Below, in pieces: positions 1 to 64,000 of a DNA stretch of 64,000 bases (the stretch's first letter is position 1; each line of letters begins with the position of its first letter). The translations under genes and the position numbers were made by a program. The DNA comes from an uncultured Phycisphaerales bacterium (GTDB lineage Bacteria > Planctomycetota > Phycisphaerae > Sedimentisphaerales > Anaerobacaceae): the NCBI GenBank assembly GCA_963718665.1, contig OY970359.1, positions 1,792,001 through 1,856,000 on the forward strand, read 5' to 3'. The notes below the pieces were generated by a model. The model was not told where the DNA came from and searched no databases. It saw nothing but the letters and a program-made list of their open reading frames with translations.

Positions 1-1
1 A

Positions 2-310
2 CAGGACGCGAATAAACCCGTGCTTATGGATTTTACCGCCGACTGGTGTCTGAGCTGTGCGGTTGTCGATAAAAAAGTTTACGCCCGCAAGGATATCGCG
101 GATTTGATAAAGCAAAAAAGCATCCTTGCGATTAAGGCCGATACTACCGTCAGCGATTATCCGGCGACGATTGCCCTGAAAGAAATCTACAATGAACCCG
201 GTGTGCCGGTGAGCATATTACTTGTGCCGGGACAGGATGAGAGACGCTGGCGAGGTCTGTCATTCGGCTATGAGCTAAAATCTGCCCTTGAGCAATTAAA
301 GAATCAATAA
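2..310 (+). CDS. C-terminal thioredoxin-like domain of a DsbD/cytochrome c biogenesis-type protein (5'-partial, begins before the window)
   Basis: Frame is open from the window edge. KPVLMDFTADWCLSC is a CxxC thioredoxin motif and is followed by IKADTT and GVP motifs typical of DsbD C-terminal domains. Confidence 0.75.
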   Translation, partial: QDANKPVLMDFTADWCLSCAVVDKKVYARKDIADLIKQKSILAIKADTTVSDYPATIALKEIYNEPGVPVSILLVPGQDERRWRGLSFGYELKSALEQLKNQ

Positions 311-317
311 TCCCCCT

Positions 318-998
318 ATGGCAAAAAAAACAGCCACAAGTTTTACGGTTGATAAAAAAGAAGCCGCCCGGCGCGTCGGCAAAATACTGCCCATTCTCCA
401 AAAGTGTTACCCCGGCGCATCGGTAGCATTACGATTCGGCAATCCGCTCGAATTACTCATAGCCACGATACTCTCGGCCCAGTGCACCGACAAGCGGGTG
501 AATATGATTACGCCTGCCTTATTCGCAAAATATAAATCCACGCAGGATTGGGCCAAAGCAAAGCTCGAAACAATCGAAAATGATATACGAAGCGCCGGCT
601 TTTACCATAATAAGGCAATCGGTATCCAGGGTGCCTGCCGGACGATAATCGAGAAGTTTGCCGGCCGTGTGCCGGATACGATGGATGAGCTCGTAACGCT
701 GCCCGGTGTGGGCAGAAAAACCGCCAATTGTGTTTTGGCAAATGCCTTTGGTCAGCCGGCGATAATGTGCGACACCCATGTCATACGGCTTAGTCGCCGA
801 CTGCAATTATCGCAAAACAGCGACCCCGTTAAGCTTGAGTTTGATTTGGCCGAAATAATTCCTAAGAAGGACTGGACGATATTCAGTCACACGGTTATTT
901 TACACGGGCGAAATACCTGCCAGGCAAGAAAGCCGGATTGCCCGAATTGTGCGATATCGAAGTATTGTCCTTCGGCGAACAACCCGGCCCTGTGGTGA
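318..998 (+). CDS. nth: Endonuclease III (HhH-GPD DNA glycosylase with 4Fe-4S cluster)
   Basis: LLIATILSAQCTDKRVN, HhH motif LPGVGRKTAN, DTHV and the C-terminal C-x6-C-x2-C-x5-C cluster motif. Confidence 0.96.
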   Translation: MAKKTATSFTVDKKEAARRVGKILPILQKCYPGASVALRFGNPLELLIATILSAQCTDKRVNMITPALFAKYKSTQDWAKAKLETIENDIRSAGFYHNKAIGIQGACRTIIEKFAGRVPDTMDELVTLPGVGRKTANCVLANAFGQPAIMCDTHVIRLSRRLQLSQNSDPVKLEFDLAEIIPKKDWTIFSHTVILHGRNTCQARKPDCPNCAISKYCPSANNPALW

Positions 999-1054
999 AA
1001 CCGGGGCAGCATAACCGATATACGAAAAACGATTTTGAAGGAGATCTTCACGTG

Positions 1055-1744
1055 ATGGCAAATGTAACAAGTCAGCCGGTTGAGGATTTGTGGCGGATAT
1101 TCAGGATACTCTCCGAATTCGTCGAAGGTTTTCAGGAATTGTCAACCGTCGGCCCGGCGGTATCGATTTTCGGCTCCGCGAGGTTGGCCCCGGACCACCG
1201 TTATTACAAGCTTGCCCAGCAAACCGCCTACGAGATAGCGAAGGAAGGTTTTACCGTCATCACCGGCGGTGGCGGCGGAATTATGGAGGCGGCCAACAAA
1301 GGCGCGGCTGCCGCGGGCGGCAAAAGCGTCGGGCTCAATATCGAGATTCCAAAAGAGCAGATACCGAATGAGTATCAGAATATCTCAATGAAGTTCCGAT
1401 ACTTTTTCGTTCGCAAGGTTATGTTTCTCAAATACGCCCACGGCTTTGTTGTTTTTCCGGGCGGCTACGGCACACTGGATGAGTTCAGCGAGGCCCTTGT
1501 GCTGATTCAGACCCTTCGTCAGGCGTCTTTCCCCGTCATACTTATGGGCAGGGATTACTGGAAAGGCCTCATCGACTGGATACGCGACAGGATGCAGCGG
1601 GAAGGATGCATAGAACCAAAGGATTTGAACGTGTTTTCAATGAGCGACGACCCGCAGGAAGTGGCCAAAATCATAGTCAGGTTCAAAGAAAGTGCCGCGC
1701 CAAGCGGTCTGCAACTGCCCGGCGGCATGAACGTGAAAAAGTGA
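1055..1744 (+). CDS. LOG family (TIGR00730-like) Rossmann-fold nucleotide monophosphate phosphoribohydrolase
   Basis: VSIFGSAR, ITGGGGGIMEAANKGA, YFFVRKVMF and PGGYGTLDE motifs. Start set at ATG 1055 after GAAGGAG (1037-1043). Confidence 0.92.
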   Translation: MANVTSQPVEDLWRIFRILSEFVEGFQELSTVGPAVSIFGSARLAPDHRYYKLAQQTAYEIAKEGFTVITGGGGGIMEAANKGAAAAGGKSVGLNIEIPKEQIPNEYQNISMKFRYFFVRKVMFLKYAHGFVVFPGGYGTLDEFSEALVLIQTLRQASFPVILMGRDYWKGLIDWIRDRMQREGCIEPKDLNVFSMSDDPQEVAKIIVRFKESAAPSGLQLPGGMNVKK

Positions 1745-1752
1745 TAATCGCG

Positions 1753-3606
1753 TCATTGCCCCGCGGCTTGCGGGATTTGTTTTGTCGTTTCAGCAAGGTG
1801 CTTCAGCAGGTAATCTTTTTCCGGGCCGCCAAGATGTTCCCAAGGCAGGATTTCTTCGGTTGAGAATTGTTTTTGTGCGGCGGCATCGAGATTCATACCG
1901 TATTTTTTAAACGCATCATCCCAGATTGCCGGGTTGAATGTCTCGCTCCACAAATCGAATTTTGCGCCGTTGCGCCAGGCGTATTCAATCACATCTGCTA
2001 ATCGCCTGTCGCCTCGCCCGGTGGCTGATTCGAGAATCGACTGGTCTATCTCGTGGAATTTGAACTGGAGATATTTGGCGTTGATTTTTCTTTTCTCGGA
2101 GATGATTGTGTTTTTGGCGTTTTCGAAATACTCACGCGGCTGCTGCGCGAGCCAGCCGAAGGGCGTGTGCGGCTTGGGGACAAGCCAGCTCACCGCGACG
2201 TTGACCGAGGCGGTTTTGCCGTCGAAATTCCTGCGCAGTTTTGCCAGTTTGTCCGCGAGATGAACGATTTGCCTGATGTCGTCCTCGGTCTCGCCGGGCA
2301 GGCCTGTCATAAAGTACAATTTGATTTTCTGCCAGCCCGCCTGATAAGCGGCTGAGACGGCAGCGAAAAGGTCCTCGTCTTTCAACGGCTTATTGATGAT
2401 TTGCCTCAGCCGTTCGGATGCCGCCTCGACCGCGATGGTCAGGCCCGATTTTCGCACCTCGTTTGCAAGCGTTGGAAGGAGTTTCAACTGCTGGTCAACC
2501 CGCAAACTTGGCAGCGACAGCCCCACGTATTTATCCGTAAAATAACTGTGCAGCAGGTCAATCAGCTTTTCGATATCGGGATAATCGGCGGTAGATAAGC
2601 TCAATAAGCTGATTGTATCGAAGCCCGTCGCCTCGTAAGCAGCTTTGGCTATCTCGAAGATTTTGTCGATGCTGCGATAACGTATAGGCCTTCTGCAGAA
2701 GCTCGCCTGGCAAAACCTGCACCGGCCGGGGCAGCCCCGCATAATCTCAATACTGACCCGCTCATGAATCGCCTCGGCGAACGGCACAATTGGTTTTTTA
2801 GGCAGCGGCGCGTTATCGAGGTCGTCAACAATTGCGTTTTTGAATCGCGTGGGCAGGTTTTCTTTGACAGCGGCAAGCGATTTAATTTTTTCGCCATCGT
2901 ACTCGAATTTATAAAGCGACGGAACATATGCCCAGTCGAATTTTTCCGCCGCGGCAAGCAATATATCTTTTTTCGATGCGCCGGCTTTTTTGAGGTCGAT
3001 AATCAATCGGGCCAAATCAGGGACCGCATTTTCCGCCTCGCCGATAACAAACAGGTCAATGAATGGCGCAATCGGCTCGCAGCAGTTGGCCATACCGCCG
3101 CCCGCGATAATAATCGGGTCGGCTTCGCTTCGGTTTTCACTGCGAATGTTCAAGCCCGCCAAATCCAGCATATTCAGCACGTTGGTATAGCACAATTCGT
3201 TGGTCAAACTGAAGCCGATGACGTCGAAATCCTTGATGGCGGCCCTCGATTCGAGCGAGAAAAGCGGGATACCCTTTTCTCGCAGGATTTGCTCGGCGTC
3301 TAACCACGGCGCAAAAACCCGCTCTGCGGCGACGGCCTGCGGTGAGCCTGTCGAATCCGCGGGCATACGGTTGAGGACCTCGTAAACTACCGCCATTCCC
3401 GTATAGCTCATCCCGACCTCGTAAGTATCGGGAAAACATAACGCGATGGCTAAGCCACAATCGGCGAGGTCTTTTTTTATCTGATTGATTTCGCCGCCTA
3501 TGTATCTGCTGGGCCTGCGGACAAAGGGCAGGAATTCGCGGTCGATTCTTTCAGTCAGTATGGTTCGACTATGCTCACCACTGGTTGTCGGTTCTTTTCT
3601 TTTCAC
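1753..3606 (-). CDS. B12-binding-like radical SAM protein (TIGR03960 type)
   Basis: PSRYIGGEIN, FPDTYEVGMS, AERVFAP and EIMRGCPGRCRFCQA (CxxxCxxC). GTG 3606 preferred as start because the longer ORF runs through heptamer repeats. Confidence 0.9.
   Translation of the reverse strand: MKRKEPTTSGEHSRTILTERIDREFLPFVRRPSRYIGGEINQIKKDLADCGLAIALCFPDTYEVGMSYTGMAVVYEVLNRMPADSTGSPQAVAAERVFAPWLDAEQILREKGIPLFSLESRAAIKDFDVIGFSLTNELCYTNVLNMLDLAGLNIRSENRSEADPIIIAGGGMANCCEPIAPFIDLFVIGEAENAVPDLARLIIDLKKAGASKKDILLAAAEKFDWAYVPSLYKFEYDGEKIKSLAAVKENLPTRFKNAIVDDLDNAPLPKKPIVPFAEAIHERVSIEIMRGCPGRCRFCQASFCRRPIRYRSIDKIFEIAKAAYEATGFDTISLLSLSTADYPDIEKLIDLLHSYFTDKYVGLSLPSLRVDQQLKLLPTLANEVRKSGLTIAVEAASERLRQIINKPLKDEDLFAAVSAAYQAGWQKIKLYFMTGLPGETEDDIRQIVHLADKLAKLRRNFDGKTASVNVAVSWLVPKPHTPFGWLAQQPREYFENAKNTIISEKRKINAKYLQFKFHEIDQSILESATGRGDRRLADVIEYAWRNGAKFDLWSETFNPAIWDDAFKKYGMNLDAAAQKQFSTEEILPWEHLGGPEKDYLLKHLAETTKQIPQAAGQ
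3339..3360. repeat. Short palindromic element (TGAGC-N2-3-GTCGAA family) inside the radical SAM CDS
   Basis: GCGG-TGAGCCTGTCGAAT-CCGC. Related copies at 3561-3580, 4290-4310 and 63418-63439. Confidence 0.7.
3561..3580. repeat. Short palindromic element (TGAGC-N2-3-GTCGAA family, opposite orientation) near the 5' end of the radical SAM CDS
   Basis: TGGT-TCGACTATGCTC-ACCA. The reverse complement contains TGAGC-ATA-GTCGAA. Confidence 0.65.
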
Positions 3607-3626
3607 CCGCGTATTATAACGGATGA

Positions 3627-3700
3627 TTAGCGGATAGCGTAGAGCGTTTAGCGGATAGTTCAACCTCAAATCAAAAATCAAAATGCAAAAGGCAAAAATG
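3627..3700. repeat. Two degenerate heptamer tandem arrays
   Basis: ttagcgg-atagcgt-agagcgt-ttagcgg-atag (3627-3658) and caaatca-aaaatca-aaatgca-aaaggca (3667-3694). Confidence 0.7.
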
Positions 3701-4075
3701 CGGTATCCCTAAGGGATGGATTTTAGTTTGAAGCCGAGCAAAGACATAGATTTCGCTGAAGGTGGGTAAAAGTTCAAAATTAGTATAAGGGGAAGCTTAT
3801 CATTCAACCAAAAACGCAAAAAAGTTTGGGAAGAAATGAGCGGATAAACGTTACAGTTAGCCCAGATTAACGAAGATGGGCAAGATGGGAAACGTAGGGT
3901 AGGAAAAATATTTTTTCATTTCAAAAAACGTTCAAAAAGTGACCCAAAAATGCGCGAAATTGACAAAAGTGAGCACGATTTGACAAAAAAAATACAAAAA
4001 GTGACAGATTTTGTGCAATTTTGTACACGTTTTTTCAGTTCGATATATTAGCGGAATTAATTGTTAAAATAGAGA

Positions 4076-4103
4076 GGTTAGTCGTTAGTGGTTAGTCGAT
4101 AGT
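4076..4103. repeat. Heptamer tandem array
   Basis: ggttagt-cgttagt-ggttagt-cgatagt. Confidence 0.75.
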
Positions 4104-4134
4104 CCGCCGGAGGCGGCAAAGATTGCCCAGATTA

Positions 4135-4169
4135 ACCCCATGAGATAGCGAAACGGCATCTCACGGGGT
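4135..4169. repeat. Short variant of the CCCGTGAGAT...ATCTCACGGG palindromic element
   Basis: ACCCCATGAGAT-11 nt-ATCTCACGGGGT. Termini resemble the 60-bp elements at 43177, 47044, 48764 and 50443. Confidence 0.65.
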
Positions 4170-4289
4170 GAACACGGATTTTTAAGGGAAAAAGCTTGTT
4201 TTCGATTTTAGTTTGGGGATATACTGTTACTTTAAGGCCGGAAGAAAAGATTATTGAAGAAAACGCACCTTTGGCCGTCAGCTTTGCCT

Positions 4290-4310
4290 GCCCTGAGCTT
4301 GTCGAAGGGC
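4290..4310. repeat. Short palindromic element (TGAGC-N2-3-GTCGAA family), intergenic
   Basis: GCCCT-GAGCTTGTCGA-AGGGC, 5-bp stem. Confidence 0.7.
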
Positions 4311-4392
4311 TATTTGGAATATGCCTTTGTAGACTGAGGAAATAAATAGGGTATCGTTGTAATTCTAAAGGTTTGTTTTTAAGGTAAGATGA

Positions 4393-4908
4393 ATGGGAGA
4401 AAGAATAATATATGAATATAGATCACCATCGCTAATCCCCACGGATCATTTGCATGATATCGTTCAACTAATTTCAGATGGCGGAGAAGTAGACAACAAA
4501 ACACTTTGGGATAAAATTAATAATGCTATTATTATAGGATACGCTATCGCAAATGATTTAGTTGTGGGGACTGGTGCATTGAAGAAGCCGCATGACTCCA
4601 GTAACGATAATGCTTTTGTAAAAGCAGGTGCAGACGTCAAGTATGAAGACTATCCTTATGAATTGGGATACGTATTTGTGAAAGAGAATCATCGAGGAGC
4701 ATTTGTTGCAAGCCGAATTTGTAATACACTATGCAAGATGTACTCACGCGCGAATATCTATTCGACATTGAGATCAGACAACAGAATCGCACGCTTATTA
4801 ATGGAAAGGTCAGGATTTACCCAATCTGGAACAAGCTTCATGAGTAGAAACGGCAAGGATATGCTTATGTTATATATTAGAAATGCACAAAATGGATTAT
4901 CAAGATGA
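4393..4908 (+). CDS. GNAT family N-acetyltransferase
   Basis: ELGYVFVKENHRGAFVASRI (motif A-like) and N-x9-GF (DNRIARLLMERSGF). TAAGGT upstream. Stop overlaps the next start (ATGA). Confidence 0.8.
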   Translation: MGERIIYEYRSPSLIPTDHLHDIVQLISDGGEVDNKTLWDKINNAIIIGYAIANDLVVGTGALKKPHDSSNDNAFVKAGADVKYEDYPYELGYVFVKENHRGAFVASRICNTLCKMYSRANIYSTLRSDNRIARLLMERSGFTQSGTSFMSRNGKDMLMLYIRNAQNGLSR

Positions 4909-6485
4909 TAGCAGTTAGTACACCGGACAAAAGACAAAACCGAGAGTTGCTCTTACTTGCCAATGCTGCAAGAATGGCAGCCCAGAAGAGAATGGGATAT
5001 TCGCACTACGCATACTTTCTTGCGTGCATATGTTCGGTTTTATCGCTCTTCATGGGAAGCGTTGTAAGCATAGTGCTCGCAGTTATAGGTACTATATTAG
5101 CAGGGAGCGGTTTGCTGATCAGGTCCCGATGTATGAGGATTCATTATCTATCGCGAGAGGCTCAAAGGCTGGCTCTTCTGGAGGATTCGCTCGGAAGAAT
5201 TGCAGAAGACTACCACATTGTTGAGCTTCGTCGGAAAATGGGCGTGGAGATAGAAAAGAAAGCAAAAACTTACTTACTTGAAAAAAGCTATTACCGTAGC
5301 AAGAAACCTAGAGGTCAATCGAGATTGAAAGAGAACATGCAACAAAGCTCGTTTTGGAGCAAAGCATTACTTGATAAATACTCTTTCTATCTCTATCTGA
5401 TCGTTTTGATTTATGTAGTTGCAATGATAGCTACTCTGGTTATTTATGTAGTCATACACAGTAAAGAGCCTGAATATACGGGAAACATTGCAGTACTTAT
5501 AGTCTCCACATTGGTCCTATTGGGGATTGTGCTGGAAGAATGGAGAGCGGCGAGGAGCGTGAAGCTTGCGGTGGAAATGCTTGAAGGCGTCGATAATCAG
5601 TTGGATACAGTTTATGAGGATGATAGCATAGTCATAATATCCAAATTTGCAGACTATGGAATATCCGTAACTGAGGCTCCCCCTATTCCCTATATCATCT
5701 ATGCCTTCAACAAGGATCATCTAAGAGGGCTATGGGACAAAAGATTGCATGTTAGACTTTTGAGTGTAGAAGAACTGTCCGGAAGCATGGATTTGCCTAC
5801 AATAGACATGGAGGACTGCATGCCTCCAACTTGGATCGATGATGGCGAGTTCAAATTATTGCTTTTAAATACCTGCCTATTCGTACGGAATAGATTTAAG
5901 GGCGTAATGATAACAAGAGTAACCGTAAATGGCTTACCGGGATATAGTGGTGTCGGAGTATACTCTTTGAAGTATTTCGCGGACAACTCAACAGTAATAC
6001 AGTACGTTCTTAGGTTACATGAAGAAGAGGAGCAGGCTCGACGGGAGTACAATACCATCGAAAAAATATCGAGTACGGGATTTGACGTATTCGCATATGT
6101 CCCTGTCGGTGAGCCTTATATAGCACATGGTGCGTTGTTGTATACGCATGCCAACCACCAAACATATGATGTGCTTAAACACTTGCATGTATTTCTGGGT
6201 GATCTCATTAACGACAGCGACCTGCTTGTAGAGGTGAGACTTAGGAAATTATCTCATGGTATTCGAACGCTGATAAAGGCATTGAGTTCTATTGAAAAAC
6301 CTGAATATATTACGACATTGGACTACTATAAAAACAATACACTCAATTTCCCCCCTCGAAATATTCTAGACTTACGAAATACGACTCACAAAATTGCCGA
6401 TGGGATCATTCACATCGACTGCAAGTCAGAACGAGGAGGCATTTCAGTCAATGATGGACCATTGCAATATAGTAAATGGCTTTGA
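4905..6485 (+). CDS. S-4TM-like four-TM putative pore-forming effector fused to the N-lobe of a kinase-fold (APH/TCAD9-like) domain
   Basis: Two hydrophobic helix pairs (aa ~35-72 and ~160-210) with RQN, YYxS, QxSxFW..L..Y and APPIP..IY motifs resembling S_4TM. Then a Gly loop GYSGVGVY, YVLRL and a helix-C-like ARREY. Confidence 0.6.
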   Translation: MIAVSTPDKRQNRELLLLANAARMAAQKRMGYSHYAYFLACICSVLSLFMGSVVSIVLAVIGTILAGSGLLIRSRCMRIHYLSREAQRLALLEDSLGRIAEDYHIVELRRKMGVEIEKKAKTYLLEKSYYRSKKPRGQSRLKENMQQSSFWSKALLDKYSFYLYLIVLIYVVAMIATLVIYVVIHSKEPEYTGNIAVLIVSTLVLLGIVLEEWRAARSVKLAVEMLEGVDNQLDTVYEDDSIVIISKFADYGISVTEAPPIPYIIYAFNKDHLRGLWDKRLHVRLLSVEELSGSMDLPTIDMEDCMPPTWIDDGEFKLLLLNTCLFVRNRFKGVMITRVTVNGLPGYSGVGVYSLKYFADNSTVIQYVLRLHEEEEQARREYNTIEKISSTGFDVFAYVPVGEPYIAHGALLYTHANHQTYDVLKHLHVFLGDLINDSDLLVEVRLRKLSHGIRTLIKALSSIEKPEYITTLDYYKNNTLNFPPRNILDLRNTTHKIADGIIHIDCKSERGGISVNDGPLQYSKWL

Positions 6486-7191
6486 ATATCAAGTTAATGC
6501 TTATGAAATCAACTATAACAGAAATGGTCAACTTCATAGAATCCTGTTGTCAAAGCGAGAAGATTATAGAACGCTGTTAACACGAGGTAGCATTAATGTT
6601 TTGTACAGGGGCACGAGCCCTTACATTGACTTCGCTATCTATTGTCGCGATTCATTGAGAATAGAAGTTACGTGCTCTGAACCTAAGACATTGGTTGAAT
6701 CGTTCTGTGAAAATCATAGCAAGGAGCCACTCTGTACATGGTATTGCCATAACGATTTACACTGCAAAAACATATTGGTATCAGATAGCAACGTAAAGTT
6801 TGTTGATATTGGCGATGCTGGTCCAAACATTGCATGTAGAGATTCCTCAAGACTGGAACTTTCAATAATGTCTATGCTTTGCCTACAGGGTAGCGTGACA
6901 ACAAATGATTGCCTGACTGCATTGAAATACATGGATGGTGAAATAGATCAAGGCAACATCTCCATGCAAGCAGGAAAACTCGGAAAAATTTTGAAGATAG
7001 TGAAGGAAACCATGTTTGATGAGTTCGTTTATAGACCCTCAATTATTGACCAGAGACTTGCCAGCTTTGTTGAGGTATACGAACAGTTGAACTATTCTAT
7101 GTCATCAGCCATGCGTTTACCAGAGGGATTTGGGCCTATTGTTGATTATTACTACACAAAGTTCGATGATTTAACCAAAGCAACCACTTGA
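6451..7191 (+). CDS. Kinase-fold (APH/phosphotransferase-like) catalytic C-lobe; either a +1 frameshifted continuation of the upstream ORF or a separate gene
   Basis: CHNDLHCKNIL (HxDxxxxN catalytic loop), FVDIG (DFG equivalent) and D-x2-RLE. Overlaps the upstream ORF in the +1 frame. GAGGAGG at 6433-6439 precedes ATG 6451. Confidence 0.65.
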   Translation: MMDHCNIVNGFEYQVNAYEINYNRNGQLHRILLSKREDYRTLLTRGSINVLYRGTSPYIDFAIYCRDSLRIEVTCSEPKTLVESFCENHSKEPLCTWYCHNDLHCKNILVSDSNVKFVDIGDAGPNIACRDSSRLELSIMSMLCLQGSVTTNDCLTALKYMDGEIDQGNISMQAGKLGKILKIVKETMFDEFVYRPSIIDQRLASFVEVYEQLNYSMSSAMRLPEGFGPIVDYYYTKFDDLTKATT

Positions 7192-7210
7192 ATTATGAAA
7201 GGAATAAACA

Positions 7211-7843
7211 TTGAGCGTAAAAAAGATAGATGACGTTCGCAGGTTTGTAGAATACATATTTGCAGAATCGACACAACGATCATATTACGAGCACACTTTG
7301 AGAGTCTACCGTTTTGCATATTATATTGGAGAAGAGGAAAACGCAGATATGGAGATATTGTTGCCTGCGGTCTTAATGCATGACATAGGCATGACGATAG
7401 ACACAGGATTTCCCCGGCATGTAGATAAATCTGCATACCTTGCAAAGATGTACTTGAAAAGCAATGGTTATCCGAGCGACAAAACAGACAGAATATTGCA
7501 GGTTATAACATCTCATCACATTCCTCCTTATGAAACCAGAAAGAACAAAGAAGAAGAGGTTATTTTTGACGCTGACACACTAGAAATTGTTGGTGGCTAT
7601 GGCATATTGCGATGGCTAGGAAAGTCTATTTTGTCAGAACAGACCATCGTAGATTCGATCAACCTATTCAGTAATATTGTGAAGTCCGCAAAGGACAAAA
7701 GAGGATCCCTATTTTTCACCGAAACCGCTAAGAAACTTGGCGACAAGTCTGTAGAAGAGTCACTTGAATACTACCGCCGCATCATTGAGTACTTTGGAAC
7801 CTGTAAGTCATATACAGGCATTATATCACCCGTTGAAATATGA
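7211..7843 (+). CDS. HD-domain metal-dependent phosphohydrolase
   Basis: EHTLRV, AVLMHDIG, H, SHH and FDADTLE motifs. TTG start after AAGGA. Confidence 0.88.
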   Translation: MSVKKIDDVRRFVEYIFAESTQRSYYEHTLRVYRFAYYIGEEENADMEILLPAVLMHDIGMTIDTGFPRHVDKSAYLAKMYLKSNGYPSDKTDRILQVITSHHIPPYETRKNKEEEVIFDADTLEIVGGYGILRWLGKSILSEQTIVDSINLFSNIVKSAKDKRGSLFFTETAKKLGDKSVEESLEYYRRIIEYFGTCKSYTGIISPVEI

Positions 7844-7855
7844 GTCTGTGTTGAT

Positions 7856-8380
7856 ATGAAAAAGCAAATCATAGGACTATCTGGATATCGTTGTTCCGGC
7901 AAATCGGTGCTGCGACAATTGTTAGTTAAGAATGGATACGATGTATTTGACACAAATTCAGTCCCAACGGGTGACAATGATGCAAACCAAGTATCTTTCG
8001 ATGTTATTGAACGCTATGGAAAAGGTTCCTCCCTCATGTATTTCCTTGAGGATTCTCTAAGAAAATACGTGGAGTCCAGCGGGCGTTTTGTATTCATCGA
8101 TAGCTTCAAGACTTACAAGGATTATGAGGTCGTATCAGAGATGTTTCCAGAAAGCAATGTCGCTATATGGTATGTACACGCTTCATACAAGTTACGAGTT
8201 TCAAGATACAAAGTGAGAGACCTTGACGCAGGTGTACGGTCACAGAAGTTATCAGAGCATGATGATTCGCTTGATAAATTTGGAATGCCAGCATTAATCA
8301 AGCATGCGTCTTATGTTGTGAATATGGACGATGACAAAGACAAGATATTACAGAATGTTTTAAGGCAAATCATGAAATGA
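7856..8380 (+). CDS. P-loop nucleoside-monophosphate/dephospho-CoA-kinase-like protein (UPF0200/AAA-like)
   Basis: IIGLSGYRCSGKS Walker A, FVFIDS Walker B-like and a lid-like R-x2-R-x3-R (RVSRYKVR). Confidence 0.78.
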   Translation: MKKQIIGLSGYRCSGKSVLRQLLVKNGYDVFDTNSVPTGDNDANQVSFDVIERYGKGSSLMYFLEDSLRKYVESSGRFVFIDSFKTYKDYEVVSEMFPESNVAIWYVHASYKLRVSRYKVRDLDAGVRSQKLSEHDDSLDKFGMPALIKHASYVVNMDDDKDKILQNVLRQIMK

Positions 8381-8582
8381 TAATGTCAAAAATATTTCGC
8401 AAATTCTGTGATATACCCTTCATCTGGTCGTAGCCATTAAAATACCAACACCATGGGGATAGTAAGAATTTGCCGTTGAAAAAAGTTTTGGTTTGGGTAG
8501 AATTGGGGGGTAAGCAATTTTCGATTTTCGATTGCCGATTTTGGGATGCGGAGGGGCATTTCCAGAACGATACAAGTGCGTA

Positions 8583-8611
8583 TTGACTCGCGGCATCAAT
8601 TGTTGTATAAA
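8583..8611 (+). promoter_or_regulatory. Putative sigma70-type promoter for nifJ
   Basis: TTGACT-17 nt-TATAAA. Confidence 0.55.
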
Positions 8612-8744
8612 TATCCGTTTTACCGCAGAGACCGCGAGGCACGCAGAGATAAATTTTTGGTTTTTCTGTGTTATTGGCCTTCTCAGCGGCAAAAAAGGGG
8701 TTTTTCTCGCAATAATGATAATCTTTTTGAGAGGTTAGGCAATT

Positions 8745-11700
8745 ATGGCAACGGCAAGACGCATGGTAACGATAGACGGGAATACGGCGGCGGCGCATGT
8801 GGCGCACGCGACGAATGAAGTAATAGCGATATATCCGATAACGCCGAGTTCGCCGATGGGCGAGATTTCGGATGATAAAACAGCCCGGAGCGAACGCAAT
8901 ATATGGGGCACGATTCCGTCGGTAACGGAAATGCAGTCGGAAGGCGGAGCGGCAGGGGCGGTTCACGGCGCTCTGACGGCAGGGGCGCTGACGACGACCT
9001 TTACGGCGTCGCAGGGCCTTCTGCTGATGATACCGGATATGTATAAAATCGCGGGCGAATTGCTGCCCACAGTGTTTCATATAACGGCGAGGTCGCTGGC
9101 GGCGCATGCGTTGTCGATATTCGGCGACCAGGCGGACGTGATGGCGTGCAGGCAGACGGGATGGGGGATGCTTTGCAGCGCCTCTGTGCAGGAGGTAATG
9201 GATTTTGCGTTGATAACTCAGGCGGCGACGCTTGAAAGCCGAGTGCCGTTTTTGCATTTCTTCGACGGGTTCCGCACGAGCCATGAGATTCAGAAGGTCG
9301 AAGAGCTGAGCTATGATGATATGCGGGCGATGATTCCGGATGAGCTGGTTGCGGCGGTGAAGGCGAGGGCGTTGTCGCCTGACAGGCCGATGATTGCGGG
9401 AACGGCGCAGAACCCGGATGTGTATTTCCAGGGCAGGGAGGCGGCGAATAATTTTTATACGGCGACGCCGGCGATTGTGCAGAAGGCGATGGATAAGTTC
9501 GCCAAAATTGTCGGACGGCAGTATCATTTGTTCGATTATGTCGGGGCGGCTGATGCCGAGAAGGTCATCATAATTATGGGTTCGGGCGCGGATACGGCGC
9601 ATGAGACGGTTGAGTATCTTAATTCAAAGGGTCAGAAAATTGGCGTATTAAAAGTACGGCTTTTCAGGCCTTTCAGCGTACAGGATTTCATCAATGCATT
9701 ACCAAAGACCGTGAAGAAAATTGCGGTATTGGACAGGACAAAGGAGCCGGGCGCGCTGGGCGAGCCGTTATATATGGATATTCGCACGGCGGTCGGCGAG
9801 GCGATGGGCAGAAAGCAAAGCCCCTTCAAAGATTACCCGGTGATTGTGGGCGGCAGATACGGGCTTGGCTCGAAGGAATTTACGCCCGCGATGGTCAAGG
9901 CGGTGTTCGATAATCTCGACGCGAAAGAGCCGAAGAATGGTTTTACCGTGGGCATTATCGACGACGTTTCGAATACGAGCTTGGATTTCGATGAGTCGTT
10001 TGTGCTGCCGGCGGAGGGGATTTATACGGCGATGTTCTACGGGCTGGGTTCTGACGGCACGGTCGGCGCGAACCACAACTCGATACAGATTATCGGGCAA
10101 AAAACTGACAACAACGCGCAGGGTTATTTCGTTTACGATTCGAAGAAGGCGGGCGCGATTACGATATCGCATCTGCGGTTCGGCAAAAAGACGATTCGCA
10201 GGCCATACCTGATTACCAAGGCGGATTTCGTCGCGTGCCACAACCCAAGCTTCTTAGAAAAATACGATATGCTCTCGACCGCCAAAGACGGGGCGACGTT
10301 TTTGATGACGAGTATGTACCCGGCGGACAAGGTTTGGGACACGCTGCCTCAGGAAGTGCAAAAGCAGATAATCGACAAGAAACTGAAATTCTACGTTATC
10401 GACGCGATATCGCTCGCCAAGGAAATCGGTCTTGGCGCGAGAATCAATACGATTATGCAGGTGGCGTTCTTCAAAATCAGCAACATCATACCGATTGAGA
10501 AAGCGATTGAGGCAATCAAGGCGGCGATACAGAAGAGCTACGGCAAGAAGGGCGAAAGAATCGTCGCGATGAATAACGCAGCGGTTGACGGTGCATTGGC
10601 GAAGGTCTTTGAGGTCAAGGTGCCGGGCAAGGTTACGAGCAAAACGACCAAGCCGCCGGTTGTGTCGAAGGATGCGCCGAAGTTTGTGCAGGAAGTAACC
10701 GCGGAGATTATGGCGCTGCGAGGGGACAAGCTGCCCATCAGCAAACTGCCGAATGACGGCAAATGGCCGAGCGGGACAACGAAATTCGAGAAACGCAATA
10801 TCGCGGTCGATATACCGGCGTGGGAGCCGTCGCTTTGTATTCAGTGCGGGACATGCTCGCTGGTTTGCCCGCACGGGACGATTCGGCTGAAGGCCTACGA
10901 CAAGAAGTATCTCGACAAGGCGCCGAAAGCATTCAAGAGTGCGGAGGCGAAAGGCAAGGAATTAGCGGGCCTGTCAGCGACTGTTCAGGTGGCCGCTGAG
11001 GATTGCACGGGATGCGGGGCGTGCGTGCAGATGTGCCCGGTGCAGGAAAAGGACGCGAATAAACAGCCAACGGGACGCAAGGCGATTAATATGACTTTGC
11101 AGGAGCCGCTGCGTGTGCAGGAAAGGGAAAACTATAAATATTTCCTGTCGATACCGAATACCGATTCGAAACTGTTCAAACGCGAAAGCGTCAAGGGCAG
11201 CCAGTTAATTATGCCTTTGTTTGAATATTCGGGCGCGTGCGCGGGCTGCGGCGAGACGCCTTATGTGAAACTTTTATCGCAGTTGTTCGGCGACAGGGCG
11301 ATGATAGGCAACGCGACGGGCTGCTCGTCGATTTACGGAGGCAACCTTCCGACGACGCCATACACGACGCGTGAAGACGGTCGCGGCCCGATTTGGAGCA
11401 ACAGCTTGTTCGAGGACAACGCCGAGTTCTCACTCGGTATGCGGCTGACGGTTGAAAAATTCAAACAACAGGCGGTCGAGCTGGTCGATGCGGTCGCCAA
11501 GAAGGGCTGTATCGATGCGGTATTTGCAGGCGAAATAATCGCCGCTGTGGCTGCCAATGACCCATCGCAGGACGCGATTGAGACGCAGCGAGGCCGGGTG
11601 GCGAAACTAAAAGAGCTGTGCAAGAAAAGCAATTGTGCCGAATGCAAACGATTGTTGACGCTGGCGGATTATCTTGTTCGCAAATCGGTGTGGGCGGTCG

Positions 11701-12338
11701 GCGGGGACGGCTGGGCTTATGATATCGGTTACGGCGGGCTCGACCACGTGCTGGCGAACGGCGCGGATATAAACATACTGGTTCTCGATACCGAGGTTTA
11801 CTCGAATACGGGCGGTCAGATGTCGAAATCGACCCCAAGGGGGGCGGTTGCGAAATTTGCCGCGGGCGGAAAGCCGGGGCCGAAGAAAGATATGGGCCTG
11901 CTCGCGATGACCTACGGCAATATCTACGTTGCCAAGGTCGCGTTGGGTGCCAACACAAATCAGGCGGTAAAGGCATTCATCGAGGCCGAAGCATATCCGG
12001 GCCCGTCGTTGATAGTCGCTTATGCCCAGTGCATCAATCACGGCATCGATATGACGATGGGTTACGAGGAGCAGAAAAAAGCGGTGGCCTGCGGGCACTG
12101 GCCGCTGTTCAGGTTTGACCCGCGTCTGAAAGCACAGGGCAAAAACCCGCTGCAGCTTGATTCGAAGGCGCCGACAATCAGGTTCGACGAGTATGCTTAT
12201 AACGAGAACCGTTATAAATCGCTGCTGAAATCGAAACCTGAGGCGGCGGAACGGCTGATGAAACTGGCAAATGGCGACGCGGCGCACCGGTATTCGCTTA
12301 TGGAGCAGCTCGCGAAAATACAGTGCGAAAAAATTTAG
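8745..12338 (+). CDS. nifJ: Pyruvate:ferredoxin (flavodoxin) oxidoreductase
   Basis: IYPITPS, EMQSEGGAAG, two CxxCxxCxxxC ferredoxin motifs, GACAGCGETPY and the TPP motif GGDGWAYDIG. GAGGT RBS. Confidence 0.97.
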   Translation: MATARRMVTIDGNTAAAHVAHATNEVIAIYPITPSSPMGEISDDKTARSERNIWGTIPSVTEMQSEGGAAGAVHGALTAGALTTTFTASQGLLLMIPDMYKIAGELLPTVFHITARSLAAHALSIFGDQADVMACRQTGWGMLCSASVQEVMDFALITQAATLESRVPFLHFFDGFRTSHEIQKVEELSYDDMRAMIPDELVAAVKARALSPDRPMIAGTAQNPDVYFQGREAANNFYTATPAIVQKAMDKFAKIVGRQYHLFDYVGAADAEKVIIIMGSGADTAHETVEYLNSKGQKIGVLKVRLFRPFSVQDFINALPKTVKKIAVLDRTKEPGALGEPLYMDIRTAVGEAMGRKQSPFKDYPVIVGGRYGLGSKEFTPAMVKAVFDNLDAKEPKNGFTVGIIDDVSNTSLDFDESFVLPAEGIYTAMFYGLGSDGTVGANHNSIQIIGQKTDNNAQGYFVYDSKKAGAITISHLRFGKKTIRRPYLITKADFVACHNPSFLEKYDMLSTAKDGATFLMTSMYPADKVWDTLPQEVQKQIIDKKLKFYVIDAISLAKEIGLGARINTIMQVAFFKISNIIPIEKAIEAIKAAIQKSYGKKGERIVAMNNAAVDGALAKVFEVKVPGKVTSKTTKPPVVSKDAPKFVQEVTAEIMALRGDKLPISKLPNDGKWPSGTTKFEKRNIAVDIPAWEPSLCIQCGTCSLVCPHGTIRLKAYDKKYLDKAPKAFKSAEAKGKELAGLSATVQVAAEDCTGCGACVQMCPVQEKDANKQPTGRKAINMTLQEPLRVQERENYKYFLSIPNTDSKLFKRESVKGSQLIMPLFEYSGACAGCGETPYVKLLSQLFGDRAMIGNATGCSSIYGGNLPTTPYTTREDGRGPIWSNSLFEDNAEFSLGMRLTVEKFKQQAVELVDAVAKKGCIDAVFAGEIIAAVAANDPSQDAIETQRGRVAKLKELCKKSNCAECKRLLTLADYLVRKSVWAVGGDGWAYDIGYGGLDHVLANGADINILVLDTEVYSNTGGQMSKSTPRGAVAKFAAGGKPGPKKDMGLLAMTYGNIYVAKVALGANTNQAVKAFIEAEAYPGPSLIVAYAQCINHGIDMTMGYEEQKKAVACGHWPLFRFDPRLKAQGKNPLQLDSKAPTIRFDEYAYNENRYKSLLKSKPEAAERLMKLANGDAAHRYSLMEQLAKIQCEKI

Positions 12339-12405
12339 AATTACGAATGAAGAATTTAGAATTGTTCAGCGTGATTCTTGTTTCTAATTTCTTAATTCTA
12401 AATTC
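12335..12405. repeat. Inverted pair of heptamer arrays (possible hairpin) between nifJ and purQ
   Basis: ttagaat-tacgaat-gaagaat-ttagaat (12335-12362) mirrored by tttctaa-tttctta-attctaa-attc (12381-12405). Confidence 0.7.
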
Positions 12406-12419
12406 AACCGGGGTTTGGT

Positions 12420-13205
12420 ATGAACAACGTTAAAGCAATCGTATTACGGGCGGCGGGGATTAACTGCGACCTTGAGACGCAGAACGCCTTCGAATTGGCC
12501 GGCGCAACAGCGGACCGCGTTCACATAAACAGAATCATCGAGGACAAATCATTGCTCGATGGCTACCAGATACTCGTTGTCCCCGGCGGGTTCAGCTATG
12601 GCGACGACGTCGCGGCGGGCAAAATCTTAGCCAACCAGATAAAACATCACCTCTACGAGCAGGTGCGGAAATTCATAGACGCGGGCAAATTAGTCCTCGG
12701 TATCTGCAACGGCTTCCAGGTCCTCGTAAAAGCCGGCATTTTACCCGGCGACGGACAGGCACAACAATCTATCACCATTACCTATAACGACAGCAACAAA
12801 TACGAAGACAGGTGGGTATATCTTGCTCCTGTAACCGACAGGTGCGTATTTATCGAAAAGGGCAGGCAAATTTACCTTCCCGTTGCCCACGGCGAAGGCA
12901 AGATTGTTACCAAGGACCAGCAAACTCTCGAAAAGCTCAAAGTGGATGGTTTCATCGCTTTCAAATACGTCGATGAAAATGGCAGCGAGGGCGGATACCC
13001 CGTCAATCCAAACGGCTCTTTTGAATCAATTGCCGGGCTAACCGATTCTACCGGGCGAGTCCTCGGCCTTATGCCTCACCCTGAAAGACACGTTAGATTC
13101 ACTCAGCATCCGCGATGGACGAGAGATAAGAAACGAGAAACGAAGGATGGGGACGGCATAACCATTTTCAATAATGCCGTCAAATACGCTCAGGCAAATC
13201 TCTAA
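12420..13205 (+). CDS. purQ: Phosphoribosylformylglycinamidine synthase glutaminase subunit
   Basis: PGGFSYGD, LGICNGFQVL (catalytic Cys), AHGEG, NPNGS and GLMPHPER. Confidence 0.95.
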   Translation: MNNVKAIVLRAAGINCDLETQNAFELAGATADRVHINRIIEDKSLLDGYQILVVPGGFSYGDDVAAGKILANQIKHHLYEQVRKFIDAGKLVLGICNGFQVLVKAGILPGDGQAQQSITITYNDSNKYEDRWVYLAPVTDRCVFIEKGRQIYLPVAHGEGKIVTKDQQTLEKLKVDGFIAFKYVDENGSEGGYPVNPNGSFESIAGLTDSTGRVLGLMPHPERHVRFTQHPRWTRDKKRETKDGDGITIFNNAVKYAQANL

Positions 13206-13211
13206 CGCTAA

Positions 13212-13575
13212 TCAAACCCTTTTTCTTAAAATCACCGCACCGAGGCCGAGCAGCAAAAGCGTGGCCGGTTCGGGAACGTATTCTATAACATAACCTACTG
13301 GTGCATGTGGCGGTCCATAATTAGGAATATCATTCCAAGTTGAAGCCATTGAGTTTGGTGTATGGTTATAGAAAGATAGGAAGTTCTCTATCTCAAAAGC
13401 ATTACTTTGGTTTAAATTCCGCATAGCAAGTATATGTAAAAGGTTCTCCTGTTACCCATTGCCAATTACTAGCAGGTTCAGGACTACCAGTTGGTTGAAA
13501 ACCGCCAAGCCAAGGGCCTACGCTTTCCCTCCTAAACCTGATGTCCCAAAAGTTGGGTATTGCTGCTTGCCACAA
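13212..13575 (-). pseudogene. Truncated, frameshifted C-type-lectin-like PEP-CTERM protein remnant
   Basis: One frame reads GPWLGGFQPTGSPEPASNWQWVTGEPFTYT and stops at 13402-13404. A second frame continues ENFLSF...WND...YVIEY-VPEPATLLLLGLGAVILRKRV. No signal peptide or N-terminus. Confidence 0.7.
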
Positions 13576-13577
13576 TA

Positions 13578-14915
13578 TTATTTTTTGCCCAGAGAACTTA
13601 CATATTTCACCTTCGAACCAATCGCAACCGCCCTGCCGGCAGCCGGACTCTGCCTGGTAACCTTACCTGCATCCACAGTATTGCTGTACTTGGTAGTTAC
13701 GGCGCCAACAACAAGATTGGCGTCAACAATCGCCGTATTTGCATCGCTTGCTGTCATACCCACAACATTCGGCACAATCGGCTTCTTGCCCAGAGATATT
13801 ACGTATTTCACCTTCGAACCAATCGCAACCGCCTTGCCGGCAGCCGGACTCTGCCTGATAACCTTACCTGCATCCACAGTATTGCTGTATTTGGTAGTTA
13901 CGGTGCCAACAACAAGATTGGCATCAACAATCGCCGTATTTGCATCGCTTGCTGTCATACCCACGACATTGGGTACTGTCGGCTTGCCCAAAGAAGACAC
14001 TTTGTAGATTACCGTCGAGCCAATGTTAACCGCTGTACTGCCAGCCGGAATCTGACTGCTAACCAAACCTGCTGCCACAGTTTTGCTGTATTCATTGCCG
14101 CCATTTACGGGCTTCAGACCGACAGATGTGATAGCGGCATTCGCATCAGCCGCTGTCATACCCACAACATTCGGCACAATCGGCCTGCCCAAAGACTCTA
14201 CGTAGCTTACTGCCGAACCAGTCGCAACCACTGTACTGGCAGCAGGATTTTGACTGATAACATTTCCAGCCGCCACAGTATTGCTATATGCTGTGGTTAC
14301 GGTGCCAACCACAAGATTGGCGTCAACAATCGCCATGTTTGCTGCCGCCGCTGTCATACCCACAATATTCGGCACAGTTATCGTCGGCGACGGCGCTGGC
14401 CCCGTCTGGTTAACAGTCACGGTGCTATCAAGGTACATATTTACGCCATCGGTCTCATAGAGCCGCAATGTCTGAGTACCAGCCGCAGTAGCAGTATAAA
14501 CGATGTCGTCAAATATTTGCGTGCCAGCAGCTATCGAGGGCAATACAAACAGGGTTATGCCCCCGACGGTGCCGTCAAGACCTGGAACAAGCGGGAGATC
14601 CATTTGAGAAGCAGGAAATCCTTCGGAAACCATCAGACCGGTTTCCGAAGCAACACCAGGAGAAACTATGCCACTGGTATAGTTAATCGTGCCAAGCGAG
14701 GTCTGACCAACTAATGCCCAGTAGAAGTTATCACCATCACTAGGCCAAGGACCACCCGATATAATGGTAGAACCTACTTCGATACCCAGTGAAAGCGTAC
14801 CGGTACTAGTAATTGTGGTTGCCGAGGTCGCAGCATCACTGACAGTAATCTGCAATGCTGCATTGGCCATCGAGGCCGTCGACAGAACCATCAAAACTAC
14901 TATGAGCCTTTTCAT
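13578..14915 (-). CDS. Exported protein with four C-terminal PASTA domains
   Basis: Signal peptide MKRLIVVLMVLSTASMANA after AAAGGAG. Four repeats of VPNVVGMT..DA..AI..ANL......S.TV.AG.VI.Q.P.AG. The last two copies are near-identical at DNA level (201-nt period). Confidence 0.88.
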   Translation of the reverse strand: MKRLIVVLMVLSTASMANAALQITVSDAATSATTITSTGTLSLGIEVGSTIISGGPWPSDGDNFYWALVGQTSLGTINYTSGIVSPGVASETGLMVSEGFPASQMDLPLVPGLDGTVGGITLFVLPSIAAGTQIFDDIVYTATAAGTQTLRLYETDGVNMYLDSTVTVNQTGPAPSPTITVPNIVGMTAAAANMAIVDANLVVGTVTTAYSNTVAAGNVISQNPAASTVVATGSAVSYVESLGRPIVPNVVGMTAADANAAITSVGLKPVNGGNEYSKTVAAGLVSSQIPAGSTAVNIGSTVIYKVSSLGKPTVPNVVGMTASDANTAIVDANLVVGTVTTKYSNTVDAGKVIRQSPAAGKAVAIGSKVKYVISLGKKPIVPNVVGMTASDANTAIVDANLVVGAVTTKYSNTVDAGKVTRQSPAAGRAVAIGSKVKYVSSLGKK

Positions 14916-15225
14916 TTTTTCTCCTTTCAGAAGTGGGTTTATTATTTTGGAGCGCCCTGCTCGCACCTATTCTGCTTTGTGGAATTGTTTAAAATACCTC
15001 TTCTGCTATGCCTCATTCTCATTTCCTTCTTTGCCTTTTGCCCCCAGCCAAAGGTGATTTTCATTATACCCTTTACAGCCGGACATTCAAGGAAAACACA
15101 GGCAAAGCGTTGCCTTTTAGGCCATTTTCCGCTAATATGGCACTATATTCAGGTTAAAATCGGGACGACCGGTTTGCAATCGGTTAAGCGGTTTGAGTGG
15201 TAAAAGATTTTGGTTCTGTAAGCGG

Positions 15226-17022
15226 TTAATCGGAGCTGTCGAGGATGCTCATAAAGGCATCCTGGGGGATTTGGACGGCGCCGATATTCTTCATGCGCTT
15301 CTTGCCTTCCCTTTGTCTCTTGAGCACCTTCATTTTTCTGGTAACGTCGCCGCCGTAGAGTTTGGCGGTAACGTCTTTTCTGAACGGCTTGATTGATTCT
15401 CTGGCAATGATTTTTCCGCCTATGGCGACCTGAAGCGGAATCTCGAACTGGTGACGCGGTATGGCCTTGCGCAGGCGAACAAGCATTTTACGTCCCCTGT
15501 TTTCCGCGACGCTTCGATGCACAATCAGCGAAAGGGCATCGACGGGGATTTTGTTGACTAAGATATTGATTTTAACTAGGTCGCCGACCTCAAAACCGAT
15601 GAATTCATAATCCATCGTCGCATAGCCGTGGGAAATGCCCTTGAGTAAATCGTAGAAATCGTAAACGATTTCGGCTAACGGCGCCTTGTATTGCATCATC
15701 ACGCGGTTCTGGCTGAGGTAATCCGTTTTAATCAGTTTGCATCGCCTGCTTTCGGACAATTGCATAATTCCGCCGATTGTGTCGGTGGTGGTGATGATTT
15801 CCAGGCGAACATAGGGCTCGCGCAATTCCTCTATCTGGGTTACGTCGGGCAGGTCTGCGGGCGAATCGATTTTCAGCGTCCGGCCATCGGTTGTGAGGAC
15901 TTCATAGCTGACGGTCGGGGCGGTCTGAACGACGTCGATATCGTTTTCGCGTTCTAAGCGTTCCTGGACGATTTCCATATGCAGCAGGCCCAGGAATCCG
16001 CATCGGAAGCCGAAGCCAAGCGCGGGGGAATTTTGCGGTATGAATGAAAAGCTCGCGTCGTTGAGCGCAAGCTTGTCGAAGGCCAAACGCAGGTTTGGAT
16101 AATCTGTATTGTTGCCGGGGTAAAAATCCGAGAAGACCATTTGCATCGGGGGTACATAGCCGGGCAGGGGTTTTTCGGTCGGGCTTGCGTCGTCGGTAAT
16201 CGTGTCGCCTATGGTGATATCGGACAACTGGCGGACGTTGGCGATGACGTAGCCCACCTCGCCGGCGCTTAGCCGCTCAACTGGGGACATCTTAGGCGTG
16301 AACTTTCCAAGCTCCGTGATGAGGTGCGTTCTGCCTGTACCCATAAACCTGATTTTCTGTTTGACGTTAAGCTCACCGGCAAAGACCCTGACATAGCAAA
16401 TAACGCCGCGATAATCGTCACATTCGCTGTCGAAGACAAGTGCGGCTGTCGGCTTATCACTATTATCCGGCGGAGGAGGAAGCAATGTTACTACTGCGTC
16501 GAGCAGCTCGTGGACGCCCATGCCGGTTTTTGCGCTGATGTGGAAACAATCCTGTTTTCTGATTCCCAGGATGTGCTCAATTTCTTCCGCGGTTATATCG
16601 GGCTGCGCCGAGGGCAGGTCAACTTTGTTTATTACGCCGATAATCTCCGCGCCGGCCTCGGTCGCTAAATACGCGTTGGCGACCGTCTGTGCCTGAACGC
16701 CCTGCGTTGCGTCAACAACCAAAAGAGCGCCTTCGCAGGCGGTAAGGGCACGCGAGACCTCGTAATGAAAATCGACGTGGCCCGGTGTGTCGATGAGATT
16801 GAGCATATAGGTTTTTCCGCCGTGCTCGTAATTCATCGTTACCGCGGAGGCCTTGATAGTAATGCCTCGCTCGCGCTCGATATCCATATCGTCAAGAAGC
16901 TGGTCCTTCTTCTCGCGGTCGCTCACCGCGCCGGTGATTTCCATTATGCGGTCGGCCAGCGTGCTTTTGCCGTGGTCGATATGCGCAATTATTGAAAAAT
17001 TTCGTATTAGCTCCGTACTCAT
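15226..17022 (-). CDS. lepA: Elongation factor 4
   Basis: IRNFSIIAHIDHGKSTLADR, RERGITIK, DTPGHVDF, GFRCGFLGLLH and KLYGGDVTRK. Confidence 0.98.
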   Translation of the reverse strand: MSTELIRNFSIIAHIDHGKSTLADRIMEITGAVSDREKKDQLLDDMDIERERGITIKASAVTMNYEHGGKTYMLNLIDTPGHVDFHYEVSRALTACEGALLVVDATQGVQAQTVANAYLATEAGAEIIGVINKVDLPSAQPDITAEEIEHILGIRKQDCFHISAKTGMGVHELLDAVVTLLPPPPDNSDKPTAALVFDSECDDYRGVICYVRVFAGELNVKQKIRFMGTGRTHLITELGKFTPKMSPVERLSAGEVGYVIANVRQLSDITIGDTITDDASPTEKPLPGYVPPMQMVFSDFYPGNNTDYPNLRLAFDKLALNDASFSFIPQNSPALGFGFRCGFLGLLHMEIVQERLERENDIDVVQTAPTVSYEVLTTDGRTLKIDSPADLPDVTQIEELREPYVRLEIITTTDTIGGIMQLSESRRCKLIKTDYLSQNRVMMQYKAPLAEIVYDFYDLLKGISHGYATMDYEFIGFEVGDLVKINILVNKIPVDALSLIVHRSVAENRGRKMLVRLRKAIPRHQFEIPLQVAIGGKIIARESIKPFRKDVTAKLYGGDVTRKMKVLKRQREGKKRMKNIGAVQIPQDAFMSILDSSD

Positions 17023-17067
17023 AAGTTGACCAAGTATAGCATAGGCGGGCAGAAAAAGACACCCCTA

Positions 17068-18216
17068 TCAGGTAGTTGAAAAATCGCACAGGACCGAATC
17101 GGCGATTGGCAATGCCTTTCGTGTCAGGCATAATCGTTTGCTTGTCGTTCGAATCAGGCCAAGTTTTTTATATCTGCCGATTGGCTCTGCGAAGAGTTCC
17201 ATTGCATCGAAGCCGGTTTGTTTTTTGAATTCATCGAGGATTATTCCGCATCGTCTGCGAAGGTTCAGTACGGCGGTTTCACAGGCAACCTGTATATTAT
17301 CAGGAGTTTCACTTTCCGCGGTTACATTTTTTCCCTTCTCAATCGCCTCGATATATTTTTTTATGTCGGCGATGTTTAATGTGCGGCTGCCCTGCCAGTA
17401 TGACCCGGCTGCGGGGCCTATGCCGAGGTAGGGATTGTTCGCCCAGTAATTTAGATTGTGTCTGCACTCGAAACCCGGCTTTGCGAAGTTCGAGATTTCA
17501 TACTGCTTGAAGCCGGCCTTTTCAAGCTCGTCGATGGTCATCTCATACATCTGCCTGTCGGTTTCCTCATCCACCGGCGCAACTTCGCCCGTTTCAACCG
17601 CTTTTTGCAGAGGCGTTTTTTCTTCGTATGTAAGGGCGTAAGCGGAGATATGCCGGACGCCTAAATCAATCGCCGAGTGTAAACTGTGTTTCCACGATTT
17701 CAATGTCGAGTGGGGGATGGCGAAAATCAAATCAATCCCGATATTATCGAAGCCCACCCCTTTTGCCGACCGCACCGCCCGGCCTATATCGGCGACCGAA
17801 TGTTTTCTGCCGAGAAAGGTTAGCTCTTCGGAAGCGAAGGATTGTGCCCCGATTGAAATGCGAGTAACACCCGCGGCGTGTAATTGGCTCAATATGTCTT
17901 TGTTGACTTGGCCGGGGTTGACCTCGATTGTGAATTCTTCGGGTTTTGGGCATCGGCTTGTAATTTCGCCAATTAACCTGAACAATTGTTTTGCCGGCAG
18001 GCAACTTGGGCTTCCCCCGCCTATATAAATCGTTTGAAAAAACGGCTCCTGACCCCTTTTTTCGGTAAATTCGGCGATTAGTGCGGAAATGAGGCGTTGA
18101 GGGGCGTGGTTTTTTATGGGTTCGGAGTAGAAACCGCAATACCGGCATTTGGTCTGGCAAAACGGGATATGGACATATAGGCCGGCAGGTCTGAAATCAT
18201 GTTTTTTACTGTTCAT
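17068..18216 (-). CDS. hemW: Radical SAM heme chaperone (HemN-like)
   Basis: LYVHIPFCQTKCRYCGF, YEISNFA and the HNxxYW motif (HNLNYW). Adjacent to lepA. Confidence 0.9.
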   Translation of the reverse strand: MNSKKHDFRPAGLYVHIPFCQTKCRYCGFYSEPIKNHAPQRLISALIAEFTEKRGQEPFFQTIYIGGGSPSCLPAKQLFRLIGEITSRCPKPEEFTIEVNPGQVNKDILSQLHAAGVTRISIGAQSFASEELTFLGRKHSVADIGRAVRSAKGVGFDNIGIDLIFAIPHSTLKSWKHSLHSAIDLGVRHISAYALTYEEKTPLQKAVETGEVAPVDEETDRQMYEMTIDELEKAGFKQYEISNFAKPGFECRHNLNYWANNPYLGIGPAAGSYWQGSRTLNIADIKKYIEAIEKGKNVTAESETPDNIQVACETAVLNLRRRCGIILDEFKKQTGFDAMELFAEPIGRYKKLGLIRTTSKRLCLTRKALPIADSVLCDFSTT

Positions 18217-18354
18217 CTCCTGATTTTAGCATAAAAGCCGGGCTATAGGCAGATTTAACCTCAAAATTCGAATATTTACGGTCCTAACGCGGCAGCCAAC
18301 TCTGAAAAATATGTAAAATTCTGCCTCAGTGGGGCTTTTGTGGGAGGTTTTTTG

Positions 18355-18383
18355 TTGACCAATTATCAAAAACAGTTTATCAT
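18355..18383 (+). promoter_or_regulatory. Putative sigma70-type promoter
   Basis: TTGACC-17 nt-TATCAT directly upstream of a structured region. Confidence 0.6.
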
Positions 18384-18389
18384 CTGCGT

Positions 18390-18560
18390 GTGTTTGCCGA
18401 TGCTACTGTGTAGAGCAGCATCGCTCCCCTGTGGCCTGTCACGGCGGTCGTGGCGGACAGAGGGAAGATGATAAAGCAGCACGAGCGAGAACCTGAAAGA
18501 GGTTCGCCCTGTATAATATATATAGGCAACCAATGATGATTTTAACAGGGTGGCAAAGAG
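18390..18560 (+). ncRNA. Candidate structured ncRNA or leader upstream of rny (6S RNA possible by synteny; unconfirmed)
   Basis: Begins just after the promoter. Closing stem TTTGCC (18393-98)/GGCAAA (18552-57) encloses four hairpins. No credible ORF. Confidence 0.35.
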
Positions 18561-18930
18561 GCAGTTAAGCTACATTCAGCCCCGATTAATATCAGGGTAA
18601 AGCAGAAATAGCGTGGAGAATTAGCAGAAATTTGACGTTTCGCCCAAGCGTATATTGAAATTCAGAATGCGAAAATCAGTAAGACATATCAAAAATCACA
18701 ATAACCGCGCCGCGAAAAGTGAATTGTGGCGCGAGTGCGGGTGTAATATTTTGCGAAGTGGCTTTGATATTTGATTTTTAGCGTTTTTTCGCTGAAGCGA
18801 AAGTGTATTCTCCATAGTCGCATTTCTCGGACGCTGACCGATTGGTCGGGTCGATAGCTGGCCTGCCTTTTGTCCCTCGATTCAGATTTTATTAACTGAT
18901 TTTCTAACATTGTACAGGAAGGCAAAAGAT

Positions 18931-20511
18931 ATGGATACGATTCTGATGCAAATGGATGTCTCCGCTATCTTCGCCGTAATTGCCGGTATTTTGGTGGGTG
19001 TTTCGGTAACCTGGATTGCGGTCTGGTTCATCAACAAGGCCAAGACCATGACCTTCCACGAAGACATTGAGCGGCAGTTGGACGGCGCAAAGAAGGAAGC
19101 AGAGAATATAATCAGGTCCGCACAGATTGAGGCGGCGGCTGAAACAATCAAGAAAAAAGAACAGTTCACCGTCGAAGCCAACCAGGTTCGCGCGGAGCTG
19201 CGCGAAACGGAACTTCGACTCACCAAGCGAGAAGATGTCCTGGATAAACAGGTTGAGCAAATTCACCAGAAGGAAAAGGCCATTGAGGAGCAGAACAAGG
19301 AAGTCGAACGCCGGATTAGTACTATCGACCTGAAAGACAAGCAGCTCACGGCGGTTGTTGCTCAGCAGAAAAACCAGCTTTTGAAAATGACGAATATGAG
19401 CGTCGAGGATGCGAGGGAAATGCTTCTCAAACGGCTGGAGGATGAGTGCGAGCTTGAGATGTCCGCCCTGATTCAGCGCAAGGTCGAAGAGGCCGCTGAA
19501 ATCGCGGGCGAAAAAAGCAGGGAGATTATCACCACGGCGATTCAGAGATATGTCGCTGAGCAAACCTGTGAGGCGACGGTTTCGACGGTTGAGATTCCCA
19601 ACGACGATATGAAGGGCCGAATCATAGGAAGAGAAGGACGCAACATAAGGGCGTTCGAAAAGGCAACGGGCGTGGATGTTATTGTGGATGATACGCCGGG
19701 GACGATTATTGTAAGCGGCTTTGACCCGGTCAGGCGCGAGGTCGCCCGCCTTTCGATGGAACGACTGATTCAGGACGGGCGAATTCACCCGTCGCGTATA
19801 GAGGAGCTTGTTGCGGTGGTGAAAAAGGAAATCAACGCCAAGGTCCTGCAGTTAGGCAAAGACGCGGCGGTTGAGACAAACATTCGCGGCCTGAGTAACC
19901 GCGTTCTTAGCACCATCGGCGCTTTGAATTACCGGACAAGCTATGGCCAAAGCGTGCTTCGTCACAGCGTCGAAGTCGCGTTTTTGGCGCAGGTTATGGC
20001 CGATGAGCTTGGCCTGGACGGCTCGATTGCCCGCAGGGCGGGGCTTCTCCACGATATAGGCAAGGCGCTCGACCACGATATTGAAGGCAGTCACCCTGTT
20101 ATCGGGGCGAATTTCCTGCGGAGATTCAATGAGCCGCAGACGATACTAAATGCCGTAGAGGGCCATCACGGTGACATTCCGCCGGATAACCCATATACTC
20201 CTTTGGTTTCCGCCGCAGATGCCATCAGCGCTTCGCGGCCAGGCGCCAGAAGAGAAACACTTGAAAGGTACATCAAACGGCTTGAGAAACTCGAAGAAAT
20301 TGCCAACAGCTTCCCCGGCGTCGAGAACTCATACGCGATTCAGGCAGGCCGGGAGATTCGTGTAATTGTTAACGCGGAAAAAGTTCCGGATGAGTCGGCG
20401 GCAAAAGTTGCCCGCGACATCGCCAAAAAGGTCGAGGCCGAAATGACCTATCCGGGCGAAATACAGGTAACGCTGCTACGAGAGCTTCGCTGCATCGAAT
20501 ACGCAAGATAA
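18931..20511 (+). CDS. rny: Ribonuclease Y
   Basis: N-terminal TM helix, coiled coil, KH motif [15 protein letters not shown] motif LLHDIGK and [14 protein letters not shown]. Confidence 0.97.
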
Positions 20512-20532
20512 CAGCGTATAGCGTATAGATTT

Positions 20533-21384
20533 ATGAAACTGAACATATTATGTATCGGTGACATAGTGGGCAGGCCCGGCAGGCGTATTCTGGCGGACAA
20601 GCTCAAGCAGCTTGTTACCGAGCGTGAGATTGACTGCGTGATAGCCAACGCTGAGAACGCCGCGGGCGGCTCAGGCCTTACGCCGCAGATATATGACAAG
20701 CTTTTACGCTATGGCGTGAACTTAATCACGCTGGGTGACCACACCTATCGCAAAAAAGAGATAGTTACGACTCTTGAGACGCAGGAAAATATCGCCAAAC
20801 CCGTCAACTGGTCGGAGCAGGCGGCGGGCAGGAGCGTGGCGATATACAAGACGGGCAAAGGCCCGGTAGTCGCCGCGATTCCTCTTATCGGCCGGCTGTT
20901 TATGAAACCCGCCGATTGTCCCTATAACGCCATCGATAAATTGCTGCCCAAAGTGCAGCAGCAGGCGGAGATTATATTTATCGATTTTCACGCCGAGGCC
21001 ACAAGCGAAAAAGTGGCGATGGGTTATCATCTGGACGGGCGTGTGAGCTGCGTATTTGGGACTCATACCCACGTTCCGACAGCCGACGAGAAAATAATGC
21101 CCAAGGGGACAGCATATATTACAGATATCGGTATGACCGGCTCACACGATTCGGTGATTGGAAGAGTTACCGAAAGCGTGCTCAAATCGTTCAGGACGCG
21201 GATGCCCGTGCCTTTTGAGGTCGCCACCGGAGATGTGAAAATGAACGGCATATTAGTTACGGTGGATAGTAACACCAAAAAAGCCGAGCATATTGAGCGA
21301 ATCAGAATAAACGCAGATGTTGCCGAGGCGGACCGATACGACAGTGACGATGGCAAGCCCGAATACTACGGCAATTTCGATTAA
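20533..21384 (+). CDS. ymdB: TIGR00282/YmdB family metallophosphoesterase
   Basis: GDIVGRPG, NAENAAGG, DFHAEATSEK, GTHTHV and TDIGMTG. Conserved position after rny. Confidence 0.93.
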   Translation: MKLNILCIGDIVGRPGRRILADKLKQLVTEREIDCVIANAENAAGGSGLTPQIYDKLLRYGVNLITLGDHTYRKKEIVTTLETQENIAKPVNWSEQAAGRSVAIYKTGKGPVVAAIPLIGRLFMKPADCPYNAIDKLLPKVQQQAEIIFIDFHAEATSEKVAMGYHLDGRVSCVFGTHTHVPTADEKIMPKGTAYITDIGMTGSHDSVIGRVTESVLKSFRTRMPVPFEVATGDVKMNGILVTVDSNTKKAEHIERIRINADVAEADRYDSDDGKPEYYGNFD

Positions 21385-21398
21385 ATGTGGCAAGCGTG

Positions 21399-22328
21399 TC
21401 AGGTTGATGTTGTTGCATCGTCTTTTTTGGCTAAAATCGCCATCGCTGAGCCGGTTACCAGTACCACGCCGAAGATTAATTGTGGGACACTCAATTTCTC
21501 ACTGAAAATAAAGTATGAAATAACCACTACAATAAACGGTTGCGCCAGTTGCACAAGCGAAGGCGTGGTCGAGCCAAGCCGGCGGAGCGATATGTAATAA
21601 AACACGTGGCCAAGAGCTATGCCTGTTACCCCTGAAATAATAACCGCAAACCAGCCATTAAACGTCATCTCAAGGCATTTACTCGGCTGGCCCATAAACA
21701 TTGTCAGTATGAATAACGCAATGACCGTATAAATGCTGACGACCGAAAAGCCGATTCGAGAGTCGATGCCGCGGAATGCCACCTTCACAGCAATTGCGTA
21801 AAATCCCCATATAAGGCCGTAGAGCATAACGATTGCGATGCCTATGATTGTGTATGAGCGGGTAAAGGCGGGATGAAAGAACATAACTCCCATCAGGCCG
21901 ACAAGCGACAGGATGATGCTCAGCCGGAAAAGCCGGTTACTGAGATGCTGTCTTTCGTTGGCGAAAAATATAACGGATAATATTATGACCCACAAAAACG
22001 CCGTCGTGGATAATAACGACGCGAATCCCGGGTCAATGTAGTAAAACGCCGCGGCCCAAAGGTTTTGCGTAACGATATTTGGTATGAAGGGCAGCAGGGC
22101 GCGTTTCCAGACGGCCTTTGGCAGTTGCCCTTTTTTTGCGGCGATAAGCAAAAACGGCAGCCAGAACAGGCACGCAGCACCGTAACGGAGAAGGTTTTGC
22201 GTCCACAAGTCAAGGTAGCCGGTCAGGTATTTGATGAAAAGCGGCGCGCTCGCCCAGCAGACGAGCGTTCCTATGCAGCTCAACGCGGCCAGCGAAGTAA
22301 GAAGACGTGGAGTCGATTTGTGCATCAC
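21399..22328 (-). CDS. DMT/EamA family transporter
   Basis: About 10 TM helices in two repeats, with the typical F-x-E-x-L ends. Confidence 0.85.
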   Translation of the reverse strand: MMHKSTPRLLTSLAALSCIGTLVCWASAPLFIKYLTGYLDLWTQNLLRYGAACLFWLPFLLIAAKKGQLPKAVWKRALLPFIPNIVTQNLWAAAFYYIDPGFASLLSTTAFLWVIILSVIFFANERQHLSNRLFRLSIILSLVGLMGVMFFHPAFTRSYTIIGIAIVMLYGLIWGFYAIAVKVAFRGIDSRIGFSVVSIYTVIALFILTMFMGQPSKCLEMTFNGWFAVIISGVTGIALGHVFYYISLRRLGSTTPSLVQLAQPFIVVVISYFIFSEKLSVPQLIFGVVLVTGSAMAILAKKDDATTST

Positions 22329-22333
22329 GGTAA

Positions 22334-22966
22334 TCAGCTTAAAAAGGGGTTGTCGGCCTTTTCTCGACCGATTGTAGTTTCGGGGCCGTGACCCGGATAA
22401 GCAATCGTGTCCTCCGGCAGCGCGAACAGTTTGTGCTTGATGCCTTTTATTAGTTGTCGCATATTGCCGTTGGGGAAATCGGTCCTGCCTATAGAGCCGG
22501 CAAACAAGGTATCGCCAACGAAGATGATGCCGTCTTTTTCAGAATAAAGACAGATGCCGCCTGGTGTATGGCCGGGCGTGTGAATGACCCGCAACTGGAT
22601 GCCTGCCTTGTCGATTGTATCCCCTTCGTCAATAATTCGGTCAGCTTTGCTGGCGGTTAAGGAAGAGCCGGTCATAATCGACAAATTTGCTGCCGCGTCG
22701 GTCAGCATTTCAGCATCGAGCTTGTGGATATAAATCAAAATCGACGGGTATTTTTTCCGCAGCATTTCAACGCCTGCGATGTGGTCAATGTGCCCGTGTG
22801 TGAAAATCACCGCGGCCGGCGTCAGCTTACCGTGTTCGAGAAATTTAAGCAGCGGCTGCACATCCAGTCCCGTGTCGATAATAAGACAGTCGGTCGCCTC
22901 ATCGCTGCTTCTGGCGATATAGCAGTTGTTCTCGAATTCTCCAAGCACCAGCCGGTCAACTTTCAT
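22334..22966 (-). CDS. MBL-fold metallo-hydrolase (glyoxalase II-like)
   Basis: THGHIDH, HTPGHTPG, GDTLF, GRTD and PGHG. ATG 22966 after AAGGA. Confidence 0.93.
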   Translation of the reverse strand: MKVDRLVLGEFENNCYIARSSDEATDCLIIDTGLDVQPLLKFLEHGKLTPAAVIFTHGHIDHIAGVEMLRKKYPSILIYIHKLDAEMLTDAAANLSIMTGSSLTASKADRIIDEGDTIDKAGIQLRVIHTPGHTPGGICLYSEKDGIIFVGDTLFAGSIGRTDFPNGNMRQLIKGIKHKLFALPEDTIAYPGHGPETTIGREKADNPFLS

Positions 22967-23038
22967 TCGTCTTATCCTTAAATAACTCGACAGGATAACA
23001 GCCGCAGTTGTGGCAGTCAATCTCGACCTGTGAGTAAG

Positions 23039-23120
23039 GATGATTGATAATTGATGATTGATTATTCGCCAATGGCAGCTACAATAACCAATTGTCAATT
23101 ATCAATAATCAATTATCAAT
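23039..23120. repeat. Inverted pair of heptamer arrays in a divergent promoter region
   Basis: tgattga-taattga-tgattga facing aattgtc-aattatc-aataatc-aattatc. Confidence 0.65.
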
Positions 23121-23139
23121 CTTAGTTGAGAGGCGTTAA

Positions 23140-25272
23140 GTGAAAGAGTTTTCCCGCGTATTCAAGTATATATGGCCGCAGTGGCCGCGAATAGTTGTTG
23201 TCGTGATGAGCGCGATAATTGTTTCCGCACTTTTATCGGGGAGTTTTTTGGCTGTTATTCCTCTGCTGAAGGTAGTGATAGGACAGGAAGGATTGCGCGG
23301 CTGGTCGGACAGAAAAGTATGCCAGTTGCGGTATGGCATAGATTTTTACATTCCGGAAAGCGTAGATTTTTCGGGGAGTAAAAGCGGCGATTACGCGAAT
23401 TCGCTTCTTGTTGTTTCGGTCAAGAAGAAGAGTTCGGCGAAGGATGCGGGGCTGATTGGCGGCGACTGGGTTGTCGCGACGGGTGAGGAGCCGAAGCCTG
23501 GGGCGGTAAGTTATACTGATTTGCTCGAAGAAGTCGCAACGGCTGGCAAAGAAGGGATTACACTGCATATCAAGAGGGGCAATGAGGAAAAGCTTTTACG
23601 CCTTGCAGACGCGCGTAATAACGGATTGAAGGGGGGGGTGATTAATCTTGCGCGGCGAGCGCTGGATTTTGTGCCGAGGGGACAGACGGAGGCGAGCAAA
23701 ACAAAGGCAGTTGTTTTTATAATGCTCGTAGTAACTATTCTTACGGTTATTCGATGTGTGGCGAGATATTACCAGCAGTACATCGCGGAAAAAGTGGTTC
23801 AGGTCGGGTTAAATCGTTTGCGAGAAGATGCCTTTGCGCACGTCATAAATATGCCGATTGCTTTTTTTGCCAAAGAAAGGCCAAGCGATTCGGTAAGCCG
23901 GCTTATTCGCGATACAGGCGCTATGGGCAACGGCATCAAGATTCTGTTAGGCAAGGCGTTGCAGGAACCGTTGAACACGCTGTTTCTGGTTGGACTGGCG
24001 GCGGTGCTGGACTGGCAGTTGACGCTGATATTTTTGGGCGGGGCGCCGCCGACGCTGTGGATGATTGTTGTCCTGGGCAAAAAAATGAAGAAGGCCTCGA
24101 AAAAATCCCTGATGGCCTGGTCGCAAATGCTGGCTAAATTGCAGGAAACAATGAACGGGCTTAAGGTTGTCAAGGTTTACAACCAGCAGAAATACGAAGA
24201 GGACGCATTCAGGAGCATCAACGCGAGATTGCTGAAACAGTTATTAAAGATTTCGCGGACCGACGCGGCGACCTCGCCAATACTGGAAGTTCTTGGAATG
24301 TTGGCCATCGCGGTTGCTATAGTGGTCGGGGCAAGCTGGGTCACAAGCAAGAAGATGGATGGCACCGAATTTATGCTGCTTTTGGGGCTTTTGGGTGCTG
24401 CTGCTGCTGCTGCGCGAAGAACGAGCGACGTTTGGAACAAAATTCAGGAGGCCAACGCCGCTGCGGAAAGAGTTTTCGGGATGATGGATGGGCCGCTTGA
24501 ACCCCAGCACGCGAATGCGGCTGAATTATCGACGCTGAAAACAAAGCTGGAATTCAGGGACATTGTTTTCACTTACCCCGGCGCGGAGATGCCCGCGTTG
24601 AACGGTATCAACCTGACTGTAATGGCGGGGCACAGGGTGGCAATCGTGGGACCTAACGGTTCAGGAAAAACAACGCTGGCAAACCTGATACCGAGGTTTT
24701 ACGACCCCGACAGAGGACAGATTCTGATAGACGGTAAAGACATCCGCGAGGTGACTTTGCAAAGTTTGCGGGGCCATATTGCGATGGTTACGCAAAACGT
24801 CGTAACTTTCAATGATACGATTGCGGCCAATATCGGCTACGGCAAACCCGGCGCGAGCAGAGAAGAGATTATTCTGGCCGCCAAACGCGCCTTTGCGCAC
24901 GAATTTATCGAGCCGTTGCCGAATGGTTATGACACAATTATCGGCGAACAGGGTTCAGGCCTGTCCGGTGGGCAGTTGCAGAGGATTGTCATCGCAAGGG
25001 CGATTCTGAGAAACCCGGCGATTCTGATTTTTGACGAGGCGACCAGCCAGGTTGACGCCGACAGCGAAGCGAAGATTCACAGGGCCATCGAAGAAATTAT
25101 GCACGACAGAACCAGCATCGTTATCGCGCACAGGTTCAGCACGATAGTCGCCGCCGACGTAATAGTCGTTATGAATAACGGCCGGATTATCGCGCAGGGC
25201 CAGCACGAAGAGCTGATGCGGACCTGCCGGCTTTATCAAAGCTTGTATGAAACACAGATTGCAAAAGCATAA
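23140..25272 (+). CDS. MsbA-like ABC exporter (TMD+NBD) with a PDZ-like insertion in the first extracytoplasmic loop
   Basis: GPNGSGKT, LSGGQLQR, LIFDEATS and IAHR. The segment LLVVSVKKKSSAKDAGLIGGDWVV...ITLHIKRG resembles a PDZ domain. Confidence 0.9.
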   Translation: MKEFSRVFKYIWPQWPRIVVVVMSAIIVSALLSGSFLAVIPLLKVVIGQEGLRGWSDRKVCQLRYGIDFYIPESVDFSGSKSGDYANSLLVVSVKKKSSAKDAGLIGGDWVVATGEEPKPGAVSYTDLLEEVATAGKEGITLHIKRGNEEKLLRLADARNNGLKGGVINLARRALDFVPRGQTEASKTKAVVFIMLVVTILTVIRCVARYYQQYIAEKVVQVGLNRLREDAFAHVINMPIAFFAKERPSDSVSRLIRDTGAMGNGIKILLGKALQEPLNTLFLVGLAAVLDWQLTLIFLGGAPPTLWMIVVLGKKMKKASKKSLMAWSQMLAKLQETMNGLKVVKVYNQQKYEEDAFRSINARLLKQLLKISRTDAATSPILEVLGMLAIAVAIVVGASWVTSKKMDGTEFMLLLGLLGAAAAAARRTSDVWNKIQEANAAAERVFGMMDGPLEPQHANAAELSTLKTKLEFRDIVFTYPGAEMPALNGINLTVMAGHRVAIVGPNGSGKTTLANLIPRFYDPDRGQILIDGKDIREVTLQSLRGHIAMVTQNVVTFNDTIAANIGYGKPGASREEIILAAKRAFAHEFIEPLPNGYDTIIGEQGSGLSGGQLQRIVIARAILRNPAILIFDEATSQVDADSEAKIHRAIEEIMHDRTSIVIAHRFSTIVAADVIVVMNNGRIIAQGQHEELMRTCRLYQSLYETQIAKA

Positions 25273-25338
25273 TTGAGAATTTAGAATTAAGAGTTCAGAA
25301 TCGATTATACGCCGTTTGTTTTTGAAGTGGTGATAATT

Positions 25339-26298
25339 ATGATAGACCTTAAAAGACAAAAAAAGGCGCACGGGCTTTTCAAACGCTACGAAGGTAATCC
25401 CATATTAACGACGCACAACTGGCCTTATGCCGTCAACGCCGTTTTTAACCCCGCCTCTGTAAGAATCAACGATGAAACATTTTTACTGGTTCGATGCGAG
25501 GATATGCGGGGCTTTTCGCACCTCACTGTCGCCCGGAGCCGGGACGGCCTGACCGGCTGGAAGATAGACCCTGCCCCAACGTTCGAAGCGGAACACGATT
25601 CGCGGGAAGAAAAATGGGGGGTCGAAGACCCGCGTATCATCTGGCTTGAGGAACAAAAACAATACGCGATTACATATACCTCTTTCAGCGAGGGTGGCCC
25701 CGTCGTTTCTCTTGCCATTACCAAAAATTTCAAGAGTTTTGCCCGCTTAGGCGTGCTGCTTCCGCCCGAAGACAAGGACGCCTGTCTTTTTCCGCGAAGA
25801 TTCAAAGGCCGGTTCGCGCTGATTCACCGCCCGATTGTCCGCGGCGAGGCGCACATGTGGATTAGTTTCTCGCCAGACCTCAAACACTGGGGCGACCACC
25901 GCGTCTTGATTATGACCCGCTCTGCCTACTGGGATTGCCATCGCGTGGGGCTTGGCTGCCAGCCGATTGAAACCGAACAGGGCTGGCTGATTTTCTACCA
26001 CGGCGTGCGTATGACCGCCGCCGGTGCAGTTTACCGCGTCGGCCTTGCGCTGCTCGACCTGCACGAACCATGGAAGGTACTTCGCAGGAGCGATGAATGG
26101 GTTCTTGGCCCGCAGGAGATGTACGAAAGGGTGGGCGACGTGGGCGACGTCGTGTTCCCCACCGGTGCGGTCGTCGATAAAAAGGCCAAAGAGCTTTACC
26201 TTTATTACGGCGCCGCCGACTGTTCGGTTGCTGTCGCAATCGCAAATCTCGACGATATTATGGATTACGTGATGACCTGCCCCGAAGGCGAAAGTTGA
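25339..26298 (+). CDS. Glycoside hydrolase family 130 (beta-mannoside phosphorylase-like)
   Basis: RYEGNPIL, VFNPA, GVEDPRI, KDACLFP, HRP, YHGV, VVFPTG and YYGAAD. Confidence 0.9.
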   Translation: MIDLKRQKKAHGLFKRYEGNPILTTHNWPYAVNAVFNPASVRINDETFLLVRCEDMRGFSHLTVARSRDGLTGWKIDPAPTFEAEHDSREEKWGVEDPRIIWLEEQKQYAITYTSFSEGGPVVSLAITKNFKSFARLGVLLPPEDKDACLFPRRFKGRFALIHRPIVRGEAHMWISFSPDLKHWGDHRVLIMTRSAYWDCHRVGLGCQPIETEQGWLIFYHGVRMTAAGAVYRVGLALLDLHEPWKVLRRSDEWVLGPQEMYERVGDVGDVVFPTGAVVDKKAKELYLYYGAADCSVAVAIANLDDIMDYVMTCPEGES

Positions 26299-26446
26299 TA
26301 AACGGTTTCACTGAATATAGAAAGCCGAATACCCCTTTCACGCAAGAGTTGCCGGATAAACTTGAAAGTGGTAGAATTGTGCGGAAGCGTTGGGCCAAAG
26401 AAAGTTTGGAATAATAATAATTGGATTTTGAATAAAGGGGGCTATT

Positions 26447-27628
26447 GTGAACTGGTTGAGATTGATAACTGTTCAGATTGTTCTGCTTTCGGCGGTGAGC
26501 TGCTTTGCGGCGGAGCCGAATGCGCAAAACGAGCAGGAAAAAAAAGTCGTTTCACATGAAACCGCGCAAAACTGGATACAGGTCGGTATTCTGCAATCCC
26601 AAAAAGGCCTCTATGAGCAGGCGGAAAAATCGTTTCTTGCGGCGAAGGAATATCAGGAGTATCTGACCGCTGAAGAGCAAAAACAGCTCGAAAAGCAAAT
26701 CGCGGAGACAAATCAGGCCATTATAGAAAGACAGCCCGTTCTTGAGCATATCAAAAAAGCACAAGAGCTTCTCAGTCAGGGGCAGCCGGTCAAAGCGAGG
26801 GCGCATTATGAAAAGATTCGCAAAAGCCCTTATCTTACCGAGCAGGAACGCAAACAAATCGAGCAGGAGATTGAGAACGTAGATAGTAATGTTGACAAGC
26901 AGAGGAAGGAAATCACCGAGATTTACAATCGCAGCGTGCAGCTTTACCGTGCCGGCGAGATAGAGAAGGCCAGGGATGGCTTTGTGGAAGTTGCCAAATA
27001 TGGCATGCTTGTTGTTCCTAAAGGCCAGACAGCAGAAGATTATCTGATTCAAATAGACAGCGTACTTACCGAAAAGCTTAAAGGTCAGCCGGACGCAAAC
27101 GCCTCGCTGCCGCCTGTCACATTGCCGCCTGCCGCATTGCCGTCGGCGAAGGAAGAGTCGAACCACAAGAACGCCGGTCAGCCCATACCATCTGAAGCCG
27201 AGGTGACGCTTTTGAAGCCCGGGAATGATAAAACTGCCTTCGAAAAACAGGATGATAAGTCCTCGCGGGCGAATCAGGCACAACAAGAGTCAGCAGAAGT
27301 GGCTGCGACAGCCGAACCGCAGGCAGAGCCGTCTCACGCCGACGAACAAAAAGTTGCGACTGAGAACGAAGCCAAAGCCGTACCAGATAAAGATGCGAGA
27401 GCGAAAATTGTGAAAACTTATACGAAAGTGGTCGTCGATGACGCCGCAAAAAATGTGGAATACTATATCGGCACCGGCGAATTCGATAGGGCCATCGCGA
27501 AAGTTCGCACGGCAACGGATGTTGTTAAGGAGAACCGGCCTTTAATCGGGGATGAGTTGTTTACCCAGTACAGTATCCGTCTCAAGCAGCTTGCCGACAA
27601 TATTATCCACGCCAAAAAGACATCGTGA
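26447..27628 (+). CDS. Exported TPR-like helical protein, paralogous to the N-terminal region of the downstream secretin
   Basis: Signal peptide. NWIQVG...GLYEQAEKSFLAAKEY aligns with secretin NWIQIG...GFYAAAEKSFMRAKDY. Confidence 0.7.
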   Translation: MNWLRLITVQIVLLSAVSCFAAEPNAQNEQEKKVVSHETAQNWIQVGILQSQKGLYEQAEKSFLAAKEYQEYLTAEEQKQLEKQIAETNQAIIERQPVLEHIKKAQELLSQGQPVKARAHYEKIRKSPYLTEQERKQIEQEIENVDSNVDKQRKEITEIYNRSVQLYRAGEIEKARDGFVEVAKYGMLVVPKGQTAEDYLIQIDSVLTEKLKGQPDANASLPPVTLPPAALPSAKEESNHKNAGQPIPSEAEVTLLKPGNDKTAFEKQDDKSSRANQAQQESAEVAATAEPQAEPSHADEQKVATENEAKAVPDKDARAKIVKTYTKVVVDDAAKNVEYYIGTGEFDRAIAKVRTATDVVKENRPLIGDELFTQYSIRLKQLADNIIHAKKTS

Positions 27629-27885
27629 TAGACAAGGGTGAGAAGTCACTGCTTTTGCCGGGTTTTATAGGTTGGCCATCCCTGCGCCAAACAGCCAACA
27701 AAACGACAAAGCCCCTATTTTGACATATTATCTACTTGTAAATTTTTCCCAATTTTGCTATATTTCTTGAATTAACATTATGGTGATAATGCTTGATTTT
27801 GGCATTGAAGTATGCGACAATATAGGACTTTGGACAATTAAATAGCGTTGAAGTCGTGTGGTAAACGCCATAAACGATTTTTTTC

Positions 27886-27914
27886 TTGCAAAAAGGGGCG
27901 TTTTCGGATAAACT
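27886..27914 (+). promoter_or_regulatory. Putative sigma70-type promoter for the secretin gene
   Basis: TTGCAA-17 nt-TAAACT. Confidence 0.45.
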
Positions 27915-28014
27915 CAGTATCAGAGGTATAACCTTTCCTGAAGCGGCGGGGTATACGGTAATTTTATGAAGCAGATATTCCTGTGAAAACCAGTTTTTTG
28001 GAGGAGGTTCAGCT

Positions 28015-30888
<2,874 letters not shown>

Positions 30889-31022
30889 GGGGTCCATTAA
30901 AAAAACTGTTCACATACGCAGAAAAAGTGTAACGAATTACCAGGAATGTGGACTTCAATAATGGCTGGACCTGGTGGGCAGCCAGAAATTGGTGGCTCGA
31001 AATCGCGAGGAGCTTGGTGAAT

Positions 31023-34000
31023 ATGAATCGTCAGATACTGATTGGCTTAGTGGCCTTATTGGCCGTAAATTCTTTATTGTTGGCTGGGCAGCCCGCTTAT
31101 AAACCCGGCGTCGTTCTCGTGCGTTTCGCAAATGAGCCGAATACGACGGCCAAAAGCGCCATATTAAATTCAGCTCTGGGCAGGGGCTTTTCCGTCAAGC
31201 GGGAATATACGCTCGTAAAGGGCTTGACGCAGGTTTCGCTGCCGGCGGGCGTGTCCGTCGAAAACGCCATGGCTTCTCTAAAAAAATCATCATCCGTTAT
31301 GTATGCCGCACCGGATTATGTATCACACGTTTTCGTCATTCCAAATGATACAAATTTCGGCGCATTGTGGGGGATGTACAACACGGGTCAATCCGGCGGA
31401 ACACCGGGCGCCGACATCAGCGCTACTAAGGCGTGGGATATCGCCACCGGCTCCAGCAGCATTATCGTCGCCGTTACCGACACGGGCGTCGATTATACTC
31501 ACCAGGACCTCGCGGCCAATATGTGGAAAGACCCCAACGGCCATTTCGGGTATGACTTCGTTAACAACGACAGCGACCCAATGGATGATGAGGGTCACGG
31601 CACTCACGTTTCCGGCACTATTGGCGCGGTTGGCAATAACGCCATAGGTGTTACAGGCGTATGCTGGCACGTCAAGATTATGGCGGTAAAAATCTTGGAC
31701 GCCAATGGCAATGGCACTACATCAGATTCTATATCTGGCATTGAGTATGCCGTATCAAATGGCGCCAGGGTAATTAACGCCTCCTGGGGGTACCCTCCGG
31801 GGGTGCCGATTAGTTATTTGCAAACTCTTTATGATGCGATTGCTGCTGCGCAAAGCTCCGGCGTGATTTTTGTAGCCGCAGCGGGCAATAACATCAACAA
31901 TAATAACGATGCATCGCCGGTATATCCTGCAAGTTTTGACCTCGGTAATATCATCTCGGTAATGGCCACGACTAACACCGATACTCAAGCGTACTATTCA
32001 AACTATGGTCTTACGTCGGTTGACATCGGCGCACCGGGCGGTTCAGCTACTGGCGACGCAAGAGATATTCTCAGCACGCACCTCGGCGGCGGGTATGTGT
32101 ATATGGCGGGCACATCAATGGCTACACCTCACGTCACGGGCGCCTGTGCCTTGCTTTTGTCCATTGACCCGAATTTGACCTACTCAGATGTCAAACAAAT
32201 CCTGTTAGATACCGCTGACTCGACTCTTCCAGGTCTTTGCGTATCCGGCGGGCGATTAAATTTATTTGCCGCCGTACAGGAAGTGGCAGTAGATACTACC
32301 CCGCCAACGCCCAACCCACCAGAGTGGACTATACAGCCCCAGGCAACCGGTCTGCACACTGTAACGATGGAGGCCACAACAGCCACTGACCCCTCAGGCG
32401 TCCAATACTACTTCGAGTGCGTCAACGACGTTAATATAAACAGCGGCTGGGAGCCAAATACTTTGTATTCCTTCACAACTCTCAGCCCGGGCACCACATA
32501 CGGTTTCAAATTCATGGCACGCGACCAATCCCCCCAACATAACCAGACCGGCTGGTCAACCACAGTATTTACAAAGACGGCCAGCGGCACGGATAATCTC
32601 CCGCCGGCACCCAGCACGCCGGTATGGGCGGTACAGCCGCAGATGATTCGGCCAGGCACACCCCCCACAATTCGTATGCAGGCCGGGACCGCTTACGACG
32701 AAAGCGGTGTCCAGTATTACTTTAAGGAGACCTCGACCGGCTGGAATAGCGGCTGGCAGAGCAGCAGCCTTTGTACCGTAATGAACAGCCTCTTTAATTC
32801 TGTTGGGCCTACCTACACCTTCCAGTTCCAGGTTCGTGACGGTTCTGCAGCGCACAATACGACCTCGTGGTCTAACGGCGCCAGCATGATAACGGCAACC
32901 GGCTCCCGAATCCTGAAGGTGCCGGCAGTTTACCCGGACATTAACTCGGCTGTCACCGCTGCTGTTTCCGGCGATGTCGTTGAGGTTAGCCCCTTTCCGA
33001 CCTTCCCATATACCTACAGGCCTATTCTATATCCCGACGGCTATGGTGGCAACGTCAACATTAATTTTAAAGGAAAGGCGATAACCGTAAGAAGTATTGA
33101 CCCCACGAACCCTGCTATAGTGGCCTCGACCGTTATCGACTGCCAGGAAGTATCGCGGGCGTTTATTTTCAAGTCCGGCGAAGTATCCAACAGCATCCTG
33201 TCGGGCCTGACAATAATGAACGGTTATGTACAGGGACTGAGTGGTACCGATGGTAACGACGGCACATTTGGTAATCCAAGTAATCTCGATGGTAGCGATG
33301 GTACAGCCGGTGGCAATGCTATGGGTGGTGCGATACTTTGCACATCAGCCAGCCCCACAATTAGTTACTGTGTCATCGAGAACTGTATTGCAGTGGGCGG
33401 TGCCGGGGGTAACGGAGGAGACGGCGCCGACGGCAATAATTACAAGGCAGCCGACCCTTGTGCCACTCCGCCTGCCCCTGCCGTGACGCCCACCAGGGGC
33501 GGCAACGGCGGCGACGGCAGTAACAGCGGAATGGCATTCGGCGGCGGCATTTATGCCGACTCCGGCAGCAGTCCGACGATTCAAAACTGCACAATCAGTG
33601 GCTGCATGGTCCTGCCGGGTACGCCTGGCAGCGGCGGCAACGGCGGCAACGGCGGCCAGACCGCTGCTGGGGGGCAAATGCCCGGCGGCAATGCCGGCGA
33701 CGGCGGTACTGTCGCCGACGTTTATGGCGGCGGAATTTGCCTCGAGGAGAACGGTACACAAATTATTGGCTGTAATATTACGGACTGTAATGCCTTAAAC
33801 TTTAATCAACCGGGACAGCCGGGCACGGTCGGAACAGGAACACCTTCAGGCGACAACGGCTTAACCGGTTTCTCAGGTTACGCAATGGGGGGCGGCGTCT
33901 ATGACGAAATGGTAAACGACACAGTCATAAGTTCTACCAACCTCTCAGGAAACCAGGTAAATTCCTACTTCGGCGGTTCTGGCGGCGGTTTCTACGGCCT

Positions 34001-37000
34001 CTCAGGGGGCAATATAGTCATCACGATGACCGATTGTAACTTCACCGGAAATATAGCCAACTCCAATATCAACGGTGGCGGTTACGGCGGCGGTATTTTC
34101 CTTGGCGTGTCTCCTACAGGCTCTGGTGGCCTCATCCTCAGAAACTGTAATATCGTGGATAACAATGCGGGATTCGACGGTGGCGGGGCATACATTGTAG
34201 ACGTCATCGGCACCGAGATATACAGCTCTGCCGTAACAGGCAATACTGCTATCTATGGCGGTGGTATGCTTTTGGAAAACCTTGCACTGACCGTCCAGGA
34301 TAGCAACTTCCTGAACAATAATGCTCAGGAGGGCGGTGCAGCTTTTATCTCCAACGGTAATAACGTAAATATATCTTCTTGCGGGATAACAGGCAACTCT
34401 GCGATTATGCCGCAAGGGTCGGGGCTTGAGGGAGGGCTTGGCGGAGGACTGGCTTTATGGCAAAGCTATGGGCAAATCACAAACTGCCTGATGAGCTCCA
34501 ATTCAGCCGCCGACGAAGGCGGGGCGGTTTTTGCGGAAGGTTATGCTGATTCCATGCTGCAAATCGCAAACTGTCTAATCACAAATAATACCGCAGTTTA
34601 TGACGGCGGAGGTCTGTCGAACAAAACATGGGCCTGGACCGAGCTGCTTAACTGCACGGTTGTGGGCAACTCCTCTACCGACGCAACAAACGGCAGCGGT
34701 GGCGGCGTAAGCTGCGCAGAGGATTATGCTTATGTTGAAATTATTAATAGTATTTTGTGGGACAACTCTGCTGCATACGGTCCGCAGATTGGCGTAGGCA
34801 CGAGATTTGGTTCTTTCGACAGCCCCTATGCTGATGTCGATGTCAGCTACAGCGATGTCGAGGGCGGCGAGGACCAGGTCTTTATCCAGGAGCCGGACGT
34901 CACCGATGTCTGGTGGATGGACGGCAGCTTCAACGCAGACCCATTGTTCGCGAACATCGCAATCAATCAGCCGGCCTACTATCTCAGCCAGTTCTCGGCA
35001 GGCCAGGAAGCCAATAGCCCCTGCGTGGACGCCGGCGACCCCACCAACGGCATCAGCTCGCTCGAATCAATCGTAGGTTTCCCGCTTACAACGCGTACAG
35101 ACCTTGTGGAGGACACCGGCATTGTTGATATTGGCTATCACTATGCAGTCGGGTCGGCGGGGACATATCCGTTGACCATTCAGGTTTATGAGTATGACCC
35201 GAATGAGGGCGGTCATGGTCGGCTCAAAGCCAAAACCGCACCCCTAAACGACACACAATTTGACATAAACGACCCGAATACCATCCAGGTCGACCAGGGA
35301 ACCGTCGTAAACCTTACGGCGTTCAACATAGACACCGGCTACAGGGTATGGTACTGGAGCGGCACCGACAACGATAATTCGACTGCTGTTACCAATACCG
35401 TTACTATGAATTCGAACAAAACTGTCACTGTCGCGTTCGAGCCGAACGGATTGTATTACCTGACTGTTACCGTAATAGGTAACGGGACGGTTACCCCCAA
35501 CGGCAGAACACTTCATACCCCGGGCGAGGTCGTAACGCTTACCGCAACACCGGCTAATTCTGCGGATACAGTTATATGGATCGGAACCGACAACGATAAC
35601 TCGGATGGGCAAACCAATACGGTAACGATGACCGGGAACATGAATGTTACCGTTGAGTTCTATACCCCGAGGATTCTCTACGTCGGAGGCGACAGCGACT
35701 ACTCGTCGCTTCAGACAGCCATAGATGACGCTAACGAAAGAGATATAATCATACTGATGCCGTCCAACCAGCCCTACTTCACGCAATGGGGCTATACGAT
35801 AGTCGGCAGGAATATTACCATATCGAGCATTAACCCTGACGACCCGTGCGTCGTCGCATCAACCATCATCCAGCAGGCGGTCGGCAAGGGCGGTAATGTA
35901 AACCCTGCGTTCGAGTTCGAGGATGTCGGTCCACTTATGCGGCTGCAGGGTATTACCATTCACGGGTTTTCAGGTGTTGGCGATTACGGATTTGATGGTA
36001 ACCCGTCGCAAAATGGCCATTATGATGGTGAGGCTGGCAGTACCATACCTGCGATGGGTATATGGTGTGCGTATTATGCGTCACCTACGATTGAAAATTG
36101 CGTGATAGATGATTGTTACTCTCGAGGCGGCAATGGAGGCAAAGGCGCAACGGGCGACTCCACCCATCCCAACGGCGGCAACGGCGGCTGGCCAGGCGGT
36201 GCCTGGGGCAGCGGACTAACCTGCTATCCTTATTATAACAACAACCCAACCGTCATAAACTGCACATTCTCAAATTGCACCGCAGTCGGAGGTAACGGCG
36301 GCGACGGCGGAAACGGCAATACGACACCCAGCGGAAGGGGCGGTCGGGGCGGCGGCTGGTACTACGACTATATACTACCATCACCATGGGAGGATTGGTC
36401 GTATTTAGGCGGTCTGCCCAAGGACTGGAGCGGCCTCGGCGGCGCGGTTTATGTCGGCTATGGTTGCGCCCCAATCTTTGAGGACTGCAACTTCATTAAT
36501 AATACCAGCAGCGGCGGGCTGAATGGAATTTGCGGCCAAAACCAACCAAGCACTGCCATAGACGAACCGAGCATATACTACAAGATAGATAATCTCGGTG
36601 GAGCCGTTTACCTCGCAGAGGGCAGTTCCGCTGAATTCGATAACTGCACGTTTACTGCTAATATCGCCGACACCAACAAGCTGCCGGCCAGCTTCGACGG
36701 TTTTCTTGGCTACGGCGGCGCAATTGCAACAGATGATTATGCAGCCCCCGTCATCAATAACTGCAGTTTCAGCAATAACACAGGCGACGTGGGCGGCGGA
36801 GTTTACTCGATTCTGTCGTATGCGGAAGTCAATGACTGCAACTTCTCCGGTAATACCGCCTCTCATGGCGGCGGCCTGCTGTTCACTGATAGTGTTGCTT
36901 ACATCACGGCATCCGCATTCAGCGGCAACGTCGGAATCATTTCCGGCAGCGATGGCGGCGCTATAGCCCTGCTTGGGACCAATGCTGAAGTTGCTGACTG

Positions 37001-40000
37001 CAATGTTGCCAACAACCAGACGGGAGGCAGCGGCGGCGGTATTTACATATCCAGCAAGAACATCGACGGCAACGAGATTGAGGGTGAAAACTATGTTCTT
37101 GTCAAGAACTGCCTGATAACCGGCAACAGCGCAGACCAGGATGGCGGCGGTATTTCCGTCAGCTGGTACAGCGACCCCAACATTGTCAATTGCACGATTT
37201 TCAATAACCAGGTCACCGGTTTGGGCGGTGGTCTGTTTAGCTCTTACGGCAGCTACGTCAACGTCCTCAACAGCATAATCTGGGACAATAAGGCCGGCAT
37301 CGGCTCAGACGGCAGTCAAATCGCCGTAGGCGGCGGCTCGTTACCCTCTGCCGTCCAGGTGTATTACAGCGACGTCCAGGATGCAAACGACCCGTGCGCA
37401 TGGGCCAATAATATCAATGCCCTGGACTTCGTTATCTGTTTCGACACAACCGGCAGTATGGGTAATGATATTACTGCGGTTGGGAACGCGGCCGGCCAAA
37501 TTGTTAACGCGATTGCCGCGGAGTTTGCCAGTTACCGGTTTGCTCTTGTTGATTTCCGTGATTACCCCGACGGGAACCATGGCGCCCTGACTGACTGGGC
37601 CTACAGAGACAGAGTGAGATTCACCACCGATGCTAATGCACTTATCAGTGGTATTCAGCAGATGGTTGCCGGTGGTGGAGCAGATAACCCTGAAGCGATA
37701 TATACGGCATTGATGCATAGTATCGATGCTAATGCTCTTGTTGCAAGATTAACAGCCAATGGCTACGCTAACTTTATCGACCCCAATTCGCCCGGACTGG
37801 GTGATTGGCGTCAAGGCAACAAGGTTATGAGGGTGATTATGGTTTTGTCAGATGCGCCTCCGCACGATCCGGAGCCATATACGAATTATGTGCTTAATGA
37901 TATTATCACGGCTGCAAACGGTGCAAATCCGATTCATATTATTCCCGTGGTAATTCGCGGCGACCCGACCGCAGAAAGTGCTATGAGTCCTGTAGCAGTC
38001 GGGACCGGTGGAATACTCATCCCGACCACGGACGACAACACGGTGCCGGGCGCTGTTCTTAATGCAATTGGTCTATTGTCGCAGATACCGACCCCGATTT
38101 CCCTCGGGCCAGGCAGCACAATTAACTGGGACCCGAACACGTTTACCTGGGGGCTTAATAGTCACAATATCAACGCGGACCCCCTGTTTATTGGCGGTTT
38201 CTTCCTCAGCCAGATTGCCGCGGGTCAGCCCGCACCCGACAGCCCCTGCGTCAATACCGGCAGCGCGAATGTCAATAGTCCGGATATTAATCTTGGGGGT
38301 TATACCACCAGGACCGATAGCGTCCCTGACGTAGGCATAGTGGATATGGGGTATCACTACTCAGTGTTTACGCCTCCGCAGTATTATCTCAATTTTACTG
38401 CTATTAGCGGCAATGGCCTTGGGTCGAGTAATATCTCACCGAGCAGCGGCTATTTCAACTGGTATGAAACTATTCCATTGCAGGTAACCGTTCCAGTACC
38501 CACAGGCAGCCAGGTTCTCTGGGCCGGCACCGATAATGACAATCTCACCGGGCCCGCAAACTCCGTGACTATGAACGAAAACAAGACGGTTACGGTTGCC
38601 TTTGTAAATAATTCCTGTAACCTGACGGTTCAGGTTGTGGGTAATAACGGCGGCACTGTCACGCCGATGAGCGGCACTTATTCTCGCGGGACGGTCGTTA
38701 CACTTACGGCGACGCCTGCCTCCGGCTATCGAATTGACAGTTGGCAGGGTACGGATAATGATAGTTCCTATGCCCAAACCAATACCGTGACTATGAATGG
38801 AGACAAAACCGTCGAGGTTACGTTTAGTTTGCCGCAGACGCTAACCGTTCCAGGCACATACTCTTCGATTCAGGATGCTATCGAGGCGGCTCGGTCAGGT
38901 GATATCGTAAGCGTCGCGAGCGGCGTATATAATGGCAGCCAGATTACAATCAACAAGGAAATTACTATAGCAAGCACCAATCCTGACGACCCCTGCGTGG
39001 TCGCAGCTACTGTTATCAATTCCAACGGATACGCCAACATCGCGGTTGTTTTTGGCTCCGGCTCCACTGGGAATACCGTTCTCGACGGTTTCACTATCAC
39101 CGGCGGCACATATAATCCGATTGACGCGGTTGCTCCTACGGGGGTGGGTGCGAATGGTAATGATGGTGGCTCAATCGGTGGCGGCGCCGTATATATCAGT
39201 ACCGGCTCAAGTCCGACAATCAGGAATTGTGTCATCAGAGACACTAACATAACAGGCGGTAACGCTTCTAACGGCAACGCCGCCGACGCCACTCATCCGG
39301 CAGGTCGAGGCGGCTGGGCCGGCGGCAGTTATGGCGGCGGTGTATTCGTTGATTCCGGAGCGAGCCCGACGTTTATCAATTGCACGGTTACCAATTGTTC
39401 AGCCATAGGTGGTAATGCCGGTAATGGCGGCGCCTCTTCAGGCACGCTAGGTGCCGGTTACGAGGATGCTAACCACGGCGGTTCGTGGAGCGATGCCAAT
39501 ACTTTCCCATATCAGTCGCTTATCGGTTCCAATGGCCAGCCGTATTCCGCTGACTACGAATTCTACACCGGACTTGGCGGCGGTGTGTTCTGCAATGCCA
39601 ACAGCGTAGCGACATTTATCGACTGTAACATCACAAATAATATTGCGTCCGGCGGCATGAGCGGTATCGGCGGCGACAGACCCTTTGTAAGACCTGACCC
39701 CGTTACCGCTTACAGAATACCAAGCTATGGCGGCGGCGTGTTCTGCGCACCTAATTCCAGTGTTTATTTCATCGGCTGCAATGTAACAGGCAACGTATCA
39801 CCAAAACCCGATGCTACCTATCACATTGACCCATATCTGGGCCACGGCGGCGGTATTGCCTGTGTGAGCGGCGCGGATATCCAGCTCGAGAATTGCACTA
39901 TAAGCGGCAACACCTCAGCGGTTGGCGGCGGCGTATTCTGGATTGGCGGGTCGCCGGCAGTGCTGGATTGCAACATAATCAATAACATCGCATACGTTGG

Positions 40001-41759
40001 CGGCGGTATTTACGCGACGGAAAGCTCCGGGCAAATCAGTGACTGCTCGTTGAACGGCAACTTTGCGGGCGTATCACCCAATGACGTTGATGTAGTCGCG
40101 GGCCAGGGCGGAGCTATATTCGGCTCGTCGATAAACGCCGATATTATTGATTGCGTCCTGACCAATAACATTTCTTCGGCGTCGGGCGCCGGAATACATA
40201 TTTACGGGCCCGTGAGTACCGAAACGATTATCAGGAACTGCCTGCTGACAGATAATCAGTCAGGTCGCGACGGCGCCGGCATCTCCATCAACTGGGGTGC
40301 CGTTGTTGCTGTCGAGAACTGCACACTATACGATAACCAAGTCACGGGTCTGTATGGCGTTTCCGGCGACACGGGGTTTGGCGGCGGATTGTATTGCTCC
40401 TATGGTGCGAGTACCGACGTCAATAACAGCATTTTCTGGGACGATAACAGTTTATTCGGTCCTGAGATTTATATAGGGACGGATACTAATTATGAGCCGA
40501 CATGCGGCAATGTTACCGTTACATTCAGCGACATTCAAGGCGGCCAGGCAGGTGTATATGTAGGTAACATAGGTATCAGTTGTCCGTTTACCTGGGGGGC
40601 GGGTAACATAAATATTGACCCGCAGTTTGTGGACGCCTCAGGCGACGATTTCCACCTGAAGAATACTACCGCCGGACAAACGGTTAACAGTCCCTGTATT
40701 GACGCGGGCGGAAATCCTGCACAATTGCAGGGGTTATTCAAGTATAGTACCTCTACTCTTGGGACGCCCGACACGGGAGTTGTGGATCTTGGCTACCATT
40801 ACCCGATAGCGAACTATTGCAGACGATGGGACCTGTTCCTCGATAACGCGATTGATTTCAAGGACCTGGCAATTTTCGCATCGTCCTGGGTTGGCGCGTT
40901 AGGCAATGAAACCTATGGTTATAACATAACAGACCTGGCAGATTTTACCGACTGCTGGCTGGCGGAGCTGCCAACAGATATAACACCACCGACGCCGAAT
41001 CCTATGACGTGGCTGATTGCACCTCGCGTAGCGACAGGGGTAGCGAATGCGGTTGAGATGGAAGCTACCATTGCGTCCGACGCCAGCGGGGCGGTTTATT
41101 ACCAGTTTGAAGACGTAAACGGCACGCCGACCGCCTGGCAGGTTGACCCCTGCTATATGGTTACTGGCCTCAACCCGACGGGTGAGTATTGTTTCAGGGT
41201 CAGGGCGCAAGACAAATATAATAACATGACAGCATGGTCCGATTACAACAGCATTACGGGTCTTGGCTGTGTAACCAATATCGGCGACGTTACTCCGCCG
41301 TCGCCGGCCCCGACGATGATAGTTTTGTCTGACCCGACAGGTAACCGCGATGACAACGACACCAGTGAACAGTTCCAGTGGTCAGCCAGTGAGTATGATT
41401 GGTGGCATAAGATTGTGGTGGATGTGACCGGTATAACCGATAATGTCACCCCGGCGGCCGACCTTGAAGTTCGCTTCATCTGCAGCGATTCTGACTTCAG
41501 CAGCGAAAACGTGATTCCTGCGACATACCTTCCGATTCGCATAGGTTACCCGGTTTCTATTGGGGCGAGGATTCCAAATGGTGTTGGTGTTCAAGAAGGC
41601 AGTTATCGGCTGACGTGGAACGGAGCCAACCAGATTGTCTATGACGTGTTTGTTAATTCGTATGGCGGCGCAGTCGGCGTAACGTTGTACTGGAAAGTGT
41701 GCGTTTACGATACTTCCGGAAACTCAGTATGCTCCGCGTCGTATCAGATTCCTCAGTAA
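31023..41759 (+). CDS. Giant exported S8 (subtilisin) serine protease with right-handed beta-helix blocks, FN3-like and InlB-B-like repeats, a vWA domain and a dockerin/EF-hand-like motif
   Basis: Signal peptide. Catalytic triad VTDTGVD, HGTHVSG, GTSMATPHV. Repeated GGG(I/V)xC/xxNCxxxN turns, MIDAS-like DTTGSM and DLFLDNAIDFKDLAIFASSW. Start at ATG 31023 or GTG 31017 after GAGGAG. Confidence 0.88.
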   Translation: MNRQILIGLVALLAVNSLLLAGQPAYKPGVVLVRFANEPNTTAKSAILNSALGRGFSVKREYTLVKGLTQVSLPAGVSVENAMASLKKSSSVMYAAPDYVSHVFVIPNDTNFGALWGMYNTGQSGGTPGADISATKAWDIATGSSSIIVAVTDTGVDYTHQDLAANMWKDPNGHFGYDFVNNDSDPMDDEGHGTHVSGTIGAVGNNAIGVTGVCWHVKIMAVKILDANGNGTTSDSISGIEYAVSNGARVINASWGYPPGVPISYLQTLYDAIAAAQSSGVIFVAAAGNNINNNNDASPVYPASFDLGNIISVMATTNTDTQAYYSNYGLTSVDIGAPGGSATGDARDILSTHLGGGYVYMAGTSMATPHVTGACALLLSIDPNLTYSDVKQILLDTADSTLPGLCVSGGRLNLFAAVQEVAVDTTPPTPNPPEWTIQPQATGLHTVTMEATTATDPSGVQYYFECVNDVNINSGWEPNTLYSFTTLSPGTTYGFKFMARDQSPQHNQTGWSTTVFTKTASGTDNLPPAPSTPVWAVQPQMIRPGTPPTIRMQAGTAYDESGVQYYFKETSTGWNSGWQSSSLCTVMNSLFNSVGPTYTFQFQVRDGSAAHNTTSWSNGASMITATGSRILKVPAVYPDINSAVTAAVSGDVVEVSPFPTFPYTYRPILYPDGYGGNVNINFKGKAITVRSIDPTNPAIVASTVIDCQEVSRAFIFKSGEVSNSILSGLTIMNGYVQGLSGTDGNDGTFGNPSNLDGSDGTAGGNAMGGAILCTSASPTISYCVIENCIAVGGAGGNGGDGADGNNYKAADPCATPPAPAVTPTRGGNGGDGSNSGMAFGGGIYADSGSSPTIQNCTISGCMVLPGTPGSGGNGGNGGQTAAGGQMPGGNAGDGGTVADVYGGGICLEENGTQIIGCNITDCNALNFNQPGQPGTVGTGTPSGDNGLTGFSGYAMGGGVYDEMVNDTVISSTNLSGNQVNSYFGGSGGGFYGLSGGNIVITMTDCNFTGNIANSNINGGGYGGGIFLGVSPTGSGGLILRNCNIVDNNAGFDGGGAYIVDVIGTEIYSSAVTGNTAIYGGGMLLENLALTVQDSNFLNNNAQEGGAAFISNGNNVNISSCGITGNSAIMPQGSGLEGGLGGGLALWQSYGQITNCLMSSNSAADEGGAVFAEGYADSMLQIANCLITNNTAVYDGGGLSNKTWAWTELLNCTVVGNSSTDATNGSGGGVSCAEDYAYVEIINSILWDNSAAYGPQIGVGTRFGSFDSPYADVDVSYSDVEGGEDQVFIQEPDVTDVWWMDGSFNADPLFANIAINQPAYYLSQFSAGQEANSPCVDAGDPTNGISSLESIVGFPLTTRTDLVEDTGIVDIGYHYAVGSAGTYPLTIQVYEYDPNEGGHGRLKAKTAPLNDTQFDINDPNTIQVDQGTVVNLTAFNIDTGYRVWYWSGTDNDNSTAVTNTVTMNSNKTVTVAFEPNGLYYLTVTVIGNGTVTPNGRTLHTPGEVVTLTATPANSADTVIWIGTDNDNSDGQTNTVTMTGNMNVTVEFYTPRILYVGGDSDYSSLQTAIDDANERDIIILMPSNQPYFTQWGYTIVGRNITISSINPDDPCVVASTIIQQAVGKGGNVNPAFEFEDVGPLMRLQGITIHGFSGVGDYGFDGNPSQNGHYDGEAGSTIPAMGIWCAYYASPTIENCVIDDCYSRGGNGGKGATGDSTHPNGGNGGWPGGAWGSGLTCYPYYNNNPTVINCTFSNCTAVGGNGGDGGNGNTTPSGRGGRGGGWYYDYILPSPWEDWSYLGGLPKDWSGLGGAVYVGYGCAPIFEDCNFINNTSSGGLNGICGQNQPSTAIDEPSIYYKIDNLGGAVYLAEGSSAEFDNCTFTANIADTNKLPASFDGFLGYGGAIATDDYAAPVINNCSFSNNTGDVGGGVYSILSYAEVNDCNFSGNTASHGGGLLFTDSVAYITASAFSGNVGIISGSDGGAIALLGTNAEVADCNVANNQTGGSGGGIYISSKNIDGNEIEGENYVLVKNCLITGNSADQDGGGISVSWYSDPNIVNCTIFNNQVTGLGGGLFSSYGSYVNVLNSIIWDNKAGIGSDGSQIAVGGGSLPSAVQVYYSDVQDANDPCAWANNINALDFVICFDTTGSMGNDITAVGNAAGQIVNAIAAEFASYRFALVDFRDYPDGNHGALTDWAYRDRVRFTTDANALISGIQQMVAGGGADNPEAIYTALMHSIDANALVARLTANGYANFIDPNSPGLGDWRQGNKVMRVIMVLSDAPPHDPEPYTNYVLNDIITAANGANPIHIIPVVIRGDPTAESAMSPVAVGTGGILIPTTDDNTVPGAVLNAIGLLSQIPTPISLGPGSTINWDPNTFTWGLNSHNINADPLFIGGFFLSQIAAGQPAPDSPCVNTGSANVNSPDINLGGYTTRTDSVPDVGIVDMGYHYSVFTPPQYYLNFTAISGNGLGSSNISPSSGYFNWYETIPLQVTVPVPTGSQVLWAGTDNDNLTGPANSVTMNENKTVTVAFVNNSCNLTVQVVGNNGGTVTPMSGTYSRGTVVTLTATPASGYRIDSWQGTDNDSSYAQTNTVTMNGDKTVEVTFSLPQTLTVPGTYSSIQDAIEAARSGDIVSVASGVYNGSQITINKEITIASTNPDDPCVVAATVINSNGYANIAVVFGSGSTGNTVLDGFTITGGTYNPIDAVAPTGVGANGNDGGSIGGGAVYISTGSSPTIRNCVIRDTNITGGNASNGNAADATHPAGRGGWAGGSYGGGVFVDSGASPTFINCTVTNCSAIGGNAGNGGASSGTLGAGYEDANHGGSWSDANTFPYQSLIGSNGQPYSADYEFYTGLGGGVFCNANSVATFIDCNITNNIASGGMSGIGGDRPFVRPDPVTAYRIPSYGGGVFCAPNSSVYFIGCNVTGNVSPKPDATYHIDPYLGHGGGIACVSGADIQLENCTISGNTSAVGGGVFWIGGSPAVLDCNIINNIAYVGGGIYATESSGQISDCSLNGNFAGVSPNDVDVVAGQGGAIFGSSINADIIDCVLTNNISSASGAGIHIYGPVSTETIIRNCLLTDNQSGRDGAGISINWGAVVAVENCTLYDNQVTGLYGVSGDTGFGGGLYCSYGASTDVNNSIFWDDNSLFGPEIYIGTDTNYEPTCGNVTVTFSDIQGGQAGVYVGNIGISCPFTWGAGNINIDPQFVDASGDDFHLKNTTAGQTVNSPCIDAGGNPAQLQGLFKYSTSTLGTPDTGVVDLGYHYPIANYCRRWDLFLDNAIDFKDLAIFASSWVGALGNETYGYNITDLADFTDCWLAELPTDITPPTPNPMTWLIAPRVATGVANAVEMEATIASDASGAVYYQFEDVNGTPTAWQVDPCYMVTGLNPTGEYCFRVRAQDKYNNMTAWSDYNSITGLGCVTNIGDVTPPSPAPTMIVLSDPTGNRDDNDTSEQFQWSASEYDWWHKIVVDVTGITDNVTPAADLEVRFICSDSDFSSENVIPATYLPIRIGYPVSIGARIPNGVGVQEGSYRLTWNGANQIVYDVFVNSYGGAVGVTLYWKVCVYDTSGNSVCSASYQIPQ

Positions 41760-41790
41760 TAGCGACGAGCGGAAATGAAGGAGTGAAAAT

Positions 41791-41822
41791 AAAAGGCCCC
41801 GGTTTTCACCGGGGCCTTTTTT
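41791..41822. terminator. Bidirectional intrinsic terminator between the protease gene and aroC
   Basis: AAAAGGCCCCGGT-tttc-ACCGGGGCCTTTTTT between convergent genes. Confidence 0.85.
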
Positions 41823-41828
41823 GTTGTG

Positions 41829-43163
41829 TTATTTTGCGTAGTGCAGGTTTTTTATGTGCTGGTAGCCGAAATGAGCAAGCAGGTGGTCGAGCAGCACAAT
41901 AGCGGTGTAATTTTCCGCAACGGGCCAGATTCTGGCGGTGATTGTGGGGTCACGGCGTGTTATAGCCGCTAATTGCTTGTTTTCGAGGGTGTATTTGTCG
42001 ATGGTGTGCTGCGGTTTTGCGATTGTTGGGGTGGGTTTGACTGCGAGACGGACGACTATCGGCTGACCCGTTGCCAGGCCTCCGGTGATACCACCCGCGT
42101 TATTAGTGTCGAAAACCACTTTGCCGTTTTTGGCCTGCATCTGGTCGTTGTCCTGGTAGCCGGTCATATCTTTTACCGCCATACCAGCACCGACTTCGAC
42201 TGCCTTGACTGCGCCGATACCGAGCATCCTGCCAAGTTCAGCGTCGAGCTTGCAGAAAACCGGTTCGCCAAGTCCGGTTGGCACGCCCAGGGCAACGACT
42301 TCCACCAGGCCGCCCGCTGAATCGCCGTCCGCGGAGATTTTATTGCAGGCGTCGGTCATTGCCTGCGCGGCGTCAATATCAGGGCAGTTGACGATATGGT
42401 GAACGCCGTATTTGTCTTTGACTTGTTTTGCAGTGATTTTCGGCGTTTTGTCGCGTATGGCATCGATTTCCTTCTCGATTTGTGCGAAGACGGCTGCCTT
42501 TTCGAGGAAGCGCATATTCATATTGACCCGGCCTTTGACGTAGATTTCCTGGTAGAAGGGGTCGAGGTCGCATCGCATCTTTTTGTAATTCTCGGTTTGT
42601 TGAAACGCCTTATTGTGGTCGATATCGGGGCATCGGACGCCGGCGATTTCCTTAACATAGGCGAAGACGCTTATGCCGCATTTTTTGAGGACTTTTTTTG
42701 CGACGTAGCCGGCGGCGACGATGGTTGAGGTATATCGTCCGCTGAAGAATCCTGCGCCGATAGAATCGTCGTCGGGGCCATATTTGACGAATGACGCCCA
42801 GGATGCGTGGCCGGGGCGAGGCGTGCGGTTGGTGTCCTGATATTGCTTGACGTGGACAAAATGCCGGTCGAGGTTCGGTATCAGGATAGTCAAAGGCGTG
42901 CCATTGGTGTGGTTTTTGTTGCCCGCGTTTTCGATTGTGTCCTCGGCGTTTAGTCCTGAGTAGATTATTGGTAAATCCGGCTCTTTGCGGGGGCTGGATA
43001 GCTCATCAGCGCCTGGTTTTCGCAGGAGTAAGTCGCCGTAAATTTCCTGCTCTGTCAGGGGTATTGCCGGCGGATGACCCTGCACGACAGCAGTGAGGCC
43101 TTCCTGATACGACCCGCCCGCGACCGTTACCTGAAACATTCTTCCGATATGGCAGCCAATCAT
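41829..43163 (-). CDS. aroC: Chorismate synthase (divergent, with a large internal insertion)
   Basis: PRPGHA, GDSAGG, GLGEPVF.KLDA, NNAGGITGG and KPTPTI. Downstream of aroA. ATG 43163 after AAGGAG. Confidence 0.85.
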   Translation of the reverse strand: MIGCHIGRMFQVTVAGGSYQEGLTAVVQGHPPAIPLTEQEIYGDLLLRKPGADELSSPRKEPDLPIIYSGLNAEDTIENAGNKNHTNGTPLTILIPNLDRHFVHVKQYQDTNRTPRPGHASWASFVKYGPDDDSIGAGFFSGRYTSTIVAAGYVAKKVLKKCGISVFAYVKEIAGVRCPDIDHNKAFQQTENYKKMRCDLDPFYQEIYVKGRVNMNMRFLEKAAVFAQIEKEIDAIRDKTPKITAKQVKDKYGVHHIVNCPDIDAAQAMTDACNKISADGDSAGGLVEVVALGVPTGLGEPVFCKLDAELGRMLGIGAVKAVEVGAGMAVKDMTGYQDNDQMQAKNGKVVFDTNNAGGITGGLATGQPIVVRLAVKPTPTIAKPQHTIDKYTLENKQLAAITRRDPTITARIWPVAENYTAIVLLDHLLAHFGYQHIKNLHYAK

Positions 43164-43176
43164 ATTTTTCTCCTTT

Positions 43177-43237
43177 AGCCCGTGAGATAACCAACTCACG
43201 GACTTGTCTGTTATTCCCGGATATTATCTCACGGGCT
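43177..43237 (-). repeat. 61-bp palindromic REP/MITE-like element (divergent copy)
   Basis: 14-bp inverted termini AGCCCGTGAGATAA/TTATCTCACGGGCT. Interior is related to the other copies. Confidence 0.85.
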
Positions 43238-43248
43238 GGATGTTAATT

Positions 43249-44514
43249 TTATATTTGCACCAAGTTCTGCATCAGTTTAGCATATTCCGGGAAAGTAACA
43301 CTCATTGCTTCGGCGGAGCCGATTGTACACTGGCCTTTCATTGCCATAGCGGCAATCGACAGCGCCATTACAATGCGGTGGTCGCCTCTGCCGTCGAGAA
43401 TCGCCGGTTTTGGGTTACTGTGTTTGATTATGAGGCCATCGGGTAGCTCCTCGGTATCGATGCCAAGTTTTTTAAGTTCTTCGGCCATACATTTGATACG
43501 GTCTGTTTCTTTTGCTCTCGCCTGCGGGACGTTTACGAGACGAGTTTGACCTTGGGCGAATGCGCCGACGACCGCCATAGCGGGCAGGGTGTCGGGCGTG
43601 GCGTTCATATCGATTTCGATGCCTTTGAGTTGTGATTGCCTGACGGTTATCGAATCATTGCCAATCGATATGTCAGCACCCATTGCTTTTAGATACTCGA
43701 CGACGGCTTTATCCGGCTGGCTGTCTGAAAAGTCGAGACCTTTGAGCGTTACGCCATCACCGATAAGGGCTGCTGCGCACAGGAAGAACGTTGCGCTGGA
43801 GAAATCCGCGGGCACGGTCGCATCGAAGGATTTATATTGCTGGCCGCCCCTGATTTTGAAATTAAACAAGCCGTCGTTATCGTATTTAATCGATTGCTTA
43901 TCAAGCCAGTCGAGCGTCATTTGGACATATCCCGGCTCGTTGAGGAGGGTAACGTTAATGTCGGTGTCTTTTTCGGCAAGCGGCGTGCACATAAGCAGGG
44001 AGGTGAGATACTGGCTGCTGAACGCGGCGATTGATGTTTTGCCGCCGATTAGCCGGCCTGTTACGGTTGCGGGGGCTTTGCCGTTATTTTTCAGGCAGAC
44101 GCATTTTGCTCCCAGCTCGTTTAGTGAATCAATCAGCGGGCCGATGGGTCGCGACTGGATTTGTTCGTCGCCGGTGAAGTGCGTTGTTTGGCCTGCAGGC
44201 GAGAGGGCAGCGGAACCAAGAGCGATACGCAGCGTTGTTCCTGAATTGCCGACGTCTATAATTTCTTTTGGGGGGAGGACTTGCCCCGCGATGCCGGTAA
44301 CCTTCCAGCAATCGTTATTTAAGGCGTCTATTTTTGCGCCGAGTGAGCGGTAGCAGGATATCGCGGAAAGGGTGTCGCCTGAGATGAGCGGGCTGCGGAT
44401 TGAGCTTTCGCCTTTGGCAAGCGAGGCGATTGCCACGGCGCGAATCGTGTGTGATTTCGAGCCGGGAATGGCGACTGTGCCCTTCAACCGGGATTTCCCT
44501 GTTATAAGCTGCAT
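43249..44514 (-). CDS. aroA: 3-phosphoshikimate 1-carboxyvinyltransferase (EPSP synthase)
   Basis: PGSKSHTIRA, DVGNSGTTLR, SSQYLTSLL, RAKETDRI and DHRIVMA. Confidence 0.95.
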   Translation of the reverse strand: MQLITGKSRLKGTVAIPGSKSHTIRAVAIASLAKGESSIRSPLISGDTLSAISCYRSLGAKIDALNNDCWKVTGIAGQVLPPKEIIDVGNSGTTLRIALGSAALSPAGQTTHFTGDEQIQSRPIGPLIDSLNELGAKCVCLKNNGKAPATVTGRLIGGKTSIAAFSSQYLTSLLMCTPLAEKDTDINVTLLNEPGYVQMTLDWLDKQSIKYDNDGLFNFKIRGGQQYKSFDATVPADFSSATFFLCAAALIGDGVTLKGLDFSDSQPDKAVVEYLKAMGADISIGNDSITVRQSQLKGIEIDMNATPDTLPAMAVVGAFAQGQTRLVNVPQARAKETDRIKCMAEELKKLGIDTEELPDGLIIKHSNPKPAILDGRGDHRIVMALSIAAMAMKGQCTIGSAEAMSVTFPEYAKLMQNLVQI

Positions 44515-44583
44515 AGCTGGGGATATTTTACCCTGATGATTGGGATTTGTCCTGCAAAATCAGGAGTTTTGGGCTTGAGAGGC

Positions 44584-44624
44584 AAAATAAAACCCGCCGG
44601 TCAGTTTTAGACCAACCGGCGGGT
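44584..44624 (-). terminator. Intrinsic terminator after the lipoprotein gene
   Basis: 10-bp stem ACCCGCCGGT/ACCGGCGGGT followed on the minus strand by a T-rich tail. Confidence 0.75.
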
Positions 44625-44648
44625 AAGATATTCAAATGTAACTAAGTT

Positions 44649-45458
44649 TTAGTTCCAGACTTTGATGCCCGGAATTTCTTTGCCGTCAGCGCCAACGACG
44701 CGGAGCATAAACTGGTATTCGCCCGTGTCCTGGTCAACTTTGATTAAGAGCAGGTTTTTGCCCTTGTTGAGTTTTACCTTGTGGGTTTCCTGGTCCATTT
44801 CCATTGCGCGATATTCGTGCACTGTGGCGATTAGCTGGTGATTTATCCAGAGCTTGTAGCCGTCGTCTGAGCCAACCCTGACTTCGACATCTTTATCCGT
44901 GTCTGCATCGAGCCAGCAGGCACTGTAAGTCAGGATTTGCGGCTGCTGTGGCTCCAGCTTGAGATGCGGGACGTCGAAAAAGTTGACCGTCGTATCGGCT
45001 GATTGATACGGCTGCCATTTCAATGCCGTGCCGTTGGGTTCTTTGATTTCCATACCGTTTGTGGGCGTGAAGGCCATTTCGCCGCCGTAGTTTTTCAGGT
45101 AGTCCGTGTTAAAGCCCTTGTTGTCGGGTCTTTCGCCGGGGTTGGGGAATGGCCCCACAATCAGCCAGTTGCTAACGAAACCTTGCTCCTCAGCCCAGTT
45201 CTTTGCGAGGTTAAAGGGGCCAAGTGTTGGGCCGGCAACAGCGGCGGCTGGTTTTGGTGCGGGTGCAGGTACGGGTGTCGGTGCTGGTTTTGCTTCCGCT
45301 GCCGGTTTTACTGCTGCAGCAGGTTTCTCAGCGGGTGCGGTTGCCTTTACCTCTTTTGCCTTGGGGCTTGCTGCTTCTTCCTGGCATCCGGCTATTACCG
45401 CGCACAGGGCTGCAAGGCACAACACTAACATCATCGTGCGAAACTGACTCTTGTTCAT
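44649..45458 (-). CDS. Lipoprotein with Pro/Ala-rich linker and PA14-like beta-sandwich domain
   Basis: Lipobox-like VIAG-C. WLIVGPF, GSDDGYKLWIN and LNKGKNLLLIKV. Confidence 0.75.
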   Translation of the reverse strand: MNKSQFRTMMLVLCLAALCAVIAGCQEEAASPKAKEVKATAPAEKPAAAVKPAAEAKPAPTPVPAPAPKPAAAVAGPTLGPFNLAKNWAEEQGFVSNWLIVGPFPNPGERPDNKGFNTDYLKNYGGEMAFTPTNGMEIKEPNGTALKWQPYQSADTTVNFFDVPHLKLEPQQPQILTYSACWLDADTDKDVEVRVGSDDGYKLWINHQLIATVHEYRAMEMDQETHKVKLNKGKNLLLIKVDQDTGEYQFMLRVVGADGKEIPGIKVWN

Positions 45459-45614
45459 AATCCAACTCCTTTCTGAAAAATTGTCCGTAAGATAGCTTCA
45501 ACCAAACGCTATGTCGGCATCTTAACGTTTTTGCCGTGTTCGTAAGCTAACAATCGGGGGGGCGTCCTGCAAGAGATTTTTTCTTTTCATTCGGGCGGTT
45601 CGACTTGGCTCGCC

Positions 45615-46232
45615 TCAGGCGGTTTGGAGCTGATTTTGTGCCCGAATGACGGCGGCAGCGTCGCTTAAGACGAGTTGTTTGACTAATTCGGCCGGGATAA
45701 CGGGCAGGCCCAGATTGAAAACCTTTTCCTCCACCATTGAGGCGACGGTTCTGGCGGTCTGCCTGTGCAGGCGGTGTTTTGTGACTAAGTATTCGACAAT
45801 CAGGGATTTATCCCATTTGCAACGGGGCTGGTCTGAATAGTCGGTGTAAAGCTCCTCGGCGTCGGACAGCCCGTCGAGCCGGCCGCGGATGACTTCGACC
45901 CGGCAGCGTTTCAGCTTTCGCTCGAAATGATGCTCGCTGACCGCTATTGCCGCCTCCTCGAAACCTGTGTCGGCGAGGACTGTTTTTATTATCGAAAGTA
46001 TCTCGCGGGCACTGATGCTGATTTGCGAATCGCCAGGTTGAGCTGTGCGGTAAAGGAAAAAGGTTACTGCATCCGCGATTTCCTGTGCGGCGTGTATATC
46101 GGGGCGGCCTGCTGAGCCGAGGGCGTTTGCGATGGTCCCGATGACCTTGGTATGAAAATACTCCTCGCTTGTGCCGTCGGCTTTGACGACTGTCAATTTT
46201 GGCGTCCTTGCCGTCATAATTGTACCCTGCAC
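45615..46232 (-). CDS. Stand-alone ATP-cone domain protein
   Basis: VVKADGTSEEYFHTKV...ISAREILSIIKTVL, then a second cone-like segment WDKSLIVEYL...A.TVASMVEEKV. Follows nrdR. Confidence 0.65.
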   Translation of the reverse strand: MQGTIMTARTPKLTVVKADGTSEEYFHTKVIGTIANALGSAGRPDIHAAQEIADAVTFFLYRTAQPGDSQISISAREILSIIKTVLADTGFEEAAIAVSEHHFERKLKRCRVEVIRGRLDGLSDAEELYTDYSDQPRCKWDKSLIVEYLVTKHRLHRQTARTVASMVEEKVFNLGLPVIPAELVKQLVLSDAAAVIRAQNQLQTA

Positions 46233-46250
46233 AAATTGTTCGTGCCCGGC

Positions 46251-46739
46251 TTACTGGAAGAGCTTCGGCTGTCCCGTTGTGTCGGGCTGCGATATTGCCT
46301 GGGTTATTTCATCAATAAACTCGCCGGCGTCCTTGAAATCGCGATAGACGCTGGCGAAACGGATATACGCCACTTTATCAACGTCGCGAAGGTGTTTTAT
46401 AACGCTTTCGCCGATGAAGGAGCTGGTAACCTCCTTGTCGAAGTTTTTGAAAATGTCCTCTTCGACCTTGTCGGCAATCAGTCGAATCTGCTCGGCGGAA
46501 ACGGAGCGTTTGTAACAGGCCTTCTGAAGACCTACTATAACTTTTTCTCTGTCATAAGGGACGCGGGAGCTGTCTTTTTTGATGACGTACATTCTGAAGC
46601 TCTCGCAGGTTTTTTCGTAAGTGGTGAAGCGCTTGTTACACGACAGGCACTGGCGTCTGCGTCGGATGATTCGTCCGCCGTCGCTGGAGCGAGAGTCGAT
46701 TACTTTATCCTGCTCTTCCTTACAGAAGGGACATCTCAC
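46251..46739 (-). CDS. nrdR: Transcriptional repressor NrdR
   Basis: RCPFC, VIDSR, IRRRRQCLSCNKRFTTYE, ATP cone and VAYIRFASVYRDF. Confidence 0.96.
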   Translation of the reverse strand: MRCPFCKEEQDKVIDSRSSDGGRIIRRRRQCLSCNKRFTTYEKTCESFRMYVIKKDSSRVPYDREKVIVGLQKACYKRSVSAEQIRLIADKVEEDIFKNFDKEVTSSFIGESVIKHLRDVDKVAYIRFASVYRDFKDAGEFIDEITQAISQPDTTGQPKLFQ

Positions 46740-46897
46740 GGCGTTATCCCACCTCGCTTTCAATCAACCCGTATGTTAACAAAACAAACTCCGGCTGCGC
46801 TTATACACTCACAACCAGCAGACGCATTGTAAAAACACTTCGCTGAATGTGTCAAAGAAAATCCGCGAATAATCGCATTAGCCGAAGGCGGGCCCCA

Positions 46898-46965
46898 TTA
46901 GCCCCGTTAGAAAAAAACCGTAATACGGAACTTTATGATAAATCGCAGCTTTCTAACGGGGCTAA
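46898..46965. repeat. Palindromic REP/MITE-like element (CCCGTTAGAAA...TTTCTAACGGG family)
   Basis: Perfect 16-bp inverted termini TTAGCCCCGTTAGAAA/TTTCTAACGGGGCTAA. Second copy at 48981-49041. Confidence 0.8.
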
Positions 46966-47043
46966 CGGGGCGGGTCTGATTTTCTTTTTGACAATCCCGG
47001 TCAATCAATTAGCATAAGCGCCATATTATAAAACCTGATTTTC

Positions 47044-47103
47044 AGCCCGTGAGATAAAATGGGCAATTAAAGGCAAGTCCGTGAGCTGGTTATCTCACGG
47101 GCT
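47044..47103 (+). repeat. 60-bp palindromic REP/MITE-like element
   Basis: One mismatch to the copies at 48764 and 50443. 14-bp inverted termini. Confidence 0.9.
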
Positions 47104-47117
47104 AAAGGAGCAGTCAA

Positions 47118-48653
<1,536 letters not shown>

Positions 48654-48708
48654 TGACGGTACGGCTTTTTTACGGCGATTTCTATTTTCGATGAGGGGGC
48701 GGAAAAGT

Positions 48709-48737
48709 TTGACAGTTTGAAGCCGGGAATCTACAAT
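48709..48737 (+). promoter_or_regulatory. Putative sigma70-type promoter for the dnaB-bamA-lpx cluster
   Basis: TTGACA-17 nt-TACAAT. Confidence 0.7.
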
Positions 48738-48763
48738 GCGGTTTTGCCCGGCGTTTCAGTTTC

Positions 48764-48823
48764 AGCCCGTGAGATAAAACGGGCAATTAAAGGCAAGTCC
48801 GTGAGCTGGTTATCTCACGGGCT
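48764..48823 (+). repeat. 60-bp palindromic REP/MITE-like element
   Basis: Identical to 50443-50502. Confidence 0.9.
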
Positions 48824-48871
48824 AAATTGTTACGGCGGGTTTTTGTGTGTTTTCAACGGGATGACAAGGGA

Positions 48872-50437
48872 ATGGCAGGCACGATAAGGGAAAATACAGG
48901 CAGGCCGGTGAAGAAACGTTTAGAGACGGTATCATCGGCCAAGACACCTCCCGCTGCTGTCTCACGACAGCAGGACGCGGGTCCCGTTAGAAAAAATCGC
49001 GATACGGAAGTTTCCAATAGGTCGTGGATTTCTAACGGGACGGGGGTTGCGGCATTGACCGGGCGGATGATGCCCGAATCGCTTGCTGCCGAGGCGGCGG
49101 TGCTTGGCTCGATGGTGATTGACCCTGTATGCATAGGGCAGGTTGTTGAGATGTTAGGCAGGGATTCATTTTACCGGGTTGAGCACCAGTTGATTTACGA
49201 CGCCATAATCGCGCTTTACGAGAAAAACAGGGGCGAGGGTATCGACGGCGTTCTGCTTCGCGATGAGCTTGAAGGCCGTAAGCAATTGGAACAGGTGGGC
49301 GGGGTAGAATATATAGGCAGGATTCTTAACTCTGTACCCAGTTCCGCCAACGTCGCTTATTACGCGGGCATAGTAAAAGACAAGCAGCTTCAACGCGAGC
49401 TGATTCAAACCGCGACTGATATACTAAACGACGCTTATGATTCCGCAGGCGAATCAGGCCAGAAACTTGATGAGGCCGAGCAGCGGATTTTCGCTATTAC
49501 CGACAAACGCACCACAGGCCAGGCGATAAATATAAAAGACCTTGTTACTCACGCATACGAATTAATCGAGAAGCGCGACGGCAAACACGTTACGGGCCTG
49601 GCGACCGGCTTTACGACGCTCGACCAGCTTACCTGCGGCCTGCAAAACGGCGAAATGATTATCATCGCGGGCAGACCAAGTATGGGTAAAACCGCGCTGG
49701 CCCTGAATATCGCGGAAAATATCGGCATCGTTGAAAAGACGCCCGCTGCTATTTTTTCGCTGGAAATGGGTCAGCAGCAGTTAGCGGAAAGATTTCTTTG
49801 CAGCGTCAGCCAGGTTGACAGCCAGCTTGTGCGAAAGGGAATGCTTTCGACGGAACATTATCGCCGGCTGGTTGACGCCTGCGGCATACTTTCGGCTGCT
49901 CCGATATTTATCGACGATACCTCGTCTCTTACGCCGCTGGAACTGCGGGCCAAGGCAAGACGTTTTAAAAGCCAGTACGACATAAAATGCGTTTTCGTGG
50001 ACTATCTGCAGTTAATGCAGATGGGGACACGCGTGGAATCGCGTCAGCAGGAAATCACGACGATATCGCGGTATCTAAAGGCCCTGGCGAGGGAGCTGAA
50101 CATACCTGTTGTTGTGCTGAGCCAGCTGAACCGGTCTCCCGAAGGGCGGACAGACCATTTGCCGAGGATGAGCGACCTTCGTGAAAGCGGCAGTATCGAG
50201 CAGGACGCAGATGTAGTTATGCTGCTGCACCGCGAGGATTATTATCACAGCGGGGACAAAGAATACGAGTCGAATAATATCGCCAACATTATAATAGCCA
50301 AGCAGCGAAACGGGCCGACAGGGACGGTTGACCTTATGTTCTTAGACAGGTTTACCAAGTTTGGTAACGCTTCGTTCGCAGATGACACTTCAACAGCTTT
50401 ACAGCAGGAGCCGCCCAGGGAAGAAACGCCGTTTTGA
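48872..50437 (+). CDS. dnaB: Replicative DNA helicase
   Basis: AEAAVLG, AGRPSMGKT, FSLEM, VDYLQLM, LSQLNR, SDLRESGSIEQDAD and AKQRNGPTG. Exact start uncertain. Confidence 0.97.
   Translation: MAGTIRENTGRPVKKRLETVSSAKTPPAAVSRQQDAGPVRKNRDTEVSNRSWISNGTGVAALTGRMMPESLAAEAAVLGSMVIDPVCIGQVVEMLGRDSFYRVEHQLIYDAIIALYEKNRGEGIDGVLLRDELEGRKQLEQVGGVEYIGRILNSVPSSANVAYYAGIVKDKQLQRELIQTATDILNDAYDSAGESGQKLDEAEQRIFAITDKRTTGQAINIKDLVTHAYELIEKRDGKHVTGLATGFTTLDQLTCGLQNGEMIIIAGRPSMGKTALALNIAENIGIVEKTPAAIFSLEMGQQQLAERFLCSVSQVDSQLVRKGMLSTEHYRRLVDACGILSAAPIFIDDTSSLTPLELRAKARRFKSQYDIKCVFVDYLQLMQMGTRVESRQQEITTISRYLKALARELNIPVVVLSQLNRSPEGRTDHLPRMSDLRESGSIEQDADVVMLLHREDYYHSGDKEYESNNIANIIIAKQRNGPTGTVDLMFLDRFTKFGNASFADDTSTALQQEPPREETPF
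48981..49041. repeat. Palindromic element inside the predicted dnaB N-terminal extension
   Basis: 13-bp inverted termini GTCCCGTTAGAAA/TTTCTAACGGGAC. Shares internal ATACGGAA with 46898-46965. Confidence 0.78.
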
Positions 50438-50442
50438 CATTC

Positions 50443-50502
50443 AGCCCGTGAGATAAAACGGGCAATTAAAGGCAAGTCCGTGAGCTGGTTATCTCACGGG
50501 CT
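50443..50502 (+). repeat. 60-bp palindromic REP/MITE-like element
   Basis: Identical to 48764-48823. Confidence 0.9.
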
Positions 50503-50519
50503 AAAATTGAAAGGTAAAA

Positions 50520-53123
50520 GTGAAAATATTCTGGTGTAATATTTTTGTATTTACGGTCTGTGTGGCGATTTTCACACAACCGGCGAGTTCGGCTGATGTG
50601 AATGATTCCAATTTAACGCAACCAGCGAGTTTGGCTGATGCGAACGATTCCAATTTAACACAGCCAGCGAGTTTAGCCGACGTGAATGATTCCAATTTAG
50701 CACAACCGGCGAGTTCGGCCGATGCGAACGATTCCAATTTAACGCAGCCGGTGAGCTCGGCTGATGTAAATGATTCCAATTTGACACAGCTGGCAAGTTT
50801 GACTGATGCGAATGACTCCAATTTAGCACAACCGGCGCCTTCGGCTGAGGTGAATGATTCCAATCAGGTAATTTCGGCGATTCGAGTCGAGGGCAACGTC
50901 AGCGTAAAGGAGCAGGACGTTCTTGCCAAGATTCGCACAAGACAGGACGAGGTCTTCAATTCCGCCATTGCGGCTGAAGACGTGAAGCGAATAGCCGAGA
51001 TTAAAGGTGTTGAATACTGCTATTACAATACCAAAGCAGTTAACGGGAAAACAGAACTGACTTTTGTCGTTGTCGAGAAAAATCTTATAAGGTCGATTGG
51101 CTTTACAGGCAATGAAACGTTTAAAGACAAAAAGCTCAAAGAGAAGCTTGGTTTCAAAGTCGGCGATTATCTTGACCCGGTCCTGGCGCATACTTATGCC
51201 ACAACAATTCTTGAGTTTTACCGCCAGAGCGGTTTTCCATATACCGAGGTATCGCTTGATACTGAGAAATTGTCCACCGGCAGGCTGGTTTATGATATCA
51301 AGGAAGGGCCGCGAGTAAAAATCGACGAGGTGAAATTCAGCGGCAATAAACACCTGGGGTCGCGCGAGTTAAAGCAAGCCATCAAGGCCCGCACCAGAAC
51401 ATGGGTGGTGTTCCAGAAATACTACAATGAGGATGAGCTTGCCGAGGACGTATCGAAGCTCCAGCGTGCGTATCAAAGGAAGGGTTTTCTTAACGCCAAG
51501 ATTGAGGCCCAGCGTCAGTTCAACGCCGACAAGAGTAAGATACGCATTACCTTTGTCATCGAGGAGGGGATTGCTTACACGGTCGAAAATACCATTTTTA
51601 CCGGCAACCAGGAGTATGACAACAAGAAGCTGTATGGGCAGATGACGCTTTTGAACGGCCAGACATACAACGAGCAAATGGCCGAAACTGATACAAAGCA
51701 GATTATTAAGCAATACAGGGAAAACGGCTTTATCGATGCAAAGGTCGAGCGGGGCATCAAGTTTGTTTCAGATAAGACGGTCGTTATCGAATACACAGTA
51801 AAAGAAGGCGGGCGTTTTCGCATAGGGCAGATAATAATTACCGGCAACGAGCAGACCAAAGACAAGGTTATTCGCCGGGTACTCGACGAGTATGACTTCC
51901 AGCCGGGCAAGTGGTACAACGGCGATATTGCCCGCGGAGACGGCAAGGGCGAACTCGAGAAAAATCTCCAGCAGAGTGTGCTCACCGAGCGCGACGGCGC
52001 GACAATCACGCCGTCCGGCTCAACCCCGGGCCAAAAAGATGCCCAGGTCAGTATTATCGAAGGCAAAACCGGGATGGTAATGTTGGGTGCGGGGATATCC
52101 AGCGACAGCGGCATTATGGGCCAGCTTACTTATGAGCAGAGGAATTTCGACATCGGCGATACGCCGAATAGTTTGGACGATTTTGCGTCGGGCAAGGCCT
52201 TCAAAGGCGGCGGGCAGACACTGCGAATTTCCCTGCAGCCCGGAACGCAACTGAGCACGTATTCAGTCAGCTTTACTGAACCGTATCTCAACGACAAGCC
52301 AGTCAGTTTGGACGTGGTCGGTTCGAGCTGGGAAAGATGGCGGGAATGTTACAACGAGGACAGATTAAAAGGATTTGTCGGTTTAGACAAGCGAGAACAA
52401 GACAAGTGGCATGAGAACATCGGGGTCCGCGTGGAAGAAGTCAAAATTACTAACATTGATTACTACGCGCCCGAAGAGATAAAGAAAGTCGCAGGCGAAA
52501 ATTTTCTCACCGGCGTCCGGGTTGGCGCGGGCAGAGACCTTACCGATAACAAGCTTAATCCCTCGAAGGGTCAGAATTTCGACGTATCTTACGAACAAGT
52601 TACCGGCGGCTACGATTTTGGTATTCTAAGCGGCACTTACAGAAAATATTTTACGCTATACGAGGATTTGGCGGAGCGAAAAACCATTTTGGCCACCAAA
52701 CTTTTAGGGGCGACAATTTTGGGCGATGCGCCTCCTTTTGAGAAGTTTTACGCGGGCGGCACCGGCGCTTACGGCATCCGCGGTTTCCAGTATCGCGGCG
52801 TCAGCACCAGGGGGCTTGAGACAAATATTCAACCGTGGCGTTTTCCGGAGCGAAGAGAGCCAATCGGCAGCGACTGGATAATCCTGGCGAATGCCGAAGC
52901 TGCCGTTCCGCTTGTCGGCGATAGCATATCGTTGTTATTCTTCATTGACAGCGGCAAAATCGATACCGGCGGCTACCGCGTCGGCGCCGGCACCGGTCTC
53001 CAGATAATGATACCGCAGTGGTTCGGACCTGTTCCAATGCGGTTTGAGCTCGCAGACCCGTTGATTAAAAGCGATGGCGACAAGACCCAGATATTCAGTT
53101 TCTCCGTCGGGACATTGTTCTGA
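50520..53123 (+). CDS. bamA: Outer membrane protein assembly factor BamA with a repetitive N-terminal extension
   Basis: POTRA repeats (I.F.GN), IRGF motif and C-terminal FSFSVGTLF. Precedes skp-lpxD. Confidence 0.93.
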   Translation: MKIFWCNIFVFTVCVAIFTQPASSADVNDSNLTQPASLADANDSNLTQPASLADVNDSNLAQPASSADANDSNLTQPVSSADVNDSNLTQLASLTDANDSNLAQPAPSAEVNDSNQVISAIRVEGNVSVKEQDVLAKIRTRQDEVFNSAIAAEDVKRIAEIKGVEYCYYNTKAVNGKTELTFVVVEKNLIRSIGFTGNETFKDKKLKEKLGFKVGDYLDPVLAHTYATTILEFYRQSGFPYTEVSLDTEKLSTGRLVYDIKEGPRVKIDEVKFSGNKHLGSRELKQAIKARTRTWVVFQKYYNEDELAEDVSKLQRAYQRKGFLNAKIEAQRQFNADKSKIRITFVIEEGIAYTVENTIFTGNQEYDNKKLYGQMTLLNGQTYNEQMAETDTKQIIKQYRENGFIDAKVERGIKFVSDKTVVIEYTVKEGGRFRIGQIIITGNEQTKDKVIRRVLDEYDFQPGKWYNGDIARGDGKGELEKNLQQSVLTERDGATITPSGSTPGQKDAQVSIIEGKTGMVMLGAGISSDSGIMGQLTYEQRNFDIGDTPNSLDDFASGKAFKGGGQTLRISLQPGTQLSTYSVSFTEPYLNDKPVSLDVVGSSWERWRECYNEDRLKGFVGLDKREQDKWHENIGVRVEEVKITNIDYYAPEEIKKVAGENFLTGVRVGAGRDLTDNKLNPSKGQNFDVSYEQVTGGYDFGILSGTYRKYFTLYEDLAERKTILATKLLGATILGDAPPFEKFYAGGTGAYGIRGFQYRGVSTRGLETNIQPWRFPERREPIGSDWIILANAEAAVPLVGDSISLLFFIDSGKIDTGGYRVGAGTGLQIMIPQWFGPVPMRFELADPLIKSDGDKTQIFSFSVGTLF
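50577..50870 (+). repeat. Seven tandem 42-nt coding repeats (QPASSADVNDSNLT)
   Basis: Directly visible in both DNA and translation; no spacers. Confidence 0.92.
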
Positions 53124-53222
53124 GGTCTGAATTATCGGGGCAGGAGGGGTTTGCGGATTTATCCGGTTTTTCGTAGAATATCCGCCGTGTAAGGATTGAT
53201 AATCAATAAGAAAGGGAAAATT

Positions 53223-53810
53223 ATGAAGCTTAAGTCAATTGTTGTTATGGTTCTGGTAATAATAATGTCAGGTTTTATTGTGAACGCCGGGGCTGTTAGG
53301 GCGGCGGATAATAAGTGCCTGAAGATAGGTGTTGTAAGCGTCCGCAAGATATTCCAGGACTGCAAGCGTAACACGAAGTACAGACAGGAAATGACCGCCG
53401 AGCGAGATAAGCTCGAAGCGGAACTTGATAGCTTGTCCAAGGATATAGATGCCAGCAAAAGCAAGTTGAAGATGCTGAAACAGGGCAGCGCGGATTATTT
53501 ATCGGGGATGAAGGATGTGTTAGACAAGCAGGCGAGTTTGCAGGCCAAGCAGGAATACTTCAAACGCCAGATGGATATACGGGAGCAGACGGTCGTTGAG
53601 CAGCTTTTCAAGGATGTCATCAAAGCAACCGGTGAAGTCGCAAAAGAAAAAGGATTCGACCTGGTGCTCGAAAAAAGTGAGCCGGACCTGCCGGCAGCAA
53701 ATACGAATGAGCTTACGCTGACAATCAGCACGCACAAGGTTTTGTATAGTTCCGGCTGTGAGGATATTACCGACGCAGTTATGGCGAAGGTTGACGCTAA
53801 TTCGCTGTAA
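53223..53810 (+). CDS. skp: OmpH/Skp periplasmic chaperone
   Basis: Signal peptide, KIGVV, coiled coil, VAKEKGFDLVL and DITDAV. Lies between bamA and lpxD. Confidence 0.88.
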   Translation: MKLKSIVVMVLVIIMSGFIVNAGAVRAADNKCLKIGVVSVRKIFQDCKRNTKYRQEMTAERDKLEAELDSLSKDIDASKSKLKMLKQGSADYLSGMKDVLDKQASLQAKQEYFKRQMDIREQTVVEQLFKDVIKATGEVAKEKGFDLVLEKSEPDLPAANTNELTLTISTHKVLYSSGCEDITDAVMAKVDANSL

Positions 53811-53847
53811 GCGAATTTATTGATAATCAATAAAAAATGTGCGAGTT

Positions 53848-54900
53848 ATGGAACTGACGGTTACGGAAATAGCTAAGCGTCTGAATGCCGAGTTGATTGG
53901 TCCCGGCCAGTCCGTCATTCGTTCGGTTGGGCCTGTTGGTTCCGCCGACCAGGCAACGCTGACTTTTCTGGCGGACGACAAACATCTCGCTGAACTGAAA
54001 AAATCCCGTTGCGGCGCCGTTATAATCAACAAGGCAATCGAAGAATTTTCGCAACCCCAGTTGATTGTGAAAGATGTCAACGCGGCGTTGATTGAGGCGT
54101 TGAAGATTTTTGCGCCTAAATTGGAGCCGGCTGTGCCGGGCGTGGACTCGGCCGCCAAAGTTGCTGCTGGCGTTAAAATCGGCAAGAATGTTTCGATTGG
54201 CCCATTTGCGGTTATCGAGGGTGGTGTTGAAATCGGCGACGATACGATTATTGCCGCGGGCTGCAAAATCGGCCAGAACACGAAAATTGGCCGGGCCACG
54301 CGACTCGACTGCAATGTTGTTGTTTATCATAACTGCACTATAGGAAATAACGTTATAATTCAGGCCAATACCGTAATCGGTTCTGTTGGCTTTGGCTATT
54401 CTTTTATTGACGGTGCTCACCGGCTTATCCCGCATAATGGTGTTGTTGTTATCGAGGATTATGTGGATATAGGCGCAAACTGCTGTGTTGACAGGGCAAA
54501 ATTCGGCGAGACGCGAATAGGCGCGGGCACAAAAATTGATAACCTCGTTCAGATTGCCCATAACGTGATAATCGGCAGGTGTTGCCTGATAGCGGGCCAG
54601 GTGGGCATATCCGGCAGTTGTAAAATAGGCGACGGCGTCGTTCTCGCGGGCCAGGTTGGTGTTGCAGACAATATCGAGATAGGTGCGGGCGTCATAGTCG
54701 GCGCACAGGCAGGCGTGACTAACAGCGTCCGGCCGGGTAAACAGATGCTCGGCTCACCAGCAATCGAACACAAAGACGCGCTGCGGGTTATGGTCAGCAG
54801 TTTGCGACTGCCCAAACTCATCGAGCAGTTCAAACAATTATGCGCAAGGGTGGAAAAACTTGAAACTGCAAAAGACGATAGCGACCCCGACAGCCATTAG
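53848..54900 (+). CDS. lpxD: UDP-3-O-acylglucosamine N-acyltransferase
   Basis: Hexapeptide repeats, [25 protein letters not shown]. Confidence 0.95.
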
Positions 54901-56170
54901 CGGCAAGGGCCTGTTTGGCGGCAAGGAGGCGTCGGTTGTTTTTCGCCCCGCCCCGGTTGATACAGGCGTGGTTTTCGTCCGCACCGATTTGGCGGAGCCG
55001 GTTCGCATCAGGGCTATCGCCTTGAATATTGGCGAACGAACCCGCCGAACCACCATAAAAAAAGGTCCCGTCAGCATCGAAACCGTCGAGCATTGCCTGG
55101 CCGCTATTTCTGCCCTTGAAATAGATAATCTCACTATCGAAGTTGACGCGTCCGAGCTGCCGGCGCCGGATTGCAGCGCCGGGGAGTTTTTCCGGGTATT
55201 GAGCCAGGCGGGTCTCGTCGAGCAGGAAGCCCCGCGGCACGAATTCGTAATCCAGGAACCTATTTTAATAACATCGGGCGACGCCTCGATATACGCGCTG
55301 CCGTTCGCGGACGACACACTGAATATCACATACGACCTCGACTACGGGGGGCACACAGGAATCGGCAGACAAATTTACAGTTGTCGCCTTACCTCCGACA
55401 GTTTCGAAAAGAATCTCGCCCGCGCCAGGACGTTTCTTCTTGAGGTCGAGGCCAGGCAGTTCCAGTCGCACGGGATGGGGACACATCTTACGCCGAGGGA
55501 TATTCTTGTTATTGATTCCGACGGCCCGATTAAAAACTCATACAGGTTTCCTGATGAATGCGTCAGGCATAAAATAGTTGACCTCATAGGCGACCTTTCT
55601 CTGGTCGGCAGGGCGGTCAAGGGCAGGATTGTCTCGTATAAAAGCGGTCATTCGCTGAATCATCAGCTTGCGCATAAGCTTTATGAGGCAGCCGAAAGGC
55701 AGGAGCGCACCGCAAAATTCGGCACCGATGCGCTGCTCGATATCCGCGCAATAACCAAAATACTCCCGCACCGCTACCCGTTTTTGCTGGTTGACAAGGT
55801 AATCGAGCTTGAAAGCGACGGGTTCATAAAAGGCATAAAAAACGTAACCTACAATGAGCATTTTTTCCAGGGGCATTTCCCCGGCACGCCCATTATGCCG
55901 GGCGTTCTTGTCGTGGAAGCGATGGCCCAGATATCGGGCCTGATGTTTGCCCAGCGGCTCGAGCACACGGGCAAGCTGGCGGTTTTGCTGAGTATGGACG
56001 GCGTAAAGCTTCGCAGGGCCGTGGTTCCCGGCGACCAGATTGTTCTTACCGCGGAAGCCGTTAAGAGTCATACGAGAAGCGCCCATTGTAAATGCAAGGC
56101 AACGGTAGGCGATGTGGTTGTCGCCGAATGTGAACTCAAGTTTATGCTCGTGGACAATGATAAATTATAG
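54860..56170 (+). CDS. lpxC: Bifunctional LpxC-FabZ fusion
   Basis: TVEHCLAA and [11 protein letters not shown] (LpxC); [11 protein letters not shown] and [20 protein letters not shown] (FabZ). Confidence 0.93.
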
Positions 56171-56200
56171 AATATTAAAATCGAAATACAGGATGCCAAA

Positions 56201-57007
56201 ATGAAACAGATTCACTCAACAGCGGTTATTGAAGAAGGAGCAATTATACAGGAAGGCGTCGTAATCGGGCCTCATTGCTTTGTGGACACCGGCTCAGTTA
56301 TCGGAGAAGGGACTGTCCTCGAGGCCAGCGTCGTCATCGGTAAAAACGTCCGCATCGGAAAACGTAATCATCTGTTCCCCCATTGTGTAATAGGAGGCCA
56401 GCCCCAGATACTCAATCTTGGCCCCGACGCCAAAATCGGCGGCCTGGTAATCGGCGACGACAACACAATTCGCGAACAGGTTACTATTCATCCGAGTATG
56501 CACCACGACGCTCTCACTAAAATCGGCAACTCCAATCTGATTATGGTTGGCGTGCATATCGGCCACGATTGTGTCCTTGAAGACAAAATCGTCCTCAGCA
56601 ATTTCACGCAACTAAGCGGTCACTGTAAAATCGAGACAGGTGTCTGGCTTTCAGGGGTGGTACTGATTCACCAGTTTACTACCGTCGGCAGATGGTGTTA
56701 CGCCGCGGCTATTGCGGGAATTAACAAGGATGTTCCGCCTTTTTTGATTGTCAGCGGGCACTATCCGCCGGAGGTTCGAGGCGTCAATAAGCGAGGTCTC
56801 AAACGCGCCGGGCTGAACGAGAAACAACAGAAGGCAATCCAGGATGCTTATAAGCATCTCTACCGCGACGACAAAAAGCCATTGCTGCAGAAGGCAAAGG
56901 AAATGGCCAAGGAAGCCGGCCTCGACGAGAACGTCCGTGATATGGTTGACGCCATTCTGAAAAGCAGCGAGCAGCGCTACGGCAGGTATCTCGAAAAATT
57001 CAGATAG
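56201..57007 (+). CDS. lpxA: Acyl-ACP--UDP-N-acetylglucosamine O-acyltransferase
   Basis: IHSTAVI, hexapeptide repeats, IRE.VTIH, HIGHDC, IHQF and GVNKRGLKRAG. Confidence 0.93.
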   Translation: MKQIHSTAVIEEGAIIQEGVVIGPHCFVDTGSVIGEGTVLEASVVIGKNVRIGKRNHLFPHCVIGGQPQILNLGPDAKIGGLVIGDDNTIREQVTIHPSMHHDALTKIGNSNLIMVGVHIGHDCVLEDKIVLSNFTQLSGHCKIETGVWLSGVVLIHQFTTVGRWCYAAAIAGINKDVPPFLIVSGHYPPEVRGVNKRGLKRAGLNEKQQKAIQDAYKHLYRDDKKPLLQKAKEMAKEAGLDENVRDMVDAILKSSEQRYGRYLEKFR

Positions 57008-57047
57008 TATTTGATGTGCCGATGGGGGCTATCCTTAAGGGATTGAC

Positions 57048-58055
57048 ATGGATAAATTACGAACCGCAGTCGTTGGCGCAGGCAAAATGGGCGAGATTCA
57101 CGCCCGCGTTTACTCAGAGCTGCCCCAGAGCAATCTTGTTGCCATTGTCGATGTTGATGCAGACAAGGCGAAACGGCTGGCGAAAAAATACCGCTGTGAA
57201 TCAGCCCAGAATGTGACCGAATTGATTGGCAAAGTCGATGCGGTAACAATCTCCGCTCCGACCACCGAGCATTTTTCGCTGGCAAAGCCGCTGATTGAGG
57301 CGGGTATCGCGGTCCTTATCGAAAAACCCCTGGCAGCCGACGTGAATCAGGCGAGAGATATTGTCGCACTTGCCAAGAAGACCGGCTGTCTTGTCGCGGT
57401 AGGCCATTCCGAGCGATGCAATCCTGTTGTTCAGGCGATGAAGCGGCTGCAAATCGAGCCGAAATTTATTGAGGCGGCGAGGATAAGTCCGTATCCTTTT
57501 CGCTCAACCGATATCGGCGTTGTTCTTGATATTATGATTCACGACATCGATATTATATTGTCGCTTGCCGCGAGCAGGGTCGTCAAGGTTGACGCCGTTG
57601 GGATAGGCGTTATTGACCCGGCTAATGAAGATATCTGTAATGCCAGAATCTCTTTTGAAAACGGCTGTGTCGCCAATGTAACCGCGTCGCGGCTCGCCTT
57701 GAAAACCGAACGCAAAGTCCGGGTTTTCAGCAAGCAGGCGTATCTCAGCGTGGATTATTTCAAAAAAACGGGCGTGGTAATCAAGGCCGCTCCGAATATA
57801 GACCTTGTCGAGAAAATCAGGCAGCTAAAAAAAGCGGGGACATTCGCCTTGCTTACCGGCGGCTGGCAGGACCTTCTGCACCGCGAAACTCTCGACGTTG
57901 ACGACAAAGAGCCGCTTCGTCTTGAGCAGGAGGCGTTTCTGCGGGCGGTTGCCGACAAGACGCTTCGACCTGAAGTTGTCGCCGAAGAAGGCCTTGCAGC
58001 AATGGAATGCGCTGCTATGATACTTGAGTCAATGCGACAGCATAAGTGGGAATGA
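57048..58055 (+). CDS. Gfo/Idh/MocA oxidoreductase, possibly GnnA-like UDP-GlcNAc 3-dehydrogenase
   Basis: VVGAGKMG.IHAR, LIEKP, GH.ER.NP, VVLDIMIHDID and TASR. Directly follows lpxA. Confidence 0.8.
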   Translation: MDKLRTAVVGAGKMGEIHARVYSELPQSNLVAIVDVDADKAKRLAKKYRCESAQNVTELIGKVDAVTISAPTTEHFSLAKPLIEAGIAVLIEKPLAADVNQARDIVALAKKTGCLVAVGHSERCNPVVQAMKRLQIEPKFIEAARISPYPFRSTDIGVVLDIMIHDIDIILSLAASRVVKVDAVGIGVIDPANEDICNARISFENGCVANVTASRLALKTERKVRVFSKQAYLSVDYFKKTGVVIKAAPNIDLVEKIRQLKKAGTFALLTGGWQDLLHRETLDVDDKEPLRLEQEAFLRAVADKTLRPEVVAEEGLAAMECAAMILESMRQHKWE

Positions 58056-58089
58056 TTGTTTACTATTGATTGATGATGGAAGGTGTTAT

Positions 58090-58674
58090 ATGAAATACAG
58101 GAACTCAGGCATTTACCTGTTTATTGTTGCGGCTGCTTTGGTGTTTTTGGTGTTCGGCTGCCGGCCGGAAAAAGGTAATCTTAAGGGGCTAAAAATGGTG
58201 AAACTGGAAACCACGAAAGGCGCAATAGTAATTGAAGTCAACGAAATGGCTGCCCCGATAACGGTTGCCAATTTCCTGCAATATGTTAAGGATGGTTTCT
58301 ACGACGGGACGATATTCCACAGGGTCATACCCAATTTTATGATTCAGGGCGGCGGCTTTACCCCTGATATGAAGCAAAAAACGACCCGTCCGCCGATTGT
58401 TAATGAAGCCAAAAACGGCCTCAAGAACAAACGCGGAACAGTCGCGATGGCCCGGTTAGACGACCCCAACAGCGCTACTTCCCAGTTTTATATCAACCTC
58501 ATTGATAATGTCCATCTCGATACATTCAACTACACTGTCTTCGGGCAGGTTGTCGAAGGTATGGACGTCGTCGATGCAATCGCCAAGGTCAAGAGGGGTA
58601 TAAAAGGGATGTCCCGGGATGTCCCCGAAGAGACGATTATTATTAAATCAGCAAAAGTCGTATCTAAAAAGTAA
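58090..58674 (+). CDS. Cyclophilin-type peptidyl-prolyl cis-trans isomerase (probable lipoprotein)
   Basis: FYDGTIFHRVIPNFMIQGGG, GTVAMAR, SATSQF and YTVFGQV. Lipobox-like VFG-C. Confidence 0.93.
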   Translation: MKYRNSGIYLFIVAAALVFLVFGCRPEKGNLKGLKMVKLETTKGAIVIEVNEMAAPITVANFLQYVKDGFYDGTIFHRVIPNFMIQGGGFTPDMKQKTTRPPIVNEAKNGLKNKRGTVAMARLDDPNSATSQFYINLIDNVHLDTFNYTVFGQVVEGMDVVDAIAKVKRGIKGMSRDVPEETIIIKSAKVVSKK

Positions 58675-58710
58675 TGGGGGATAAAAAACTTTTTTTGAAA
58701 GGGTAAACAG

Positions 58711-59328
58711 ATGAGCAAAATCGTAAAGGTAAGTTTGGTAATCCTGGCGGTTTTGCCTGTCCTGTGCAACCTTGAATCCCGCGCTGCTGATAAACAGGAG
58801 GCAGACACACAGAAGAAAGTCGAAAACCCATATGAAAGGGCCGCAGTAACGATAGATGCTTCTGTTATTGAGGTAAATCTAATCAACGCTGCGCAACTTG
58901 GTCTTGCGCCTCGCAACCAAAAAGGCGAAACAGTGTCAGTTGAGAAAATACAGGCAGCCCTCGCGAAAGGTACTGCTAAGGTTGCGGCGGGCACAAAGCT
59001 GGCCGCGCAAAATTTCAAGACAGCGAAAGTGTCGTGTTACCAACAAATTAAGGTTGGTTCTACAACAAGTTATCAGGTGTACAATATGGGTATGGAGTTC
59101 GCCGTTCAGCCATTTGTTTCTTCCGATGGAGGAATAACCTTGTCGTATAAGTTTGAACAGAGCGGATTCGACCGTGTATCTCAAATAGATTCTCTCCCGA
59201 GTACCTTTGCCAGAAAACTCGAAGGCGAAATCCGCCTTGATTCCGGTAAGCCGATAATAGCTGGCAGCGCCCAAAATGATGACGAAGCGTACTTTCTGGT
59301 TATCAGCGCTACTATCGAAAATAAATAG
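58711..59328 (+). CDS. Small exported protein resembling an isolated secretin C-terminal domain
   Basis: Signal peptide; VTIDASVIEV, GMEFAVQP...GGITL, EIRLDSGKPIIAG and FLVISATI. Confidence 0.5.
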   Translation: MSKIVKVSLVILAVLPVLCNLESRAADKQEADTQKKVENPYERAAVTIDASVIEVNLINAAQLGLAPRNQKGETVSVEKIQAALAKGTAKVAAGTKLAAQNFKTAKVSCYQQIKVGSTTSYQVYNMGMEFAVQPFVSSDGGITLSYKFEQSGFDRVSQIDSLPSTFARKLEGEIRLDSGKPIIAGSAQNDDEAYFLVISATIENK

Positions 59329-59360
59329 ATAACAACATTGCAAGTGCCTGAAACTGATTT

Positions 59361-59867
59361 ATGACAGCCGAGCAGATAATAAAGCATTTTAAGATGCAGC
59401 CGTTGCCGCAGGAGGGCGGGTTTTTTATCGAAACCTACCGTGCCGCAGAGATGCTGAAAAAAGGAATTTTGCCTGCTGGCTTCTCGGGCGACCGCAATAT
59501 CAGCACCGTTATTCTCTACCTGCTTACCGCCAAAACCGTTTCGCTGATGCATCGGCTGAAGTGCGATGAGATGTTCCATTTTTATCTGGGGAACTCCGTA
59601 ACGATGCTGCAACTGCACCCAGACGGCTCAAGCGAAATTATCACCCTTGGCCATGACATCTTAAACGAGCAAAAAGTTCAGGTTCTTGTCCCCAAAGGCA
59701 CCTGGCAGGGGGCATTCATCCAGCCCGGCGGAAAGTTTTCGCTGATGGGCTGCTCCGTCGCTCCAGGTTTTGACGAGGCCGACTTCGAGCTGGGCGACAG
59801 GGAAACGTTGCTCGCCGAATATCCGGATATGCGGGAGCTTATCCTTCATTTGACTCACGCTCGTTGA
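59361..59867 (+). CDS. Cupin_5 (DUF985) family protein
   Basis: P.EGGFF.ET, STVILYLL, HRL..DEMFHFY.G, VPKGTWQ and VAPGFD..DFE. Confidence 0.88.
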   Translation: MTAEQIIKHFKMQPLPQEGGFFIETYRAAEMLKKGILPAGFSGDRNISTVILYLLTAKTVSLMHRLKCDEMFHFYLGNSVTMLQLHPDGSSEIITLGHDILNEQKVQVLVPKGTWQGAFIQPGGKFSLMGCSVAPGFDEADFELGDRETLLAEYPDMRELILHLTHAR

Positions 59868-59869
59868 CT

Positions 59870-60541
59870 TTAAGCAAGTTTGGCTTGCCCTACTAATTGA
59901 TGCGCCAATCGGCTCGGCTCAGGCAATCGGAATTTAGTCGTGCAATCCAAAACAATACTTATCGCGTCGTCGAGCGTGCATTTGTGTCCGACTGAAACAT
60001 ATACCGGCTTGACGTCTGTTCGCGTTCGCAAAACCGCGCCAATCTCTTCGCCTGAATCCATAAGCGGGTTATGGCTGCCTTTTTTGCTTCCCGGCTCATC
60101 AAATGTCCCGATTAGCCGGCTTTTTGCGCAGCCAATCGTCGGCTTATCAATAAGCAAACCTATGTGTGAGGCGATACCAAGTCGCCGAGGATGCGCGATA
60201 CCCTGACCATCGACGATAAAAACGTCGGGCGTTTTTTTTAGTTTCTCGATTGCGTCGATGCACGCCGGCGTTTCTCGAAACGACAGTAAACCCGGTATGT
60301 ATGGAAAAACGACTTTACGACTGGATGTTGTGGTCTCGATAATCGAAAAATCAGAAGTGTCAATCACGACGGCTGCGGCGAATATATTTTTGCCGTCTTT
60401 GCTGAACGCGCAATCCAGCCCCGCGATTATTTTGGGCTTTTTCTTCATCGCGATAAATCGAACTTGTGAGGCCAAACGGCGCTGTATCTCTATCGCTTCT
60501 TTGCAGGACAAATCCCATTCGTGAAGGTTTCTTGCTTTCAT
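59870..60541 (-). CDS. nfi: Endonuclease V
   Basis: AGLD, FPYIPGLLSFRE, DGQGIAHPRRLGIASH, IGCAKS and RLPEP.R.AH. Confidence 0.95.
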   Translation of the reverse strand: MKARNLHEWDLSCKEAIEIQRRLASQVRFIAMKKKPKIIAGLDCAFSKDGKNIFAAAVVIDTSDFSIIETTTSSRKVVFPYIPGLLSFRETPACIDAIEKLKKTPDVFIVDGQGIAHPRRLGIASHIGLLIDKPTIGCAKSRLIGTFDEPGSKKGSHNPLMDSGEEIGAVLRTRTDVKPVYVSVGHKCTLDDAISIVLDCTTKFRLPEPSRLAHQLVGQAKLA

Positions 60542-60542
60542 C

Positions 60543-61316
60543 TTAAACAGGAATGGCGAAAAACTGCTTTGTCGTGGTTGTAACGGCCTCGATAAACTTG
60601 GCCAATTCCATTCCCCTTAGCGCCGCTACAAACTTTGCTGTGTGGATGAGCAGCGCCGGCTCATTGACCTTCTGTTTTCGCATCGGTTCGGGCGATAAAT
60701 ACGGGGCATCCGTCTCAATCATCAGCCGGTCGAGTGGAACGTAATTTGCGACCTCGCGGGTTGTTTCAGCGTTTTTGAATGTTACTACTCCCGTCAGCGA
60801 GATATACCAGCCCTTGTCCAAAATGATTTTCGCCTGCTGGCAATTGCCTGAGTAACAATGAAAAACTAATCCCTTCAGGCCCGACTCGTTTGCCTCCAGA
60901 ATCTCCATTGTTTCATCAAATGCCTCTCGCGAATGAATCACAACCGGCAAGTTCAATTCTTTTGCGATTTCAAGATGTCTCAGGAAACTATCCTGCTGTT
61001 GCTGGGGCGTCGAAAAATCGTAATGCAAGTCCAGCCCAGTTTCGCCGATTGCGACGACTTTTTTGTTTTGTGCAAGCCCTTTAATCTGGGCGATTGTTGT
61101 CTGGTCCGCAGTTTTGGCGTTGTGTGGGTGAATCGCCACAGTCGCGAACACATTTTCAAACTTGCCTGCCAGTTCCACCGCTTTTTGGCTGTCGGCTAAG
61201 TCCGTCCCAATGGTTATCCAGCCCATAACGCCGGCCTCAGTACTTCGCTTGAGGACAGCGTCGATATCCGCGAATGGCTCATAGGTCAAATGGCAATGTG
61301 CGTCTATCAGGTTCAT
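60543..61316 (-). CDS. tatD: TatD family hydrolase
   Basis: IDAHCHL, IHPH, AIGETGLD, IHSRE, HCY and ETDAPYL. Confidence 0.93.
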   Translation of the reverse strand: MNLIDAHCHLTYEPFADIDAVLKRSTEAGVMGWITIGTDLADSQKAVELAGKFENVFATVAIHPHNAKTADQTTIAQIKGLAQNKKVVAIGETGLDLHYDFSTPQQQQDSFLRHLEIAKELNLPVVIHSREAFDETMEILEANESGLKGLVFHCYSGNCQQAKIILDKGWYISLTGVVTFKNAETTREVANYVPLDRLMIETDAPYLSPEPMRKQKVNEPALLIHTAKFVAALRGMELAKFIEAVTTTTKQFFAIPV

Positions 61317-61320
61317 ATAT

Positions 61321-61719
61321 CTATCTTACAAAGGCGTTTTTGTAATGGCGGAATTCAGCAGGGCCGCGTTGGCCGAGCGTTATAGTAACAATATCGAAAC
61401 GATATGGCCGATTCTCGATTTCGTTGGTTGAGATAAAATAACGGGCTGTCTTAGTCATTCTGTCCATCTTCGGTTTTGTGATTACCGATTCGGTCGGGGT
61501 GAATTCCTCATCGGCTCTTGTTTTGACCTCGACAAAGACAATCGACCGATCGCTATCCACCATAATCAGGTCGATTTCGCCGGCCTTGCAGGCGTAGTTG
61601 CGCGTGAGGGTTTTGAGGCCTTTTTGCTTGAGGAATTTCTCGCATTGCCGCTCCCCCCATTTGCCGAGCAGCTTAATATCCGAAAGCAGCTTGCTTCTGT
61701 TGAAAATCAATCCGAACAA
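61321..61719 (-). CDS. yraN: YraN/UPF0102 family endonuclease-like protein
   Basis: G..GE, GEIDLI, VFVEVKTR, RFDIV and NAF. Confidence 0.9.
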   Translation of the reverse strand: MFGLIFNRSKLLSDIKLLGKWGERQCEKFLKQKGLKTLTRNYACKAGEIDLIMVDSDRSIVFVEVKTRADEEFTPTESVITKPKMDRMTKTARYFISTNEIENRPYRFDIVTITLGQRGPAEFRHYKNAFVR

Positions 61720-61778
61720 AAGTCCGCAATCCTCCCGAAAGGGATGCTCAACCGCGAAAATCTAAAATCCGCAATTAA

Positions 61779-62147
61779 TTAGCTGACCACAGTATGTTCG
61801 CTGTGTTCCTGTACGAGCTTGGTTGACTTACCCGTTCGCTCGCGGAGGTAATACAGTTTCGCTCTTCTGGTCTTGCCGCTCCGTGTTGCCTTGATATCGA
61901 CGATGTTGGGCGAGTGCAGGGGGAAGATTCTTTCGACGCCTTCGCCCGCGACGATTCTGCGGACGGTGAAGGTCGAATTGATGCCCCGGCCTTTGCGGGC
62001 GATGACCGTGCCCGAGAAAATGCCGATACGTTCCTTGTCGCCTTCTTTGATTCTGCAATGGACGTCAACTATGTCCCCGATTTCAAAATGCGGAATATCC
62101 TTCTTCAGGCATTTGCTTTCGACCTTGTCGAGTAATGCTGTATTCAC
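61779..62147 (-). CDS. rplS: 50S ribosomal protein L19
   Basis: F..GD.V.V, EGDKER, TFTVRR, GVERIFP.HSP and RRAKLYYLR. GTG start after AGGAG. Confidence 0.96.
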   Translation of the reverse strand: MNTALLDKVESKCLKKDIPHFEIGDIVDVHCRIKEGDKERIGIFSGTVIARKGRGINSTFTVRRIVAGEGVERIFPLHSPNIVDIKATRSGKTRRAKLYYLRERTGKSTKLVQEHSEHTVVS

Positions 62148-62315
62148 TTTGTAACTCCTGATACTAACTGAACTTATGACAAAACCAGCCCAGCTGGGTT
62201 TTCTGCGAGCAATTTAAGCCCGCCCCGAAAACCAGCAATTATAACCGTTTTCGCGGTGATAACAAGCGTTTTTTTGCATTTTTCAGGCCTAAAATCGGCC
62301 TGTTTTTGTGCCCTG

Positions 62316-63200
62316 TTAAGCTGTCTGGCCTCTGAGCTTCTTATAATTTTTCAGCGACTGCTCGGCAGCTTCCAGCGGCGGATACTCTCCGGATTCTTCT
62401 TCGATGACATACCATTGTGTTCCGCCAGTTGTTTCGCAGACCTCAAAGAGGTCTTTCCACTTTATGTCGCCTTCACCTATGAGGACTTTTTTATTGGTTG
62501 CGGAAAATTCCTTGAGGTGAATCGTCAGTGAACGCCCTGGATATTTTTTCAGGACAGCAACGGGGTCGGCCTTACCCTGCATTGCGTTGCCCGTGTCGAG
62601 CTGCATAATCACTTCTTTGGACGTGTTGCCGAAAAGAATGTCCCATGGTGTCTCGCCGTCAATCGGCAAAAAATCCCCCTGATGGGAGTGATAGCCGATG
62701 CGGACGCCTTCACTTCTTGTCTTGTCCGCGAACTCATTGAAATTTTTGGCTTTTGCCAGCCAGTCCTCTTTTGTCTTAAGCTGTTTTCTGTCCAGCCAAG
62801 GCACAATGACGAACTTGTTGCCTATTGTCCGGTTAAATTCCATTGTCGCCGCGAGTTTTTCGTTTGAGAGTAAATCATACGCTGTATGTGAGCCGGAGCA
62901 TAACAGGCCGTTGTCATTGAGCATTTTGCGGACGTCCTTTGCCGAATAGTTATAAAAGCCCGCGAATTCCACGCCCTTATAGCCCATTTTAGCTACCTTG
63001 GCGATTGTTCCGGGGAAATCTTTAGCGCACTCAGCTTTGACCGTCCACAGTTGCAGCCCCACCGGGATTTCCTTTTTTGCCTCTATTGCTTTTTTCATTT
63101 CTTCCGCTCCTTTGGCGAGTGCCTCTAACGAGCAAACGCCGGCACAGGCGACCAGTCCAGATTTAAGAATCATTCGACGTGACAAGTTTTCGCTTTTCAT
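62316..63200 (-). CDS. Tat-signal sugar phosphate isomerase/epimerase (xylose isomerase-like TIM barrel)
   Basis: SRRMILK, GLQLWTV, GYKGVEFAG, GYH.H, QLDTG, IHLKE and YVIEEE. Confidence 0.88.
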   Translation of the reverse strand: MKSENLSRRMILKSGLVACAGVCSLEALAKGAEEMKKAIEAKKEIPVGLQLWTVKAECAKDFPGTIAKVAKMGYKGVEFAGFYNYSAKDVRKMLNDNGLLCSGSHTAYDLLSNEKLAATMEFNRTIGNKFVIVPWLDRKQLKTKEDWLAKAKNFNEFADKTRSEGVRIGYHSHQGDFLPIDGETPWDILFGNTSKEVIMQLDTGNAMQGKADPVAVLKKYPGRSLTIHLKEFSATNKKVLIGEGDIKWKDLFEVCETTGGTQWYVIEEESGEYPPLEAAEQSLKNYKKLRGQTA

Positions 63201-63245
63201 TTTTCACCTCATTTTTATTTTTTATCCGCCGGACGCAGGGCGGGT

Positions 63246-63968
63246 TTATTTCTGTTTATCTTTTAGCAAATCCGGACGGCTTTGTCGAGTCCTTTCGAGC
63301 GATTGTTGCCTGCGCCATTTTTCGATTTCACCGTGATGGCCTGAAAGCAAAATGTCGGGCACTTTCATTCCCTTAAATGTCTCAGGCCTTGTATATTGCG
63401 GATATTCCAGGCCGCCCGCGGTGAGCGAAGTCGAACTGCCACTTGCTGCGTCGCTGAATGTCTCGTCTTCCGCTGACCCCTCATCGCCCAGCGCACCGGG
63501 CAGCAGGCGAACCACTGCGTCTATAATGACCATTGCCGCCAATTCTCCGCCCGAAAGCACATAGTCGCCGATTGAGATTTGTTCGGCGTTTAAACCCGTT
63601 CTGATTCGTTCGTCGAACCCCTCGTAATGCCCGGCGATTAGGACGAGCCGTTTTTCGCCGGCAAGTTCAGCGGCTAATTTTTGTGTGAAGGGTTTACCTT
63701 GTGGGGTGAGCAGGATTACACGGGGTTTATCCGGGAAAAGTTTTTCGACCTGTTCAAAGCAATCGAATACCGGCTGGCACATCATCACCATTCCCGGCCC
63801 GCCCCCGTATGGCCGGTCGTCAACCTTCTTGTGCTTGTCTTTGGAGGAATCCCGGATGTTGGTCAGGACAATATCGACGATGCCTGCTTCTTTTGCCCGC
63901 TTGAGTATTGAGTGGCTCAGCGGCGACTCGAACATCTCCGGAAACAGCGTTAAGACATCAATCCGCAT
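63246..63968 (-). CDS. trmD: tRNA (guanine-N1)-methyltransferase
   Basis: [45 protein letters not shown] and VP.ILLSG.H. Confidence 0.97.
63418..63439. repeat. Short palindromic element (TGAGC-N2-3-GTCGAA family) in frame within trmD
   Basis: GCGG-TGAGCGAAGTCGAA-CTGC. Encodes SSTSLTA just before LEYP. Confidence 0.72.
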
Positions 63969-64000
63969 CGTCGGCATCCTGATACGAAAGCCCCCGGCTT

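Follow-up and report, generated by a model that had tools for sequence, protein, structure and literature searches.

Within the window, by which we mean the whole 64,000-nucleotide stretch analyzed here from an uncultured Phycisphaerales bacterium, five open reading frames (ORFs) lie on the same strand between positions 4393 and 8380 (4393–4908, 4905–6485, 6394/6451–7191, 7211–7843 and 7856–8380, all +). An ATGA overlap at 4905–4908 joins the first two, the second and third overlap between an ATG at 6451 and a TGA at 6483–6485, and gaps of 19 nt (7191 to 7211) and 12 nt (7843 to 7856) separate the remainder. The overlaps and gaps given in the original prediction were found again; however, the 6451–6485 overlap that it had taken for coupling between genes is a frameshift inside one gene, and the five ORFs are four genes, with ORFs 2 and 3 together making a single gene of ∼770 aa. 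A layout of five separate genes is ruled out because the relatives are single proteins of 767–779 aa and the relative P0007 spans the break in two frames. The features are:

3607–8744 (strand not applicable): variable cargo hotspot between a radical SAM gene and nifJ (11/13 genus relatives, edge repeats)
4393–4908 (+): gene A, GNAT acetyltransferase, 171 aa (Pfam PF00583 at its cut-off, E 5e-4)
4905–7191 (+): gene B whole, predicted 4TM effector–APH/TCAD9-like kinase fusion, ∼760 codons (14 full-length relatives; tblastn with P0007 and P0031)
4905–5750 (+): four-helix membrane domain whose full length is homologous to a CBASS 4TM effector (PADLOC PDLC00724, hydropathy peaks, hhalign, ESM Atlas)
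5790–7191 (+): predicted small-molecule kinase domain (APH/choline/sugar-1-kinase fold) with a beta-rich insertion (AlphaFold2 model of P0031, VIA-align)
6460–6468 (+): +1 frameshift site (one extra base relative to run X3; spanned gap-free by X1 record 5 and X2 record 12)
6748–6762 (+): kinase catalytic motif HNDLH
6802–6816 (+): kinase motif VDIGD
7211–7843 (+): gene C, HD phosphohydrolase, 210 aa, YpgQ/YedJ-like (Pfam HD, E 2.5e-15)
7856–8380 (+): gene D, P-loop nucleotide-kinase-like protein, 174 aa, UPF0200/dephospho-CoA- and adenylate-kinase-like (profile against 3lw7/3h0k)

In tblastn, P0007 crosses the break in gene B at 85–87% identity in two window frames, and P0031 likewise covers the gene in two frames. 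At 6464, run X3 is one base shorter than the window. Contigs of X1 and X2, which belong to one study and of which X1 may be the source sample of the window, carry the extra base and bridge the region without a gap, yet both correct a homopolymer at 3903. This rules out an assembly error: the population from which the window comes does carry the extra base near 6464. With the catalytic lobe of the kinase out of frame, the copy in the window is probably inactive. The P0006 allele (291 aa) retains the whole 4TM domain and has no kinase, and alleles with a complete 4TM domain but without the kinase (the window, P0006) occur in living populations. At locus L003 a frameshifted GNAT gene sits beside an intact effector gene, which may be either an assembly error or a sign that the GNAT is dispensable. 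A Shine–Dalgarno-like stretch lies 11 nt 5′ of the ATG at 6451, and separate translation of the C-lobe is possible.

The N-terminal domain of gene B is, by homology, a CBASS-type effector. The CBASS 4TM profile PDLC00724 matches it at E 3e-17 over residues 25–280 and matches 13 of 13 relatives over ∼250 of its 287 positions, and hhalign scores the domain at 98.4% against the stand-alone effector of locus L018. Stand-alone relatives of the domain lie directly behind CBASS cyclases in all three cases found (L018, L019, L063), and the residues invariant in these stand-alone effectors are kept (R84, YY125–126, G133, R136, E139, F146, Y247, P258, W273 and R276 in P0031 numbering). An S_4TM-type effector had been proposed originally. 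The Pfam S_4TM family (PF18159) has no match in the genome at E ≤ 1 and none in five 4TM sequences, two of them stand-alone CBASS effectors, but ESM Atlas gives a similarity of 0.95 to S_4TM clusters (218/256 features in common), so that the domain is best described from its sequence as S_4TM-like and belonging to a diverged branch. The effector assignment thus stood, through the CBASS profile, the cyclase-adjacent relatives and ESM Atlas, while direct membership in the Pfam family did not. No sequence relative of the effector protein was found in the PDB. A 4TM-like domain also occurs fused to a GrpB nucleotidyltransferase (TM 0.80 between predicted models), and on those models this protein is a parallel enzyme–effector fusion.

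The kinase domain fused to this effector is predicted to be catalytically intact and to fold like sugar and ribose small-molecule kinases. An AlphaFold2 model of P0031 (pLDDT 82) gave VIA-align Z-scores of 15.9 for Rv3168, 15.8 for maltokinase, 15.3 for methylthioribose kinase and 14.6 for glucosamine kinase, with the highest over ∼295 residues at an rmsd of 4.8; the matches include APH enzymes and also protein or peptide kinases (YihE, TvaE, Bud32). HxDxHxxN is present in 17/17 relatives checked, and R369, E380, H631, D633, N638 and D650 are conserved at ≥90% in alignment A2. The marks of an active APH/ELK small-molecule kinase are thus all present: the fold, a beta-3 basic residue, an alpha-C Glu, HxD..N and a metal-binding Asp. 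Two of nine family members pass the 40-bit cut-off of Pfam TCAD9 (PF19974), P0017 with 45 and P0019 with 55 bits; the other seven score 25–33 bits and the window fragment 18.6. P0017 and P0019 count, with P0020, among the divergent members. In conflict proteins elsewhere, TCAD9-like kinases are found joined to TIR and STAND domains. Folded alone, the insertion reached a pLDDT of 56 and a best Z of 4.2 to TOBE/OB folds, a likeness that we treat as a lead.

Profile searches upheld the GNAT, HD and nucleotide-kinase-like P-loop calls of the original prediction for the other three genes. The family profile of gene A matches GNAT 3bln (E 6e-7), an assignment that is generic as to substrate class; a relative of gene A stands directly upstream of the effector gene in 8/8 distinct outside loci, and a low-sensitivity search for longer GNAT fusions found none. 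Gene C matches 2pq7 (E 8e-16) and 5dqv (E 5e-15), with H28, H57–D58, H70, H102 and D120 invariant in the alignment. The profile of gene D aligns over its full length to 3lw7/3h0k, where an E of 5e-4 gives a loose indication of substrate class, and Walker A GKS and IDSxK are invariant; its relative at L007 weakly matches the viperin-associated kinase VakA (E 4e-5).

Co-occurrence in other genomes, on which the original prediction had made its case depend, was borne out: the order GNAT, 4TM/kinase, HD, P-loop kinase is kept in all six distinct outside loci long enough to judge, across several lineages, and the HD gene is downstream of the effector gene in 7/7. The GNAT, P-loop and fused-effector profiles match the same two of 401 phylum genomes, and pairwise identities of the operon genes are congruent over seven loci, which indicates shared history and is not proof of co-evolution. 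Judged by gene content and order, the four genes travel together as a unit. The family is rare, since P0008 as a query found no relative in 60 related genomes and the phylum of L003 holds a relative in one of 401 genomes, that of L003 itself. Viral contigs held no operon loci, annotated phages none, and a plasmid collection stand-alone 4TM genes only.

The operon is rare and mobile and, as had been predicted, horizontally acquired. Its GC content is 40.1% against 49.2% for the genome, in which 5 of the 652 4-kb bins reach 0.40 or lower, and its GC3 of 0.32–0.43 compares with 0.56–0.68 in four flanking genes; this profile bears out the AT-richness first noticed by eye and sets the operon apart from both genome and flanks. 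The position noted between a radical SAM gene (minus strand) and nifJ was also seen, and the former is a conserved genus gene. In 11 of 13 relatives retrieved from the genus, the two flanking genes are both present and enclose other cargo of low GC; the non-coding edges of the hotspot contain short elements that recur at other places in the genome. Region 3600–8800 showed no Rfam match, no notable repeats and no excess of promoter motifs. Cargo at the same site in relatives includes RmrA-like, SIR2, and TIR plus GmrSD genes, and also, counting against the defense reading, non-defense two-component and ABC genes (L043, L050). As to the suggested enrichment in defense islands, defense genes lie within 10 kb at 4/8 distinct operon loci, a raw count (Gabija; AbiE, retron and PDC-M70; MTase and NACHT-TIR; TIR and a large ATPase), and integrative-element genes lie near the operon in two further distinct loci.

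There is somewhat more reason to believe than to doubt that these genes form a four-gene abortive-infection system, in which a CBASS-like, signal-gated membrane effector is served by an enzyme pathway in place of a cyclase. A CBASS-type effector paired with enzymes unable to make a cyclic nucleotide points to another messenger, and the APH-fold kinase is predicted to be its maker. Upon infection the kinase, perhaps switched on via its beta-barrel insertion, would place a phosphate on a hydroxyl group in a nucleotide or sugar-nucleotide, another would be added by the P-loop kinase, and the acetyl mark of the GNAT would make the product unlike any housekeeping metabolite, the order of these steps being left free. 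The modified ligand would bind the conserved face that the 4TM domain turns toward the cytoplasm, and the domain would assemble and breach the membrane so that the infected cell dies. The HD enzyme would hydrolyze a phosphoanhydride and clear basal signal, for which the phosphatase encoded by type II Metis, in the available part of its description, offers a precedent with a membrane effector. The specific proposal is tentative, and we would sooner expect it to fail in some part than to hold entire: a nucleotide or sugar-nucleotide, acetylated and phosphorylated more than once, would serve as the alarm. No cyclase or TIR enzyme would take part in its synthesis, which would fall partly to a kinase fused to the same effector that this kinase opens, and an HD enzyme dedicated to the task would erase it.

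The broken alleles bear on the sign of the signal. The enzymes could instead constantly make an inhibitory ligand, which phage enzymes or sponges drain to free the 4TM effector; Panoptes, in the available part of its description, works in this manner with a membrane effector, three possible ligand-making enzymes are encoded in cis, and the effector gene has suffered three independent lesions. That gene makes up 57% of the operon, however, so that three of four lesions there match chance, while the window and P0006 tolerate a whole 4TM domain without the kinase lobe, which argues against the kinase as the source of an essential inhibitor and fits an activating ligand. L003, if real, also tolerates a broken GNAT beside an intact effector, and we consider such guard logic unlikely. 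It is similarly unlikely that the kinase itself is a toxin, whose target would be a protein, a lipid or an essential metabolite and whose action the HD enzyme would reverse or acetylation would block, with the 4TM domain as anchor or sensor: the protein and peptide kinases of the fold class and the TIR and STAND fusions would suit this, but the best structural matches are small-molecule kinases, and an anchor would have no need of the invariant CBASS effector residues.

Aminoglycosides are classically modified by enzymes of the GNAT and APH folds, and with APH enzymes among the structural matches the operon might be read as a detoxification or salvage cassette for an antibiotic or amino sugar, with the membrane protein serving transport. 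This is improbable, as the homologs of the membrane domain are CBASS effectors and not a transporter, no resistance family scores over cut-off, the neighbors are defense and mobile genes, and an HD enzyme and nucleotide kinase are ill-suited to drug modification. The stand-alone 4TM relatives are CBASS effectors, and the genome of the window encodes, at C1:2317099, a CBASS of its own (cyclase plus 2TM) whose cyclase could supply ligand in trans, an observation that counts against the abortive-infection pathway favored above. The 4TM domain might accordingly listen to a cyclic nucleotide from elsewhere that the operon's enzymes re-decorate with phosphate and acetyl to evade phage nucleases and sponges; but SMODS matched in 0/3 other operon-bearing genomes (a weak count, as these are MAGs and the profile scores the cyclase of G000 below cut-off), no cyclase was found among the scanned flank ORFs, and we give this very little credence.

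Each time a new signal chemistry came to light in the immune systems of bacteria (cyclic oligonucleotides, cADPR isomers, dITP, m6dAMP), a field devoted to its sensors and to the counter-measures of phages followed. The alarm molecule of this operon is probably so far undescribed and, if the enzyme-pathway reading is true, would offer a way into the little-explored class of 4TM effectors and into TCAD9-like kinases; natural copies of ∼4 kb that are intact exist, for example at L007, L008, L004 and L005, which makes the operon directly testable.

The gene combination had not been recognized as a named system, and this held: PADLOC assigned the operon to no system, and no description of the gene set was found in the openly readable literature, although large candidate tables of such papers, or subscription journals, might contain it. 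A search by terms through the main texts of PMC13069673 and bioRxiv 10.64898/2025.12.03.692087 turned up neither a 4TM nor a kinase. Radical SAM genes, considered on account of viperin systems, had no match among the flank ORFs of outside loci. The kinase domain, over the TCAD9 cut-off in P0017 and P0019, resembles the TCAD9/APH-like kinases of vWA–MoxR–VMAP ternary conflict systems, for which low-molecular-weight substrates have been suggested in the parts available (PMC7159879, PMC10910872), but here the kinase is fused to a CBASS-type 4TM domain, and MoxR, vWA and VMAP were absent from the operon and from scanned flank ORFs (a view narrowed at L006 and L010 by short contigs). Gene C is closest to structures of the YpgQ family (5dqv, a (d)NTP diphosphatase) and carries the six-residue H..HD..H..H..D pattern linked, in the accessible text, to two-metal sites such as YqeK (PMC8177086); it differs from both as a dedicated subfamily confined to the operon.

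As far as the accessible part of the preprint describes it, type II Metis (MisB–MisC) makes no signal and senses m6dAMP, with a membrane effector, a 3-TM protein, gated by the mononucleotide and a HAD phosphatase clearing basal signal (bioRxiv 10.1101/2025.11.05.686725); unlike the operon it has no kinase or GNAT, and the operon's own phosphatase is HD rather than HAD and its effector has four TM helices and a kinase. In the portion of the Kongming (KomABC) preprint available, a modifying enzyme and nucleotide kinases build a modified nucleotide, the parts being a deaminase, kinases of the phage, a dead HAM1 sensor and a Sir2 NADase (bioRxiv 10.1101/2024.12.20.629578). The signal proposed here would likewise be a non-cyclic, chemically modified nucleotide, but the operon encodes its kinases itself, together with an acetyltransferase and a membrane effector, and adenosine deaminase, HAM1 and Sir2 had no Pfam, NCBIfam or PADLOC match on the five ORFs. 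CBASS with a 4TM effector (PDLC00724; S_4TM-like, PF18159) has a homolog of the entire N-terminal domain. No CD-NTase (SMODS/cGAS-like cyclase) was found among the four genes, apart from a chance-level match on the P-loop protein (E 0.028), nor a cyclase in two sets of flank ORFs, 53 and 34 in number, selected from outside loci; the operon thus differs from CBASS in doing without a CD-NTase, in fusing its effector to an APH-like kinase, and in carrying three more enzymes alongside.

The operon is real and conserved, apparently undescribed, broken in the window's genome and intact elsewhere, and it looks like an effector of a known kind joined to a new signal pathway. The ORF positions, overlaps and gaps first noted were reproduced on re-examination of the window, but the five ORFs make four genes, as two of them are parts of one gene (gene B) in an order of GNAT (A), 4TM effector–kinase (B), HD phosphohydrolase (C) and P-loop kinase (D).

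3607-8744, interval between radical SAM and nifJ, with short repeated elements at its edges
4905-6485, ORF2, first part of gene B
to 7191, ORF3, second part of gene B
5737-5739, site of an insertion in a related strain (sequencing run X3)
6464, approximate position of the +1 frameshift dividing gene B

Fourteen single proteins of 767–779 aa span both parts (six and eight, from protein searches), the alignment of the relative P0007 crosses the break in two frames at 85–87 per cent identity, and at 6464 the X3 strain is one base shorter. An assembly slip is ruled out by contigs of runs X1 and X2 (one study, possibly the window's source): because these read through 6464 unbroken, and yet put right a homopolymer at 3903, the frameshift is present in the population. 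At 3903, which is non-coding, the contigs have one more A, likely marking a homopolymer error of the window assembly. With 40 of 261 differences between X3 and the window shown, 21 of the 32 listed in the GNAT gene fall at third codon positions, which points to purifying selection on that gene. The AT-richness originally remarked upon was borne out, with 40.1 per cent GC in the operon stretch against 49.2 per cent genome-wide (5 of 652 4-kb bins are equally low) and GC3 of 0.32–0.43 against 0.56–0.68 in four neighbouring genes.

The predicted co-occurrence holds outside the window. Scans with effector alignments found three genome and six metagenome loci, eight of them distinct (L005 equals L009), and in these the four-gene order recurs: GNAT lies directly upstream of the effector gene in 8/8, HD directly downstream in all seven that reach far enough, and the P-loop gene next in 6/6, with gaps mostly below 40 nt. 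The records are labelled Verrucomicrobiae and Planctomycetota among others, with operon GC of 30–53 per cent. Pairwise gene identities are congruent over seven loci (Mantel, 1–16 of 5040 permutations), as would be expected of genes moving together. The family is rare: absent from the genomes of 60 relatives (0/60), it occurs in 1 of 401 genomes of the phylum of L003, and of 401 genomes in the phylum to which the window belongs the same 2 are matched by the profiles for GNAT, P-loop and fused effector alike, L004 being the second, which suggests a planctomycete host for the window; no loci were found in the viral contigs or phages searched. L005 and L009 are identical across 20,490 bases; L005 is labelled Bifidobacteriaceae and has neighbours like those of verrucomicrobial L003, so its bin label may be wrong.

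The radical SAM–nifJ gap is a cargo hotspot across the host genus. The two genes lie within about 1.4 kb in 5 of 21 relatives having nifJ, and 11 of 13 further genus relatives carry 2.0–8.1 kb of differing, mostly low-GC cargo between them, with no integrase seen in these 11 gaps.

Cargo of the hotspot in related genomes
L042, RmrA-like gene
L044, SIR2 gene
L054, TIR and GmrSD
L048, tentatively a nucleotidase and deaminase pair with an HD gene: 1075-2693 (-) and 3166-5651 (+), membrane protein–cytidine/dCMP deaminase fusion beside an NT5C nucleotidase, HD protein opposite
L049, tentatively kinase-TPR
L051, 1261-2828 (-), tentatively a Pol-beta NTase and pentapeptide-repeat ion channel
L043 and L050, two-component and ABC genes (non-defence)

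The L048 deaminase/nucleotidase pair had no PADLOC match, and its cassette is possibly another nucleotide-based defence system; the L051 pair resembles Hailong. Around the outside loci, 53 and 34 selected ORFs within 10 kb were scanned, giving raw tallies.

Neighbours of the outside loci within 10 kb (L010 is too short to show any)
L008, Gabija, two integrases, ArdC
L011, AbiEi, retron-type RT, PDC-M70A/B
L007, type II methylase, NACHT-TIR protein
L004, TIR and a large ATPase
L003 and L005, serine recombinase, coupling-protein-like ATPase and ArdC of an integrative element
L006, a NUDIX gene as sole notable neighbour

Inside the integrative element of L003 (3790-5113, -), a peptide deformylase gene is coupled to an uncharacterised 276-aa membrane protein.

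At its start gene B encodes four hydrophobic helices. The PADLOC profile for CBASS 4TM effectors is matched by 13/13 relatives over almost its entire length; Pfam S_4TM gave no match to this domain, and ESM Atlas features place it beside S_4TM clusters at 0.95. S_4TM was reportedly first described by Burroughs in 2015, and the CBASS classification is said to be that of Millman in 2020. The stand-alone relatives found, of 285–289 aa (L018 and L019 from the phylum sample, L063 from Nonomuraea), lie directly behind oligonucleotide cyclases in 3/3 cases, and they and the fused domain have invariant residues in common. Since those systems give it no separate sensor domain, their 4TM protein should itself bind the signal; the present operon has no cyclase and fuses a kinase to the 4TM domain instead. 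Predicted models in ESM Atlas include a similar, 4TM-like fold (TM 0.80) that is joined to a GrpB nucleotidyltransferase in a cluster of 208 members (404 aa), mostly from Pseudomonadota, a second self-contained enzyme–effector fusion that deserves its own study.

The 4TM domain is followed in gene B by a kinase of the APH fold (AlphaFold2 model of the relative P0031, pLDDT 82), with Rv3168 (Z 15.9, rmsd 4.8, 295 aligned), maltokinase (15.8), methylthioribose kinase (15.3) and glucosamine kinase (14.6) as structural matches, the top rows being tied within 1 Z. Beta-3 Arg, alpha-C Glu, HxDxHxxN and the metal Asp are conserved, and the kinase is TCAD9-like, with 2 of 9 family members scanned passing the TCAD9 cut-off. 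A beta-rich insertion at about residues 487–591 has a weak likeness to OB/TOBE folds (Z 4.2, low-confidence model). Gene A encodes a GNAT, and gene C an HD enzyme whose nearest structures by profile search are 2pq7 and 5dqv, the latter given in a review (PMC8177086) as YpgQ, a (d)NTP diphosphatase. The family alignment of the HD enzyme keeps invariant a six-residue H..HD..H..H..D pattern, which that review ties to two-metal sites such as YqeK. Gene D aligns full-length to UPF0200 adenylate-kinase-like proteins (E 5e-4), and one relative weakly matches a viperin-associated kinase profile.

The effector gene is broken in three ways: by the window frameshift, by the X3 insertion and by an IS66 transposase in L011. 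The X3 insertion divides it immediately after the 4TM domain, its loose ends are mutual inverted repeats and look IS3-like, there is a 3–4 bp duplication, and the junction agrees by eye with the unusual C-terminus of the relative P0006. The GNAT gene of L003 is also frameshifted, possibly through assembly error; three of four lesions in the effector gene is no excess, because that gene makes up 57 per cent of the operon. As living cells carry the window and P0006 alleles, which keep the whole 4TM domain without a working kinase, the kinase would not be a lid that cells depend on, nor would it make an inhibitor they cannot do without.

Homologies, intact catalytic motifs, linkage and context are direct observations, and the operon very probably serves defence or conflict in one form or another; its defence role, signal, direction and trigger are what we infer. 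Abortive infection is the most likely reading, with moderate confidence: the two kinases and the GNAT would build an acetylated, phosphorylated, non-cyclic nucleotide or sugar-nucleotide to open the 4TM effector, while the HD enzyme would erase basal signal. The alternatives are a guard arrangement like that of Panoptes (PMC13434031), a toxic kinase with the 4TM domain as membrane anchor, a detoxification cassette, and a CBASS signal that is produced in trans and re-decorated by the operon's enzymes. On this last, SMODS had no match in three of three other operon genomes, a weak negative, and the window's genome holds a separate two-gene CBASS.

G000:C1:2317099-2318660 (L062:5100-6661), cyclase PDLC00801 (E 1e-124) and 2TM effector PDLC00702 (E 6e-82)

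Precedents for the favoured signal mechanism are Kongming, where a modifying enzyme and nucleotide kinases make dITP (bioRxiv 10.1101/2024.12.20.629578), type II Metis, with a nucleotide-gated membrane protein and a phosphatase clearing basal signal (bioRxiv 10.1101/2025.11.05.686725), and the APH-like kinases of ternary conflict systems, for which small-molecule substrates are proposed (PMC7159879). Related domains also appear in other systems (PMC10910872, PMC9503650 and PMC10853773). In keeping with the original remark that no named system was recognised, PADLOC 2.0 matches the 4TM domain only, and the gene set was not found described in the literature searched; it may be listed as an untested candidate in supplementary tables. 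The operon belongs to none of CBASS, Kongming, Metis or the ternary systems, and shares one module or idea with each.
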